DNA of 61,933 bases, the filler included. It is 6 parts of 6 records of this genome, joined end to end, with 100 filler letters (N's around TTAATTAATTAA, not from the genome) between each part and the next. Parts side by side here need not be neighbours in the genome. Positions count along the whole stretch, not along the records: positions 51,965 to 61,933 come from SRR2962707_3088; 5 more parts are not named here. The stretch is one strand, 5' to 3'. Shown piece after piece: positions 1-61,933 of the stretch. The position numbers and the translations under genes were made by a program. Position 1 is the stretch's first letter. Every line of letters starts with the position of its first letter. The notes beneath the pieces were generated by a model. The model saw only the letters and a program-made list of their open reading frames with translations, had not been told where the DNA came from and did no database searches.

Positions 1-144
1 CTTCCGATCTTCACCCGCTCCGAATCTTCCTTTCTCCCGCAAATAACACCTCCGTCACCAGCAGGGTGGAACGAGCCTTGTCAGGATGCGGTATCCTCTC
101 TTCCTGGAAAACGATTCTGAAGACCAACGGATGAAGGACGCGAT

Positions 145-366
145 ATGAGGAAGTGGTTCTGGGGAGTGGCGGCGCTCTTCTTGCTCGCCGGTTGTGGTGG
201 CAATGATCTGACGGCGGTCACGCTGGACAAGTTCACGGTGATGTTGATCGACGGCAAGGAGAGGAAGGCCGCGATCTGTCTCAGGAAGCTCAATGCCCAG
301 GGTGATGGCATGATTGCCGGCTGTGGTGAGTGGACGCCGATCGATGTGGTGCATAAGACGCTTTAG
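145..366 (+). CDS. Small hypothetical lipoprotein (73 aa)
   Basis: Signal peptide MRKWFWGVAALFLLAG-C with LAGC lipobox; GAAGGA upstream of the ATG. Confidence 0.6.
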   Translation: MRKWFWGVAALFLLAGCGGNDLTAVTLDKFTVMLIDGKERKAAICLRKLNAQGDGMIAGCGEWTPIDVVHKTL

Positions 367-429
367 TCGCGCGCTGGCAGTTCTGGCCGAACTTATCCGC
401 ATTTTCTCCCTTTTCCATGTTTGCCTCTC

Positions 430-456
430 TTATAGTAACAATTGATGTTACAATAA
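430..456. promoter_or_regulatory. Palindromic operator TTATAGTAACA-N5-TGTTACAATAA upstream of the methyltransferase (Rrf2-type-like)
   Basis: 11-bp inverted repeat with 1 mismatch, AT-rich within a GC-rich contig, ending 28 nt before ATG 484. Confidence 0.55.
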
Positions 457-483
457 GGCGAAACGGCATCCCTGGAAGCTTCC

Positions 484-1158
484 ATGTCCTCTTTTTCCGA
501 TCCCCAATCCGTTGTCCGGTACGCCGATGGTCCGGTCAGACAGGTGCCGGGTTTCCATGCGCTGCAGAGAATGGCGGAATTGCTGCTGGCGGAACGCGTT
601 CCCGAACAGGGGCATGTTCTGGTGTTGGGCGCTGGTGGTGGCCTGGAGCTAAAGGCCTTCGCGCAAGCCCGGTCCGGGTGGCGTTTTTTGGGCGTTGATC
701 CCTCGGCGCGGATGCTGACGCTGGCGGTGGATACGCTGGGCCCGTTCGCGGACCGTGTGGAGCTTCTCGAGGGCTATATCGACCAGGCGCCGGACATGGC
801 TTTCGACGGTGCCACCTGCCTGTTGACCTTGCACTTTCTATCGATGGAGCAGCGTCGGCACACGCTTGAAGCGCTGCGGTGCCGCTTGAAACCCGGGGCG
901 CCGCTGGTGGTGGCCCATCACAGTTTTCCCCAGGACGAGGATGAGAAACTGCGCTGGCTGAAGCGTTATGCTGCTTTCGCGGCGTCGTCCGGGGTTGCCG
1001 GAGTTGATGCCGAAAGAGCCATCGAAGCCATTGGCGCCCGGCTGCCCTTGCTTGCCCCGGAGCAGGAGGAGGCTCTGTTGCGGGAAGCGGGCTTCGAAGG
1101 GTCTGAGCTGTTTTACGCCGGATTCACCTTCAAGGGCTGGGTTGCTTACGCTCCTTGA
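484..1158 (+). CDS. Class I SAM-dependent methyltransferase (CmoA-like)
   Basis: Motif I VLVLGAGGG, GVDPS, FDGATCLLTLHFL, LKPGA. Confidence 0.88.
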   Translation: MSSFSDPQSVVRYADGPVRQVPGFHALQRMAELLLAERVPEQGHVLVLGAGGGLELKAFAQARSGWRFLGVDPSARMLTLAVDTLGPFADRVELLEGYIDQAPDMAFDGATCLLTLHFLSMEQRRHTLEALRCRLKPGAPLVVAHHSFPQDEDEKLRWLKRYAAFAASSGVAGVDAERAIEAIGARLPLLAPEQEEALLREAGFEGSELFYAGFTFKGWVAYAP

Positions 1159-1164
1159 AGCCGG

Positions 1165-2409
1165 TTAGAGCCGGAAGGCCTCCAGCCGTTCCACCTGCAG
1201 GCGCAGTCCGTCTTCACCCAGGTAGTGCGCGAGTTTGCCCTGTCTAACCTTTTCCAAACTCGTACGCAATGACGTCAACAGTGCTTGTTTTTGTTGCGGC
1301 AGGGTGGCGCGCTGCTGTACGGACAGCTGTTCGGCGATGCAGTGGGCGCTGTCGGGGACACCATGGAGGACGCAGCGCAGTGTTGCCTGTACCGAGGCCT
1401 GATCGGGGTGGGTCAGCAGGCGGGCCACCAACGCCTTGGGGACAGGACCGTTAACGTCGTCCAGCAGCCGTTCGGGGAGCGGTGGATTACGCTCAAGCAG
1501 GGCTTGAAAGACTGACCAGGCATTGTTGATAACAGCCAGGGAAAGCGGACCCATGTCGCCGCGTAACGGAATATCCAGCGCGACACCGCGGTCGAGCAAT
1601 TGCCTGAGCAGGGCGGCATCGTCCTGTTGAATAGCGTGACTCAGAGCCAGCGTGGCAAGAAGAGGATTGTCGCTCAGGGTGCCGGTTTCCAGCGCGCCCC
1701 GCCAATCCAGCACGGCTTGCCGGTAAAAGCCGATGACCTTATCGGCCAGAGCGGCGGGCAAGTCATGGTCCTGCCGGCGGGAGTCCAGATACTCCAAGAA
1801 TTCCAGACCGGTATCGGCGCCGTCGTCGGAGACCGGATCTTTTTCCAGTCCAAGGCATTGAAAAGCCTCCCGCAGAGTCGGTGCTATGGTGGCCAGGCCG
1901 TCCTCGTGCATGGCGTGGCGCCAGGCTGGCGGCAAGCCCATTTTCCAAGCCAGGGTGTGGCCGTAATCCAGGGCGTTATGGTCGGTGACCACATAGATGC
2001 GGTCGCAGTATTCGAAGCCACCGATGGGCAGGGCTTCAATTTTGCCGTCCCAATTATGTCCACGCGCCTCGGCGGCTTCTTCAGCAAGCGCCTGTTCGTG
2101 CTCGATCCAGCCGGGCAGATCACGATAGCCTTCGCTGTCGTGGTAGAACAGCTCGGCCCAGGAAATCGCTTCCTGATTGCCCTGCATGGTCAAGCGCAGA
2201 TCGTAGTCCAAGCGGCCGCCAGCGGTGAGCCGCCAGAGCGACAGCAGGTCTTCGGGCAGGGAGCCACGAATGCGCTGGCGAATGTCCCGCAACGCATCCT
2301 CGCTGATGGGAGGCCGTGCTTCAAAGATGACGCGGTCGGCCCAGATCACGATATCGTGCTTACGCAGTTGCTGAAGTTCATCCTGGGTGAAGGTGTTGGA
2401 GAGATCCAT
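1165..2409 (-). CDS. SMI1/KNR4 (SUKH) family protein with a degenerate ankyrin-like C-terminus
   Basis: SLPEDLLSLWRLTAGG and LPIGG SUKH-like motifs; ALSHAIQQDD..LLDRG and PLSLAVINN ankyrin-like repeats. Confidence 0.7.
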   Translation of the reverse strand: MDLSNTFTQDELQQLRKHDIVIWADRVIFEARPPISEDALRDIRQRIRGSLPEDLLSLWRLTAGGRLDYDLRLTMQGNQEAISWAELFYHDSEGYRDLPGWIEHEQALAEEAAEARGHNWDGKIEALPIGGFEYCDRIYVVTDHNALDYGHTLAWKMGLPPAWRHAMHEDGLATIAPTLREAFQCLGLEKDPVSDDGADTGLEFLEYLDSRRQDHDLPAALADKVIGFYRQAVLDWRGALETGTLSDNPLLATLALSHAIQQDDAALLRQLLDRGVALDIPLRGDMGPLSLAVINNAWSVFQALLERNPPLPERLLDDVNGPVPKALVARLLTHPDQASVQATLRCVLHGVPDSAHCIAEQLSVQQRATLPQQKQALLTSLRTSLEKVRQGKLAHYLGEDGLRLQVERLEAFRL

Positions 2410-2501
2410 TCCGGTTCGGTGCGGTGTCCAATGGGAAAGTCAGCTTACCATGACGCGGGCCAGGGTTTGCTGACCATGGCGGGGGGAGTTACAAGCCCAT
2501 C

Positions 2502-2540
2502 AAAAAGCCGAAGCCCGCGCGAACACGGACTTCGGCTGTT
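2502..2540 (-). terminator. Intrinsic terminator of the peroxiredoxin gene
   Basis: Minus strand AGCCGAAGTCCG-loop-CGGGCTTCGGCT followed by a T-tract. Confidence 0.7.
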
Positions 2541-2572
2541 CAGGTCGCCGCTCTGACAGAGGGCGGAACGGT

Positions 2573-3211
2573 TCAGCTGGTTTTCGGTTGCTTGACCATC
2601 CGCAGGTAGGGCTTTTTCTCATCCCAGCCTTCGGGGAACAGCTTTTGTGCGTCCTCGTTGCTGAGCGAGGGAACGATGATGACGTCGTCGCCGTCGTTCC
2701 AGTTCACCGGCGTCGCCACTTTGTAGCCATCGGTGAGTTGCAGGCTGTCGATGACCCGCAGAATCTCGTCGAAGTTGCGGCCGGTGCTGGCCGGGTAGGT
2801 AATGGTGAGACGGATCTTCTTGTTCGGGTCGATGACAAACACGCTGCGCACGGTCAGGGTGTCGTTGGCGTTGGGATGGATCATGCCATACAGATTGGCG
2901 ACCTTGCGGTCGGCGTCGGCCAGCAGCGGGAAGTTCAGAGCCTGTCCCTGAGTTTCCTCGATGTCGCCGCACCAGGCATTGTGATCATCGAGCGGGTCCA
3001 CTGACAGACCGATGACCTTGGCGTTGCGTTTCTCGAATTCCGGTTTCAGCCGGGCCACTTCTCCCAGCTCGGTGGTGCACACCGGGGTGAAATCCTTGGG
3101 ATGGGAAAACAGCACCACCCAGTTGTCCCCGGCCCATTGGTGGAAGGAAATCGGACCGTCGGTGGACTCCTGGTTGAAGTCCGGCGCGGTATCACCCAAT
3201 TGCAGTGCCAT
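2573..3211 (-). CDS. 1-Cys peroxiredoxin (Prx6/LsfA type)
   Basis: FSHPKDFTPVCTTE motif and YPASTGRNFDEILRV; start MALQLGD at 3211 with AGGAGG RBS. Confidence 0.95.
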   Translation of the reverse strand: MALQLGDTAPDFNQESTDGPISFHQWAGDNWVVLFSHPKDFTPVCTTELGEVARLKPEFEKRNAKVIGLSVDPLDDHNAWCGDIEETQGQALNFPLLADADRKVANLYGMIHPNANDTLTVRSVFVIDPNKKIRLTITYPASTGRNFDEILRVIDSLQLTDGYKVATPVNWNDGDDVIIVPSLSNEDAQKLFPEGWDEKKPYLRMVKQPKTS

Positions 3212-3363
3212 GCTAAGCCTCCTTTTTGTTTGGCTGATAGCCATGTTGGCTGACAGTTATGTTGGTTGACAGCTCCAGAGAACATAGAGGTTCATGATGA
3301 CGCTTTAAAGGGGGCGGCAAGACGGAATTGCGCTAAGCATCTTCTTCGTGCTTATTAGTGCTC

Positions 3364-4872
3364 TTAGTGCGACAGATCGTTGGCGCTGACGCGCCGGTGT
3401 TCCGGATCGTCGGGGGAATACGCCAGTTGCAACCGGTTGAGCGTGCGTTCCTCCAGTTGATCCAGCCGTTGGCGGCAGGCCAGGAAGGTCCGGCTGATAC
3501 GGGTGGAGTTGCCGATCATGTCGAGTTTGGGCCAGGTGGTGCGTTCGCCCAGACTGATGAAGTTGCGCACATCGTCCATGCTGGGGTTGCGCAGTATGCG
3601 CAGCAGATTCAGCGGCTGGCGTGGCGGGATCAGATTGATGTCGCCGATGTAGCGTTGCTTGACCACGTTTTGCGCCTTGCTGATCAGCAGCCCCAGATCG
3701 TTGGAGCGCACCCGCCGCTGCGCCAGTTCCAGTGCGTAGTTCAGATTCATGGACAGGTTGCGCACGCCCCAATCGGCCAGGGTGCTGAAGCTGGAATCGG
3801 TGCTCTCGCTGCGTGACAGGAACGGCACTACGTGGGGATTGGTCTGGCTGACGATGGAGTGGTTGACGCCGAACAGGCGTGCCAGACGCCGCACCGGCAG
3901 GTCATCCTGGATCGAGCCGTCGACGAATTTGCGCCCGGGAATGTAAGGGACCCGCTCGCCGTCGATGTTCTTGGCCCACAGGCTCACCGGAGGGTAGATG
4001 CCGGGAATCGCGCAACTGGCCAGGGAAGCCTTGCGGATCAAAACGTTGGGTGAGGTGCGCCAGTTCAGCAGCCGACTATGCTGGTTGCGGTCATAGGGGC
4101 TGACGGTGATGTTGATCTCGCGGCCGGTCTTGCGATAGGCCTCCTCGAAGGTGAGGTCGGGAATGTTCTCTTCCAGGCAAGCTTCCAGATGATCGCCGTC
4201 CAGTACCGGCGTGCCGCGTACCAGGCCCTTCCAGCCGGCGGCGCGGAACGCTTCCAGATAAAGGTTCTCCGGGCGCAGTTTTTCCGCCAGTTCATCATTG
4301 CTGTGCGTGCCCACCACCGACGCGACGATACTGCCGGCGCTGGAGCCGGAGATCACGCACGGTAACAGGCCCTGTTCCCACAGGCTTTTCACCACGCCCA
4401 CATGGAATAGCCCGAGGGCGGCGCCGCCGGACAGCATCAGGCCGCTCTGACCGAACGCCTGACCGGTGGTTTCGAAGAAATCCAGTTTCTGTTTCAGGCC
4501 AAATTGTTCGAAGGACTCGTCGCACAGATAGTTCAGGGCGGCGCAGACTTCGTCCAGGTAGCGCTCGATCAGATGCTTGGTACCGACCCGGCTGTGGCGG
4601 TACAGTGCCGGATTGGAAATGTTGCCGAGATTGCCGTGCAGGCCCTCGTGGAGGTGGAACACCAGCTTGTTGACATTGTGCCGCTCGCGGGCCTGGCGAA
4701 TTTGCCAGAGCCGGTTGCGGATCAACTCGTAATCGTAGTGTGGGGAGCGGTCGATGTCCTTCCATTCATCGGCGCCGGATATCCGGTCGTGTTCCAGACT
4801 GGCTTCCAGCCACGCCTGATAGGTGGTGGCGTTGGCGATGTCGCGCTCGAGTTGCTTGAGCGTCCGATTCAT
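3364..4872 (-). CDS. DUF3336-patatin triacylglycerol lipase (TGL3/4, SDP1-like)
   Basis: N-terminal DUF3336-like region (YDYELI..RL, GTKHLIERY); GGAALG oxyanion hole, GSSAG nucleophile, DGS. Confidence 0.88.
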   Translation of the reverse strand: MNRTLKQLERDIANATTYQAWLEASLEHDRISGADEWKDIDRSPHYDYELIRNRLWQIRQARERHNVNKLVFHLHEGLHGNLGNISNPALYRHSRVGTKHLIERYLDEVCAALNYLCDESFEQFGLKQKLDFFETTGQAFGQSGLMLSGGAALGLFHVGVVKSLWEQGLLPCVISGSSAGSIVASVVGTHSNDELAEKLRPENLYLEAFRAAGWKGLVRGTPVLDGDHLEACLEENIPDLTFEEAYRKTGREINITVSPYDRNQHSRLLNWRTSPNVLIRKASLASCAIPGIYPPVSLWAKNIDGERVPYIPGRKFVDGSIQDDLPVRRLARLFGVNHSIVSQTNPHVVPFLSRSESTDSSFSTLADWGVRNLSMNLNYALELAQRRVRSNDLGLLISKAQNVVKQRYIGDINLIPPRQPLNLLRILRNPSMDDVRNFISLGERTTWPKLDMIGNSTRISRTFLACRQRLDQLEERTLNRLQLAYSPDDPEHRRVSANDLSH

Positions 4873-5204
4873 GCGGATCTCCCTGGCTGACGACCGGCCC
4901 GTGGGCGGGCCGCCGATCTCGCTGCCGGCCCATGGGCGGACCGGAGATGTTTATTGTTGAGTACTTCGTGTTGAGTGTTCCGTGGTTACGCCAATGCATG
5001 ACTAGCACAACCGGATTGCGATTCAGTGTAGCCGTCCCTTCCGGCGGCATCGCTTCTGAATTGTCGGACAATACCGCAAAAAGTGACATTGACCGATGGC
5101 AGAGTGGCTGGCGGCGCGGAGGTCAGGCCGACAGTGAGTGTATTGGCGGGAAACAGGGTAACCACAGGGCCTCCACCATCTGGGGGGCCCTGCGGAAAAG
5201 AGGA

Positions 5205-5903
5205 TCAGCGCAACTGGAAGGTAACCATGACCTGAGCGCTCAGGTCCTGCTCACCAGGGCGATAGCTTTCCTGTACCGCGTCCTTGGCCATGGCGGCACG
5301 CATCATCGGTACCGGATGGCTCTGGCTCTGCACATTGATGGTAATGGCCGGGCCGAGCTTGCGGTCCGCTGCCTTGGCGACGATTTCAGCCTTGGCGCGG
5401 GCATCTTCCACCGCTGCTTCCAGCGCCTGCTGGTTCAGCTCGGCGGCGTTGCTGATATCGGTGCCGGCCGGGGAAATGTCCTTCAGGCCCAGTTTGGTCA
5501 GGCCGTCGGCCAGTTCCGCATAGACCTCGATTCCCTTGACCTGGAAGCGCACTTCCCGCGCCACTTCATGGCCGATCAGCTTGCGTTCCGGCTGGTACTG
5601 CCACTGCGGGGTAACGCGAATATCGGTAGCGGTGACGTCTTTCTCCTCGATATCCAGGGAATCGGCCAGATCCAGCATGGCCTTGACCTGATCGTCCACG
5701 CGACCCTTCATGGTGGCGATGTCATCACCGGTTTCCCGGGCCGTTGCCTGCAGATTGAAAATATCCGGCTGACCGCTGACGTTACCCTCGCCGGACACGG
5801 TAATGGTGTCGCGCTCTCCGGTGGCGGTGCCGCTGTCCGTGCCGCAGGCGCTCAGCCCCAGAACGGCCAGAGCGACGACGAAAAGAGCCGGTTTGTTGCG
5901 CAT
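5205..5903 (-). CDS. SIMPL/BP26 (DUF541) domain lipoprotein
   Basis: LSAC lipobox; ITVSGEG..PD; AVEDARAKAE; C-terminal PGEQ..SAQV.VTFQL. Confidence 0.88.
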   Translation of the reverse strand: MRNKPALFVVALAVLGLSACGTDSGTATGERDTITVSGEGNVSGQPDIFNLQATARETGDDIATMKGRVDDQVKAMLDLADSLDIEEKDVTATDIRVTPQWQYQPERKLIGHEVAREVRFQVKGIEVYAELADGLTKLGLKDISPAGTDISNAAELNQQALEAAVEDARAKAEIVAKAADRKLGPAITINVQSQSHPVPMMRAAMAKDAVQESYRPGEQDLSAQVMVTFQLR

Positions 5904-6005
5904 TGTGATACTCCCTTATTCATTGGTTATGAGGTAATTCCGGTTGCGACCTTGGTTGTGTTACCGGGGAACTTTATCATTCCTGGTTCATCATCAGGAG
6001 GTTCC

Positions 6006-6668
6006 ATGGCGGAAGTCGAACAGGCGGTTAGACAGGTTCTTGGCGATTTGATCCCGGAAGATTTGCAAACCGACCTGATCAGCGCCGGCGCCCTGTCGGC
6101 GCTGCGGGTGGATCAGGATCAGGTGCGGCTGGAGATTACCCTGGGCTACCCCTGCGCATCGGTGCTGCCGGCGCTGCGCGAGCGTATTCGTGCCGCGGTG
6201 GAGGAGGTGATCGAAGGGCGTCGTCTGCTGCTGGCGGTAACAGTGGCGATCAAGCCGCACCGCGCCCAGGGTGGCATGCCGGCCATGGCTCAGGTGACCA
6301 ATGTGATCGCGGTGGCGTCCGGCAAGGGCGGGGTGGGCAAATCCACCACCGCGGTGAATCTGGCTCTGGCACTGAGCCGGGAAGGCGCCCGCGTCGGTAT
6401 TCTCGACGCCGACATCTTCGGCCCCAGCCAGCCGCTGATGCTGGGGCTGCCGGAGGGCACGCGGCCACAGGTGCGTGACGGCAATCGGTTCGTGCCGGTG
6501 GAGGCCCTCGGCCTGCAAAGCATGTCCATGGGCTACCTGATCACCGAGCAGACACCGGTGGTCTGGCGTGGCCCCAAGGCCAGCGGCGCGCTGACGCAAA
6601 TGATGCAGCAGACGTTGTGGCACCAACTGGATTATCTGATCGTCGATCTGCCGCCGGGCACCGGTGAC
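6006..6668 (+). CDS. apbC: Fe-S cluster carrier Mrp/ApbC ATPase (3'-truncated)
   Basis: ASGKGGVGKSTT, DADIFGPS, WRGP, DLPPGTGD; CAGGAGG RBS before ATG 6006. Confidence 0.93.
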
Positions 6669-6768
6669 NNNNNNNNNNNNNNNNNNNNNNNNNNNNNNNN
6701 NNNNNNNNNNNNTTAATTAATTAANNNNNNNNNNNNNNNNNNNNNNNNNNNNNNNNNNNNNNNNNNNN
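6669..6768. other. Artificial contig spacer (N44-TTAATTAATTAA-N44)
   Basis: Six-frame-stop linker within an N-run; the same structure occurs 5 times. Confidence 0.98.
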
Positions 6769-6794
6769 ACAACAACAACAACAACAACAACAAC
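6769..6794 (+). repeat. (CAA)n microsatellite at contig end
   Basis: acaacaacaacaacaacaacaacaac. Confidence 0.9.
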
Positions 6795-7061
6795 GTGTTC
6801 TACTTGAGTCGCAAAACCGCGCCACTGACAAAACCAGTTTTTCTGCGCAAAGGTAAGGCTTCGAAATAATATGGTTATTTGACAATAAAGCCAGTGTTAC
6901 GGTGAGACGCAATCCCATGGCAATGTCCGCAACATGTACATGTGTGAATGTCCTCTTTCACCCATCACGTTCGCGGTGGTCGAGCGACGAGGGCTGACAT
7001 GGTGCGTGGGGCACGCCTGTTCGAGTAGATAGGTGGCATTGACCTTGGCGAAGTCCAAATT

Positions 7062-10000
7062 CTATCGCCATACCTTGACAACGCCGTCTCGACTGCTGGA
7101 GATCAGCAGCCGCTGCGGTTCCAACATGTTGAGCGCCAAAATCGAGTCCTCATGGAGGCCAGATGCGACTTTTGGCCCGCGGAAGCGACCGCTGTCGTCC
7201 AGAGTGAGGTCACTTCCCTCTGCCACGCCGATATTATCGGCGATTGACGCAGAATCGAAAGCATCGTCGGCACTTGAGGCTGAGCTGGCGCGTTTTTTGC
7301 GAGAACTGGCCCCAGGGGACTTGTCTCCGTGAGACGGAGACGACGAAAACAGGCGGTTGGACGGATTATCCAGAGCCTCGAAGCAGCAGCTGAGCTGTTC
7401 TTTGCGCCCATAGATACTGGACTCGCGATCACGATGGCCATGACCAGAAAACGTGAGCGAGTGTTGCACTCCACGCCGCAAGTTCCAAAATCGGATTGCA
7501 CGATCGTCACCTCCGGTGAACATGAAGGCTGCAGGCATGCCGCGGTGACCGGACGGGTCCGCAATGCACCGAGACGGAGTAAAGAAGGTCCGTACCTGCG
7601 GAAGATGCGCGTGAGCAACGCTGGTCCGGTGCCTCACGTTTTCGGCACGAACAACATGCCGTTGAATGTACGACAGTGGCAGAAGCGATCCTTGTCGCCG
7701 ACGCTCGCGCGCAGTTGGGATTGGAATCTCCTCGAGGAATTCCACATCAGGAAAGTCTTCGTGGTCCGCATCCATGTGCGTTGACAAAAACGTGTGGCGC
7801 AGCATGCCTGTCGAAACGTCGACAACGAACAGCGTGTTTGCCCCAACTGCCACCGTAACAATGGGCTGATTCTCCCACGCATGGTAAGAGCTGGCGTAGG
7901 TAAAGTCTCGCGTTGTTTGGGGCTGGGGAACAAATTGGTTTGTGAACAAGTTCAGTTCTGGCGTGCACTTGACAGAATTAATGCAGATACTCGCATCCAT
8001 ATCGTAGGAGCGGACAAGGGGAACGACACTCCACAATTTGAGCAGAAGTTGATACCTTTGCAGCAAAAGTGGCCATAATTCACGGTCCAGTGCAAGGAGG
8101 TGATAGCATGCACATAGCTACCAGGCAGACACTAACGTAGCAACGCAACGAACCGTAAATCGTAAACCATCAAAAAACCGTTGCTCGTTCCGGCAACAAG
8201 CCATTGCCCATCTCCTCCCATCGCAATGTCAGTGATGCGGCCCAGTTCTGGCGCAACGGGGATCGCCCATGGTGCACGGCGTTGCCGCATATCCCATGCG
8301 TGCAAACCAACATTGTGGGTTGCGTAAACTAGCAGAGACGAAATTTGGGTGCCTAAAATAAACAGAGAACGTGTGAAACAGCTTCACAATGAGTGCTCGA
8401 AGTATGCGAGAAACGTCCAGGGGTATGAAAAGGCAACGAACCGCGCACCAAAACGTACTCAGATGTTCGATAGCAACGATTGCACCATGCGCCAAATCGC
8501 TTCCACGCGAGCTGCTGGCGCTGTGAAGGTCCTGCAACAAAGGGGCATGGCATACGATGCGCGACTTGCGCTGCATCGCACGGGCATGCATGCTGTTCAA
8601 CGTCGTTGCCGTCGCAGCCATGTTGGGATCCGACGGAGCTCGAATTGAAGAGCTGCTTGACCTCGGTGTGGAACTCGAGTCGTCATCGGGCTGGCCATCG
8701 CCAGAGGCCCCACCGGCGTCTGGGTAGTTGATCGAGCCACTGTCCATTTGGTCTGCGGCATCAGGCGTGGCAGAACTTTTCCCCCCTGACATCAGCAACT
8801 CCACGCGAAAAAGGCTAAGCTCACCCGCCTTGTTGCCGACAGCAATAGAACGCGAGTTGTCGCAGCACTTCAAGGCTGTCACAGCGGGCGGATGCGCTGA
8901 AGCGCTGCTGTTGGCGCTTCCAGCAGCGCCACCGCAATGGATGGTCCGGGCCGACATCATGATAGATCGATCTCCCAAACGCGAAGCAAGCCATATTTTT
9001 ACCGTCCCTAGCGCAAGTTGGGCAGAGCAACATCATTAAAAAAGGTAAGGCGAATGAAATCACCGAAAGCCAGAACTCTTGTGCAACGCAGTGTGAACTC
9101 AAGCCAAAAATCGTCTGCACGCACCATCGTCTGCGCCTGTCGCGAAAAATGATTCGTCTTCGGCGACCTCGACGAAGCGAACCGCGCCAAGGTGCTCCGT
9201 GGATTGATGAACTAAAATTCCACGAGGGACCCAATAGTCCAGCTCACGCAAGCCTTCTGCGCCGGCGGAGGCGACCAGGCCAAGTTCTTCCATATCGCCA
9301 AGGTCGACCAAGTGTGCCATGCGCTGCATTCCCCAAACACGCATTCCGAGACCCAGAGCGACATCGTTTTTTCCAGGGACGATTAAGTTCACCTGTTGTA
9401 AACCATTGTCGGCCGCGGCCCCGGCACTTCCATTCCCATTGTTGCTGGTTGCACTTGCACCACCGCCATTTGCATCGCCATTGGCTGCATCGCTACCCCC
9501 GTTCCCATCGCCGTTCCGCAGCGAGACTGGCTCTTTGCAAACGTCACACATGAGCTCATACCTATGCAATCAGCGCATTTTGGGGTGAGTGACGAAACAG
9601 AAACCAGTGCCGCGCGGCTTCTCTCGATTTGCCATCTCCAATGTTACTTCCAGCAAATAACTGGCTTACTTTGAGAATTCTTTCATGGTGTCGAGGGTCA
9701 AGCCACCCAGGTCTTGAGGGAGTGATGGAATGTCCAACGCTTTAATGCGCTGCAACAATGTGTGTGTGTCCAACAGTACTTGCTGGCGGCGATACTTCGA
9801 GCCTGTAGAGGAGGGTGCGCGTCAGACACAAATTCAACTCCATGCAGCAGGCATCTCGGCACCACCACACTCCGCAAAATCCGCAACGAACCACTGGCGC
9901 TGCCAATGGCAGAGTCGGAAACCCCAGGGAAAGTAGACACTTGCTGGACACGAAGGTTGAAATTGCGGCGGATCTCGTTGTATGTTTCGTCTTCGGCACG

Positions 10001-13000
10001 CGAACTGCGGATCTTGCGTGGTAGAGCAATTGTGTACGGCCGGGTTTCGGACGACGCACCACTGCTCCCACCGTTTATGTGCGGGGTGGTGGTTGCGCCT
10101 TTGAGCTGCTCCAGAATGTCCCGCTTGCTGATGGCCTTCTGTGAAACCTGCGATTTGGACTTGAGGTTCTGTGAACCGATTCGTCACGCCGGCCATGCAT
10201 ATTGGGCCCAAAGAATGTCCAAACAGTGAAAACAAGCGCCACAGGCGACCAATTCTACGAAACGTCAGCCACACACAACCTGCTCGCACAATAGCATGGT
10301 GCACTCGAGCATACCTGTGGCAAGAAAAACTGTGACGCAACATAGATTTGCCGTCGAACGACGCCGCCTGAACCCGTGGGAGTCGCCCCGCTTTGATTTC
10401 CTTGAGCCGTGTGCTGCGAGCCGGGAAGCTTCGACACCCCACCCCCATAGATGGATGCTGCACCCATCCGTGATAGCCCGCCAGAACCCATCTGATTGTA
10501 GCGACTGAAAGCTCCCGGTTGCGGACCTTGCGCCATGCGATCTACGTACGCTGCGTAATCAAACTGGGCAATTTCTTGCAGTGGCTTGGAAGCTACTGAA
10601 AACTTTTTGATCGAATTGGAAACCTGTTGATCATGCGGTGTCACAGCGTATGCAAAGTGATGAATGGGAGCATGGCGACCGAATGTCAACTGCCTCAAGT
10701 TGTTGCCATACGTACGCCTTTGATGTAGGGTTGAAGCCATTGGAGTTTTTTCGCCTCTGATGGCAATGACGAGGCTTCTTTCTTCTCACGAGACTTAACA
10801 AAGGATGCTTCCTCTTCTGCAACGCTTTCGCGCACGGCGGTATCCAAGCGTGACGCATCCATTGTGTCGCGCAGCGGTGGTGGCGGCGGAGGCGGCCCTG
10901 AACGACGCTGCCTTTCAGCGTCAAAGTGGGAATCTGGCAAGGCATACGCGGCCTCTGCCATTGTGGTTTGAATGTGTGCAGGGGGGATGGAAGGGCCTGA
11001 CTCAGAATCTTTCAATTGTGCGGGGACTTCATCATCATGACAATCATCAGGAGGAAGCAGGCCTGTGTTCCTCGCGGCTCGCAGCCAAAAGTGCATTTCC
11101 ATTCGCTCCCCATCACCAGTTCGCCAACGGAAGCCCGCTTTTTGGCCAGGAGCTTTCAGTGTCAGACGCAGTGCCTTATTGTACGCTGAGCGAGAAATGG
11201 GTGAGAAAGCTACAACCTGCAAGATGAACCGAAAAGAATTGCCAGTTAATTCGAGAACATCGACTAAACCTCTGAAAATTTTCAACGGGCAATGCTCAGC
11301 AACTCTCTCACCTGTAGCAGCTCGACAGTAATTTTGTGATGACCTTGCAGTTGATCGATTCGAATATACGGCACCAACCGAGGCAGCAGCAGAACGTGAA
11401 CGTCCGTCGGGCATAGAAGATCCGCCACAGCAATAATGACCTCGCAGACCCGTTGGCGCAAGAGCGGGGATGGATGCAACAATATCGGTGCTGCGCCAGC
11501 AGCGAAACCAAGTAAGAGGTGGCGATCGTACAAGGGCATCTTGAGAGTGCACAGGGTTCGAATGCAGCCCAACACACGAGCCACAACCAATTCCTACAGC
11601 GGCGCAGCAAAATCAAAACAAATGAGCATGCTTGCGCCTCGAAAAACAACGGCGCCCGTGCAAGGCGGCACAGCGCAACTTACTTCGCAATCTGTGAGCA
11701 TTACGAGCAGGATCTGCTTGTGGCTTCGAGAAGTCCACGGCGCAAACGCCAGAACCCCAGCAATGTGGTCAAAAAGTGCAGCACGGAGCTGCCAATCCGT
11801 GTCGTTCAGGAACGTAAATAAAAGCGGGAGAAGGAAGTTTTCCGTTTCTTTGCGGCCAAAGAAAACACACAGCTTGATAATGGTGGACAACAGAGACCTC
11901 TTGATCAACGAGGAATGGGGTGTTTGCTGGGCAACTAGTGGCTGCGCAAGCAAGAATTGACCAAAAGCATCAGGTGCTCAGAATCACTGACAACAGGAAA
12001 ACCCACTCGTGCCGACCAAAACGCTCATTTATAGTGCGAGCTAGCTGCGTTGAACGAACCTGAATCATCTTCTTTACACCATCGTGCAAATTTTCAAGTT
12101 GCTGAAAATAGTTTAGGCGCGAAGTCGCTGCTGCGGCAGCAGCGTTCAGCGAGTCGCCTAGCGTATCGCCAACTCCCTCTGCTGCTGCTGCTGAGCTGGC
12201 ACTGGCACTGCCAGTGCTGGTGGGTTCGTTTAGTTGACTCGCAAATGATTTGTCCAGGAAACGCTTTGCAACTGACGCAATCTGGGACAAGCACGTCGCG
12301 AACGCCAACTGTACAAGGGGTTCACGGTCCGTTGCATACCTAGTGATGTGTACAAGATGGGACGACCGATGTGGACAACATATCAGCATCTCGCCGAGTC
12401 AATAGAGGTTTGCAAACGCAGGTGACAAAAGCTGAAACACGGACGTCGATAGGGCCGGAAAAATATAGTCCTCGAAAATGCTTTGGTCCCTTTTCGGAAG
12501 AGACCTCGTCATGGTCAACAGGGTAGCAAGCGCATGCAGAGCTGCTGCGCGAACAGTGGCCGTTTGGCTCGAGTCTTTGAGCAGCTACGCGAAGACGCAA
12601 GGAATAGGGACACACGGGTGGTAGCATTGAGCCAAACCACAGCCAGGCGAAATCAACGCAACACCATTCCGATCGTGAGGCGGACAAACCTCAATGATGT
12701 ATGGGATGAGCTTTTGAAGTCGGATTCCATCCTCGCAGAATCGCGCAAAGTGCACCATGAGATTCAGAGCAATGATCTGATTCGCTGGAAGCCGCACATT
12801 GCGCAAAGATGTCAAAACAACGTCCAAAACAATGACTAGACCCTCTGCTGCCACGGGGAGTGGGTACCTATTGGCCGTCAAAAACACAATGTGTTCACCT
12901 AGATGGCGCAAGTACTAAGCTCGTGCAAGAAAATCAATTTGGGCCCGTTCTTCTCCTGCACTCAAAATGGTACACCGTGCTCTCAAACTCCTACCTTTTG

Positions 13001-15602
13001 GCAGCAGTGCTCCCACAGGTAAGTACATCGTGATCGCCTTCGCACTGGAGCGCATCAAGATATTGTTGCCGCTGCTGCTGAAGAGCAGCCTTTTTCTCGA
13101 CAACGTCAAGAGCAGCAAATGCGTCATTGCTCGATGCTGGCATGAGCTGACTGCCGTGTAATTCTGCAATCTGCGCGACAACAGAGCTTCCAGGATTGCC
13201 TTCAGAGCGCGCGGCGCTTCCCAGGCCCATGCCAATGGATTGAAACTGAGCCACGTAGTCATTCTGTGTGGAGTCGTCGGATGCATCCTTCTTGAACTTT
13301 ACATTTGCAACCTGCCAGACGACACAATTCACCATTGCACATGACCCAATTGCCTTGGAGGAGCACGATTGGCATTCGAATGGCTTTGAGAATAACCGTA
13401 CCTTTTTAGCAAGCGCAACCTCTGCATCTTGTTCCAAGGCCTCGATCTCTGCCAGAAGGTCCTCCATGGAATCGCCACCGGGTGATCGAGGAGAAGCAGC
13501 ACTGGATGCGCTGGGTGACCCAAGCGATGGCTCTAAAACAGCACCCTGGTCTTTGTGGTCGACTGACACGGCTTTTAGAGCCGAACCAGAAGGCGACGCG
13601 CTTCCGTGGGATTTTGATCGATTGCCTCGACGCTGCTCTGCCTTGCGGAAAATGCCGGACTTTTCGTCCTCGGAAGTTCGCAGCAAGTGATCGAACAATG
13701 CTTCTCCGGCCTTGTCCACGACTATTCCTGTGTGATTCGCACGCGCAATCATTTTGACATGAGCGCACTGATACTGAAAGGAACCTCCCACAGCAAGCGT
13801 GCAGTGACGTAAAATTGCAAGCGAAACCGTCGAAAACGCAGCGCACCAGGACGGCCGGAGTCCGTAGAAGCGTCGGTCTCTACTTTGGACTCCGCCACAC
13901 TTGCGGCAGAGGGTAGCTCATTGTTGCCTGCTTGGTCTTTCAAAACCACTACATTTTCAAGAATACTGGCATAGTTGGCGGCGATAAGGCGCACCCGCGC
14001 GTCAGCGTCATTACAGCCAAGCGTGTCGCTGACCGTTGCCTTAAGAAAGTCAAATAGAAAAGGGAAGTAGAAAGGAAACATGCAAAAGTCGTCTGCTTGG
14101 GCAGCAGGGTCATCTTTGTGCCGCCGACTGGCACCCGCCCCACAGAGACTGATGTATCGATTGAGAGTGAACCGTGAAGTCTACAATGTCAACACGAAGT
14201 GAGTTTATAAGCGATCACGGGCCTGGCGATTGACTCGGCAAGGCATACACCCAAGCGCACCAGCAAAGCTGAATACAGACCACAGAGAACACTTACAGGG
14301 CTTTTTTGAATCATGTGAGCGACAAGATTTTTAATCGATTGTGGACACTCAAGCTTGGAGATTGCCTTTTCGACGGAGGCACCAGAAAAATGACGGAGTC
14401 ACATCGTTGCACGGAACCGAACACAGATACAGGAATGCTGGTGCTGGATCCGATTGCAGGCAGATTTGGGCGATCGTTACTCACCTCAGCTGGGTCATAT
14501 TCATTCGCAATGTACTGCAACAGGGTTGGGTGTGAGAACAAGGGCCGGTGGTCGACCGCAAAAATTTCAGCGATGACACAGCCTGCGGCACAAAAAAAAA
14601 TGTGACGGTGGTCAGTCCTGAGAGCAGCGACTTGTTCACACAGTTGGTGAGCGAGTCATGGCCCAAGGCGTGGGGAGAGTGAGCCCTATTCGATGCTTTC
14701 ACATCCCAACACTCACACAACAACACGTACCCAAGGAAAAAATGTCCATGGCGGGTTTCAGGTCGAGGACCGAAGGCCCCTGCTGTTGGCCATCTGGCAG
14801 GTTCTCTTCTGCCTCTACAAGCGATTCCAGGTACGATAGTGATTTGGTGAAGCGTTCTGGGGCGATGCAACAAGACAGTCGCCGTGAGTTCTCGAAAAAA
14901 TACGAAAAAAATGACGGATCGTTGATTGGGAGGTTGGTTGGCTTGAAAGCCGCCATATCCGTGAGGAACACCCAGTTCCACGACGTCAGCATGATATTCT
15001 CCATCTTGAGATCACCGTGACACTCGCCCGACCGGTGCATTTGCTTCAAGCCTTGCAACATTTGGTACACTACAAACAGTTTCTGGGTGAAAGTCAGCGG
15101 CGGATGGTGGTGGAGCAGTGCATCTTGGAGGTTGTTGTGGAAATACTGCCTAATTAGAAACGCAGCCGAGATGTCATCCAGCTCGATGTACCTGCATCGA
15201 AAGAAAAACAACAGGCATCGTCGAACGAAGGTGAGCCCACACGCTGTGCCTGGAGAGCACATCCGTTGTCAACGGCACGGGTGCGTCAGCCCCTGGATGA
15301 AAGCAACACTGCAAAACGTACGATTGGTAAGGAATGACATTGAAAGCGTTGGAGTTTTTGGAGAACTTGTCACGTTGCTCGAGCAAGATACTCTCGGCCT
15401 CATCCAAATCGCCTTCGTCCGCGTCCCCGGTGTAGTACACCTTCACAACCAAGCTTTCGTTGTCGCGCTTCGAGCGGAAGGACTTCATGAACCGACGGTC
15501 GCACAGCACCTCTTCTTGCACAATCTTGGAGCCCGGGAGCTTCTGAATACATGACCGTGCATCCAGTGGCTCCGTCGATAGCAGCGGGATAGAGTTGCCC
15601 AT
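7062..15602 (-). CDS. VPS15: Eukaryotic VPS15/PIK3R4 (pseudokinase-HEAT-WD40), multi-exon, apparently complete
   Basis: Start MGNSIP (myristoylation Gly2); kinase motifs RFMKS, LVVKVY, IRQY, HGDLKMENIMLTSWNWVFLTD, APERF, DIFSLG/CVIAE; HEAT segment FFGRKETENFLLPLLFTFLNDTDWQLRAALF; WD40 end SSSRDGVVKVWR*. GT-AG introns that restore frame: 15192-15321, 14583-14730, 14366-14484, 14181-14296, 13728-13846, probably 13312-13401; later introns not fully resolved. Confidence 0.93.
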
Positions 15603-15883
15603 TGGGTCCGCTCTACCCAATCACGTTGAGCCACCCTGCAGATGTGTGGATCTGTGCGTGAAGGTGTGCGGGTGTCTCTGTGGATGTGCGTGTCAAGCGC
15701 AAGCGAACAACACGTCCTGCAGGAAAATAGGCACCGAACTCGAAGTGTTGTTTGTGGGGCACGGTCTCCACGCGAGGCTCCTCGAACAGAAGAGTATTCG
15801 GAAGGGGCCGCGGGCTGCTGCTGCTCCGCCAAAACCCTCGCTTTTGTTTTTGCTTTTCTTTCTCCCTGGCAAAGCGAGTCTCC

Positions 15884-15905
15884 AGAGAGAGAGAGTCTCA
15901 AGAGA
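15884..15905 (+). repeat. Interrupted (AG)n microsatellite at contig end
   Basis: agagagagagagtctcaagaga abutting the gap. Confidence 0.6.
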
Positions 15906-16005
15906 NNNNNNNNNNNNNNNNNNNNNNNNNNNNNNNNNNNNNNNNNNNNTTAATTAATTAANNNNNNNNNNNNNNNNNNNNNNNNNNNNNNNNNNNNNNN
16001 NNNNN
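15906..16005. other. Artificial contig spacer
   Basis: N-run with TTAATTAATTAA. Confidence 0.98.
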
Positions 16006-18352
16006 GTATTTCAACATGTCCTTTGCGACGACGCACATCCACGACCAGTCGATCAAGCTCTACAAAACGCTTGAGGACGAAACAGGCCTTAACGCCGGTT
16101 TCGCGGTAGTGGGCAACCTGCGTATGGCCCAGACCGACGCGCGCATGGACGAATACATGCTGTATGCGACCACCGCCGAAACCTGCGGAGTGCCGTTCGA
16201 ATGGCTGACGCCGACGCAGATCAAGGACCGCTGGCCGCTGGTGCGTACCGATGATTTGAAAGGCGCGATCTTTCACCCGACCGACGGTTATATCAACCCG
16301 GCCGATGTAACTATGGCTATGGCCAAGGGCGCCCGCCAACGCGGCGTGGTGATCGAACGCAAGTGGCAGGTCGACAGCTATACCTGGATGGGCGACCACT
16401 GGGACATCGGCATCACCAAGATGGTGGAAAAGGGCGGCAACCTTGTGCCGTCCGATGAAACTTCGGTCATTCATGCCGAACATGTGGTGACAGCGACGGG
16501 CAATCACGCACAGCGCACCGCGCGCCTTCTTGGTATCAAGATTCCGGCGATTCCGGTTGAACATCAGTTCATCGTGACTGAACCTGATCCGGCGCTGGTC
16601 GAATACCGCAATACGCATGACCAGCACCCCGTCCTGCGCGACGCCGATGCCAAATGGTATGTTCGCGAAGAACGCGGCGGCTGGATCCTTGGCCCTTATG
16701 AAAAGGGCGCACCTGCGCGGTTTGAATACGGCGTACCCGACAGTTTCCGGGCCGACCTTTTCCCGCTGGACCTTGAGCGGATCGAGGAAGAATACATGGC
16801 GATGATCCACCGGATTCCATCGTCGGAAACCGTGGGGCTGAAGGACGATTTCAACGGTCCGATCTGCTATACGCCTGATGGAAACCCGCTGGTTGGCCCC
16901 GCGCCGGGACTGCGCAACATGTGGCTGGCCGAGGGGTTTTCCTTTGGCATCACAGCAGCGGGCGGAACGGGGCATTACCTGGCCCAGATGATGACACAAG
17001 GCGAGGCCGAGATTGATATGGCGAGCCTTGACCCGAAACGGTTCGGGTCCTGGATGACAACCGAATACGCCGCCCGCAAGAACGAAGAGGCCTATGATCA
17101 CGTCTTTGTCCTGCATCATCCGGACGAAGAGCGCCCCGCCTGTCGCCCTCTGCGCACCGTGCCCGCCTATGAGCGGCAAAAGGCGCGCGGCGCGCAGTTC
17201 GGCCATGTAAACGGCTGGGAGCGCCCCAATTATTACGGGCCGCTGGATGCGCCGGGCAGCTTTGACCACGATTCACGGTCGTTCCGCCGTGGCGGGTGGT
17301 GGGAATACGCGGTCGCCGAGGCAAAGGCCATCCGCGAAGGCGTCGGGTTGATCGACGCATCGGCATTTACCAAGCATATGGTCAAAGGCCCCGGGGCCAC
17401 CGCGTTCCTTGACTGGTTTACCTGCAACAAATTGCCCAAGGTGGGACGTATCAACCTGACCTATGCGCTGAGCGATCACGGCACAACGCGGACTGAATAT
17501 ACCATCGTCAGGTTAACCGAGGATGAATATTACCTCGTTTCTGCAGGGGCATGGACAGATTATGACGCCGATTTCCTGCGCAAGGCTGCGGCCGACAAAG
17601 CGCCGGAATTCGGTTATATCGAAATCCAGAACGTGACCACACAATATGGTGTGTTTGCCATTGCCGGGCCGAAGTCGCGTGATGTTCTGAACGCGGTGAT
17701 CAAGGATGCCGATCCGGCTACGGCGCTGACAAATAAGCGGTTTCCGTGGCTTACCATGCGCAGCATCGAATTGGGCATGTGCCCGGTGCGCGCGATTCGC
17801 GTCGCCTATACAGGTGAACTGGGCTGGGAATTGCACCACCCGATCGAGATGCAGGCCTACCTGTTCGACCTGCTTGAGGTGGCTGGAAAACCCCATGGTA
17901 TGAAGCTGGTTGGCGCACGCGCGCAAAACTGGCTACGGCAGGAAAAATCCTATCGTGCGTTTGGGAATGAGCTGGGTCGTGATGCCACGCCGCTTGAGGC
18001 GGATCTGCCGCGGTTCGTGGATTTATCCAAGAATTTCAACGGTAAAAATGCGATGGAGGCGGTGGGCATCCGTAGCAAATGCATCACTTTGCTGATTGAT
18101 GGGCCTGCGGATGCGGACCCCTGGGGGCGCGAGGCGCTGTATGCTGAGGATGGTACACGGGTGGGGCGTCTGACCTCGGGTGGCTATTCGGTGGCTTTCG
18201 GGAAAAGCATCGGTATGGGCTATGTGAAGCCGGAACATGCTGTGGTTGGCAAGGTTCTGAAGGTCAAGATGTTGAACCAGTTGTGGGATGCGACGGTGAC
18301 CGAGGACAGCCCCTATGATCCGCAAAACGCGACAATCCGCAAGGACGCCTGA
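16006..18352 (+). CDS. GcvT-family FAD-dependent oxidoreductase (dimethylglycine/sarcosine dehydrogenase-like), 5'-truncated
   Basis: DGYINPAD, NGPICYTPDGNPLVGP, FGITAAGG, GWERPN, AYTGELGWELH, LRQEKSY; begins at contig edge and lacks the GxGxxG N-terminus. Confidence 0.9.
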
Positions 18353-18361
18353 TACCGGAGC

Positions 18362-18379
18362 GGCGGGGGAAACCCCGCC
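18362..18379 (+). terminator. GC hairpin after the GcvT-family gene
   Basis: GGCGGGG-GAAA-CCCCGCC; no T-tract. Confidence 0.5.
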
Positions 18380-18387
18380 AGAACGGC

Positions 18388-18426
18388 CTATGGAACCCGT
18401 ATGGATTGCGTATGGAAAGCGTATGG
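18388..18426 (+). repeat. 4x 11-bp phased direct repeat with (G)TATGG core
   Basis: TATGG at 18389, 18400, 18411, 18422. Confidence 0.85.
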
Positions 18427-18564
18427 CTCTGACCGGATGGTCAGGAATTGGGTAGCGCGGACAATGGTGTTGAGATCATGCAACGAAACCTTTCCAAGGG
18501 CTGGATTGCACCGATATGCTTTGGCGGTACAAAGCCACAGTTCCAGCCATAGGAAAGCCCAGCC

Positions 18565-18951
18565 ATGCCGTCTATATTTGACCATGTAACGCTCGGAGTT
18601 TCTGACATCGGGAAAGCGCGGCATTTCTATAACCTCGTGATGTCCGCACTGGATTTGCCGCTGCTTTGGGAGAACGCCACCATGCTGACCTACGGCGTGA
18701 AAGGTGGCGAGGATTTTGGCCTGCAACTCGACTCCGCCGGTGCACGGCATGGGACGCACGTTGCGTTTCGTGCACGCGACCGTGCCAGTGTTGATCGTTT
18801 TCACGCGAATGCCCTGGCTGCTGGCGGTACGGACGCTGGCGCGCCGGGTTTGCGCCCGGAATATTCCGCTACCTATTACGCGGCTTTTATCAATGATCCC
18901 GATGGAAACCGCATCGAAGCGGTCAGCCATGAAGTACCGGCACAGGATTGA
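18565..18951 (+). CDS. VOC/glyoxalase family protein
   Basis: FDHVTLGVSD, HVAFRA, GAPGLRPEY, YYAAF..DPDGNRIEAV. Confidence 0.92.
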   Translation: MPSIFDHVTLGVSDIGKARHFYNLVMSALDLPLLWENATMLTYGVKGGEDFGLQLDSAGARHGTHVAFRARDRASVDRFHANALAAGGTDAGAPGLRPEYSATYYAAFINDPDGNRIEAVSHEVPAQD

Positions 18952-19015
18952 GCGGTCGTAGCCGCAAATCCTGTCTGCCACGCCGCCGAACTGTCACGAT
19001 TAGAACGCGCATGAG

Positions 19016-19047
19016 AAAAGCCCCGTCGGCAGAACCGGCGGGGCTTT
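19016..19047. terminator. Bidirectional intrinsic terminator between VOC gene and mcd
   Basis: AAAAGCCCCGTCGG-CAGAA-CCGGCGGGGCTTT between convergent genes. Confidence 0.75.
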
Positions 19048-19067
19048 GGTCTGGGGGGTTACAGGGG

Positions 19068-20753
19068 TTAGCCCAGCAAGCGGCGGGCGATGACCTGGGC
19101 CTGAATTTCGGCGGCACCTTCAAAGATGTTGAGGATACGGGCGTCACACAGGATGCGGCTGATGGTGTATTCCAGCGCAAAGCCGTTGCCGCCGTGGATC
19201 TGCAGGCCGTTGTCGGCGCAGGCCCAGGCGATGCGCGCGCCGAGCAGTTTGGCCATGCCGGCCTCAAGGTCGCAGCGCCGTCCTTCGTCCTTTTCGCGGG
19301 TCGAGAAATAAGTGAGCTGTCGGGCGACCATGATCTCGACCGCCATCATGGCGATCTTGCCGGATACGCGGGGGAAATCGATCAGGGATTTGCCGAACTG
19401 TTTGCGGTCCTGCGCGTATTGCATCGACACGTCGAGCGCGGATTGTGCCACGCCGATCGCGCGGGCGGCGGTCTGGATGCGGGCGGATTCAAACGTTTCC
19501 ATCAACTGTTTGAAGCCTTTGCCCTCTTCCCCGCCGAGGAGGTTTTCACCTTTGACGTGGAAATTGTCGAAGGCGAGTTCGTATTCCTTCATGCCGCGAT
19601 ATCCGAGCACCTCAATTTCGCCGCCGGTCATGCCGTCGGTGGGGAAGGGGGCGTCGTCGGTGCCGGGGGTTTTTTCCGCCAGAAACATCGACAACCCTTT
19701 GTAGTCGGTGGTGTCGGGATCGGTGCGAACCAGCAGGGTCATCACATGGGTGCGGGAGGCGTGGGTGATCCATGTCTTGTTGCCGGTCACGCGGTAATCA
19801 TCGCCGTCCTTGACCGCGCGGGTGCGCAAGCTGCCGAGGTCGGACCCGGTGTTGGGTTCGGTAAAGACCGCTGTGGGGAGTTTTTCGCCCGAAGCTAGCG
19901 CTGGCAGCCATTTCTGTTTTTGTTCTTCTGTACCGCCGGCGATGATCAGTTCCGCCGCGATTTCGGACCGGGTTCCGAGTGAGCCGACACCGATGTAGCC
20001 GCGCGATAGTTCTTCTGACACCACGCACATCGACGCCTTGGAGAGGCCAAAGCCGCCGTATTGTTCGGGGATCGTGAGGCCGAATACGCCGAGTTCGGCA
20101 AGTTCGTCGATGATGTCCATCGGGATCAACTGATCCTTGAGGTGCCAGCCGTGGGCAAAGGGTTCGACCTTTTCCACCGCAAAGCGGCGGAACTGTTCGC
20201 GGATCATGTCAAGTTCATCATCAAGGCCGGTCGACCCGACGGTGATTTCGGCCGCGCGTTCCTGCATCAGGTCGACAAGGCGGGTGCGGGCGGCCTGTGT
20301 ATTCCCGGCGCGGCGCAGGTGCGCGATTTCCGGGGTATCGATGAGGGCGGTCACATCACCGGGCAGGTCCATGTCGGACAGGCGCAGGATTTCGCCCTGG
20401 CTCATCGGGATGCCGCCGACGATCTGGTTCAGGTATTCGCCGAATGCGATTTGGTGAATCAGGTGTTCAACGTCGGAAAATTTGCCGGTTTCGACCAGCA
20501 TTTCGGCCCAGTGCTGCATCTGGCGCAGCGCTTCGGTGTAGGTGGCAAGCCAGGCAAGACCGTGGGCGGCGGTTTGATGCGCCTCGATCAGCGCGCCAGA
20601 AACGCGGCCCTGTTCGTCGACCAATGCGCGGACGTGGGATTTGGCGGCGGCCAGAACCTCCTCGACCGGGGGAATCGTGGCCGCGGAGAGCGTGAGGAGG
20701 TCGGGCAAAATAATGCCGTCTGTGCCTGTCGTATCCTGACCGTCATGCGCCAT
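19068..20753 (-). CDS. mcd: (2S)-methylsuccinyl-CoA dehydrogenase (ethylmalonyl-CoA pathway)
   Basis: Acyl-CoA dehydrogenase core (FTEPNTGSD, NIFEGAAEIQ) plus the Mcd-type N-terminal extension (AAHGLAWLATY, QIAFGEYL..GGIPMSQ). Confidence 0.88.
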   Translation of the reverse strand: MAHDGQDTTGTDGIILPDLLTLSAATIPPVEEVLAAAKSHVRALVDEQGRVSGALIEAHQTAAHGLAWLATYTEALRQMQHWAEMLVETGKFSDVEHLIHQIAFGEYLNQIVGGIPMSQGEILRLSDMDLPGDVTALIDTPEIAHLRRAGNTQAARTRLVDLMQERAAEITVGSTGLDDELDMIREQFRRFAVEKVEPFAHGWHLKDQLIPMDIIDELAELGVFGLTIPEQYGGFGLSKASMCVVSEELSRGYIGVGSLGTRSEIAAELIIAGGTEEQKQKWLPALASGEKLPTAVFTEPNTGSDLGSLRTRAVKDGDDYRVTGNKTWITHASRTHVMTLLVRTDPDTTDYKGLSMFLAEKTPGTDDAPFPTDGMTGGEIEVLGYRGMKEYELAFDNFHVKGENLLGGEEGKGFKQLMETFESARIQTAARAIGVAQSALDVSMQYAQDRKQFGKSLIDFPRVSGKIAMMAVEIMVARQLTYFSTREKDEGRRCDLEAGMAKLLGARIAWACADNGLQIHGGNGFALEYTISRILCDARILNIFEGAAEIQAQVIARRLLG

Positions 20754-20901
20754 GGTTCGCGTCCCTTCGATTGTTGCGACCGGGCGTAGCTATTTCGCAG
20801 CCGCAGCGCAATAAAAATACCAAATGAATCCTAAATTATTTCAAATATTGCGCAACGATTTTTTTGCGGCGCTCGTTAAAATGCTCTGCTATGAGGCGTT
20901 T

Positions 20902-21672
20902 ATGGATACATTTTTGGCCCTCATACCCCTGCCCATTTTGGGGATTTGTCTTGGAATTACGCTGCTGGCGGGCATCGTCAAAGGTGTGGTGGGCTTCGCC
21001 ATGCCGATGATCATGATCTCGGTTCTGGGGTCGGTCGTTTCGCCGGAACTGGCGCTGGGCGGGCTGATCCTGCCGACGCTGGTGACCAACGGTATGCAGG
21101 CGCTGCGGCAAGGGCCAGATGCGGCATGGGAATCGGTCAAACGGTTCCGGGTGTTTCTGCTGGTGGGGTTGGTCTTCATGCTGGTGTCTGCGCAGTTGGT
21201 GACCGCGATGCCGGTCTGGCTGTTGCTTACGGTGATCGGCGGCCCTGTGGCGCTGTTCGCGGCGGCGCAGCTGCTGGGCTGGAAAGGCGATCTGCCCGGC
21301 GGGCCGAGCGATAAGCTTGAAATCGGGATCGGGGCATTCGCCGGATTTATCGGCGGGCTGTCCGGGGTTTGGGGGCCGCCGGTGGTGGCGTACCTTATTG
21401 CGCTGGGCACGGAAAAGCGTGAACAGATGCGGATTCAGGGTGTGATCTATGGCCTTGGGGCTGTCGCACTGACCGGGGCGCATATGGTGTCTGGCGTGTT
21501 GAATGCGCAGACGGCGGTGTTTTCGCTGCTGCTGATCGTGCCTGCGGTGCTGGGCATGTGGATCGGTGGAAAGTTTCAGGACCGCATCGATCAGGCGATG
21601 TTCCGTCGCGCGACGCTGTTCGTGCTGCTGATTGCGGCGCTGAACCTGCTGCGGCGGGCATTTTTCGCCTGA
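20902..21672 (+). CDS. TauE/SafE (TSUP) family membrane transporter
   Basis: LAGIVKGVVGFA, GGLSGVWGPP; about 8 hydrophobic segments. Confidence 0.88.
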   Translation: MDTFLALIPLPILGICLGITLLAGIVKGVVGFAMPMIMISVLGSVVSPELALGGLILPTLVTNGMQALRQGPDAAWESVKRFRVFLLVGLVFMLVSAQLVTAMPVWLLLTVIGGPVALFAAAQLLGWKGDLPGGPSDKLEIGIGAFAGFIGGLSGVWGPPVVAYLIALGTEKREQMRIQGVIYGLGAVALTGAHMVSGVLNAQTAVFSLLLIVPAVLGMWIGGKFQDRIDQAMFRRATLFVLLIAALNLLRRAFFA

Positions 21673-21706
21673 ACCAAGCCGGGGCGCCGTCGCGCGCCAG
21701 ATGTTT

Positions 21707-22237
21707 TCAGGACATCAGGTTGCTTTCGCAGCCCAGGGCGATCTGCGGGGCCTGTGCCCGGGGCACGACGGTGAACTGCGCCTTATAGAGTTCGCGCCCG
21801 TTCTTATGGGCGGTAAAGATCCAAGCGCCGGTTACCAGTTCCTCGGGGAGGTCAAAGGTATAGGCGTTGACTGTCGGCTCTTTGCCGCCGACCGACGTGA
21901 CATAGGTCTGTGTTGTGATGTCGGTGCCGATCAGCGGCGGATGGGTCAGTGTGACGATGGTATTGTCAAAGTTGACTGGCCCGAGGGTGTCGACACGTAC
22001 CCCAAAGCTTAGCCCCGGTACCAAGGGTACGGTACTGCCGAGCCACTGAAATTCTGGCGTGCGGTCAAAGAGTTCTATTTGCCCGGAGGCGGTGCCTGGG
22101 GCGTTCATCGTGGCGACAGAGTCGATTTCGCAAAAGATGCCTTGGGTCACAGTGATCTGCGTGACGTTAGAGGTAACCTGCGCCACGGCCCAGCCGGGCA
22201 GGCCAATCAGGGTCAGGCTGAGCAAAATGTGTTTCAT
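21707..22237 (-). CDS. Secreted DUF3859-like protein
   Basis: Signal peptide MKHILLSL..AVA; VP..PGLSFGV, THPP, YTFD.PEELVTG.W. Confidence 0.7.
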   Translation of the reverse strand: MKHILLSLTLIGLPGWAVAQVTSNVTQITVTQGIFCEIDSVATMNAPGTASGQIELFDRTPEFQWLGSTVPLVPGLSFGVRVDTLGPVNFDNTIVTLTHPPLIGTDITTQTYVTSVGGKEPTVNAYTFDLPEELVTGAWIFTAHKNGRELYKAQFTVVPRAQAPQIALGCESNLMS

Positions 22238-22296
22238 GGTGCGATGATGCGACGGGCAGGGGCGTTTGGCAAGGTAGCCCAAAGTGCCGGTATCGG

Positions 22297-22704
22297 TCAG
22301 CCTGGCATGTCGGGGCTGAATTCGATCAGGTCCCAGAGGTTGCCATATAGATCGCGGAATACAGCGACAGTGCCATATTCTGCCTGCTTTGGTTCGCGTT
22401 CAAAGCTGACGCCTTTGGAGCGCAACCGTTTATAGTCGCGCCAGAAATCGTCGGTGCGCAGGAACAAAAAGACCCGACCACCGGCCTGATCCCCGATGTA
22501 GTGTTCCTGATGCGGGGTCGAGGCGCGCGCCAGTAGGATGGAACAGGTGCCCGGCCCCTTGGGGCGCACCACAACCCAACGTTTGTCCTGTTCGGGCTGG
22601 TAGGTGTCTGCCACCAGTTCGAAATCAAGCGTATTGACATAAAAGTCGATGGCTTCGTCGTAATCGCGGACGACAAGGGCGATGTGGGCAAGGCTTTGTT
22701 TCAA
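22297..22704 (-). CDS. VOC/glyoxalase family protein
   Basis: HIALVVRDYDEAIDFY, KRWVVV, GDQAGGRVFLFL, YGTVAVFRDLYGNLWDL. Confidence 0.9.
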   Translation of the reverse strand: MKQSLAHIALVVRDYDEAIDFYVNTLDFELVADTYQPEQDKRWVVVRPKGPGTCSILLARASTPHQEHYIGDQAGGRVFLFLRTDDFWRDYKRLRSKGVSFEREPKQAEYGTVAVFRDLYGNLWDLIEFSPDMPG

Positions 22705-22728
22705 GGGAAAGCCCCCGTTATACGCAGA

Positions 22729-22755
22729 CATCCCCGGCAGTCGTACCCGGGGATG
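22729..22755 (-). terminator. Hairpin downstream of pckA
   Basis: CATCCCCGG-N9-CCGGGGATG. Confidence 0.55.
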
Positions 22756-22776
22756 CCTGTCATTACCGTAAAGGCG

Positions 22777-23572
22777 TTAGCCGATGGCGGCGGCCTTTAC
22801 GTCGTCATCGATGTAGGGGACGTACTGGGCAAAGTTGTCTGCGAACATCTGCACAAGCTTGGCCGCCTGCGCGTCATAGGCCGATTTGTTATCCCAGGTG
22901 CGACGCGGGTTGAGCAGCATTTCGGCCACGCCTTCGACCTGAACCGGCACTTCGAAGCCAAAGTTCGGGTCCTTGCGGAACTCTGCATCGGCCAGGCTTC
23001 CGCTGAGCGCGGCGGACAGCAGTGCGCGCGTCGCCTTGATCGGCATCCGATTGCCTTCGCCATAGGCACCGCCGGTCCAGCCGGTATTCACAAGCCAGCA
23101 GGTCGCGCCATGTTTTGCGATCTTGTCGCGCAGCAGGTTGCCGTAAACCTCGGGGCGGCGGGGCATGAAGGGGGCACCGAAGCAGGTGCTGAAGGTTGGC
23201 TCGGGCTCTGTCACGCCACGTTCGGTGCCGGCCACCTTTGATGTAAAGCCGGACAGGAAGTGGTACATCGCCTGCGCCGGGGTCAGCCGTGCGATGGGGG
23301 GCAGAACGCCAAAAGCATCACAGGTCAGCATGATGATGTTCTTGGGGTGGCCACCCAACGCTGTCTTGGACGCGTTTGAGATATAATCCAACGGATAGGC
23401 GCAGCGCATGTTGGCGGTCAGGCTGTCGTCGTCGAAATCAAGTTCGAACGTCTGGGGATCGAAGATCATGTTTTCGATCACTGTGCCGAATTTCGACGTG
23501 GTGTCGTAGATTTCCGGTTCTGCTGCGCGCGACAGGTTGATCGTCTTGGCATAGCAGCCGCCTTCAAAGTTG
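22777..23572 (-). CDS. pckA: Phosphoenolpyruvate carboxykinase (ATP), 5'-truncated
   Basis: [36 protein letters not shown]. Confidence 0.96.
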
Positions 23573-23672
23573 NNNNNNNNNNNNNNNNNNNNNNNNNNNN
23601 NNNNNNNNNNNNNNNNTTAATTAATTAANNNNNNNNNNNNNNNNNNNNNNNNNNNNNNNNNNNNNNNNNNNN
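23573..23672. other. Artificial contig spacer
   Basis: N-run with TTAATTAATTAA. Confidence 0.98.
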
Positions 23673-23975
23673 AGGCAGCAGATGATGGAACTGATAGACA
23701 AATCCAACATCCGCGCAGCGCACCGCCGTGCGTTTGCGGTCGTTCAGGCCGCTCATGTCCGTACCACCAATGGCAACCGTTCCCGCATCTGGCGTATCGA
23801 GCAGCCCGGCGATGTGCAGCAGCGTCGATTTCCCGGCACCCGAGGGCGCGACCAGGGCCACAACCTCGCCCCGGTTTACGGTCAGTTCCGCACCCCGCAG
23901 GACCTGCACCTCGTTCGGCAGGTCCTTGAAGTAGATCTTTTCAATGCCCTCAAGCCGCAATGTCACGTCATTCAT
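23673..23975 (-). CDS. lolD: Lipoprotein-releasing ABC ATPase (3'-truncated)
   Basis: [23 protein letters not shown]; overlaps the lolE stop. Confidence 0.92.
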
Positions 23976-25254
23976 AGCGCAGCGCCTCGACAGGATTCAT
24001 CCGCGCCGCACGGCGGGCGGGAAAGATGGTAACGATAAACGACAAGCCCAGCGACAGCGCCACGGCGGACAGCACATCACCCACCTGCAATTCCGCCGGC
24101 AATTGATAAATGCCGCGCACAGACGGATCCCAGACACCGCCGCCAGAGACATAATTCACAAAGCTGAAAATCGGGTCAATATAGAGTGCGAAGAGACACC
24201 CGAGGATCACACCAAGCGCCGTTCCGATCAGCCCCGTAAAGGCGCCGCAGATAAAAAATGCCCGCATTACAGACCCTTGGCTAAGCCCCATGGTGCGCAG
24301 AATGCCGATATCGCGGCCCTTGTTCTTGACCAGCATGATCAGGCCGGACACGATGTTCATCGCCGCGATCAGCACGAGGATCGACAGGATGATGAACATC
24401 ACGTTGTCCTCGATCTCCAGCGCGCGCAGAAAACCCCCACTTGCATCCTTCCAGGTCCAGATCAGCGCGCGGTCGCCCGCCTGTTGCAGCAGGGCGGCGG
24501 CATAGCCCTCGGCCTGTTCGGGATCCTGCACCGAGATTTCGAATTCATCGACGACGTTTTCCCGGTTGAAATACAACTGCGCCTCGGCAATCGGCATGTA
24601 GATCCGTGTGCGATCAATGTCATAGCGTCCGGCGGTAAAGATATAAACGACCTCATAGGCCTTGACCCGGGGGCTGGTACCAAAGGCCGTTTTGACCCCG
24701 TCGGGCGAAATCAGTTTGACCTTGTCGCCCAGCCCGACGCCGATTTCGCGGGCGATTCCTGATCCGATGGCGATGCCGTCGTTGAACCGGGTGATATCGC
24801 CCTGTGCGGTTTCGGGATCGGCAATGCGGGGGATGGTTTCAAGGTTTTCTTCGGAAATCCCAAAAACTTCGACACCTGCGTTGCGCCCGTTCGCGGTGGC
24901 CATGACCTGACCCTTGACCAGCGGTGCCGCGCGTATGACGCCCGCCACCTGCGCCAGTTTCGCAGCCGTCGCATCATAGTCGGGAATGGTGCGCGTCACG
25001 CGGCCCAGATCGTTCTGTTCGCCTGCGTAATAGACCGTCACATGGGCGCTGGACCCAAGGATGGTATCGACAAATTCAGTGCGAAATCCGCTTCTTACCG
25101 CCAGTGTGGCGATCAGGGCGAACACCGCGAGGGTGATGCCGGCAAGGCTGATCCAGGTCATAACGCTAACCCCGCCTTCGGCCCGTTTGGCACGCAGGTA
25201 GCGCCAGGCGATCATCCATTCGAACCCGGCAAAGGGCGGTGGGGTACGGGCCAA
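23968..25254 (-). CDS. lolE: Lipoprotein-releasing ABC permease LolC/E
   Basis: [55 protein letters not shown]; probable TTG start 25254. Confidence 0.93.
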
Positions 25255-25373
25255 ATCTGATGCCTTTCGCGGTGTATTGTCGGGCAGGAAGGTGGTCACT
25301 GGGGGCGACAACGTCAAGCCGTCGGGGGATTTTCTGCCGACTGGCAGAGCGGGTGTTTAGGCCGTTTCGACCC

Positions 25374-25412
25374 GTATGGAAAGCGTATGGTTGGCGTATG
25401 GAAACAGTATGG
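25374..25412 (+). repeat. 4x 11-bp phased direct repeat with GTATGG core
   Basis: GTATGG at 25374, 25385, 25396, 25407. Confidence 0.85.
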
Positions 25413-25528
25413 CTGACATACGGCCCCTCTGCCCCAGCCAAGCGGGTCGGATTCGCAGGCAAAGATGACAGGGGTGGACCACATCCGCCCCCTTGCCCCG
25501 CACGTAGAGCATCAGCATAGTGCGCGCC

Positions 25529-26647
25529 ATGACAGAACCCCGTTACACCCCGCTTGTTCAGACCCTTCCCGCCACCGTGCCGTTTGTCGGCCCCGAGGTG
25601 CAGGAGCGTGACATGGGCCAGACCTTTCGCGCCCGGCTTGGCGCGAACGAAAGCGTCTTTGGACCCTCGCCCGCAGCGATTGACGCGATGGCCCGCGCCT
25701 CTGCCAATATCTGGAAATACGCCGACGCGACGAATTTCGATCTAAAGGCCGCGCTGGCGCAGAAACTGGGCACAACTTCCCGGAATCTCATCATTGGCGA
25801 GGGGATTGACGGGCTGCTTGGCTATGTCGTGCGCCTGCTGGTCGCGCCGGGCGACCGTGTGGTGACATCCGCCGGGGCCTATCCGACGTTCAACTATCAT
25901 GTGACGGGGTTTGGCGGCGATCTGGTCAAGGTGCCATATCGCGATGACCGCGAGGATCTGCCCGCGCTGATCGCCAAAGCCGCCGAGGTCGATGCCAAGA
26001 TCGTCTATCTGGCCAATCCCGACAATCCGATGGGCAGCTGGCACACCGGGGCCGATATCGAAGCGGCGCTGGAACAGTTACCCAAGGGCACACTGCTGGT
26101 GCTGGACGAGGCCTATGTCGAATTCGCGCCTGCCGATGCCGTACCGCAGATCGCGCCCGATGATCCCCGCGTGATCCGGCTGCGCACCTTTTCCAAGGCT
26201 TATGGCATGGCCGGGGCGCGTGTCGGTTATGGCATCGGGGCGGCGGGGCTGATCCATAGCTTCGACAAGATCCGCAACCATTTCGGCATGAACCGCGCGG
26301 CACAGGTCGGCGCGCTGGCCGCCCTGCAGGACGAGGCGTGGTTGCAGAGCGTGCTGACCCGTGTGGCCGATGCGCGCGTGCAAATCGCGCAGATTGCCCG
26401 CGCGAACGGTTTGGTCCCACTGCCGTCTGCCACCAATTTCGTGGCGGTGGATTGCGGGCGCGACGGGGATTTTGCCCGGACCGTGCTGCACGAACTGGTC
26501 GAACGCGGGGTTTTCGTGCGGATGCCTTTTGTTGCGCCGCAGGACCGCTGCATCCGGATCAGCGCGGGCACGCCCGACGATCTGGACGTGTTGGCACAGG
26601 TGTTGCCGCAGGCGCTGGCAGAAGCGAACACCGACGCGGCAAGCTGA
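25529..26647 (+). CDS. PLP-dependent aminotransferase class I/II (HisC-like)
   Basis: LGANES, NPDNPMG, DEAY, RTFSKAYGMAGARVGY. Confidence 0.9.
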   Translation: MTEPRYTPLVQTLPATVPFVGPEVQERDMGQTFRARLGANESVFGPSPAAIDAMARASANIWKYADATNFDLKAALAQKLGTTSRNLIIGEGIDGLLGYVVRLLVAPGDRVVTSAGAYPTFNYHVTGFGGDLVKVPYRDDREDLPALIAKAAEVDAKIVYLANPDNPMGSWHTGADIEAALEQLPKGTLLVLDEAYVEFAPADAVPQIAPDDPRVIRLRTFSKAYGMAGARVGYGIGAAGLIHSFDKIRNHFGMNRAAQVGALAALQDEAWLQSVLTRVADARVQIAQIARANGLVPLPSATNFVAVDCGRDGDFARTVLHELVERGVFVRMPFVAPQDRCIRISAGTPDDLDVLAQVLPQALAEANTDAAS

Positions 26648-26683
26648 CCCGCGTCGGTCGGGCATGCACCTGCGGGCGCTGTT

Positions 26684-27880
26684 TTAGGCTTGGGCGATCA
26701 CCTCGGCCGCGGCAGAAACGCCGCCCTTGCCATGGGGGACACCCAAGGCGGTCAGGCCCGATTCAACCACGCCCAGCAGGCCCAGGGCCATATGCGCGTT
26801 GATGTGGCCCATGTGGCCAAAGCGGAAAAATCCAGTACCGTCCGGGTCGCCCGGTTCCGACATGCCAAGGCCGATGCCCAGAACAACACCCGCCTTGGAC
26901 GCCGTCCATTCGCGCAGTTTGCTGCCGTTGGGTGCGCCGACCCGCAGGGCAGTTACGGCGTGGCTGCGGTTGGCCGGGTCCGTCACATTGAGCTGCAGCG
27001 GCCCATCCTGCGCCCAGATATCGCAGGCCGCCCAGATTGCCCGCGCCAGATGGGCATGGCGAGCCCAGACGTTTTCAATCCCTTCGGCGTGAATCATGTC
27101 AAGCGAGGCGCGCAGCCCCATGAGGTGGTGCGTTGGCGCGGTGCCGCTAAAATACTGGTACAGCTTTTCTGGGGCCGAACGCGGGTTCCAATCCCAATAA
27201 CGGCTGACCCGGGGCATCTGCGCACGCTGCGCGGCGGCGCGGTCGTTGAAAAAAACGAACCCTAGACCCGGTGGCACCATCAGACCCTTTTGCGATCCGG
27301 CAACCATGACATCGGCGCCCCATTCGTCCATTTCGAACACGTCGCAAGCCAGAGAGGCGATACAATCCACCATCAGCAGCGCGGGATGGCCCAGATCGTC
27401 GAGCACCCGGCGCAGCCCCGCGATGTCGTTGCGCACTGAGGACGAGGTATCCACATGCTGGGCCAGAACGGCGCGGTATTTGTGGTGGGTGTCGGCCTTT
27501 AGCGCGTCGGCGACGCGGTCAAGGTCGATAGGATCCTTGCGACCGAAATCGATGATTGTCGCATCGATGCCCAGACCGGTGGCCGTATCCGCCCAGCCCA
27601 CGCCAAACCGCCCGGTCGATGGGACGAGGATCGCCTCTCCCGGGGCCACGACGTTCGATAGGGCCGCCTCCCAGGCGCCATGGCCGTTAGAGACGTAGAT
27701 CGCCACTTGGCCGGTCGTGCGTGCCACGCGGCGCAGGTCCGGTATCATGCCTGCGACCATTTCGGGCAGGTCGCCTTCGTAGATGTTGGGCGAGGCGGAG
27801 TGCATCGCGCGCAGCACCGCATCGGGCATAACCGAGGGGCCTGGAATAGCCAGATACGGACGACCATTGGCCAGTGACAT
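26684..27880 (-). CDS. Class V aminotransferase (serine-glyoxylate/alanine-glyoxylate type)
   Basis: IPGPS, NGHGAWEAAL, MVDCIASL, GSQKGLMVPPG, FRFGHMG. Confidence 0.9.
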   Translation of the reverse strand: MSLANGRPYLAIPGPSVMPDAVLRAMHSASPNIYEGDLPEMVAGMIPDLRRVARTTGQVAIYVSNGHGAWEAALSNVVAPGEAILVPSTGRFGVGWADTATGLGIDATIIDFGRKDPIDLDRVADALKADTHHKYRAVLAQHVDTSSSVRNDIAGLRRVLDDLGHPALLMVDCIASLACDVFEMDEWGADVMVAGSQKGLMVPPGLGFVFFNDRAAAQRAQMPRVSRYWDWNPRSAPEKLYQYFSGTAPTHHLMGLRASLDMIHAEGIENVWARHAHLARAIWAACDIWAQDGPLQLNVTDPANRSHAVTALRVGAPNGSKLREWTASKAGVVLGIGLGMSEPGDPDGTGFFRFGHMGHINAHMALGLLGVVESGLTALGVPHGKGGVSAAAEVIAQA

Positions 27881-28020
27881 GCGCAAATTCTCCTGCATGG
27901 GAATGGGCCCCTGGCCCGACGGCGCAACACTAGCCAGCTACATCGCGGCGTCAATCGCTTCTGCACCGCTTGCCAGCCCAAGTTGCAGCGCTTAAACCCC
28001 GGGACACAGAAGGGACCATA

Positions 28021-28737
28021 ATGCTGTCACAGATCTGGAGCCGTATCGAACAGGGCGAACGCCGTTTCCGGCGCTCGTTCGGTAAGGATATCACCGATCC
28101 CGTATCGCGCCGCTGGTCGGCAATACACTATAATGTGTTCGACCATGCCTTTTTGCGCAGCTTCTGGACCAACTTTTTCGAAATTGCGCCCGACGTCTAT
28201 CGGTCGAACCAGCCCACCCACCGGCGGTTCCTGAAATACGCCAAACTTGGCCTGCGCACGGTCGTGAACCTGCGCGGCGAGGAAAAGTATTCCCATTACC
28301 TGTTCGAAAAGGAAACGCTCGACGGGCTGGGGATCACCATGGTCAACGCCAAGCTCTGGGCGCGCAATGCTGCCAGCCGCGTCCGGATCGTGCATGCAAT
28401 CGATGTGCTGCGGGCGGCGGAAAAGCCGCTGCTGTTTCACTGCAAATCGGGGGCCGACCGGGCCGGGTTCGTCGCGGCGATGTACCTGATGGTGTTCGAG
28501 GATCAGCCGGTAGAAGTGGCACGCAAGCAATTGGGCCTGAAATACATCCATCTGGATTTCACCAAGACAGGCATTCAGGATTATATCCTGGACGTCTATG
28601 CCGCCCGCGTGGCGCAGGGCCCGATCGGGTTCGAACACTGGATCCGGACCGAATACATGAGCAAACCCATGCAGAACGGGTTTGACACGCGCGCCGATCC
28701 GGCAGCCGTGGCAAAACAATTGGCAGATCCCACATGA
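28021..28737 (+). CDS. Tyrosine/dual-specificity phosphatase family protein
   Basis: YRSNQP, VVNLRG, HCKSGADRAG (CX5R). Confidence 0.88.
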   Translation: MLSQIWSRIEQGERRFRRSFGKDITDPVSRRWSAIHYNVFDHAFLRSFWTNFFEIAPDVYRSNQPTHRRFLKYAKLGLRTVVNLRGEEKYSHYLFEKETLDGLGITMVNAKLWARNAASRVRIVHAIDVLRAAEKPLLFHCKSGADRAGFVAAMYLMVFEDQPVEVARKQLGLKYIHLDFTKTGIQDYILDVYAARVAQGPIGFEHWIRTEYMSKPMQNGFDTRADPAAVAKQLADPT

Positions 28738-30500
28738 GCCGCACCCCGCAGACCGAGAGCGAGGCACCAAACGCGGCCGGCCTGCTGCTGTGGCTTTGGC
28801 GCGGTTACCTGCACAAACACACCGGACTGCTGATCGTTGCCATGGCCTTTATGATGCTCGAAGGGTCGATGTTCGGGTTCCTCAGTTACATGATGAAGCC
28901 GATGTTCGATCAGGTGTTGGTGGGTGGATCAAAGACCGCGCTGGTCTGGGTGGCGGGCGCGATCTTTGCCATCTTTTCAATCCGCGCCGTGGCCAGCGTT
29001 ATCGAAAAGGTGATGCTGACCCGGATTTCGCAGGTCACCGTTGCGGACATCCGCATGGAAATGCTGGCGCATCTGATGACGCTCGACGGCGCATTCCATC
29101 AGAACTTCCCGCCCGGTTACCTCATGCAGCGGATTTCGGGCGACGTTGAGGCCATCAACAAGGTCTGGCGCACGATCATCACCGGGGCCGGGCGCGATGT
29201 GGTGGCGCTGATCGCGCTGTTCGGTGTGGCGATCAACATCGACTGGCGCTGGACGCTTGCGGCGTTGGCCGGCACGCCGCTACTGATCCTGCCTGTCATC
29301 GTGCTTCAACGGTTTGTGCGGGGCAATGCGCGGGTGTCGCGCGACGTGTCCGCCCGGCTGTCCACACGTCTGAACGAGGTGTTTCACGGCATCATCCCGG
29401 TCAAACTGAACCGGTTAGAAGGCTATCAATCTAAACGCTATCGCAAGCTGACCCGCCAGCGCATCGACCTTCAGGTCAAATCAAGCCTGGCGCAGGCGGC
29501 GGTCCCCGGTATGATCGACGTGATGTCCGGCATCGGTTTTGTCATCGTGCTGCTTTATGGCGGGTCCGAGATTCTGTCAGGACAAAAGACCGTTGGCGAC
29601 ACCATGGCGTTTTTCACCGCATTGGGTCTGGCGTTCGAACCGCTGCGCCGCCTGGGCGCGTTCAGCGGCGTCTGGCAGGTCGCGGCGGCCAGCATCGAGC
29701 GGATCAAGGAACTGCTTGATATGATGCCCGATCTGCGCGACCCGCCCAATCCGCAATCCCCGCCGCAGGGCGTTCCGGGGATCGTGTTGGACGATGTGCA
29801 TCTGAACTATGGCGACACGCCTATCCTGCGCGGCACATCCTTTGTCGCCGAGGCGGGCAAAACAACGGCGCTGGTCGGGGCGTCGGGGGCCGGTAAATCG
29901 ACCGTGTTCAATCTGCTGACCCGTCTGGTCGATGCAGATTCCGGGGCAATTTCCGTCGGCGATGTGCCGGTGTCGGCGATGAAACTGGGCGATCTGCGCA
30001 ACCTGTTTTCTGTCGTGTCGCAGGATTCGCTGCTGTTTGACGAAACCCTGCGTGAAAATATCCTGCTGGGACAAAAGAATATCACGGACGCCGCATTAGA
30101 CGCGGCGCTAGATGCCGCGCATGTGGCGGACTTTCTGCCACGGCTGCCCGACGGTCTGGACAGCCCTGTCGGCCCGCGCGGCACCAACCTGTCCGGCGGT
30201 CAGCGCCAGCGCGTGGCCATTGCCCGGGCGCTGCTGCGCAACACACCGGTTCTGCTGCTGGACGAGGCGACATCGGCGCTGGACGCGCAATCCGAAGCCG
30301 TGGTGCAACAGGCGCTGGACCGTCTGTCCCAAGGGCGCACAACGCTGGTCATCGCGCACCGCCTGTCGACTGTGCGCAACGCGGACAAGATCGTAGTTAT
30401 GGACCACGGCAAGGTTGTCGATCAGGGCACACATGACGAATTGATCGCGCGCGGTGGCGTCTATGCCGATCTGCACCGGCTACAATTCGACGAAGTGTAA
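28734..30500 (+). CDS. MsbA-like ABC exporter (permease plus ATPase)
   Basis: Six-TM N-domain; [35 protein letters not shown]. Confidence 0.92.
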   Translation: MSRTPQTESEAPNAAGLLLWLWRGYLHKHTGLLIVAMAFMMLEGSMFGFLSYMMKPMFDQVLVGGSKTALVWVAGAIFAIFSIRAVASVIEKVMLTRISQVTVADIRMEMLAHLMTLDGAFHQNFPPGYLMQRISGDVEAINKVWRTIITGAGRDVVALIALFGVAINIDWRWTLAALAGTPLLILPVIVLQRFVRGNARVSRDVSARLSTRLNEVFHGIIPVKLNRLEGYQSKRYRKLTRQRIDLQVKSSLAQAAVPGMIDVMSGIGFVIVLLYGGSEILSGQKTVGDTMAFFTALGLAFEPLRRLGAFSGVWQVAAASIERIKELLDMMPDLRDPPNPQSPPQGVPGIVLDDVHLNYGDTPILRGTSFVAEAGKTTALVGASGAGKSTVFNLLTRLVDADSGAISVGDVPVSAMKLGDLRNLFSVVSQDSLLFDETLRENILLGQKNITDAALDAALDAAHVADFLPRLPDGLDSPVGPRGTNLSGGQRQRVAIARALLRNTPVLLLDEATSALDAQSEAVVQQALDRLSQGRTTLVIAHRLSTVRNADKIVVMDHGKVVDQGTHDELIARGGVYADLHRLQFDEV

Positions 30501-30522
30501 CGCAGGGCCGCACTGGCCCTGT

Positions 30523-31197
30523 TTATCCGCGATAGGCCCCCGATAACGCGGCAGGGTCCGCCCCGCCAAGATAACGCACCAGGTTGACCGTATTTCGCGT
30601 CCCGCCCCGCAACCAGCCCTGTCGACCAAGGGCACGCGGGCAGGTTTCGGCGTAAACCGGCAGGCGGCCCAGACGCGCACCCAGGGCACGGGCGATGGCC
30701 ACATCCTCCATCAGTGCCTGATCGGGATAGCCGCCCACGGCATCATAGGTGGCCCGGTCGATCAGCAGCCCATGTTCCCTGTCGGGCAGGCGCAGACCGG
30801 CGCGCAGGTTCGCAACCCCCGCCACCATGCGCGGCAGGATCGCCCTGCCACGGAACCGCAGGCCAAAGTGATAGGCGCCGGGCGCGTCCAGCACATCGGC
30901 CAGATCGCGGGCCCAACCTTCGGACAACGCAGTGCCGGGTTCAAGAAACATCAGCCAGCCGCCGCGCGCCGCATCGGCCCCCCGCCGCAACCGGACGGCG
31001 CGCGACGATGGCGCGCTTAGCCACTGGGCACCGGCGGCATCGGCCACTGCGCGGGTGGTATCGGACGATCCGCCATCCGACAGGATCAATTCGCGCACCA
31101 ACCCGGCGGACAGCCCCTCCATCAGGGATGGGATCGTCACGGCCAGCCCCTCTGCGGCGTCAAGCGTCGGTATGATGATCGAAATTGGCGCGCGCAT
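30523..31197 (-). CDS. GT2-family glycosyltransferase-like protein (TIGR04283-like, divergent)
   Basis: ISIIIPTL, SDGGSSD.T, GGYP..LMEDVA; DxD position reads LEPG. Confidence 0.75.
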   Translation of the reverse strand: MRAPISIIIPTLDAAEGLAVTIPSLMEGLSAGLVRELILSDGGSSDTTRAVADAAGAQWLSAPSSRAVRLRRGADAARGGWLMFLEPGTALSEGWARDLADVLDAPGAYHFGLRFRGRAILPRMVAGVANLRAGLRLPDREHGLLIDRATYDAVGGYPDQALMEDVAIARALGARLGRLPVYAETCPRALGRQGWLRGGTRNTVNLVRYLGGADPAALSGAYRG

Positions 31198-31265
31198 GGC
31201 CTGCTCCTGTTTGCCTCTTCCAGGTCATCCTATATGAACGCCTTGGGATCAAGAGGTAGACCACA

Positions 31266-32006
31266 ATGACCAGCAGCGACCGCACCGTGCTTTCCGTCAC
31301 CGGACCCGACGCCGACAGCTTTCTTCAGGGGCTGGTGAGCAATGACGTGACCAAGGTCAAGGATGGGCCTGTCTATGCCGCGATGCTGACCCCGCAGGGC
31401 AAATACCGCGCGGATTTCTTTCTGGTACCGGACGGCGACGGGGTGCTGATCGACGTGGCGACACCGCTCGCGGCGGACCTGCTGCGCGCCCTGACCATGT
31501 ATAAACTGCGCTCCAAGGTTGAGGTGGCCCAGACTGACCGCACCGTTTCGCGCGGCACAGGCCCCACGCCTGACGGTGCCTTTGCCGATCCGCGCGACCC
31601 GCGCATGGGCTGGCGCGCCTACGACGCCCGCCCGGATCAGGCGGATATCGACTGGGATGCCCTGCGCGTCGCCGCCTGCATCCCCGAAAGCGGCATCGAA
31701 CTGACCCCCGACACCTATCTGCTAGAGGCCGGGTTCGAACGGCTGAACGGCGTCGATTTCCGCAAGGGATGTTACGTCGGACAAGAGGTCACAGCGCGGA
31801 TGAAACACAAGACGGAACTGCGCAAGGGGCTGGCCCTGGTCGCCGTGACCGGCAGCGCACTTGTGGGCACTGAGATCATGGCCGAGGGCAAGTCCGTCGG
31901 CGTGCTTTACACGCAGGCCGCCGGTGCTGGCATCGCCTATCTGCGCTTTGACCGCGCCACGGGTAACATGACCGCAGGCGATGCCGCGGTCGAATGGCAC
32001 GGCTGA
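31266..32006 (+). CDS. ygfZ: Folate-binding Fe-S maintenance protein YgfZ/Iba57
   Basis: FLQGLVSND, LTPQGK, KGCYVGQEVTARM signature. Confidence 0.93.
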   Translation: MTSSDRTVLSVTGPDADSFLQGLVSNDVTKVKDGPVYAAMLTPQGKYRADFFLVPDGDGVLIDVATPLAADLLRALTMYKLRSKVEVAQTDRTVSRGTGPTPDGAFADPRDPRMGWRAYDARPDQADIDWDALRVAACIPESGIELTPDTYLLEAGFERLNGVDFRKGCYVGQEVTARMKHKTELRKGLALVAVTGSALVGTEIMAEGKSVGVLYTQAAGAGIAYLRFDRATGNMTAGDAAVEWHG

Positions 32007-32010
32007 TCGG

Positions 32011-32478
32011 TCAGGGCACGATCTGGCGGGTGACAATATGCACATATGGCGTGGCGCCGACACTTTGAAACAGGGCACCCACATCGTTGTTGAACCCGTG
32101 GTGCGAGGCATACCATTCGGTCACACCATCGACGCGCAGGGCTGATTCCATTGCCGAAATCAGACCGCGCGCCCGCCCCTGCCGTCGGCTGGGGGTGTCG
32201 ACCATAAGGTGATCTAGGTAGCCGCGCCGCTGCGCGTGGCGAAATAGGTCCCCGGGTCGGTTCTGCACCTCCCACATGGCATAGCCACAGAGCCGCCCCG
32301 CATCCCAGGAGCCGTAAAGCCGCCAGCCGGTGTCAAAGCGCTGAGCGAAAAACTCGGCCAGTTCTGCCGCATCGGCCCGGGCATGAAACAGCCCCGGCCG
32401 GTTGCGGACATGCAGGCCGTGCAATTCCTGTAGCAGCGGTACCAGAAGCGGGATGTGGTCGGGCGTAAGAGTGGACAT
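32011..32478 (-). CDS. GNAT family N-acetyltransferase
   Basis: YLDHLMVD..SRRQGRARGLI motif A; N..VGALFQSVG. Confidence 0.8.
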   Translation of the reverse strand: MSTLTPDHIPLLVPLLQELHGLHVRNRPGLFHARADAAELAEFFAQRFDTGWRLYGSWDAGRLCGYAMWEVQNRPGDLFRHAQRRGYLDHLMVDTPSRRQGRARGLISAMESALRVDGVTEWYASHHGFNNDVGALFQSVGATPYVHIVTRQIVP

Positions 32479-32479
32479 G

Positions 32480-32514
32480 AAAAAGGCCTCCTTGCTATGC
32501 GCCGGAGGCCTTTT
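32480..32514 (-). terminator. Intrinsic terminator after efp
   Basis: AAAAAGGCCTCC-loop-GGAGGCCTTTT. Confidence 0.75.
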
Positions 32515-32562
32515 GTTGTCTGTGCCCCCGGATGTTCGGGGGATATGCGCGCGGGCCCCGTT

Positions 32563-33126
32563 TTAGGCGCGTTCGGCGTATTCCATTGTTTCGGTGTTCA
32601 CGATGATGTCTTCGTCCTGGCCCACAAAAGGGGGAACAGAGACGCGAATACCGCAATCCAGCAGCGCCGGTTTAAAGCTGTTCGCCGCGGTCTGGCCTTT
32701 GACGACCGGCTCTGTCTCAACGATGCGGCAGGTGACTTTCTGCGGCAGGGTCGCGTTCAGCGCCTCCTCCTCGTGGAATTCGATGTGGATGGTCATGCCA
32801 TCCTGCAGGAACGGGCGGCGTTCGCCCAGGATGTCGGCGGGCAGTTCAACCTGGTCGTAGGTTTCGGTATCCATAAAGGTCAGGATGCCATCGGTTTCGA
32901 ACAGGAACTGCATGTCCTTCTGCTCAAGCCGTACACGCTCGACCTTGTCCGCCGACCGGAACCGTTCATTCAGCTTGGAACCGTTGCGCAGGTTCTTCAT
33001 TTCGACCTGGGCAAAGGCACCGCCCTTGCCGGGCTTTACATGATCGACCTTCACAGCCGCCCAGAGGCCGCCGTTATGCTCCAGTACGTTACCGGGGCGA
33101 ATTTCGTTACCGTTGATCTTGGGCAT
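32563..33126 (-). CDS. efp: Translation elongation factor P
   Basis: [34 protein letters not shown]; start MPKING at 33126. Confidence 0.97.
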
Positions 33127-33342
33127 ATGTAAAAACCGTCTCAGAGGGTTGATAGGGGACTGTGCGTCCCTATATCCCGGTAGGTCAGCCCTGACAAGAC
33201 GACCATACTTCGTGCTGCACTTGCGAGTACCATGCGCCAGGGACATGGCTGCTATGCGATAACGGCCTATCCGAATCAATCTGAATAGGTCATAAGGGCG
33301 TTCACGCCTGAAAACACAAGAGCAATAATCAAAGGACGAAAG

Positions 33343-33663
33343 ATGCGAGATTTCGTTGATGGAACAGCCTATAACAGCGAGCAAGGCAACCGTGCCAAGA
33401 AGCTGTTTGCGGCGGTGGTCCTCGCGGCACTGGATGACGCAATTGCGGACGACAAGAAATACGGCAATGGGCCCGAGCAGATTGCCCGGTGGGCACGGTC
33501 GCGCGACGGGCGCGAAGTGCTGTCCTGCGCCGGTATCGACCCGAACGAACGGGTTGTGACTGGCCTGATGGATTTCGTCGGCAAGGGTGTCCGTACGTCG
33601 GTTGCACTGTCGCGCGAAGAAAGCGAACGCCGCCACGCAGCGGAGCAGGCCGAAGCCGCCTGA
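33343..33663 (+). CDS. Conserved Rhodobacterales small protein (DUF6280-like)
   Basis: [46 protein letters not shown]; followed by a terminator. Confidence 0.8.
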
Positions 33664-33686
33664 TCGTCCCTGTACCCGAATAAAAC

Positions 33687-33713
33687 GGCGCGCCCCTGTG
33701 GCGCGCCTTTTTT
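33687..33713 (+). terminator. Intrinsic terminator
   Basis: GGCGCGCC-CCTGT-GGCGCGCC-TTTTTT. Confidence 0.8.
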
Positions 33714-33761
33714 ATGCGCAGAATCGGCGTGCTGATGTGTTCCGTGGTACGAACGCGACCA

Positions 33762-34460
33762 TCAGTCCCGGGTGGGCGGCACCAACGTGTCCTGGATTTC
33801 CCGGCGCACGAGTTTGCGGACATTGCGGGTGATGCGGTCACCCAACACACCCTGAAGTTCCTGTCGCACCACATCCGCCACCAGATCGCGCAGCATCATT
33901 TCATCGACTCCGCCGGTCAGATCCGCAAAGACATTGTCCGGGGCGTCAAGATCCCGATCGCTTAGCATCGCGCCGGTCAGGGCGTCCGACACCGCCTCGG
34001 CTGCGGGGGTCAGACGGGTGACATTGGCACTGTCTGCGATGGAGACCCGTGCGTCGATGGGCGGGATGTCTGGCTGATCGGCTTTGGTGTCCGCCGCGCC
34101 CTTGGCCCCGTGATCAAATGAATCCTGGTCAGCTTGATTGGCAATCAGCTTTTCCAGCGCCCCAACCTTTTGGTCCAGCGACATGTCACGGGGCAATGGG
34201 CCGCGCAGGGGCGCGGTGTTTTGCGGCTGGACTGGCGGGGTGGCCGCCTTTGGCAATTTGACGCCAAAGGCGGCCTGCGTCAAAATCATCGGCCCGCAGG
34301 CCCCAGTACCGGGTAGCGACCTGTGTTGATCCAAACGCAAGGCCGGTGTCAGGATCAGCATGCCCGGAGTACCATCCAGGCGCATGTTCCCATCGCAGCC
34401 CTTGTCAGTGCCGATCCTGGCGGACCCTATTGGGGTGTCGGTATGTGCCTTGGGGTCGGA
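33762..34460 (-). CDS. Low-complexity protein with a PopZ-like C-terminal helical domain
   Basis: Pro/Ala/Asp-rich middle; C-terminus LRDLVADVVRQELQGVLGDRITRNVRKLVRREIQ; directly downstream of pcm-tolC. Confidence 0.65.
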   Translation of the reverse strand, partial: SDPKAHTDTPIGSARIGTDKGCDGNMRLDGTPGMLILTPALRLDQHRSLPGTGACGPMILTQAAFGVKLPKAATPPVQPQNTAPLRGPLPRDMSLDQKVGALEKLIANQADQDSFDHGAKGAADTKADQPDIPPIDARVSIADSANVTRLTPAAEAVSDALTGAMLSDRDLDAPDNVFADLTGGVDEMMLRDLVADVVRQELQGVLGDRITRNVRKLVRREIQDTLVPPTRD

Positions 34461-34536
34461 CATTTCAGCTTCCATTCTCGCTACGACACAAATCTAGCGA
34501 GCATCATTTCAGCGCACAACCTACGGCTAAGATATG

Positions 34537-35946
34537 CTATTCTTTTCCCAGCGCGCGCAGAACGCGGTCCAGTTCCGTACCCTGCCTGCTGACCTGCAAC
34601 GGGGCATCCTTGACCAGATTGTAATAGGCTGCGGGATCATATTTCTGAACGTTGAGCCCCATTTGATCCGCTGTCAGCACACCCATGGCGTAAAGCACGG
34701 AATAGGCAGCAACATATTCATCGACCGAGGCCGAGATCTGGGTGGCCCGCGCATCCAGAAGTTCCTGTTCGGCATCCAGCACATCCAATGTGGTGCGCGC
34801 GCCCAGGGTCGCCTCTTCCCGAACCCCGTCAAAGGCGATCTGTGCCGCGCTCACCTGATCCGCGCTGGCGGACCGGCTGGACCGGGCAACCTGGAGCTGG
34901 ACATAGGCATTGGCCAGGTTCTGTTCGATTGACAGCCGGGCCAGCTGAAGCTGGGCGCGGGCAGAATCGCGCCCGGCCATCGCCTGCCGCACCAGCGATG
35001 ACTGCCGACCACCCTGATAGATCGCACCAGAGGCGTTCACAGACACCGACCCGGCTTCGGAATATGTACGGTCATCAAAGCTGTCCGTAATGCCATACGA
35101 CCCCTGAAGCGTCACTTTCGGCTTCATTGCCGCCTTGGAACGCTGAATGCTCAGCTCGTTGATCGATACAGTATACTGTGCCGACAAAAGATCGGGATGT
35201 GTACGCATCGCGACGGCGCGTGCGGCCTCAACCGACGCGGGCAACTGCGGGGTCGAACGCGGATAGCTCAGCACACCGGGGCGACGGCCCGTGACGACGC
35301 GGTATTCCTCTTGGGCCGTGGCAAGGTCCCCCTGCGCGGCTGACAAAGCAGAGCGCGATGCGGCCAGACGCGCCTGGGCAAGAGCAACGTCGGTACGGGT
35401 GACTTCGCCGACTTCGAAACGATCCTCGGCGGCGCGCAGTTCCTGGGTGATCAGGCGCAGGTTGTTTTGGCGCAAAGATACGTTTTCGGTGGCGCGGCGC
35501 ACCTCAAAAAACGACCGTACGGCACGCAGAAGGATCTGCTGCTCCACCGAAACAAGGGTTTGACGGGTGGCAAGCACGGTTTCTTTTGCGGCCTCGATGG
35601 CAAGCGCGGTCTGGCCGAAATCATACAGCGTCAACTGCGCGGTCAGCCCGAATGTAGTGCTATCCTGAAGCAGGCTGTAAAACTCAAAACTTGTAGAAGA
35701 GCTGCGGTATTCACCAAAGTCGCGCGTGATATCCGCAGCCCAGCTGACCACTGGCCGCAGGGCCGAAATTGACTGTGCCACGTCTTCGTCGGCGGACCGC
35801 AAAACAGCGCGGTTCTGATCGATCAAACCGCTGGTATTATACGCGCCGACCAATGCATCGGCCAGCGTGTCGGCCTGTGCTGCGGCTGCGATCCAGACCA
35901 CCGCAATTCCGGTGGTCACATTTTTCAATAATGCGTTGGATATCAT
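34537..35946 (-). CDS. tolC: TolC family outer membrane protein
   Basis: TLADALVGAY, RFEVGEVTRTDV, LGARTTLDVLDAEQE. Confidence 0.93.
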   Translation of the reverse strand: MISNALLKNVTTGIAVVWIAAAAQADTLADALVGAYNTSGLIDQNRAVLRSADEDVAQSISALRPVVSWAADITRDFGEYRSSSTSFEFYSLLQDSTTFGLTAQLTLYDFGQTALAIEAAKETVLATRQTLVSVEQQILLRAVRSFFEVRRATENVSLRQNNLRLITQELRAAEDRFEVGEVTRTDVALAQARLAASRSALSAAQGDLATAQEEYRVVTGRRPGVLSYPRSTPQLPASVEAARAVAMRTHPDLLSAQYTVSINELSIQRSKAAMKPKVTLQGSYGITDSFDDRTYSEAGSVSVNASGAIYQGGRQSSLVRQAMAGRDSARAQLQLARLSIEQNLANAYVQLQVARSSRSASADQVSAAQIAFDGVREEATLGARTTLDVLDAEQELLDARATQISASVDEYVAAYSVLYAMGVLTADQMGLNVQKYDPAAYYNLVKDAPLQVSRQGTELDRVLRALGKE

Positions 35947-35987
35947 CTGTGCCTGCCTTGATTAGAACTGCTCTTCCTGCTCCGAGT

Positions 35988-36641
35988 TCAGAGGGCGAAG
36001 GCGGTTTCTTTTTCAAATCCTGCCAACACCGGGGCGCTGGCGTTAAATGCAAAGCGCCAGGAGATGGCGCCGTCATATCTGTGTCCGATGCGCACAACGC
36101 CCAGGGCCCCCTCCATGAACAAACAGGCTATGCGCCCGCCATCCTTGAGCTGGTCAACCAGCGCCTGCGGCACCTGCTGCACCGCGCCTTCGACGATAAT
36201 GACATCATAGGGGCCATGTTCCGGCGCACCATCGGTCAGCAGGCCGTTGTGCAGGATCACGTTGTCCGCGTGGTGGTCTGACAGCAGGCCCTGCGCCTCG
36301 TTTACGCGGGCGGCGTCATCCTCGACTGCGACAACAGCCTCGGCGATGCGGGCGATAACGGCTGCGGAATAACCAAGCCCCGCACCGATATCGAGGACAA
36401 GATCGTCGTTGGTGATATTCAGCGCATCCAACATCTTGGAAAAGGTGCGCGGTTCCAACACAACACGGCCCCCGCCAATGTCGACGTTTTCGCTGACATA
36501 GGCAGCTTCGGCCCGGTCGCGGGGCACAAAAGCCTCGCGCTGGACGGTCAGCATCGCGTCAATGATTGGGAACTTGGTAACATCGGACGGGCGCACCTGC
36601 GTGTCGACCATCATTCTGCGGCGGTTGGCATAGTCTGACAT
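35988..36641 (-). CDS. pcm: Protein-L-isoaspartate O-methyltransferase-like
   Basis: RRRMMVDTQVRPSDV, REAFVP, VLDIGAGLGYSAA, GPYDVI, QLKDGGR. Confidence 0.9.
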   Translation of the reverse strand: MSDYANRRRMMVDTQVRPSDVTKFPIIDAMLTVQREAFVPRDRAEAAYVSENVDIGGGRVVLEPRTFSKMLDALNITNDDLVLDIGAGLGYSAAVIARIAEAVVAVEDDAARVNEAQGLLSDHHADNVILHNGLLTDGAPEHGPYDVIIVEGAVQQVPQALVDQLKDGGRIACLFMEGALGVVRIGHRYDGAISWRFAFNASAPVLAGFEKETAFAL

Positions 36642-36793
36642 GTACTAAACTCTTTCGTTCAGAATCCTAGGATCGTCATGCCACAGAAGACCCGCCACGG
36701 CAACGTCCGGGCGCGACAAATACATAAAGTTCGGCTTAATCTGTCGACCCCGTGCAACGCCCTGGCGCAAAATACGGCCCGGGATCGACCTAT

Positions 36794-37852
36794 TTAACTT
36801 GCCTGCGGCGCCGCCGATGCGCGGCGCACGCCCCTGTCATCCATCAGCGCGGCGGCGATCACCATGACCGGAATTGACACGATCCCGCCGATCGGACCCC
36901 AGAACCACAGCCCGAAAACAAGCGCGACAAAGACCAGCAGGGGATTTAGTGACACATGTTTGCCCACCAACGCCGGGGTGACAAACTGCGCCTCTGTCAT
37001 GTTCAGGCACAGATATGCCAGACAAGGCGCACCCACCATCAGCCCGTCGAAATGCAAAAGACCGCTTAGCAGCAGACCGGCCATCAACAGCGTCGGCCCA
37101 ACATAAAGAACATAGTTCAGCAAAAAGGCAGCCATGCCCCAAACCCAAGGAAGCGGCAGACCGATCAGCATCAGAACGCCGGTCAGCGCCAAACCCAGCC
37201 CCATGTTGATAAAGGAGATGGTAATAAAGTAACGCGACACCAGATTTTCCGCCGTCTTGAACCGCTGCTGCATGATGCTGGCCTCGGCGACGCCGCCGAT
37301 CCGTTTGGCCAGCGCCGTATAAACATCAAGCCGCGTCAACAGGAAAAAGTAGAAGGTGCCGGCAAACACCAGAACCTGTCCGATGATCACAGGTGCCAGA
37401 AACAGCGCATCCGATACCGACGGCAGAGCCGACCCACCGCCGCCGGCGGCCTGTTCGCCGCTATCGGCCGCGACCTCACCACCGCCAAGCGCGCGCTGCA
37501 CTTCTGTGTTCACATTGTCGAGCCCCCGCATCATGCCGCGCAGGTCAAGTATGATGGACTGCATCTCGGTTCGGATGTGCGGGATTTCATCGGCGATGCG
37601 CCAGACCAGCGGCTCAATTGCGATGACAAGCAAACCGATTGTAATCAGCGTCATCACCATGATGGTTGTCGCAGCATACCCCTTTGGTATCCGCAGCCGA
37701 TCGAAAAAATCCATCAACGGCGCGACGATGATGCCAACCACAACGGCAAGCGTCATAGGCGCGGCGATGTCCTGGGCAAAGTGTAATGCGCATAGGCATA
37801 TAATGACCGCAATCAGAACGGTCGCCGTCCGCTGCGGGTCCGACGTGGACAT
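36794..37852 (-). CDS. AI-2E family transporter
   Basis: Multi-TM; FLLNYVLYVGP, EAQFVTP, LNPLLVF..WFWGPIG. Confidence 0.88.
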   Translation of the reverse strand: MSTSDPQRTATVLIAVIICLCALHFAQDIAAPMTLAVVVGIIVAPLMDFFDRLRIPKGYAATTIMVMTLITIGLLVIAIEPLVWRIADEIPHIRTEMQSIILDLRGMMRGLDNVNTEVQRALGGGEVAADSGEQAAGGGGSALPSVSDALFLAPVIIGQVLVFAGTFYFFLLTRLDVYTALAKRIGGVAEASIMQQRFKTAENLVSRYFITISFINMGLGLALTGVLMLIGLPLPWVWGMAAFLLNYVLYVGPTLLMAGLLLSGLLHFDGLMVGAPCLAYLCLNMTEAQFVTPALVGKHVSLNPLLVFVALVFGLWFWGPIGGIVSIPVMVIAAALMDDRGVRRASAAPQAS

Positions 37853-37873
37853 AAGTCTGCTTGCCATTCCGGT

Positions 37874-38221
37874 TCAGCGCCGCCCTTTGCGGGACGAACC
37901 GCGTCCGGCGGCAAGACCCGCAAGAAAGCCTTCGATCATCTGCGGAATTGGATCTGTGGTCACAGGACGCGCCGGGATTCGGCGTACAGGCCGACGTTTC
38001 TGCATGCTCGCCAAAGCGAAGAAAATCAACCCGGCCGCAATGTAAACAAACCCAAGGACCTGCGCCGCAAAAAGCGCCCCGCCCCACCGCTCAAGCATGA
38101 GCCACAACGCCAAGGTCAAAAATCCCGCCCCTATCGACAGAAAAACGGCCCCGGCCAATGAAAACGCAACTGCGCGCGACGTCTGCCGCGCGTAGTCTCT
38201 CAACGAGTTGAGCAGGAACAT
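37874..38221 (-). CDS. Holin-like (DUF1469/YqjE-type) two-TM membrane protein
   Basis: Two hydrophobic helices; sits between DUF883 and AI-2E genes. Confidence 0.65.
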   Translation of the reverse strand: MFLLNSLRDYARQTSRAVAFSLAGAVFLSIGAGFLTLALWLMLERWGGALFAAQVLGFVYIAAGLIFFALASMQKRRPVRRIPARPVTTDPIPQMIEGFLAGLAAGRGSSRKGRR

Positions 38222-38224
38222 CCC

Positions 38225-38581
38225 TTATTTCCGGCCGGTCAGCAGACCGATCACAAACCCGACGCCCACGGCGATGCCTATGGCTGTGCCGGGCTGACGG
38301 CGGATGGCTGCGATTGCCTGTTCCTGCATGTCTTCGGCGCGCAATTGTGCCTCGACCAGTGTATCTTCACCACGAGCGCGCAGCTCTGACGCGCGGGCGC
38401 GGGCGGCGGCGATTGTCTCATCCTTGCGGCGGACACCGATTTCGCCCAGCAGCTCGGTGATGCCGACCAGATCCTGTTTCAGGCTCGTGACCTGATCGTT
38501 CAGATCTTTATATTCTTTGGGTGTGTTCGATGTGCCAGTTGTCATTTTCGGTGCGCCATTCGTGATTGTTGTCTGTGCCAT
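38225..38581 (-). CDS. DUF883 (ElaB/YqjD) family tail-anchored protein
   Basis: Helical N-terminus; C-terminal IRRQP.TAIGIAVGVGFVIGLL; GGAGG RBS. Confidence 0.85.
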   Translation of the reverse strand: MAQTTITNGAPKMTTGTSNTPKEYKDLNDQVTSLKQDLVGITELLGEIGVRRKDETIAAARARASELRARGEDTLVEAQLRAEDMQEQAIAAIRRQPGTAIGIAVGVGFVIGLLTGRK

Positions 38582-38614
38582 TGATAATCCCTCCTGCGGG
38601 TCTTCTGCAAATGA

Positions 38615-38639
38615 AACGCAGACCACGACGCTTTGTTCC
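38615..38639 (-). promoter_or_regulatory. EcfG (sigma-T/RpoE2) general stress promoter
   Basis: Minus strand GGAAC-N16-CGTT, 34 nt upstream of the DUF883 ATG. Confidence 0.75.
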
Positions 38640-38727
38640 ACCTGAAACCGTATTAGACCATACCGTGATGGCAAGCGCCAAACCTGCTTGACGCCGCAAA
38701 CGAGAAAACCTAATCAGGCACAGTTCC

Positions 38728-38784
38728 GGCGGGTTGGCGGAGAGGTTACGCAGCGGATTGCAAATCCGTGAAGACCGGTTCGAT
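38728..38784 (+). tRNA. tRNA-Cys(GCA), 3'-truncated by the contig end
   Basis: GGCGGGT TGGCGGAGAGGTTACGC, anticodon arm GCGGA-TTGCAAA-TCCGT (GCA 38760-38762), T-arm GGTTCGAT. Confidence 0.92.
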
Positions 38785-38884
38785 NNNNNNNNNNNNNNNN
38801 NNNNNNNNNNNNNNNNNNNNNNNNNNNNTTAATTAATTAANNNNNNNNNNNNNNNNNNNNNNNNNNNNNNNNNNNNNNNNNNNN
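38785..38884. other. Artificial contig spacer
   Basis: N-run with TTAATTAATTAA. Confidence 0.98.
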
Positions 38885-39713
38885 CCAGTTCCTGGCCAAC
38901 ATCCGCCAGACCGACGCCATTGCCCATGTGGTGCGTTGCTTCGAGGACGACAACGTCATTCACGTCGCCAACAAGATTGACCCGGCGTCGGATATCGAAA
39001 TCATCAACACAGAACTGGCCCTGGCCGATCTGGAAACCGTCGAGAAGGCCATCAAACGGGTTCAGCGAGTCGCAAAAAGCGGCGACAAAGAGGCCAAAGC
39101 TCAGCTTGAAGTCTTCGACACCCTGCTTCCCGTGCTGAACGAAGGCAAACCGGTTCGCAGCATGAATCTCGACAAAGAGAAGATGGCACTGATCCGCGAA
39201 CTCTGCCTGCTCACCGTAAAGCCAACCATGTACATCGCCAACGTCAGCGAAGACGGGTTCGAGAATAACCCTCACCTGGACACCGTGAGAAAGATTGCGG
39301 AATCCGAGAACGCAGTTGTGGTGCCTATCTGCAACAAGATAGAAGCCGAAATCTCCGAACTGGAAGACGACGAAAAATCCATGTTCCTGGAAGAAATGGG
39401 CATGGACGAGCCTGGCCTGGACCGGGTCATTCGCGGCGGCTACGGCCTGCTGAACCTTCAGACCTACTTTACCGCAGGGGTGAAGGAAGTCCGCGCCTGG
39501 ACGGTAAAAGTGGGCGCTACCGCACCACAGGCGGCAGGCGTGATCCATACCGACTTCGAACGCGGCTTCATCCGCGCCGAAGTGGTGAGCTACGATGACT
39601 TCGTCAAGTACAACGGTGAGGCCGGAGCCAAGGAAGCCGGCAAGTGGCGCCTTGAGGGCAAGGAATACATCGTCCAGGACGGCGACGTTGTCCACTTTCG
39701 GTTCAATGTCTGA
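38885..39713 (+). CDS. ychF: Redox-regulated ATPase YchF (5'-truncated)
   Basis: [50 protein letters not shown]. Confidence 0.97.
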
Positions 39714-39734
39714 CCGCGCTGGAGCGTTCTGACG

Positions 39735-40463
39735 GTGAGCCTCGTGCCCGCATGCTGCAGTACCCCGGATGACCGGTGGCCCTGGCCGCAATCGTTGCCG
39801 GGGCTTGAGCTGATCAGCCTGGACTTTGACCCCGATAACCTCAAACCGGACGACTTCACGATCAGTGACATCGTCCCACCACCGTCGGTGGAAAGGGCTG
39901 TTGCCAAACGCCAGGCGGAATACCTGGCTGGCCGTTTCTGCGCCCGCGAAGGCTTACTGCGCGCCACGGGGCAACCGGTGGTGCCAGCCCTCGGCGATGA
40001 CCGGGCGCCGGTATGGCCAACTGGCTGCGTGGGCTCGATCACCCACACCCGGGGTTGGGCTGCGGCGGTTATCGGCCAGCAACAGGACTACGCCGGAGTT
40101 GGCCTGGACGCGGAAGTCATCATGCCCGATGAACGCGCCCTACCGCTTTGCCGGCAAATCCTGACCCCTTCAGAGCAGACCCGGTTCCGTTCGGAACTGG
40201 CCAATCATGCAGGGCATTTCATCACCCTGGTGTTCTGCCTCAAGGAAACGCTCTTCAAGGCGCTGTATCCATTGGTTCAGAAGCGTTTCTACTTCGAGCA
40301 CGCGGAAGTGCTGTCATGGGACCCGGACGGCACAGCGCGATTGCGCCTGCTCACCCACCTTTCCGAACAGTGGCCTACGAATACGGAACTGGAAGCCCGG
40401 TTCGTGCAGGAGCACGACCGCCTGATCAGTCTGATCGTGGTTCCCGCCAACCATCACAATTGA
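39735..40463 (+). CDS. 4'-phosphopantetheinyl transferase (EntD/Sfp type)
   Basis: KRQAEYLAGR.CA, P.WP..VGSITH, GVGLDAE, FCLKETLFKA. Confidence 0.92.
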   Translation: MSLVPACCSTPDDRWPWPQSLPGLELISLDFDPDNLKPDDFTISDIVPPPSVERAVAKRQAEYLAGRFCAREGLLRATGQPVVPALGDDRAPVWPTGCVGSITHTRGWAAAVIGQQQDYAGVGLDAEVIMPDERALPLCRQILTPSEQTRFRSELANHAGHFITLVFCLKETLFKALYPLVQKRFYFEHAEVLSWDPDGTARLRLLTHLSEQWPTNTELEARFVQEHDRLISLIVVPANHHN

Positions 40464-40480
40464 TAACCATTACCATTTGA
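40462..40480 (+). promoter_or_regulatory. Putative Fur box upstream of fhuC
   Basis: GATAACCATTACCATTTGA, 12/19 match to GATAATGATAATCATTATC. Confidence 0.65.
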
Positions 40481-40521
40481 GATAGGATCACGGTTTCTCT
40501 CAATCTCCCGCCAGAGGCACT

Positions 40522-41289
40522 ATGTTTAAACTGGACGCCGTCAGTTGGCAGATCAATGGAAAGACCCTGCTCCATCCGATCGACCTGACCATTAAGCATG
40601 GTCAGGTGGTTGGGCTGATCGGGCACAACGGCTCTGGAAAATCCACGCTGGTAAAACTGCTCGCCCGCCAACTGACGCCGACATCAGGCCAGGTTTCCCT
40701 TGAGGGTAAACCGTTGGAATCGTGGGGCGACAAACCCCTGGCGAGGCAGATCGCTTACCTGCCGCAACAGCTGCCACCGACAGAAGGCCTGCGTGTTATC
40801 GATCTGATACGTTTCGGCCGCTACCCCTGGCATGGCGCACTCGGACGCTTTTCCGCCGAAGACCGGGCCCAGGTGAACCGAGCCATGGCACTGACGGATA
40901 CGGAACAGTTTGCCCACCGCAACGTCGATGAACTGTCTGGGGGCGAGCGCCAGCGGGTCTGGCTGGCCATGCTGATCGCCCAGAACGCCCGGTATCTGCT
41001 GCTGGACGAACCCACTTCCGCACTTGATATTGCCCACCAGGTGGAAGTCCTGTCGCTGGTTCGCAACCTGGGCAGGGAGCTGGACATGGGTGTCGTTGTG
41101 GTTCTGCACGACATCAATATGGCCGCCACCTACTGTGACCACCTGGTCGCACTCCACAGCGGAAAGTTACTGACGCAGGGTGCGCCCAAAGAGCTGATGA
41201 ACACCAGCACACTGGAATCCATCTACGGTATTTCCATGTCTGTCATGCCTCACCCTCATAACGATGGGGCACACATTGCCATCGCCTGA
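40522..41289 (+). CDS. fhuC: Ferric-hydroxamate ABC transporter ATPase
   Basis: GHNGSGKST, AYLPQ, GRYPW, LSGGERQRVWLAM, DEPTSALD. Confidence 0.9.
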   Translation: MFKLDAVSWQINGKTLLHPIDLTIKHGQVVGLIGHNGSGKSTLVKLLARQLTPTSGQVSLEGKPLESWGDKPLARQIAYLPQQLPPTEGLRVIDLIRFGRYPWHGALGRFSAEDRAQVNRAMALTDTEQFAHRNVDELSGGERQRVWLAMLIAQNARYLLLDEPTSALDIAHQVEVLSLVRNLGRELDMGVVVVLHDINMAATYCDHLVALHSGKLLTQGAPKELMNTSTLESIYGISMSVMPHPHNDGAHIAIA

Positions 41290-41338
41290 ACCCCGCCGTT
41301 TGGTACCCTGACGCTTTTAAACCGATTGGTTGTTCTGC

Positions 41339-42109
41339 TCAGGCCTGCTCGACCAGGCTTTCCGGAAGCTGGGCCCCTTTAGGCGGTTTATCAATATGGG
41401 GACAATTCTCACACAGCGTCAGCTCCGGCAGCCGGTAACGGATACAACACTGACGCCGCTGACGCAGGGGCGAAGGCCCGGATGAGCGTTCCACATAGCG
41501 TACCGGGCCGAACATCGGGTTTTTGCCACCATCCGGGCGGCGCTCTGATTCAATCAGCTGTTTGCCGTCAGCAAGCATCTCCGCCGGCAATCCAAGGCCA
41601 GCCATGGCATGAACCAACCACTCAACATAATTGGCGGCATTGTTCCACAACACCTTCCTGGACAGCTTTACCTGCTGGTTCCAGCCCTCGATAAGTGGTT
41701 CGAAGTTGCCGTCCAGCAGCTCCTTAAAGCGTTCGAAAGGCCCTTCGGGCTTGCTCGCAAAGGGCTGTCCCTCATGGGGTAGCCGGAAGGCTTCCGGCAA
41801 GCCGTCATCCCCCAGAATCACCTCAAGCTTGTCGAGTGCCACTGGCAGCTCATGCCCCAGCACCATGTTCGCCGCCACAGTCGGCACGATCAGCTTCACG
41901 AAGTATGTGCGGGACCACTGGGAAACCAATGCCCGCCGGTCATCACCTGGCTGAAAGCGGCGATAATGTTCCAACAGCCACGCCAGGCCATCGGTGGTTA
42001 TCAGTTCCCGGACAGGAATTGCTGGCCGCGGATCATCCGGCAGAACCAGTATGTCCCGGTAATGTTCGAAATCCCCGACGAACAGGGGGGCAAGCGCACG
42101 AATAGTCAT
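41339..42109 (-). CDS. fhuF: Siderophore-iron reductase FhuF (2Fe-2S)
   Basis: C-terminal RRQCC-X10-C-X2-CP motif; LWNNAA. Confidence 0.9.
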   Translation of the reverse strand: MTIRALAPLFVGDFEHYRDILVLPDDPRPAIPVRELITTDGLAWLLEHYRRFQPGDDRRALVSQWSRTYFVKLIVPTVAANMVLGHELPVALDKLEVILGDDGLPEAFRLPHEGQPFASKPEGPFERFKELLDGNFEPLIEGWNQQVKLSRKVLWNNAANYVEWLVHAMAGLGLPAEMLADGKQLIESERRPDGGKNPMFGPVRYVERSSGPSPLRQRRQCCIRYRLPELTLCENCPHIDKPPKGAQLPESLVEQA

Positions 42110-42146
42110 GAATCAGGCTGCGTAAAGCTGTTTGAGAGGAAGGAAC

Positions 42147-42773
42147 CTAACACATCGAAGACCGTTCAAAGAAGCGCTCCCGCGAAAGTGACATGAGCGC
42201 GGCTCGTTTGTGGGGGAAATCAAAATCCCGGACCCGATCAAAGCCGGTATTCTGAAGGTGGTGAATCATGCGGTCGTTGTCGGACCGAGGTTCGGAGACG
42301 ATACGCTGTGTCCGGGGTTCATCCAGAAACAGGTAGTGCACCAGGGACGGCAGCCAGCACGCCACTTTGTGAGGGCCACGATGGTGATCCTCCCCGACCA
42401 GCATGTGGATGCCACGATCATGCAATCCGGCCTCACAATGGGGCCCGATACGATCTTCCTGGGCCCAATAGACATCGAAAAAACCAAACGGTTCGTCATC
42501 AAAACAGCCGATCAGTTGCAGGCAATGGGGGTCCTTCGCGAGTACCTCCAGATGCCTGCGATGCTCTTCCAGCGACCCGCTCTCCTCCCAGAAATACTCG
42601 ACCCTGGGGGAGTTCTGCCAACGATTGAAGCGCGCCAGATCTTCCCGGATATCCAACGTACGAAAAGAAATCCAACTGCACAACTGGGTATCATGGCGGC
42701 GGTACACCTCACCAACGGGTTTTTGCGGCCGTATCGGAACACCCGGGTTTTCCAAAGTATCTGCTGTACTCAC
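42147..42773 (-). CDS. IucB/AlcB-type siderophore N-hydroxy-amino-acid acyltransferase (GNAT)
   Basis: RWQNSPRV..FW, YWAQEDRIG, DRGIHMLVGE, YLFLDEPRT, EPRSDN, FPHKRAAL; GTG start overlaps the upstream stop. Confidence 0.88.
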   Translation of the reverse strand: MSTADTLENPGVPIRPQKPVGEVYRRHDTQLCSWISFRTLDIREDLARFNRWQNSPRVEYFWEESGSLEEHRRHLEVLAKDPHCLQLIGCFDDEPFGFFDVYWAQEDRIGPHCEAGLHDRGIHMLVGEDHHRGPHKVACWLPSLVHYLFLDEPRTQRIVSEPRSDNDRMIHHLQNTGFDRVRDFDFPHKRAALMSLSRERFFERSSMC

Positions 42774-43789
42774 GTTACCTCCTCCCGAAGCGCCGGGTTC
42801 TGTGGATTGCTGGAAAGCCCATGCCCCTCGGCCATTGCAACGACGACTTTCCTGGGGCCGGCGAAGGGTTCCCGCGCATGGGCCATCAACATATTGTCCA
42901 GCATCAGGATGTCGCCACTGCGCCACGGGAAGACCACGCGACATTCATCCAGAACACCCCGGACTTCCTCCAGAGCGGAGGACTCAATGGCGCCGCCATC
43001 GCCGTAGTAAACGTTTCTGGGCAGATTGTCCTCGCCCACGGTTTCCAGCAGGATCGCCTGCATTTCCTCATCCAGCGCCGACAAGTGGAACAGGTGCGCC
43101 TGATTGAACCACACCTTGTCGCCGGTACGGGGATGACGGGCAACTGCCTGACAGCGCTGAGCCGTGCGCAGACAACCATCGTCTTTCCAGGTTACGTCAA
43201 TACCCTGCCGTCGGCAGAAAACCTCAACCGCTTCGGCACTGTCGGTGTTGAACACCTGTTGCCAATCCACATCAAGGCCGTTGCCATAGTTGCGGACGTA
43301 AGTCAGCCCCCGCTCACTGAAACGCCGGCGCAGGGCCGGATCGATCCGGCGATAGACCTCTCGGCTGTCCGCGATGGGGGTCTCCCCGCCCTGCTCGGCC
43401 GCCCGAGCACAATAGAACCAGATCCGCATTGGCCACTCGGTTGTATAGGCCTGCTCGTTATGCAGTGGAATGCTTCTGTGAGCCGGATACTCCGTTGAGG
43501 TATAAACACCTTTTCCGGTCACCTGGCTGCGGGGCGTTGAACCAAACTCGTAACTGAGCAGCGGATGACCAAAAGAACCGGCAAACGACTGGAAGCCCTC
43601 AACGCCGGGCGCTGAAAAGCCGCGAAACAGGATGGCACCGTCTTTTTCCAGTCGGTGCTCGACCAGCTCCCGAATTGCTCCAGCAACCTGCTCCAGGCCG
43701 GTATCCGGCGTGAGCGGGCTGACCTTGAGCGGAACACCGTCCTCGATGGCCAACGCCTCAGGCGCTGTTCTGGCCGTGATGGAATTCAT
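42770..43789 (-). CDS. SyrP-like TauD/TfdA Fe(II)/2-OG dioxygenase (stand-alone beta-hydroxylase)
   Basis: GAILFRGF, STPRS..GVYTSTEYP..IPLHNE, WFNQAHLFH, DNMLMAHAR. Confidence 0.88.
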   Translation of the reverse strand: MNSITARTAPEALAIEDGVPLKVSPLTPDTGLEQVAGAIRELVEHRLEKDGAILFRGFSAPGVEGFQSFAGSFGHPLLSYEFGSTPRSQVTGKGVYTSTEYPAHRSIPLHNEQAYTTEWPMRIWFYCARAAEQGGETPIADSREVYRRIDPALRRRFSERGLTYVRNYGNGLDVDWQQVFNTDSAEAVEVFCRRQGIDVTWKDDGCLRTAQRCQAVARHPRTGDKVWFNQAHLFHLSALDEEMQAILLETVGEDNLPRNVYYGDGGAIESSALEEVRGVLDECRVVFPWRSGDILMLDNMLMAHAREPFAGPRKVVVAMAEGHGLSSNPQNPALREEVT

Positions 43790-43794
43790 CGGCT

Positions 43795-44001
43795 TCAACC
43801 TCCGGCCATCGCATCCTGCAGGCTTTTGGGACGCATATCCGTCCACGCTTCACGGATGTGCGCGAGACAGGAGGCCTTATCCCCCTCCACGCCTATCGCT
43901 TTCCAGCCTTCGGGAATGGGTTTGTAGCTCGGCCAGATGGAGTATTGCTCTTCGTGGTTAATGACAACCTGAAAAATGGTGCTCTCGCTATCGAAACTCA
44001 T
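43795..44001 (-). CDS. mbtH: MbtH-like protein
   Basis: [30 protein letters not shown]. Confidence 0.96.
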
Positions 44002-44081
44002 GACGTACCTCGCCTGACCTGTAACTCCAGGGGCAGACCGCCCCTCCCATACTCTCCAAGACGAACGGGGCACCCGGAAAT

Positions 44082-45023
44082 TTAGGGCGACGGCCTGTCT
44101 GAGCCCATCCCGTTCATCACATCAATCATCTGCTTCATGATGACGGTGGCGGTCAGCGGCCCACCAAACGACCAGTAGTTGGTTGCCAGGAAGCCGTAGC
44201 GATGCTTCCGCGCCGCCGGCAGAGCTCGCCAGAGCGGAGATTCAAACATCGGTGCTCCACTGAAATTGCCGATCATGAAGATATGGGCATCGGGTGCCTG
44301 GGCAAGCGCGTGGATTTCAATCCGCTGGTGGATGGTGTGGCCTTCCCGCAATGGCCAGGGATTGGTGCCGCCCAGCCGGTTCGCCAGGCTGACGACCAGC
44401 GTCTGTTCATTCGAAACAATAAACAGCCCCTGCTCTGCCAATGGGTAAAGCACTGCGATGGGCTCTCCGGCCATCCCCCTTTCACGAGCCACCCGCCTTC
44501 CCTTATCCAGGACCTGTTCCAGCCGGGCAACAACCACCTCCGCCTCAGCCTCTCTCCCTGTCAGGGCCGCCAGGTGCCCCAGAATCGCCTTTCCAACGTC
44601 TACGGCATCCCGGGGTGACGGTTCCAGGGAGACCCGATACATCACTGTGGGCGCCAGCCGATCAAGGCGGTCAAATAGGCTGACATGGAGGCTGGACACA
44701 CCCAGAATCAGGTCCGGCTGCATGCTGACCAAACGTTCCAGGTTGGGTTGTTGCGGCGTTCCCAGGGATTCCACGCCATCCAGACTGTCAGCCAGAGGCT
44801 TGCCCTGCCAGCGATAGCTGTCCGGGTTGGCAACACCCACCGGCTGTATACCCAGCGCCAGCAGAATCTCCGTGGTGAGATCATCCAGACTGACGATCCG
44901 CAGAGGCTCGTCGGGAATCGTCTCTGACTGCGCGGCCACGATGGGCTTCGGTGGTTCGGCGTTGGCGACTAGAGATACGAGGCAGAGTGCAATGGCTGCA
45001 ATTAACGTCATTCCGGCTCTCAT
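44082..45023 (-). CDS. Iron-siderophore ABC periplasmic binding protein (FhuD-like)
   Basis: Signal peptide; [39 protein letters not shown]. Confidence 0.88.
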
Positions 45024-47059
45024 GCTTTACGAAAGTAGGTTCGGGTCAGGAGCACCAGGAAAATCGGCGCCCCTATGGTGGCGGTCATCACACCAAGTGG
45101 CACGTCCAGCGGTGACAACAATCGCTGCCCCCCCACATCGGCCAGGATCAGCAAAACCGCGCCCATCAATGGCGTCACGATCAGCCGATCCCGATAGCCA
45201 TAGAAGCCCAGCAACCGAACAGCATGAGGCACCAGCAGCCCAACAAAAGCCACCGGCCCAAGCACACTGACAGCCGCAGCAATCATGAAACTGGCCAGCA
45301 CAAGCAGTAGCAGGCGTTTACGGGCGGCGCCCACACCCAGACTGTCCGCGACCCCATCTCCCAGGGCCAGCAGGTCCAGCCACCGACGCGCCAACATCGC
45401 CAGCACCAGGCCGATGCACAACCAGGGCAACAACACCCATACATCACCCCAGGTAGTGGCGTAGCTGCTTCCAGCCATCCAGATCAGCGCGAGCGTTATG
45501 TTCAGGGAGTGAAAGCCAATCAACAGGCTGGTGAGCCCCGCAGCAACACCGGTCAGAGCGAAGCCGGTCAGAATCAGCCGCAAGGGCTCGAGACCATGAC
45601 GAACGTTGAGCAGAATGACGACGGTCAGCGCCACGGTCGCCCCAAGCCAGGCGAAGGGCAGGCGCCAGCCCGGTGCGAGTTCGGGCAGTAGCATGATCCC
45701 GGCCAACACCGCCAGTGCGGACATCTGGCTGACCCCCAACACACTGGGACTCGCCAGTGGGTTGCGGGTTACTCCCTGCAGAATCAGACCACTGGAGGCA
45801 AACAAGGCGCCCCCGGCGGCATCCACCATCAGCCGGGGCAACCGCAGGTCCAGCAACTGCCAGGCCACTCCATCCCCCGCCAATAGCATGGTCAGGCTGA
45901 TGGCGTCGCCACCTAGCACGCCATAACCCAGCCCACCGCCCAGCATCATCGTCAATATCACCACGATCGCGACGGCGGAGAGCTTTTTCCCGGTAGGCTC
46001 CCCTGACCCCAGGGCTGCCTGAACCGGAAACTGGCGGCTGCGGGTCAATCGCAACAACAGCATGACCGCGATGCCGCCAAGAACCGCCGACAAGGTCGCC
46101 AGAGGCAGTTCCATCACCTCCGCCACAGCAGCCACCACAACATCCGCGGACAACGTCAGGACCCCGCCCCAAAGCGCAGCCAGCGGCAGCAACCGTGATG
46201 GCCAGTGTACGCCAAATCCGTAGCGCACCAGGTTCGGCGCAACCAGACCAATGAACCCCAGCGGCCCGGCGATATGAATTGCCAGTGCGGTCAGCAGAGT
46301 GCCTATCAGGATAACCACCGCTTTAAGCATGCGGGGTGACAGCCCCAGCACCCGCATCTGGGCATCTCCCAACAAAGCCATGTTCAGCGGTCGCCGCAGC
46401 AACGCAAGAGCAAGCAGCAATGGCGGCACCATCCACAGTGCCAGTTGCACCCGGGCCCAACCGAACTGGCTGAGTGACCCGGTGTCCCAGATCGCCACCA
46501 CAAAGGCCGCCCGTTCATTGAGGGTGAGCAACAGCGTCAACAGGGCGTAAAGGATCTGTGCCATGGCCATGCCGGCCAACACCAGGCGCAGCGGCGTCGT
46601 ACGACTGCCGCCGGCGAAAAAGAACGTCAGCATCGCGGCCACAAGACCACCCAGGAAGACCAGCGGCAGGGCAAACGCCGCTGGCAGCATCATCCCCAGG
46701 ATGACCCCAAACTGGGCGCCCGCCGTGATACCAAGTAGATCCGGCGACACCAGCGGATTGCGGGTAATCAACTGCATCAGGGCGCCGGCAATACCCAACC
46801 CCGCACCGACGATCAGGCCTGCAACAACTCGGGGTAACTGTGCCCACCAGAGCAGCAGGTCATCGAGGGACGGTGACGACTGCCATGGGGTCAACCAGGC
46901 ACCGGCCTCCGGCATCGGATAACGGAAAAAGCCCTGCCATAACAGCAGGGCTATCAAGGCCAGGGTTCCCGCCCCGGTCGCCAGCCACAGTCGGCGGTTC
47001 GTCGCCTTGACCTGGCCACCTTCAATTTGCTGATTCACCGCAGTCACACCAACATCCAT
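45020..47059 (-). CDS. fhuB: Fused iron-hydroxamate ABC permease
   Basis: Two FecCD halves (LPR..RNPL.SP..LG and GP..F.GL..P, each twice). Confidence 0.9.
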   Translation of the reverse strand: MDVGVTAVNQQIEGGQVKATNRRLWLATGAGTLALIALLLWQGFFRYPMPEAGAWLTPWQSSPSLDDLLLWWAQLPRVVAGLIVGAGLGIAGALMQLITRNPLVSPDLLGITAGAQFGVILGMMLPAAFALPLVFLGGLVAAMLTFFFAGGSRTTPLRLVLAGMAMAQILYALLTLLLTLNERAAFVVAIWDTGSLSQFGWARVQLALWMVPPLLLALALLRRPLNMALLGDAQMRVLGLSPRMLKAVVILIGTLLTALAIHIAGPLGFIGLVAPNLVRYGFGVHWPSRLLPLAALWGGVLTLSADVVVAAVAEVMELPLATLSAVLGGIAVMLLLRLTRSRQFPVQAALGSGEPTGKKLSAVAIVVILTMMLGGGLGYGVLGGDAISLTMLLAGDGVAWQLLDLRLPRLMVDAAGGALFASSGLILQGVTRNPLASPSVLGVSQMSALAVLAGIMLLPELAPGWRLPFAWLGATVALTVVILLNVRHGLEPLRLILTGFALTGVAAGLTSLLIGFHSLNITLALIWMAGSSYATTWGDVWVLLPWLCIGLVLAMLARRWLDLLALGDGVADSLGVGAARKRLLLLVLASFMIAAAVSVLGPVAFVGLLVPHAVRLLGFYGYRDRLIVTPLMGAVLLILADVGGQRLLSPLDVPLGVMTATIGAPIFLVLLTRTYFRKA

Positions 47060-47142
47060 TCATCAGGGTGCAGAGAATCCGGCGATGGCATCGGCAGCCG
47101 CAGGAAGGCACGACCGCCGTCAGCACATCGCCGGCTCAGGCA

Positions 47143-49320
47143 CTACCAGTTATAGGAAACCGTGCCCTGAACGGTGCGCTCAGCGCCATAGTAGCAACGC
47201 GCCGCATTGTTACATTCGCCGACGTATTCCTCGTCAAACAGGTTGTGGACGTTCACGCGGGTCTCCCAACCATTAAGGAATTGGTAGGCCAGAGCCAGGT
47301 CCACCAGAGTGACCTCGTCGGTCTCCAGTCGTGACGGGTAGGCGAGAGTATCAGACGGGTAGGCGTAGGACTCGCCGACATAGCGCACACCGACGCCAGC
47401 TTCCACGCCACGCAACAGGTCCTCGAAGAATTTGTAGTTGGCCCAGAGCGAAGCCTGGTTGCGCGGGACGCCCACGACCTGCCTGCCCTCATAGCGAGGG
47501 AAGGATTCATCTTCGACGATCTTTGCGTCGGTGTAGGTGTAGGTGGCCAGCAGGCTCAGGTTCTCGTTGATGTCGCTGTTGAGTTCAAACTCGACACCCT
47601 CGGATTCCGTACGGCCGACGTTCCGATAGGCACCAATGGAACCGTCATAATTGACGTCGTCCTTCTTGACAATATCAAACGCCGAAACGGTCACCAGCGT
47701 ATCCAAGCCCGGCGGCTGGTACTTGAAGCCAGCTTCATACTGCCGACCTGTGATCGGTTCCAGGGCTTCATTATCCGTCGTAGTCTGGCGAGCTGGCACA
47801 AACGAAGTGGAATAGCTGAGGTAAGGCGAAAGGCCAAAATCAAACTCGTACATCAGGCCGGCCTGCCATGTGAACTCCTTGTCGTTGAAGTCGAAGTCCT
47901 CGCCTCCCGGCAGACGATTATCAAATTCAGTTTCGGCGTAATCAAAACGCCCTCCCAGTAGCCCGATCAGGTTACCGACCCGACTCTGCACCTGTGCATA
48001 AACGCCAGCCAGGTTCTGAATTTCCTCACCGTCGCTGGAGGTGGTCGGGGTACCCGGGATCCGGGCCCAAACCGGGTCATAGATGTTGATAAATTGAATA
48101 TCGCTGAAACCGACATCCTGGGTCTGATCAAAACTGGTGCGATCAAAGCTCACACCGGCAAGCCAGGTGTTTTCGGTAGCGCCGATCTGCAGATCTCCAA
48201 CCAGTTGGTTGTCGATGGAATAGGTACGCGACTCATTAAACCGGTCACGGCCATACGCACCCACGAAATCATCAAACCCATCCCCAGGGAACCCCCACCA
48301 GACTTCCTTGCGCTCAACACGGGAACGCAGGTAACGGGCGTTCTGCCGGAAGGTCAGGTCAGAATTGAACTGGTGCTCGTATTCATAGCCCAGTGACCAG
48401 ACCTTACGATCAAAGGTATCCCACTCCGGATGACCAAGATTGGTGGACGGGTCGATTTGACCGGCGGGGTGATCCAACACGGTTCCGCCTGCCGGTAGCC
48501 CCAACTGAATTTCGGTATCGTCTTTCTGATAGGAGACCAGCAGTGTCAGGGTGTCCTGATCGGTCAGTTTCAGGGTCATGGACGGTGCAAAGTAAAGCCG
48601 GTCGTCCGGCACGCTGTCGGTCTGGGTATCGGATCGCCGGCTCAGGAACACCATGCGCCCCAGCACCTTGCCATCATCGGTCATCGCACCGGAAATATCA
48701 GCGGATACCTGTTTGCGGTCATGGGTGCCGTAGCTCAGGTTTACCTGGCCCTGATCGGTCTCAGTGGGACGCTTGCTCACCAGGTTCACCAGTCCGCCCG
48801 GCACGTTCTCACCGTACAGTACGGAAGTGGGGCCCTTGAACACCTCAACCCGCTCAAGCCCGAAGGGCTCTGCCGAGGTGGAGTAGGCGTTGGGCTGAAC
48901 CCTGAGGCCATCGCGGTAGGTACCGTAGCCGTAGTCGCGCTGGTTCATACCGCGAATATAGAAAATGTCACCGGCAAGACCATCACCGACCGGGAACTTG
49001 GTCGAGGAAACACCCGGCATGTAGTAGAGAATATCGGACAACGTCTGGGCATTCTGGTCTTCGATGCGCTCCCTGGTAGCAACGGAAACCGACCGCGGTG
49101 TTTCAGCCAGCGGCGTGTTCGTCTTGGTCGCCGTCAGGCTTCGTTCCGCCTCGTAGCCATAGTCAGGTCCCTGCGGCCCTTCCCTCTCAGCGGTGACCTG
49201 AATTTCCTCGAGTTCCGTTGCGTTATTCTCGTCCTGGGCAAAGGCGTGGCCAGAGGTGCCTACTGCAGCCGCAAGCAGACTGATTCGGAAGGCGGATAAG
49301 CCGTTTTCCTTAAACGTCAT
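47143..49320 (-). CDS. TonB-dependent siderophore receptor
   Basis: Signal peptide, TonB box EEIQVTA, ERVEVFKGPTSVLYG, NVHNLFDEEY, terminal aromatic YNW. Confidence 0.95.
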   Translation of the reverse strand: MTFKENGLSAFRISLLAAAVGTSGHAFAQDENNATELEEIQVTAEREGPQGPDYGYEAERSLTATKTNTPLAETPRSVSVATRERIEDQNAQTLSDILYYMPGVSSTKFPVGDGLAGDIFYIRGMNQRDYGYGTYRDGLRVQPNAYSTSAEPFGLERVEVFKGPTSVLYGENVPGGLVNLVSKRPTETDQGQVNLSYGTHDRKQVSADISGAMTDDGKVLGRMVFLSRRSDTQTDSVPDDRLYFAPSMTLKLTDQDTLTLLVSYQKDDTEIQLGLPAGGTVLDHPAGQIDPSTNLGHPEWDTFDRKVWSLGYEYEHQFNSDLTFRQNARYLRSRVERKEVWWGFPGDGFDDFVGAYGRDRFNESRTYSIDNQLVGDLQIGATENTWLAGVSFDRTSFDQTQDVGFSDIQFINIYDPVWARIPGTPTTSSDGEEIQNLAGVYAQVQSRVGNLIGLLGGRFDYAETEFDNRLPGGEDFDFNDKEFTWQAGLMYEFDFGLSPYLSYSTSFVPARQTTTDNEALEPITGRQYEAGFKYQPPGLDTLVTVSAFDIVKKDDVNYDGSIGAYRNVGRTESEGVEFELNSDINENLSLLATYTYTDAKIVEDESFPRYEGRQVVGVPRNQASLWANYKFFEDLLRGVEAGVGVRYVGESYAYPSDTLAYPSRLETDEVTLVDLALAYQFLNGWETRVNVHNLFDEEYVGECNNAARCYYGAERTVQGTVSYNW

Positions 49321-49414
49321 AACTGATTCCCTACTGAATGTGACAAAAGCGCCAAAACCCGGCGCCTTACCTGAAGCTGAAGCTATCTTAAGCATATTTA
49401 ATTTTAAACTCAAC

Positions 49415-49433
49415 GATAACAATTCCTATTTAC
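49415..49433 (-). promoter_or_regulatory. Putative Fur box upstream of the receptor operon
   Basis: GATAACAATTCCTATTTAC (11/19 to consensus) in an AT-rich intergenic region. Confidence 0.65.
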
Positions 49434-49469
49434 ATTAGAAAATGCGTTATATTCAATGCCTGTTAAGGC

Positions 49470-51864
49470 CTAACCCACTGGTTCGCCTGAACGCCCCACT
49501 TTCATACCATCGGCTCCGACCGTGGAATTGGAGTTCGCTTCCAACGAACGGGGCATCGATTCAAGAAATTCCGGATGGCGTACAATTCCCAGATGGTGAG
49601 TATCGATCCACACCGAGCTGGCAGGTTGGCAGCCGATAAAGGCGGTCAGTAGCGCTTCTGCATTGTCATTGCTCTCTGGTGACTGCTTTGCCCACCACGC
49701 ATGCACTGGCGCCCGAAGTGGTTTGACCCGTTCATGGGCCCTTGCCAGCCGGCGCATATGCCTTTCCACATCCAGCAATTGCTGCCACTCATCCTGGGCG
49801 ACGCCCTCAGGGGATGATTCGGGATTGTTTTCGACGGACCGGTGGCCAGCCCCGGGGATATAACCATCGATCAGGCCGACCCAGGCCACTTCCCTGCCCA
49901 TGCGCTCCAGCAGGCTCGCCATTTCCAGCACCAGCGCACCACCCATGGACCAACCAAGGAGGTAGTATGGCCCCTGGGGCTGTAGCGCCAGCATCTCCTT
50001 CACGTAGTCCCTTGCCATCGCGGCCAGTGACCGGTCGCGCCAGCTTGAATCCAGAATCTGCCGATTCTGGAAACCCCATACCGACCAGTCGCCCGCCAAT
50101 CGTGAGGCAAGCGGATAGTAGCCAACCACCGTGCCGCTGACCGGGTGCGGACAGAATAGTTGCGGTGCTGTCCCACGCGACTCTGAAAGACGAATCAGAG
50201 GATTCAGCTTACCCGCCGACGGCCGCTCGGCCTCCGCCGGTAATGCCTCCGATGTGCCGGCCACCAGGGTTTCCAGAGCCAGGCCAATCGCTCTCATCAG
50301 CCGCTGGACGTTGGAAGCCTGATATCGCTGACCACTGTAGCGACAACTGAGCGTCAACTGCCCCTGATAGACCTGGCCGTTTATTTCCAGCTCCCGCCCG
50401 AGGGGCGCATCGGGGTCCACCAACTCACCCGCCGACTCCGGCGCCAATCTAAAACGACCGCTCGCAAGGGTGTCGTCAAACTGACCCAGGTAATTGAATG
50501 CCAGGTCCGGTTCCGGCAGGCGTTTCAGACGCGAACGGGTTTTAGGGTCGCCCAGGTATCGAAGGGCACCGTATCCGAGTCCCTTGCCCGGAATCCCGGC
50601 ACGCAGATGGCGGGTCGCGTCTAGGGTTAATAACGGATTGCCTGTGGGTTCGAGCTGAACCGGATACAGGCTGGTAAACCAACCCAGTGTGCGGCTCAGG
50701 TCGAGGGCTGCATCGTCGGTTTCCCGGCCATGACCCTCTACGGCGACGATGGGTCGCTGCAGACCACCCCATGCCCGCAGCCCCTCCGCCAGGGCAGCCA
50801 GCATGACATCGTCCATGCCCGCCTCAAACGCCGCCAGGGTTTGACGGAGCAACGTTCGGGTTTGACCGGCGGACAGGCTCCACTCGCAGAGTTCCTCATA
50901 CCGTGTCGCCCGGCTGCCCGCCGGATTGTCCACCGGCCAGGGCTCAGGGGCAGTGGAAAAACGTTCCCAATACGCCAGTTCCTGCTGCCATGCTCCCTGA
51001 TCGGCACGCTCGCGGAGGTGATTGGCCCAGGACTGGAAAGTAGCGCGCGGTAGCCGAGCATCAGTTGCCCTTCCCTCGGCAACCTGCCGGTAGGCTTCGC
51101 CGAGATCGTCCAGGAGAATCCGCCAGGAGACACCGTCAACAATCAAGTGATGGGCGCTGACCAACAGTCGCTGCCCACCGTCCGGAAGTGTCATCAGCAC
51201 AATGGCTGCAAGGGGGCCGTTCTCGAGATCGAAACTGCGCTGTATTCGGTCACAAGTCGTCGTCACCAAACCCTCGTCTGGCAGCACCACGACACTGAAA
51301 AGCCGGTCCACGGACTCTGTAGCTCGGTAGTTTCCATACCAGACATCCCGTTCACGGTGGAAGCCCAGGCGGAGGACATCGTGGTGTTCGATCAGCGCCG
51401 CAACCGCTCGCCGCAGCAGTTCCTCGTCAAGCGGGTGAATGACCTCAAGCAATACCGACTGGTTCCAATGGGAATAATCAGGCAGAGGCTGCTCGAAAAA
51501 ATGGGCCTGAATCGGTGTCAGTGGCACAAGGCCTTCGGCCCTTGCAGTTTCGGAGGCTGACGTCGTTATCGGCTCCAAAGCAGCGGCCAACTCCGAGAGT
51601 CGCGGTTTCAGGAACACGGTTTTCGGTGTCACTTGCCAGCGCAACTGACGCAAACGGGTGATCAGCTCCAGGGACTGGATGGAATCACCACCCAGCTCGA
51701 AGAAACTGTCATTCCTGCCGACCTCAGCCGCTCCCAGCATTGCGGCCCACAGTTCGGCCAGCAGGACCTCGCGCGCGCCTTCTGGCCTCTGATGCTGTTT
51801 CGTTCGCGAGACAGGCTCTGGCAACGCATTACGATCCAGCTTGCCATTGGGCAGCTTGGGCAGT
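49470..51864 (-). CDS. NRPS C-terminal part: PCP - epimerization - thioesterase (5'-truncated)
   Basis: FFELGGDSI (PCP); LTPIQ, HHLIVDGVSW, EGHGRE, RTLGWFTS.YP, FNYLGQ (E); HPVSG..GWSMGG (TE). Confidence 0.93.
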
Positions 51865-51964
51865 NNNNNNNNNNNNNNNNNNNNNNNNNNNNNNNNNNNN
51901 NNNNNNNNTTAATTAATTAANNNNNNNNNNNNNNNNNNNNNNNNNNNNNNNNNNNNNNNNNNNN
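51865..51964. other. Artificial contig spacer
   Basis: N-run with TTAATTAATTAA. Confidence 0.98.
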
Positions 51965-52229
51965 CATGTGCGAAAAGCTCAAGGAGCTGATCCCCCCGCA
52001 TCTGTTCGTCATCCCGATCCAGGCCGCCATCGGCGGCAAGATCATCGCCCGCGAAACCGTCCGTGCCATGCGCAAGGACGTGACGGCCAAGTGCTACGGC
52101 GGCGACGCCACCCGCAAACGCAAGCTGCTGGAGAAACAAAAAGCCGGCAAGAAGCGCATGCGCCAGTTTGGCAGCGTAGAAATTCCGCAAGAGGCGTTCA
52201 TCAAGGCGCTGAAGATGGGTGATGACTAG
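51965..52229 (+). CDS. lepA: Elongation factor 4 (LepA), 3' end
   Basis: [43 protein letters not shown]. Confidence 0.97.
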
Positions 52230-52236
52230 CCGACAG

Positions 52237-52815
52237 CGCTTCGCGCAAAATCGCTCCGGTGGAGCGATTTTAGTCGGCTAGGCCCGGAGACTGCGCGACG
52301 TGCCGCAGGCAAATTTGCTCCGGTGGAGCAAATTTAGGGAAGCAGGCCACGAGACCTATGGTCGAGTGGCAGCTCGCAGGGCGAGGGCCAGCGCGGCTCG
52401 TCTTCACCTCTCCCTTGGGGCGGCGCGCAGCGCCGGGTGAGGGGGCCTTCTTAGATGCGCCCGACCCAAACAGGCACAATCCCTCCTTCACCTCCCCCTT
52501 GAAGGGGGAGGTAGCGCCGCTCGGCCCGAAGGGTCCTAGCAAAGCTAGGTGGGGGTGATTTCTCGACGCCGCGCAACCTCCGCCCCCGTCCTTCGAGGCC
52601 GCTACGCGGCACCTCAGGATGAGGGCTCCGAAACATCCAGCTACATCCGGCACGATTTCCCGCGAGCCTCATGGTGAGGTGTGCAGCGCCAGCGGAGCCT
52701 CGAACCACGAGGGCGGGTGCCCCAAGGCCCTCAACACGCTCAATGTCATCCCTCCCCCTGTCAGGGGTTTCGCTCCGGCCCGCAGGGCAAAATCGCTCCA
52801 GTGGAGCGTTATTTG
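52237..52815. repeat. Mosaic of at least three families of palindromic REP-like intergenic elements
   Basis: CC-RGT-GG hairpins at 52247-52271, 52311-52335, ~52789-52813; ACCTCCCCCTT-G-AAGGGGGAGGT at 52490-52512; inverted CCTCAT..GAGG..CCTCGAA pair at 52588-52624 and 52667-52711. Confidence 0.8.
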
Positions 52816-52836
52816 CCCGGCGCGCCTGTTATCTAT

Positions 52837-55179
52837 TCAACGAAGATTTTGTGAACGGAAATTGCCATACAGGGCCTCTGCATCACCCCTAAGCTGTATC
52901 GGAATGGGTCGCCTTTCCAAACTATCGGCACCGCTTAACAGTATCGTGGCTGCGGAGGGCGCTGCCGATGTATCAAGTTCATCTTTAGTGAACAGCATTT
53001 CGCGATGGTCGCCTTGGCCCCAAAGTTCCACCGTGGCCGCAGCACCAGAGGATGACAACGCAAAGTCCATCAGTTTGTCTGGATAGAGATGTATTCCCGC
53101 TGCAGAAATTTCTACTGCATTAATCAAGGCGGCCGCCTTAACTGATAGCTCCTCATCGCGAAACGCGACCACGGGCTGTTGGGACTGCGTGAACACCTTA
53201 AGCTTATGGAAATCGAATACGCTGCTTAGGAAGTTAACCAGAAGCACCTTAGCAAGCGCCCGATCCCCTGCATTCTTCAAGGCATCTCCGGCGCAATTAA
53301 TCAATGCTAACATTCTGGCTGACGTTCCGGAGCGTACTATTTGGTCCATAACAAATTTCGTTCCAATTTCTCGTGCATTGCAATAGATGTAGTATGTATA
53401 GACGGTAATTGCATCAAGCTTCCTGTTCGCTCCAATTTCTGCAGGAATTCTTCGGTCATGCGATGCTGCCTCAACTATGAACCGTGGAACAATTCCAGCA
53501 GCATACTCCAAACCTTGTCGCAGGTTTTCTATTCCAGTCGGAGGGCCTTCCACCAAAAAAGAGAGAATCTCAGAATTAATATGAGAGAGAAATTGCCGAT
53601 ATGTTGTCGGAGTGAATTTCGCATAAGAAAAATATTGCGCGACGAGGAACTCGATGTAGCTCTTGTGTGGAAAATAGTAATATCTTAGTGCCTTTTGTCC
53701 TAGAACTCCAGATGAACCCATTGGCTCTATCATTGAACCCAAAAGAGAGTCATTTAGTTTTGCTTCGTTCTGCTGCTCGCCTACCAAGTCTAGGGACGAT
53801 AGTGCATTTTCCAGTTCGGCTAATGTAAAACGGTTTTCCCGCTTGCTGGTGATCAGCCACCACGCCACGCTCTGCATGAATTTCGCACGAGGATCCTGGC
53901 CGATCAAATAGTCAGAAGGGGGCGCCATTCTTCGCGCCGGTTTTCTTTGCTCTCTGGAGATAAATTTGTATATGAAGTTCTCGTAGAGAGAATATCTTGA
54001 CAATTTTACGCTGTCATTGTCGATGAAGCTATCGACGATCTGTGTAAACATATTGAGTTGAACGGGCCTAGACAGTATATTGTCACTATCATTCGTTGTA
54101 ATAGATTGGGCTAGCTCAATCATTCTCTTTCGATTTTCGCTATCGAGATCTCTACTATCAGCAAAATTGGAGAGGTATTGTTCAATATCATTGTTGTCAA
54201 AGAAGCCGACTTCAATGTGTTCAAGGGCAGACGTGACAGCATTTGGGGTTTCGAATAGCGCAGACAGCGCCTTTGTTTCTTCTGAATCCGAAAGGAAGGC
54301 ATCTGGCCGACCAAGTAGGATCACTTTGGCGTCGCCAGTCAGCAATGTGCGCATTTGAGCGAAATTGAACATGAAGTCATCAAGTTCAATCGCATGCCGC
54401 ATTTCATCGAATCCGTCAAAAATAAGCAGCAAACTCCCAAGCCTGTTCATTTCCTGGAACGTACTAAACGTAAAATTCCTGACCTGCGCACCGCTCTCTG
54501 CCCCAGCGAGTGACGAGCTTATCAGTGCGTTGATGTCTTGCTTGTAAAACAACTCCCCCAGTGAAAACCTAACAGGAACGCGGCTAAATTTGCCTTCCCG
54601 GTATTCCTGCGAGAGGGAAGAGGAAAGGTACTTGCTGAATGTAGTCTTCCCTAAGCCATAGCCCCCCTTTATCACCAAGCCAGGTCGCGCACTGCCGATC
54701 CATCGACGCACTTGGGAGAGCAAATCGTGTCCATCTGCGGTTTTGCCATCGATGAGATTTATGCTTACCGGATCAGACTTGAACATATCTATATTGTGCT
54801 GAATCAATGGAAGAAGATTAATTAGACTAGATTGGAATTGATCGAACGAGCTGTACGCCAGTCCCTTAATTCTTCGTATGCTTTCATTGGGCGAGCCACC
54901 AAGCACGTGGTTGCCGATTATCCACACTTTGTCTATCTCACCAGAGTGTAGAGCAGGGTGGTACTTTTGGTATATGGAAGCGATATTGTCGCTAGTTAAT
55001 GGTCTTTTCCAATCCTTGGCCTCGATAGCAATTGTTTGAGAAAAAGCAGGATGGCTTTCGTCAACATATAGGACGTCGGCAGTGGTTGTCCCCACTCGTG
55101 CTTCGACTTCCACCTGATGATGTTGCATGCGCAGGAGCGATGCTATTCTGTCTCGCAGGTCAGATCCTGGCAGCTTCAT
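52837..55179 (-). CDS. Mrr-like PD-(D/E)xK nuclease fused to a NACHT/STAND NTPase (candidate anti-phage NLR-like protein)
   Basis: ADVLY..IAIEAKDW; Walker A GGYGLGKTT; Walker B LLIFDGFDEM; ILLGRP; RPVQL; winged-helix YFPHKSYIEFL; visibly lower GC than flanks; probable start MKLPG at 55179. Confidence 0.85.
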   Translation of the reverse strand: MKLPGSDLRDRIASLLRMQHHQVEVEARVGTTTADVLYVDESHPAFSQTIAIEAKDWKRPLTSDNIASIYQKYHPALHSGEIDKVWIIGNHVLGGSPNESIRRIKGLAYSSFDQFQSSLINLLPLIQHNIDMFKSDPVSINLIDGKTADGHDLLSQVRRWIGSARPGLVIKGGYGLGKTTFSKYLSSSLSQEYREGKFSRVPVRFSLGELFYKQDINALISSSLAGAESGAQVRNFTFSTFQEMNRLGSLLLIFDGFDEMRHAIELDDFMFNFAQMRTLLTGDAKVILLGRPDAFLSDSEETKALSALFETPNAVTSALEHIEVGFFDNNDIEQYLSNFADSRDLDSENRKRMIELAQSITTNDSDNILSRPVQLNMFTQIVDSFIDNDSVKLSRYSLYENFIYKFISREQRKPARRMAPPSDYLIGQDPRAKFMQSVAWWLITSKRENRFTLAELENALSSLDLVGEQQNEAKLNDSLLGSMIEPMGSSGVLGQKALRYYYFPHKSYIEFLVAQYFSYAKFTPTTYRQFLSHINSEILSFLVEGPPTGIENLRQGLEYAAGIVPRFIVEAASHDRRIPAEIGANRKLDAITVYTYYIYCNAREIGTKFVMDQIVRSGTSARMLALINCAGDALKNAGDRALAKVLLVNFLSSVFDFHKLKVFTQSQQPVVAFRDEELSVKAAALINAVEISAAGIHLYPDKLMDFALSSSGAAATVELWGQGDHREMLFTKDELDTSAAPSAATILLSGADSLERRPIPIQLRGDAEALYGNFRSQNLR

Positions 55180-55373
55180 TTCTGGTAACTCTGAGTAGAT
55201 TTTTTCGAAAACTGCCCTAGTTTGATCGGCCAAGCAACTGCGGACGTGTATAACTCTACCGTACACTATAGCGGCGCTTAATATGGCCAAGCGGACGTCA
55301 AAACTAATCCCCGCCCCTCCACCCCCGCTTACCCTCTCCTGTCGTTCCCACCCCCTTCCGACAGGAGTAAGCA

Positions 55374-56003
55374 GTGTTCAAAAAACCCACCATCGCCTCC
55401 GCCCAGGCCAACCCCGCGCAAGCAGCCCCCGCTGCGCGCCGGAACGGCCCATCCCCCTCGCTGAGCCTTGCCAGCCGCCACGAAACCCTGGTCATTCGCC
55501 TCACCGCGCTCCACAAGGATGTGACGACCCTCGCCACGCGGCGCGGGCGGCAGGAACTGTCCGAGGCCGTGCGCATCCTGGCCGAAGGGCTCATTGCCGA
55601 TTGCGCGCCATTTCGTGAGCCCCGCGACCGGCTGCCCGTGGCGGCGCCCGATCTGGCCGGGCTCTGCCTGCAGCTTGGCCAGGTGCTGGCGCAACTGGAA
55701 AATTACGAGCGCTGCCACACCTTCTGGAATGCGGGCGAAAATTGCTGGTGCTGGCGGCTCGATGGGGCCACCACGCCGGTCAAGCGGTTGAAGCCGCAAT
55801 TGACGCAGACAACGGGGGCGGCGCAGGGCAATTCCGGCCTGCGGGACAAATTCACCCGCATGATTCTGGTCAATCGCAACCAGGCCTATGAGCGTGGCTT
55901 TGAGGCCGGGCGCGCCGCGCGCATCGGCCCGCCCGTGCCCCAGGGTTTTCCCGAGCCCGACGCCTCGGCGAACAACAATCCCCGCCTGGCAGATCTTGAT
56001 TAA
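55374..56003 (+). CDS. Hypothetical protein (209 aa)
   Basis: GTG start with CAGGAG RBS; host-like codon usage; no recognised family. Confidence 0.65.
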   Translation: MFKKPTIASAQANPAQAAPAARRNGPSPSLSLASRHETLVIRLTALHKDVTTLATRRGRQELSEAVRILAEGLIADCAPFREPRDRLPVAAPDLAGLCLQLGQVLAQLENYERCHTFWNAGENCWCWRLDGATTPVKRLKPQLTQTTGAAQGNSGLRDKFTRMILVNRNQAYERGFEAGRAARIGPPVPQGFPEPDASANNNPRLADLD

Positions 56004-56014
56004 CGTCGATCCGT

Positions 56015-56083
56015 CCCGAAGGGCTGGGCACGCCAGTGGCGTGACCAGAAGGAAGGAGGCCATGAGACCTGCGGTCGAATGGC
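56015..56083 (+). repeat. Three-hairpin structured repeat, divergent copy
   Basis: CCCGAAGGG + CTGGGCACGCC-AGT-GGCGTGACCAG + 10 nt + GCCAT-GA-GACC-TGC-GGTC-GA-ATGGC. Confidence 0.75.
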
Positions 56084-56377
56084 AGCTTAAGTGGCGGGGT
56101 TCTTACTGCGGCTTCCAATCCGCATTCCCCTCGTCAAAAAAGTAATCCCCGCCCACCCGACCACCATTAAACTGAACCCATCTCCCCGCACGGGCAGTCA
56201 GCATGCGACTGAAGCAAGGGGAGAGCCGGTCGCGGGTGTGCGCATCACCCGCGGGTTGGATGCGCGCCACCCTGCGACGAGCGATCAATGGGGACGACAA
56301 CTCCAATAGAAATCCGGCTCCGGAGACAGGTTTCGTCTCATATAAAAAATATCCGAGACGCAATCTGTCTCCGGATC

Positions 56378-56457
56378 TGCCTGACGTGCCGTCAGGCAAA
56401 ATCTCTCCAGTGGAGAGATTTTAGGAAGGCAGGCCATGAGAGCTACGCTCGAATGGC
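56378..56457 (+). repeat. Three-hairpin structured repeat, full copy
   Basis: TGCCTGACG-TGC-CGTCAGGC + AAAATCTCTCC-AGT-GGAGAGATTTT + 10 nt + GCCAT-GA-GAGC-TAC-GCTC-GA-ATGGC. Confidence 0.8.
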
Positions 56458-56595
56458 GACGCCGCTAGCAAAAACCATCCGAACCCGATTCGGATGGCTA
56501 TCTCCGCACGCCCCCACATTTCTTCCCCGCCCCCTGCATCCATCCCCGCCGCGTCTGCGTATCTCCTTACAAGCACAAGACAGGAGCCCAACGCA

Positions 56596-57324
56596 GTGGC
56601 GAGCAACGAAAAAATCTGGATCATCGGCGGGTCGAGCGGCATTGGCGAGGCCATGGCCAAGGCCTATGCGGCACGCGGCGCCCTGGTGGTCATCTCCGGC
56701 CGCAACCGCGATGCGCTCGATGCTGCGCTTGCGCGCATCGGCCCCGGCCATCATGCGGTCGTCGCCGACGCCATCGACCGGGACAGTCTGGTTGAGGCCG
56801 CCACCCAGCACGGTCCGTTCGACCGCATCGTCTCCACCGCCGCCATCTACAATCCCGGCGCGCTCTCCAAGGCCGATCCGGACGAGGCGGCAAAAGTGTT
56901 CGCGGTCAATCTGACCGGCACCTTCAACACCGCCCAGATTGGTGCGCAGCATATCCGCTATGGCGGGCAATTGGTGCTGTTCGGCTCGGCCGCCGCCATT
57001 TTCGGCCTGCCCAATGGCCAGGTCTATTCGGCCACCAAGGCCGGCATCGTCAACCTGGCCCAGTCGCTGCGCAGCGAGCTTTGGCCGCAGGTCGATGTGC
57101 GCCTGGTCAGCCCCGGCTTTGTCCGCACCCCGCTCACTGACAAGAATGACTTCGCCATGCCGGGCCTGATGGAGCCGGAACAGGCCGCCGACCGCATCCT
57201 CAAGGGGCTCGACGGCAAGGGGTTTGAAACCGCCTTTCCCCGCCGCCTGATCTGGCCGCTCAAACTCCTCGGCGTGTTGCCGCACTGGCTGGCGTTTGCG
57301 ATTACCGCGCGGATGCGAGGTTAG
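56596..57324 (+). CDS. SDR family oxidoreductase
   Basis: WIIGGSSGIG, YSATK, SPGFVRTPLTDKNDF.MP; GTG start with CAGGAG RBS. Confidence 0.9.
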   Translation: MASNEKIWIIGGSSGIGEAMAKAYAARGALVVISGRNRDALDAALARIGPGHHAVVADAIDRDSLVEAATQHGPFDRIVSTAAIYNPGALSKADPDEAAKVFAVNLTGTFNTAQIGAQHIRYGGQLVLFGSAAAIFGLPNGQVYSATKAGIVNLAQSLRSELWPQVDVRLVSPGFVRTPLTDKNDFAMPGLMEPEQAADRILKGLDGKGFETAFPRRLIWPLKLLGVLPHWLAFAITARMRG

Positions 57325-57737
57325 GTGGTGAGTTTCGCGACCCAATATCCGGCCAGGGCCGAAATGCCCGACAGGAACCCGCCCCAGGCCAGGTCGATCA
57401 GGCTGATCTGCAGGCTCCAACCTTTCAGGGTCGAGAGGTTCGTCATGTCATAGGTGCCATAGGCCAACAGCCCCAGCGCCACCCCGGCCAGCAAGGCCCA
57501 GAGCCAGCTTCCGGCATTGAGCGCGGGCAGAATGGCAAAGCCGACAAGACCGGCAACATAGAAGAGGTAAAACAGCGCCGCCGGCAGCAGGTTCGGCTGC
57601 TCAAGCAGCAGATCGCCGATCTCGGCCCGATAAAAGCCGATGCCCAATACGGTGAGCCAGAGGAAATCGATCCCGAAGAACACCAGCGCCGTACCGCCAT
57701 AGGCCGCCAGCACCGTCAGCAGTGAAAAGCCGAACAT
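57321..57737 (-). CDS. DUF2177 family membrane protein
   Basis: IDFLWL, AALFYLFY, AYGTYDMTNLSTLKGW, IDLAWG. Confidence 0.85.
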   Translation of the reverse strand: MFGFSLLTVLAAYGGTALVFFGIDFLWLTVLGIGFYRAEIGDLLLEQPNLLPAALFYLFYVAGLVGFAILPALNAGSWLWALLAGVALGLLAYGTYDMTNLSTLKGWSLQISLIDLAWGGFLSGISALAGYWVAKLTT

Positions 57738-57746
57738 ATCCCCTCC

Positions 57747-58394
57747 TCAGATTCCCAGAATAGGCTGCACCAGGCGCACAAGACGGCTGGAGAATTTCAG
57801 CGGTGCATCGGTAATGGCCAGGCAAATGCAGTCCTGATCCGTATCCGCCACCGGCTGGTGGGTCAGCGAACCATCGGCATCCTCGATATCGCCGGGGCCG
57901 AAGCGGTCGACCTCGTCGTGGAAACTGCCCTTGAGCACCACGGTCAGCTCGCGCCCGCCATGGCTGTGCTCCGGCACTGGCTTGCCGGCAGCAATGCACA
58001 GCAGCCGGGCTTGTGTGGTCGGGTCGCCGGTCTTGATCAGGATCTGCTTGGCATTGCCCAGATTGCGCCATTTGACGGTGTCCAGGCCACCGCCCAGATA
58101 GCTGCGCAGCGGCTCGGGGATAGTGGCGCTGGCGGGCCGCGCAACCGGCGCCGCCTTGTCCTGTGGCGCTGCGGCCAGCCGGGTCTTCAAGGCCTCCCAG
58201 CTATCGGCAGGCCCCTCGACCGGCGAAAGCTCTTCGAGCAGCGCACCGCCAGTGGCTTCGGCCAACGCCAATTGGCCGCGGCACTGCGGGCACATGGCCA
58301 GGTGGCAGGCCACAGCCAGCGACCACCCTTCGGAAAGCGTGCCGGCGGCATAGTCGAGAAGCAGGTCGTCGTTGAGATGGTGATGAATGGTCAT
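57747..58394 (-). CDS. chrR: Anti-sigma-E factor ChrR
   Basis: HH..LL.YAAG.L, HLAMC..C (ZAS); cupin PEHSHGGRELT.VL.GSF.DE, HQP, CICL. Confidence 0.95.
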   Translation of the reverse strand: MTIHHHLNDDLLLDYAAGTLSEGWSLAVACHLAMCPQCRGQLALAEATGGALLEELSPVEGPADSWEALKTRLAAAPQDKAAPVARPASATIPEPLRSYLGGGLDTVKWRNLGNAKQILIKTGDPTTQARLLCIAAGKPVPEHSHGGRELTVVLKGSFHDEVDRFGPGDIEDADGSLTHQPVADTDQDCICLAITDAPLKFSSRLVRLVQPILGI

Positions 58395-59065
58395 TTCAAT
58401 TCCTCCAGCGCCGCGCGAAGGCGTCCGAAGGCCAGTCTGATGCGCGATTTCACGGTTCCGATCGGTAGCCCGGTGCGGGCGGCGATGGTGCTGTGCGAGT
58501 CTTCGTCGAAAAAGGAGAGGCGGATCAGTTCCACCTGTTCTTGTGGCAATGTCTTGAGCGCCTCATGCAGCGCCGCGCCGCATTGTTTTTGTTCCAGCAG
58601 GTCCGGCGCGTCCGGTCCGGGCGGCGGCACCAGGGCCGGGTCGTCGGGATCGAAGGCCGGTCGCTTCTGCTTGCGCCAGGCGTCGATCCAGATATTGCGG
58701 GCTATGGTGAAGATCCAGGCCGAGGCCTGTCCGCGATCCGGATCGAACTGCCCGGCCTTGCGCCAGATCGCCAGCATGGTTTCCTGCATCAGATCCTCGG
58801 CGGCCTGGCCGTCCCGGGTCAGTTTGAGCAGATAGGCGCGGATGCGTGGGCTGAATTCCTTGAAAAGTGCCTCAAATGCCGCCATGTCGGCACGGGCGGC
58901 TATCGCCACAATCTGGGCGCCGGTCTCTGTCGGCGGTGCGGCGGCGTCTGTCCGGTGCGTCATGCGAGTTTGGCCCTGTTCTGGCGCGGGCACGGCAAGG
59001 CGGCGGCGCTGTGGTCTGGCAGCATCCTCGCATGGTCCGGCAAGTGGGTAAATCGCAAGTGACAT
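58391..59065 (-). CDS. rpoE: ECF sigma factor RpoE (ChrR-paired); start 59065 or 58963
   Basis: AEDLMQETML.IWRKA..FDP..ASAWIFTIARN..ID; PIGTVKSRIRLA; overlaps chrR (ATGA). Confidence 0.92.
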   Translation of the reverse strand: MSLAIYPLAGPCEDAARPQRRRLAVPAPEQGQTRMTHRTDAAAPPTETGAQIVAIAARADMAAFEALFKEFSPRIRAYLLKLTRDGQAAEDLMQETMLAIWRKAGQFDPDRGQASAWIFTIARNIWIDAWRKQKRPAFDPDDPALVPPPGPDAPDLLEQKQCGAALHEALKTLPQEQVELIRLSFFDEDSHSTIAARTGLPIGTVKSRIRLAFGRLRAALEELK

Positions 59066-59069
59066 GCCC

Positions 59070-59099
59070 CAGATACGCCGGCCCGCGCCCGGTGGATCA
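59070..59099 (-). promoter_or_regulatory. Sigma-E promoter for rpoE-chrR
   Basis: Minus strand TGATCC-N18-TATCTG. Confidence 0.85.
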
Positions 59100-59157
59100 T
59101 GGACGGATGCAAAAAATCTGTCCGGATCACAATTGCCAAAAATATTGTCCCGGCGGT

Positions 59158-59187
59158 TGATCCATCCTTGCCGCACAGACGTATCTG
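59158..59187 (+). promoter_or_regulatory. Sigma-E promoter for the oxidoreductase-DUF1365 operon
   Basis: Plus strand TGATCC-N18-TATCTG, ending 25 nt before ATG 59212. Confidence 0.85.
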
Positions 59188-59211
59188 ATTCAAACAATCA
59201 GGACTTCAAAC

Positions 59212-60561
59212 ATGTATCACGCCGCCACTGGATTTTCAGGCTCACCCGCCACGCGGCAGCGTATTGCAGTTGTTGGCAGCGGCGTTTCTGGCCTGTCGGC
59301 GGCCTGGCTGCTCTCCAAGAGCCATGACGTGGTCCTGTATGAGGCCGAAGATCGGCCCGGCGGTCACGCCAACACGATCGACGTGCCCGGCACCGGCCCG
59401 GTCGATACGGGCTTTATCGTTTACAACGACAAGAACTACCCCAACTTCCAGGCCATGCTGGCCCATCTCGGTGTTGGCAGTATCCCTACTGAAATGTCCT
59501 TTGCCGCCTCGCTGGATCGCGGCACATTCGAATATTGCGGGGAAGGGCTTTCAGGCATGCTGGCGCAGCGCCGCAATGCGTTCCGTCCGCGCTTCTGGAG
59601 CCTGTTTCGCGATCTGCTGCGCTTTTATCGCGAAGCGCCCAAGGCACTGCATCAGCCAGATATGCGTGGCCTGACGCTGGACGAATATCTGCGGGCCCAA
59701 CGCTATTCGCGCTCATTCGTCGAGGGGCATCTGCTGCCCATGGCGGCGGCGATCTGGTCGTCCAAGGCCGAGGATATTCGCGCCTATCCGCTGTTTGCTT
59801 TTGTGCGCTTCTTTGAAAGCCACGGCCTGCTGCAATTATGGGAACGCCCCAATTGGCGCACCGTCGCTGGAGGCAGCCGCGCCTATGTGGGCGCGCTTCT
59901 GCAGGACTTTGCCGGGCAGCTTCGCCTCTCAACGCCAGTCGCCAAGGTCGTCCGTGACGCCTCCGGGGTCACTGTCACCGCCCGCACCGGCCAGGTGGAT
60001 CAGTTTGACGCCATCCTGATTGCCACCCATGCCGATCAGGCGCTTTCCATGCTCGATGCTCCCAGCGCTGCCGAACGCGAGCTGCTCGGGGCCTTCTCCT
60101 ACACCACAAACACTGCAGTGCTGCATGCCGATGCGACCTATATGCCGCGCCGCCGCAAGGTCTGGTGTTGCTGGAACTATATCTCGACCGACCACATTTC
60201 GTCGGCAAACCAGCTCTGTGTCAGCTACTGGATGAACCGTTTGCAGAGCCTGGAAGGACGCGATCTCTTCGTGACGCTCAATCCACCGGCCGACCCGCAG
60301 CAGGAGATTGCACGCTTCGAATACACCCACCCCCTGTTCGACAGTGCGGCCATCCATGCCCAGGACAATCTCTGGCAGATCCAGGGGCAGAACCGCACCT
60401 TTTTTGCGGGCGCCCATTTCGGTCGCGGCTTCCACGAGGATGGCCTGCAATCCGGCCTGGCGGCCGCCGAGGCCATGGGGTCGCTGCCGCGTCCCTGGAC
60501 CGTGCCCAATCCCTCGGGCCGGATCACGCTTGCGCCCCCCGAGGCGGCGCTGGTGGCATGA
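59212..60561 (+). CDS. FAD-dependent oxidoreductase (COG2907, RSP_1091/UfaD-like)
   Basis: IAVVGSGVSGL, GGHANT, VDTGFIVYN..NYPN, PMAAAIWS, WNY, YWMNRLQ, GFHEDG. Confidence 0.9.
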   Translation: MYHAATGFSGSPATRQRIAVVGSGVSGLSAAWLLSKSHDVVLYEAEDRPGGHANTIDVPGTGPVDTGFIVYNDKNYPNFQAMLAHLGVGSIPTEMSFAASLDRGTFEYCGEGLSGMLAQRRNAFRPRFWSLFRDLLRFYREAPKALHQPDMRGLTLDEYLRAQRYSRSFVEGHLLPMAAAIWSSKAEDIRAYPLFAFVRFFESHGLLQLWERPNWRTVAGGSRAYVGALLQDFAGQLRLSTPVAKVVRDASGVTVTARTGQVDQFDAILIATHADQALSMLDAPSAAERELLGAFSYTTNTAVLHADATYMPRRRKVWCCWNYISTDHISSANQLCVSYWMNRLQSLEGRDLFVTLNPPADPQQEIARFEYTHPLFDSAAIHAQDNLWQIQGQNRTFFAGAHFGRGFHEDGLQSGLAAAEAMGSLPRPWTVPNPSGRITLAPPEAALVA

Positions 60562-61319
60562 GCCTGAGCTCGGCCATCTATGTCGGCCAAGTGGTGCATC
60601 AGCGGCACCGCCCGAAGAAGCACCATCTGCGCTATCGGGTCTTTTCGCTGCTCATCGATCTCGATGAATTGCCTGCGCTGAACAGGCTGAAATGGTTCGG
60701 CCATAACTGCCGGGCCTTGTTCTCGTTCCGCGACGCTGACCACGGGGACGGCCTGCCCTTGCGCGACTGGGTCAACCAGAAACTGGCCAGCGAGGGGCTG
60801 GGCCCGGCGAGCCGGGTGCGCCTGCTCTGCTACCCACGCATTCTGGGCTATGTGTTCAACCCGCTCACCGTCTGGTTCTGCGATGATGCATCGGGCCGGC
60901 CTCTGGCCACGATCTACGAGGTGCACAACACCTTCCGCGAGCGCCATAGTTATGTGCTGCCGGCCGGCGCCGAGCAGGCTGCAGACAAGGCGTTCTACGT
61001 TTCGCCTTTCATCGACATGGATTGCCGCTACGAATTTCGCCTGACCCCGCCGGGCGACAAGGTGCGCATCGCGATCAACGAGACCCAAGACGACCGTCCC
61101 TTGCTCTATGCCGCGTTCACAGGGGACCGGCACGAACTGACTGACGCCAAGCTGATGCGCCTTTTCGTGACCCACCCACTGATGACCCTCAAGGTCACTG
61201 CGAGCATTCACTTCGAAGCGCTGCGCCTGATTGCCAAGGGCATCCGCATCCGCTGGTACACCGGTCGCAAGAGAAACCAACAATCCCGTCCGGCCCGGAT
61301 CATCGAGCCGCAGGATTAG
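60558..61319 (+). CDS. DUF1365 family protein (RSP_1090/UfaO-like)
   Basis: YVGQVVHQRHRP, PRILGYVFNP, EVHNTF.ERH.Y, KAFYVSPF, IHFEALRL..KG. Confidence 0.9.
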   Translation: MSLSSAIYVGQVVHQRHRPKKHHLRYRVFSLLIDLDELPALNRLKWFGHNCRALFSFRDADHGDGLPLRDWVNQKLASEGLGPASRVRLLCYPRILGYVFNPLTVWFCDDASGRPLATIYEVHNTFRERHSYVLPAGAEQAADKAFYVSPFIDMDCRYEFRLTPPGDKVRIAINETQDDRPLLYAAFTGDRHELTDAKLMRLFVTHPLMTLKVTASIHFEALRLIAKGIRIRWYTGRKRNQQSRPARIIEPQD

Positions 61320-61422
61320 AGTGCTTCCAGAAAAGTGGCAACGGTTTTGCGGTTCGGAAACGCGACAACAAGAAGACCTGGAGCGGTTTCAGCGTTTTAA
61401 CGAAACGATAAAACCGCTCTAG
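61317..61422. mobile_element. RIME1/Bru-RS-like miniature intergenic element
   Basis: TAGAG...CTCTAG termini; internal AAAAGTGG..CGGTTTTGCG..CGGAAA.GCGACAA motif; terminal hairpin GAGCGGTTT..AAACCGCTC. Confidence 0.7.
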
Positions 61423-61425
61423 CGC

Positions 61426-61933
61426 TTACCACTCGAAATCGGGCCCATTCTCGCGGGCGCCGAGGAAGAACACGTCGCTCATCAGCTTGAGCGGGGCGGC
61501 GTCGACATCAGATGCGCGGGCGTCGAGCAGATCAGCGAAGCGCTCATAAATGCCGGCATACTCTTCGTCACCATGTTCGAGCACCACCTCGCCATTGATG
61601 CGCAAGGTGCGGCCGCCGCGTTCGAGCTTGAGATCGTCGCCGGTGCCTGTGGTCACCTGAATGGTCCAGATTTCCCCGCTATCTTCAAGCCAGTTGAACC
61701 CCGAAGACATCTCGGGCCGATGCGGTTGTCCGGACTTGAACTGGACCTCCACATCCACAGGCGTCTGCCGGTTGGCGGGGAAGATCAGCCGGGCGTTTTC
61801 GACGAAGACCGGGAACGGCATGATCTTGGTGAAAATCGAATAGGCATTGATACCCGGGTCACACACGCCGAAACCGCCGGGCTCCCAGACCCAGTCCTGG
61901 CCCGGATGCCATTTGCGCACGCTTTCGCGCCAA
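61426..61933 (-). CDS. Gfo/Idh/MocA sugar dehydrogenase (galactose/arabinose 1-dehydrogenase-like), 5'-truncated
   Basis: WRESVRKWHPGQDWVWEPGGFGVCDPGINA, EYAGIYERF. Confidence 0.85.
   Translation of the reverse strand, partial: WRESVRKWHPGQDWVWEPGGFGVCDPGINAYSIFTKIMPFPVFVENARLIFPANRQTPVDVEVQFKSGQPHRPEMSSGFNWLEDSGEIWTIQVTTGTGDDLKLERGGRTLRINGEVVLEHGDEEYAGIYERFADLLDARASDVDAAPLKLMSDVFFLGARENGPDFEW

Follow-up and report, generated by a model that had tools for sequence, protein, structure and literature searches.

The closest described proteins to the one considered here are bNACHT25 (WP_001702659.1) and bNACHT32, E. coli proteins that belong to clade 6 in the bacterial NACHT scheme of Kibby et al. 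and that feature in Conte et al. 2025. As described in PMC12169576 and the Kibby preprint, both proteins carry a PD-(D/E)xK DNase at the N-terminus, a NACHT module in the middle and a helical domain at the C-terminus, and both protect against phage. The same sources report that the nuclease residue D48 is needed and that mutation of the winged-helix His, or of S508 two residues on, makes the proteins toxic. The NACHT signature is defined in the Kibby preprint as D[GAS]hDE.

Here we describe a nuclease-NACHT gene found in a window (the whole stretch of DNA analysed, 61,933 nucleotides) made up of six contigs joined by N spacers. A sequence-only reading had proposed a single-gene, horizontally acquired anti-phage protein with a sensor of a perhaps new kind, inserted after lepA. 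The architecture is known already from proteins of the bNACHT25/32 type, and the protein is a relative within a known defence kind. We compared its domains, genomic site and family with those systems and weighed the ways in which it might act.

A single gene with nuclease, NACHT and C-terminal helical domains

The three-domain anatomy of the protein is laid out on the minus strand as follows (positions in the window):
52837..55179 (-), nuclease-NACHT gene, 780 aa plus stop; ATG at 55179, stop codon at 52837-52839
54820..55179 (-), Mrr-like PD-(D/E)xK nuclease domain, residues 1-120, with D35, E53 and K55
54145..54684 (-), NACHT nucleotide-binding domain, residues 166-345, with Walker A G172-T179, Walker B D255-GFDE259 and R291
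53545..54144 (-), NACHT helical and winged-helix part, residues 346-545, with R371-P372 and F503-PHKSY508 including H505 and S507
52840..53544 (-), fast-evolving C-terminal helical domain, presumed sensor, residues 546-780, about 235 aa

The frame is open over 52837..55290 (-); it encodes 817 aa if read from a TTG and 780 aa if read from the ATG at 55179. The ATG start is matched by the N-termini of 45 homologues in the alignment; the longer start, TTG at 55290, was rejected because the homologues begin at the ATG. The best full-length homologues share 51% identity at 98% query coverage, and the full-length AF2 model has a pLDDT of 87.1. All motifs quoted in the sequence-only reading were found in the translation: ADVLY (residues 34-38), IAIEAKDW (50-57), GGYGLGKTT (172-180), LLIFDGFDEM (251-260), GRP (290-292), RPVQL (371-375) and FPHKSYIEF (503-511). 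The layout that it had proposed, of an effector followed by a STAND NTPase and a C-terminal domain, was borne out by Pfam, the alignment, the AF2 model and Foldseek. The gene also stands alone, as had been supposed: a conserved partner gene was sought at 12 close-family loci and not found, and no neighbour was conserved there except through synteny among closely related hosts. A promoter and terminator scan placed no site upstream of the gene, and overall its sites were no commoner than those in shuffled sequence.

For the N-terminal domain, the Pfam model Mrr_cat (PF04471) scored the protein itself at 14.1 bits, below the Pfam cut-off of 21, and scored the homologous N-termini of 15 of 30 relatives above it (21.8-41.9 bits). 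The triad is conserved: in an alignment of 46 sequences D35 never varies, with conservation of at least 90% at E53 and K55, and in an alignment of 121 K55 never varies, with conservation of at least 90% at D35 and E53. In the AF2 model the domain runs helix, three strands, helix, strand, the canonical PD-(D/E)xK order, which fits the nuclease fold; D35 lies on the second strand (32-40) and E53 and K55 on the third (48-55). Searches of the PDB by sequence profile gave 0 matches at E ≤ 0.001 and weak rows alone at E ≤ 10, with the family profile matching 1y88_A weakly (E 0.26). From the secondary structure of the full-length model together with the motifs, the predicted Mrr-like PD-(D/E)xK nuclease domain is supported.

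Pfam NACHT (PF05729) matched residues 169-339 with 31.2 bits against a cut-off of 26.7. The Walker A, Walker B and R291 residues are invariant in both alignments; across the 121 family members the invariant positions include K178 of Walker A, D255, D258 and E259 of Walker B, R291, the winged-helix H505, S507 and E510. The D[GAS]hDE signature is present as D255-G256-F257-D258-E259. The R371-P372 and F503-PHKSY508 columns are invariant in the 46 sequences, and distant relatives align as far as about residue 545. When the full model was compared with the PDB by Foldseek, 184 matches were obtained at E ≤ 0.001, with NOD2 first (1.1e-10), followed by NLRP3 and NLRC4 (E range for the three, 1e-10 to 1e-7); the structures of Avs3 (4.4e-8) and Avs4 (5.7e-7) were also among the matches. 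The module was rightly described as intact: it scores above the Pfam cut-off, retains the family-invariant residues and has an NLR-like predicted fold.

A compact, fast-evolving C-terminal domain

The presumed sensor is modelled with confidence (AF2, residues 520-780: pLDDT 94.5, pTM 0.92) and diverges faster than the remainder of the protein, with a mean pairwise identity of 0.24 versus 0.50-0.55 in the other domains. Its length is held at 170-360 aa in the 121 family members, and the C-termini of different family branches are homologous by hhalign (95-99% probability).

No Pfam family matched the C-terminal ~250 aa. The fold comparison suggested for this region was made with Foldseek and returned no recognised structure in the PDB (0 at E ≤ 0.001; best E 0.49, to designed armadillo repeats), and BFVD also gave 0 matches at E ≤ 0.001. 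VIA-align against 48,161 chains reached a best Z of 6.2, with none at Z ≥ 8; its rows were all HEAT/MIF4G/ARM-like and fall below the noise level that the tool states for helical models. In the Atlas, unnamed clusters scored 0.89-0.90 and NCH2/SNaCT leads 0.75-0.81, all inside the chance range. On its predicted structure we take the domain for a helical repeat of irregular form that has no specific relative, and we do not claim a new fold.

NCH1 (PF22728) matched neither the whole protein at E ≤ 1 nor the C-terminus alone at E ≤ 10, and was absent from 30 + 7 relatives; none of the SNaCT/NCH families in Pfam matched the C-terminal domain, even at E ≤ 10. When run against Pseudomonadota genomes the PF22728 model matched 0 of 401 and is thus apparently narrow, so the C-terminal domain may still be a distant homologue of NCH1.

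The suggestion of an unrecognised and perhaps new sensor therefore needs dividing. Its first part stood, in that the domain has no match among Pfam families, PADLOC models or solved structures; against the second, the domain is common to a large Mrr-NACHT family. Novelty was overstated for the protein as a whole, as its layout is already published (bNACHT25/32) and its family is large, and what is left of the claim is a C-terminal domain that has no name and no NCH1 match. Tentatively, the ~240-aa helical C-terminus might be an uncharacterised compact sensor class for this family, perhaps answering to an undescribed kind of trigger for bacterial NLRs. Because it combines a confident model with no match to a known fold, the compact domain is a tractable target for finding a trigger.

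A large family overlooked by defence models

The Mrr-NACHT family comprises 351 clusters at E < 1e-30; it extends over hundreds of 50%-identity clusters and includes Pseudomonas aeruginosa proteins. Its hosts are mainly Alphaproteobacteria, and no E. coli protein was among the matches listed. Plasmids also carry homologues (10 records, including 4 conjugative ones), and one homologue adjoins mobilisation genes. Among 50,697 phage records there was no homologue of the gene, a null that is neutral for the defence reading and gives no prophage link.

Comparison with the PADLOC defence models, which had been proposed as a check, came back empty (0 families at E ≤ 1), and a search of NCBIfam with the protein gave 0 matches; the protein is therefore unrecognised by curated defence models. 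Because PADLOC and NCBIfam both give no match, defence-finding model sets overlook a large family. That family is also invisible to Pfam beyond its NACHT and Mrr domains, and it lies outside the 2026 survey of sensors of at least 400 aa; PMC13581612 clustered only sensors of that length.

A foreign cassette at a variable site beside lepA

The features that frame the gene are:
51966..52229 (+), last 87 codons of lepA, the left core flank; TIGR01393 positions 511-594 of 595, Pfam LepA_C
52713..55299 (no strand assigned), window-specific low-GC cassette with the nuclease-NACHT gene, 2.6 kb, sharp junctions
52787..52833 (no strand assigned), palindromic dispersed repeat of family D1, just beyond the stop codon; a stem-loop in the scan
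55374..56003 (+), 209-aa ORF, the right core flank, divergent from the nuclease-NACHT gene and conserved across relatives

The gene does lie after lepA, with the caveat that its contig starts at 51966, inside the last 87 lepA codons. Synteny was compared using the genome that carries locus L077, together with others of the same family (Devosiaceae). The lepA flank is 92-100% identical in 8 relatives, and the 209-aa ORF, which has no Pfam or NCBIfam family, is present in the loci of 7 of 10 relatives at 47-91% identity. Homology to the closest relative (G201) ends at 52712 and restarts at 55300, and the cassette junctions recur to the nucleotide in other relatives.

GC content is below that of the flanks, as had been judged by eye: 0.469 in the gene and 0.477 in the cassette versus 0.630 in the rest of the contig, with a GC3 of 0.48 in the gene versus 0.80 in the neighbouring SDR gene. 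Homologues in Rhodopseudomonas, Antarctobacter and Marivita are also low in GC relative to their flanks. At the lepA site the gene was absent from all 10 relatives examined, and only 2 of 201 Devosiaceae genomes carry any homologue, at 27-30% identity. The proposed horizontal acquisition is upheld by this distribution and by the contig-discordant composition; judged from its sequence, the gene is foreign. Recombination in the interval between lepA and the conserved 209-aa ORF, both core genes, would have brought the cassette in. The D1 repeat has further copies at 52245, 52309 and 56396, and similar ones are spread over several contigs in a Devosia genome; the copy at 52787..52833 could possibly serve as a terminator.

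The comparison downstream of lepA that the sequence-only reading had called for revealed a variable site with no synteny of the nuclease-NACHT gene in the 10 relatives, and all 8 Devosiaceae relatives with both flanks carry other cargo between lepA and the 209-aa ORF. This cargo includes Drt3a with Drt3b (DRT3) in two genomes (E 2e-110 and 2e-178) and Dsr1 in a relative (E 8e-100). Elsewhere it consists of GmrSD_N/NsnA-like and Schlafen genes, an HNH nuclease, a ResIII helicase, a combination of CapP/CapH-like genes, an E1-like gene and DUF6527, or a WYL protein paired with a Tle1-like hydrolase; OsmC and a 786-aa protein without a family have no obvious link to defence. Because recognised defence systems (DRT3, Dsr1, GmrSD-like) replace the gene at the same junctions in relatives, the site supports the defence role proposed for it, as evidence by association with a defence hotspot. 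The cargo may itself include new defence systems, among them the WYL and Tle1-like pair, the CapP/CapH-like, E1-like and DUF6527 set, and the familyless 786-aa protein, and in Devosiaceae genomes the lepA-flanked site offers a ready source of defence cargo to be mined.

Candidate mechanism and alternative explanations

We consider that the gene probably acts on its own against phage, through an NLR-like protein that releases its nuclease upon activation, as for bNACHT25/32 (rough probability, 0.8). By analogy with those proteins and with Avs, we infer that a trigger activates the protein, that it oligomerises and cleaves DNA, and that it protects the host. At rest, the nucleotide-bound NACHT module and the C-terminal helical domain would keep the protein inactive. 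An infection cue, which could be a protein of the phage or a change that the phage induces in a protein of the host, would act on the C-terminal domain and allow the NACHT module to exchange nucleotide and oligomerise; among host partners, DnaJ is the precedent. Oligomerisation would gather the Mrr-like PD-(D/E)xK domains as an active DNase, which would cut phage and/or host DNA and so stop phage spread.

Modification-dependent enzymes have Mrr_cat as their catalytic domain, and 15 of 30 relatives carry it; this raises the alternative of an NTP-dependent restriction enzyme, type IV-like, in which the Mrr-like and C-terminal domains would read DNA that is modified or foreign, with the NACHT module as a motor or switch. 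Such a protein would defend its host with no protein trigger. The GmrSD-like, HNH and ResIII-type nucleases at the lepA site in relatives would suit it, as would the weakly HEAT/MIF4G-like C-terminal fold (best Z 6.2), since such repeats can bind nucleic acid. However, STAND/NACHT modules are known to work as switches that oligomerise, and not as translocases. The C-terminal domain, moreover, evolves twice as fast as the other domains, which is better suited to an arms race between proteins than to the recognition of DNA modification. The characterised PD-(D/E)xK-NACHT proteins, as described in PMC12169576, answer phage-induced changes via a host chaperone. We therefore regard a restriction enzyme as unlikely.

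A role outside defence, either as a selfish, addiction-type stabiliser of the cassette or as a NACHT-switch regulator of a cellular process, would accord with the plasmid-borne homologues (10 records, 4 conjugative, one homologue beside mobilisation genes) and with the many STAND clades that are not associated with defence (in PMC13581612, 198 of 589 were classed as defence-associated). It appears distinctly improbable, as a conserved-site nuclease as sole effector, a fast-evolving sensor-like C-terminus and a site that in relatives is taken up by recognised defence systems all fit defence better. That the gene is rare and foreign within its lineage might also mark it as a decaying remnant with no current function, but the 780-codon frame is unbroken and aligns end to end with homologues, all family-invariant residues are kept and the predicted fold is confident, so that decay is scarcely credible. 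An NLR-like anti-phage protein accounts best for the locus.

Comparison with known systems

With the animal NLRs (NOD2, NLRP3 and NLRC4) the protein shares the NACHT fold including the winged-helix His (H505 here), but it has no LRRs, CARD or PYD, and the effector, an enzyme, is part of the same polypeptide. It resembles Avs (antiviral STAND) proteins armed with Mrr or other nucleases, such as Avs3 and Avs4, both of whose structures were matched by Foldseek, in combining an effector, a STAND NTPase and a C-terminal sensor. Avs sensors, however, are long TPR-like arrays whereas the sensor here is about 235 aa; PADLOC, which includes Avs models, gave 0 matches, and the NTPase here carries the NACHT signature. 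Proteins of the bNACHT01 type (clade 14, SNaCT), as described in the Kibby preprint, likewise place a short, rapidly diversifying C-terminus beside a conserved NACHT. They differ in that clade 14, according to PMC12169576, is without a recognisable effector domain, whereas a nuclease is present here; there is also no SNaCT match in Pfam, and the Atlas leads are weak (0.75-0.81).

The nearest likeness is to bNACHT25/32, compared here through their published descriptions: a single gene joins a PD-(D/E)xK (Mrr-like) DNase to a NACHT module, the C-terminus is short and helical in place of long repeats, and the winged-helix His-x-Ser falls near the same number, the Ser being the hyperactivating site S508 in those descriptions and S507 here. 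The two differ in that NCH1 (PF22728), named for clade 6, gives no match in the C-terminal domain here, and in their hosts, E. coli there and mainly Alphaproteobacteria here. The gene and its lepA site leave the understanding of nuclease-NACHT and NLR-like defence systems unchanged, and add an alphaproteobacterial, soil- and plant-associated branch to a tested, nuclease-armed kind of bacterial NLR-related protein.

A foreign gene after lepA

The window comprises six contigs joined at 6669–6768, 15906–16005, 23573–23672, 38785–38884 and 51865–51964; each join is a pair of 44-base N runs flanking a short TTAATTAATTAA-type linker, and features are not to be read across it. The NACHT gene lies on the last contig (51966–61933), with the following features:

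51966 onward, contig start: 3' end of lepA, final 87 codons (TIGR01393 positions 511–594 of 595)
52245–52291, 52309–52355, 52787–52833 and 56396–56442: four copies of a palindromic repeat of about 47 nt, core AAAATCGCTCCGGTGGAGCGATTTT
52837–55179, minus strand: NACHT gene, 780 aa
55374–56003, plus strand: conserved 209-aa ORF
56494–59197: SDR oxidoreductase, DUF2177 membrane protein, ChrR-family anti-sigma factor (TIGR02451, 212.8 bits) and ECF sigma factor

The minus strand is open across 52837–55290, and the N-termini of 45 homologues agree with the ATG at 55179. The gene has a GC content of 0.469 (GC3 0.48), compared with 0.630 for the rest of the contig and a GC3 of about 0.80 in two neighbouring genes. 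The sequence-only reading had placed a low-GC insertion after lepA, and both the composition and the lepA codons that open the contig bear this out. The gene is real, intact and horizontally acquired.

On the previous contig, translations read by eye showed a TonB-dependent receptor-like ORF (47143–49422, minus strand) and, running into the contig end (49470–51824, minus strand), an ORF with carrier-protein, condensation and thioesterase-like motifs. These ORFs suggest a siderophore locus within 47143–51824.

A variable site largely filled by defence systems in relatives

Devosiaceae relatives were reached via one homologue locus (L077), and the corresponding stretch was taken from ten relatives (L097–L106). 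DNA identity over the right flank (SDR, DUF2177 and ChrR genes) is 85–97% to five genomes and 70–78% to others; the conserved cluster at 56494–59197, used as the synteny anchor, is ordinary core content. By tblastn, the SDR gene was found in all ten loci, the lepA end in eight and the 209-aa ORF in seven; of the two loci without the lepA end, one stops at a contig end and the other has a different left context. The NACHT protein was found in none of the ten. Instead, in the eight loci with both flanks, the post-lepA interval is filled by different cargo, usually with a GC content below that of the locus.

Cargo at the site in Devosiaceae relatives (G, numbered genomes; L, numbered loci)
G015, G180: Drt3a and Drt3b (PADLOC E 2e-110 and 2e-178 in G015; similar in G180)
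G087: 1298-aa Dsr1-like SIR2 protein (8e-100)
G084: GmrSD_N/NsnA-like protein with a Schlafen AlbA_2 domain
G142: HNH nuclease, adjoining an OsmC gene
G188 (L103:6017–9087): CapP-like M78 peptidase, CapH-like HTH, DUF6791-ThiF (E1-like) protein and DUF6527
G110: 976-aa ResIII/DEAD helicase
G201, closest relative (L097:2391–5193): WYL protein (297 aa), Tle1-like/DUF2235 hydrolase (375 aa; Pfam E 7e-79) and 114-aa ORF
G055 (L100:2169–4529): 786-aa ORF of normal GC (0.60) with a sub-threshold DUF2254 match; contig ends before lepA

The same site in relatives is largely filled by recognised defence systems. The G188 cargo resembles a regulated module for ubiquitin-like conjugation, which none of the full PADLOC system models names. 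PADLOC recognised only the WYL protein in G201, whose cargo may be an undescribed defence pair, and gave no match for the 786-aa ORF of G055.

Homology between the window and G201 breaks off at 52712 and restarts at 55300. The right junction falls at the identical nucleotide in G201, G015, G055 and G188 and at most 7 bases away in G084, and the left junction is common to the window, G201, G188 and G142. Because these junctions are shared while the cargo differs, we assign the NACHT gene to a 2,587-bp cassette (52713–55299) in a variable Devosiaceae site bounded by core genes, namely the interval between lepA and the 209-aa ORF (52230–55373). One copy of the palindromic repeat (52787–52833) lies 4 nt beyond the NACHT stop codon; as a Devosia genome has copies 78–87% identical on several of its contigs, the repeat is a dispersed REP-like element.

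Of 201 Devosiaceae genomes searched at the protein level, only two contained homologues, both at 27–30% identity. Across 12 loci of the close family (the nearest homologues), no conserved neighbour was found besides synteny between closely related hosts, and gene GC is well below that of the flanks in most (for example 0.47 vs 0.65–0.68 in Rhodopseudomonas).

Nuclease and NACHT domains

All of the motifs quoted in the sequence-only reading were located by translation and alignment numbering where it had put them. Its Mrr-like PD-(D/E)xK N-terminus matches Pfam Mrr_cat weakly at residues 3–90 (14.1 bits, cut-off 21), but among 30 more distant members of the family, 15 exceed the cut-off with their homologous N-termini and 2 more fall just short. 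Within 46 close relatives, D35 never varies, and E53 and K55 are each at least 90% conserved; across 121 diverse relatives it is K55 that never varies, with D35 and E53 conserved to at least 90%. In the full-length AlphaFold model (pLDDT 87.1, pTM 0.75), the N-terminus runs helix, three strands, helix, strand; as in the canonical layout, strand two carries D35 and strand three E53-x-K55. By motif, modelled topology and transitive profile evidence, the domain is a predicted PD-(D/E)xK nuclease, and the relatives' scores, conserved residues and topology together argue that it is putatively live.

The NACHT module, judged intact from its motifs, proved so. Pfam NACHT scores 31.2 bits at residues 169–339 (cut-off 26.7), Walker A (G172-GYGLGKT179) is conserved across the family alignments, and Walker B (D255-GFDE259) fits D[GAS]hDE, given as the NACHT signature in the Kibby preprint. 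In alignments of 46 and 121 sequences, little or no variation is seen at R291, R371-P372 and the winged-helix F503-PHKSY508. Foldseek with the full model gave 184 PDB matches at E ≤ 0.001, topped by NOD2, NLRP3 and NLRC4 and including bacterial Avs3 and Avs4. By profile, signature and fold, this is a NACHT protein.

A fast-evolving C-terminal domain

Residues 520–780, folded alone with the family alignment, gave a very confident model (pLDDT 94.5, pTM 0.92), in which about ten helices form a stack and a small tail of mixed helix and strand comes after them. The C-terminus had been called unrecognised, and searches agreed: no Pfam family matched it even at E ≤ 10, nor did any PADLOC or NCBIfam model, and Foldseek against the PDB found no specific relative (best E 0.49). 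Compared with 48,161 chains, the domain reached a best Z of 6.2, on HEAT/MIF4G/armadillo-like rows that scored under the noise the tool states for helical models; viral models gave no match, and an Atlas search gave leads at chance level only. A domain without matches is not a demonstration of a new fold.

The C-termini of 121 members span 170–360 aa (mostly 225–275 aa), and BLASTP splits them into 37 groups. Profile–profile comparison linked the window's group to group c1 at 95.3% probability over 173 collinear columns, and c1 to c0, c2, c4 and c5 at 96–99%, also collinear; directly, the window's group matches those four at only 2–34%, so that it is tied to them transitively, through c1. Mean pairwise identity in the close family is 0.24 for the C-terminus, against 0.51 for the nuclease, 0.55 for the nucleotide-binding domain and 0.50 for the helical/winged-helix part. 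Given the similar lengths, profile links and lower identity, we read the C-termini as one domain family evolving about twice as fast as the remaining protein. For bNACHT01-like proteins, the Kibby preprint describes the same fast-evolving pattern in the short domains at the C-terminus.

Family size and spread

A word-indexed search found 57 relatives (best, 51% identical), mostly in Alphaproteobacteria (Bradyrhizobium, Rhodopseudomonas, Methylorubrum, Rhizobium/Agrobacterium, Mesorhizobium and the roseobacter group). Exhaustive phmmer of 1.84 billion cluster representatives returned 2188 proteins at E ≤ 0.001, 774 at E ≤ 1e-10 and 351 at E ≤ 1e-30; among the 150 matches listed, most are 750–830 aa and align only over residues 5 to about 545. 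A species-genome scan confirmed 118 relatives, the best 80 of which were kept as loci; hosts of the listed loci are Alpha-, Beta- and Gammaproteobacteria, Bacteroidota, Actinomycetota, Chloroflexota and Acidobacteriota. Starting instead from a Pseudomonas aeruginosa member, a search gave 550 proteins at E ≤ 1e-10. From these counts, the Mrr-NACHT family is large and widespread. Homologues are carried by 10 plasmid records and by none of the phage records searched. Table S1 of Kibby et al. reportedly lists about 20,000 bacterial NACHT proteins by clade, very probably including this family.

In three metagenomic proteins of about 1,080–1,100 aa (P0223, P0232 and P0233), a Trypsin_2 peptidase domain precedes a region whose alignment covers the whole family protein, starting at about residue 7 and ending close to the C-terminus. 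These are an effector-addition variant within the same NACHT family.

Proposed working and comparison with known systems

Anatomy and setting most likely fit a single-chain NLR-like immune protein. The fast-evolving C-terminus would be the sensor and the NACHT module a nucleotide-driven switch; once activated, the protein would oligomerise, and the nuclease would thereby gain activity, cleave DNA and protect the host. The trigger may be a phage protein sensed directly or a host factor that is guarded. Of the proposal that this is a horizontally acquired anti-phage gene with a possibly new sensor, foreign origin and defence candidacy stand, the latter well supported, but the kind is already known. 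Neither the lepA hotspot nor the C-terminal domain, which no profile model covers, is a surprise, though both offer useful leads.

As section 5 of PMC13581612 describes it, the 2026 survey of defence STAND proteins clustered only sensors of at least 400 aa, which places the putative 235-aa sensor outside it. In its working, the protein may be likened to nuclease-armed Avs and to bNACHT25/32, the closest tested precedent. As described in PMC12169576 and the Kibby preprint, bNACHT25/32 have an N-terminal PD-(D/E)xK DNase, a NACHT module and a helical C-terminal domain, NCH1. NCH1 (PF22728, present in the Pfam copy searched) matched neither the window's protein nor 37 relatives, although the model, which had no match in 401 Pseudomonadota genomes, seems narrow. 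Because this match is absent and bNACHT25 was compared by description only, we do not place the protein in the bNACHT25 clade, which has the NCH1 C-terminus. In the same accounts (PMC12169576; Kibby preprint), bNACHT25/32 protect against DNA and RNA phages, and the nuclease mutation D48A abolishes protection; bNACHT25 requires host DnaJ for protection against phage T4, a requirement less certain for bNACHT32. They also describe bNACHT25 as toxic once its winged-helix His, or the Ser two residues on (S508), is mutated, and these two residues correspond to H505 and S507 of the window's protein.
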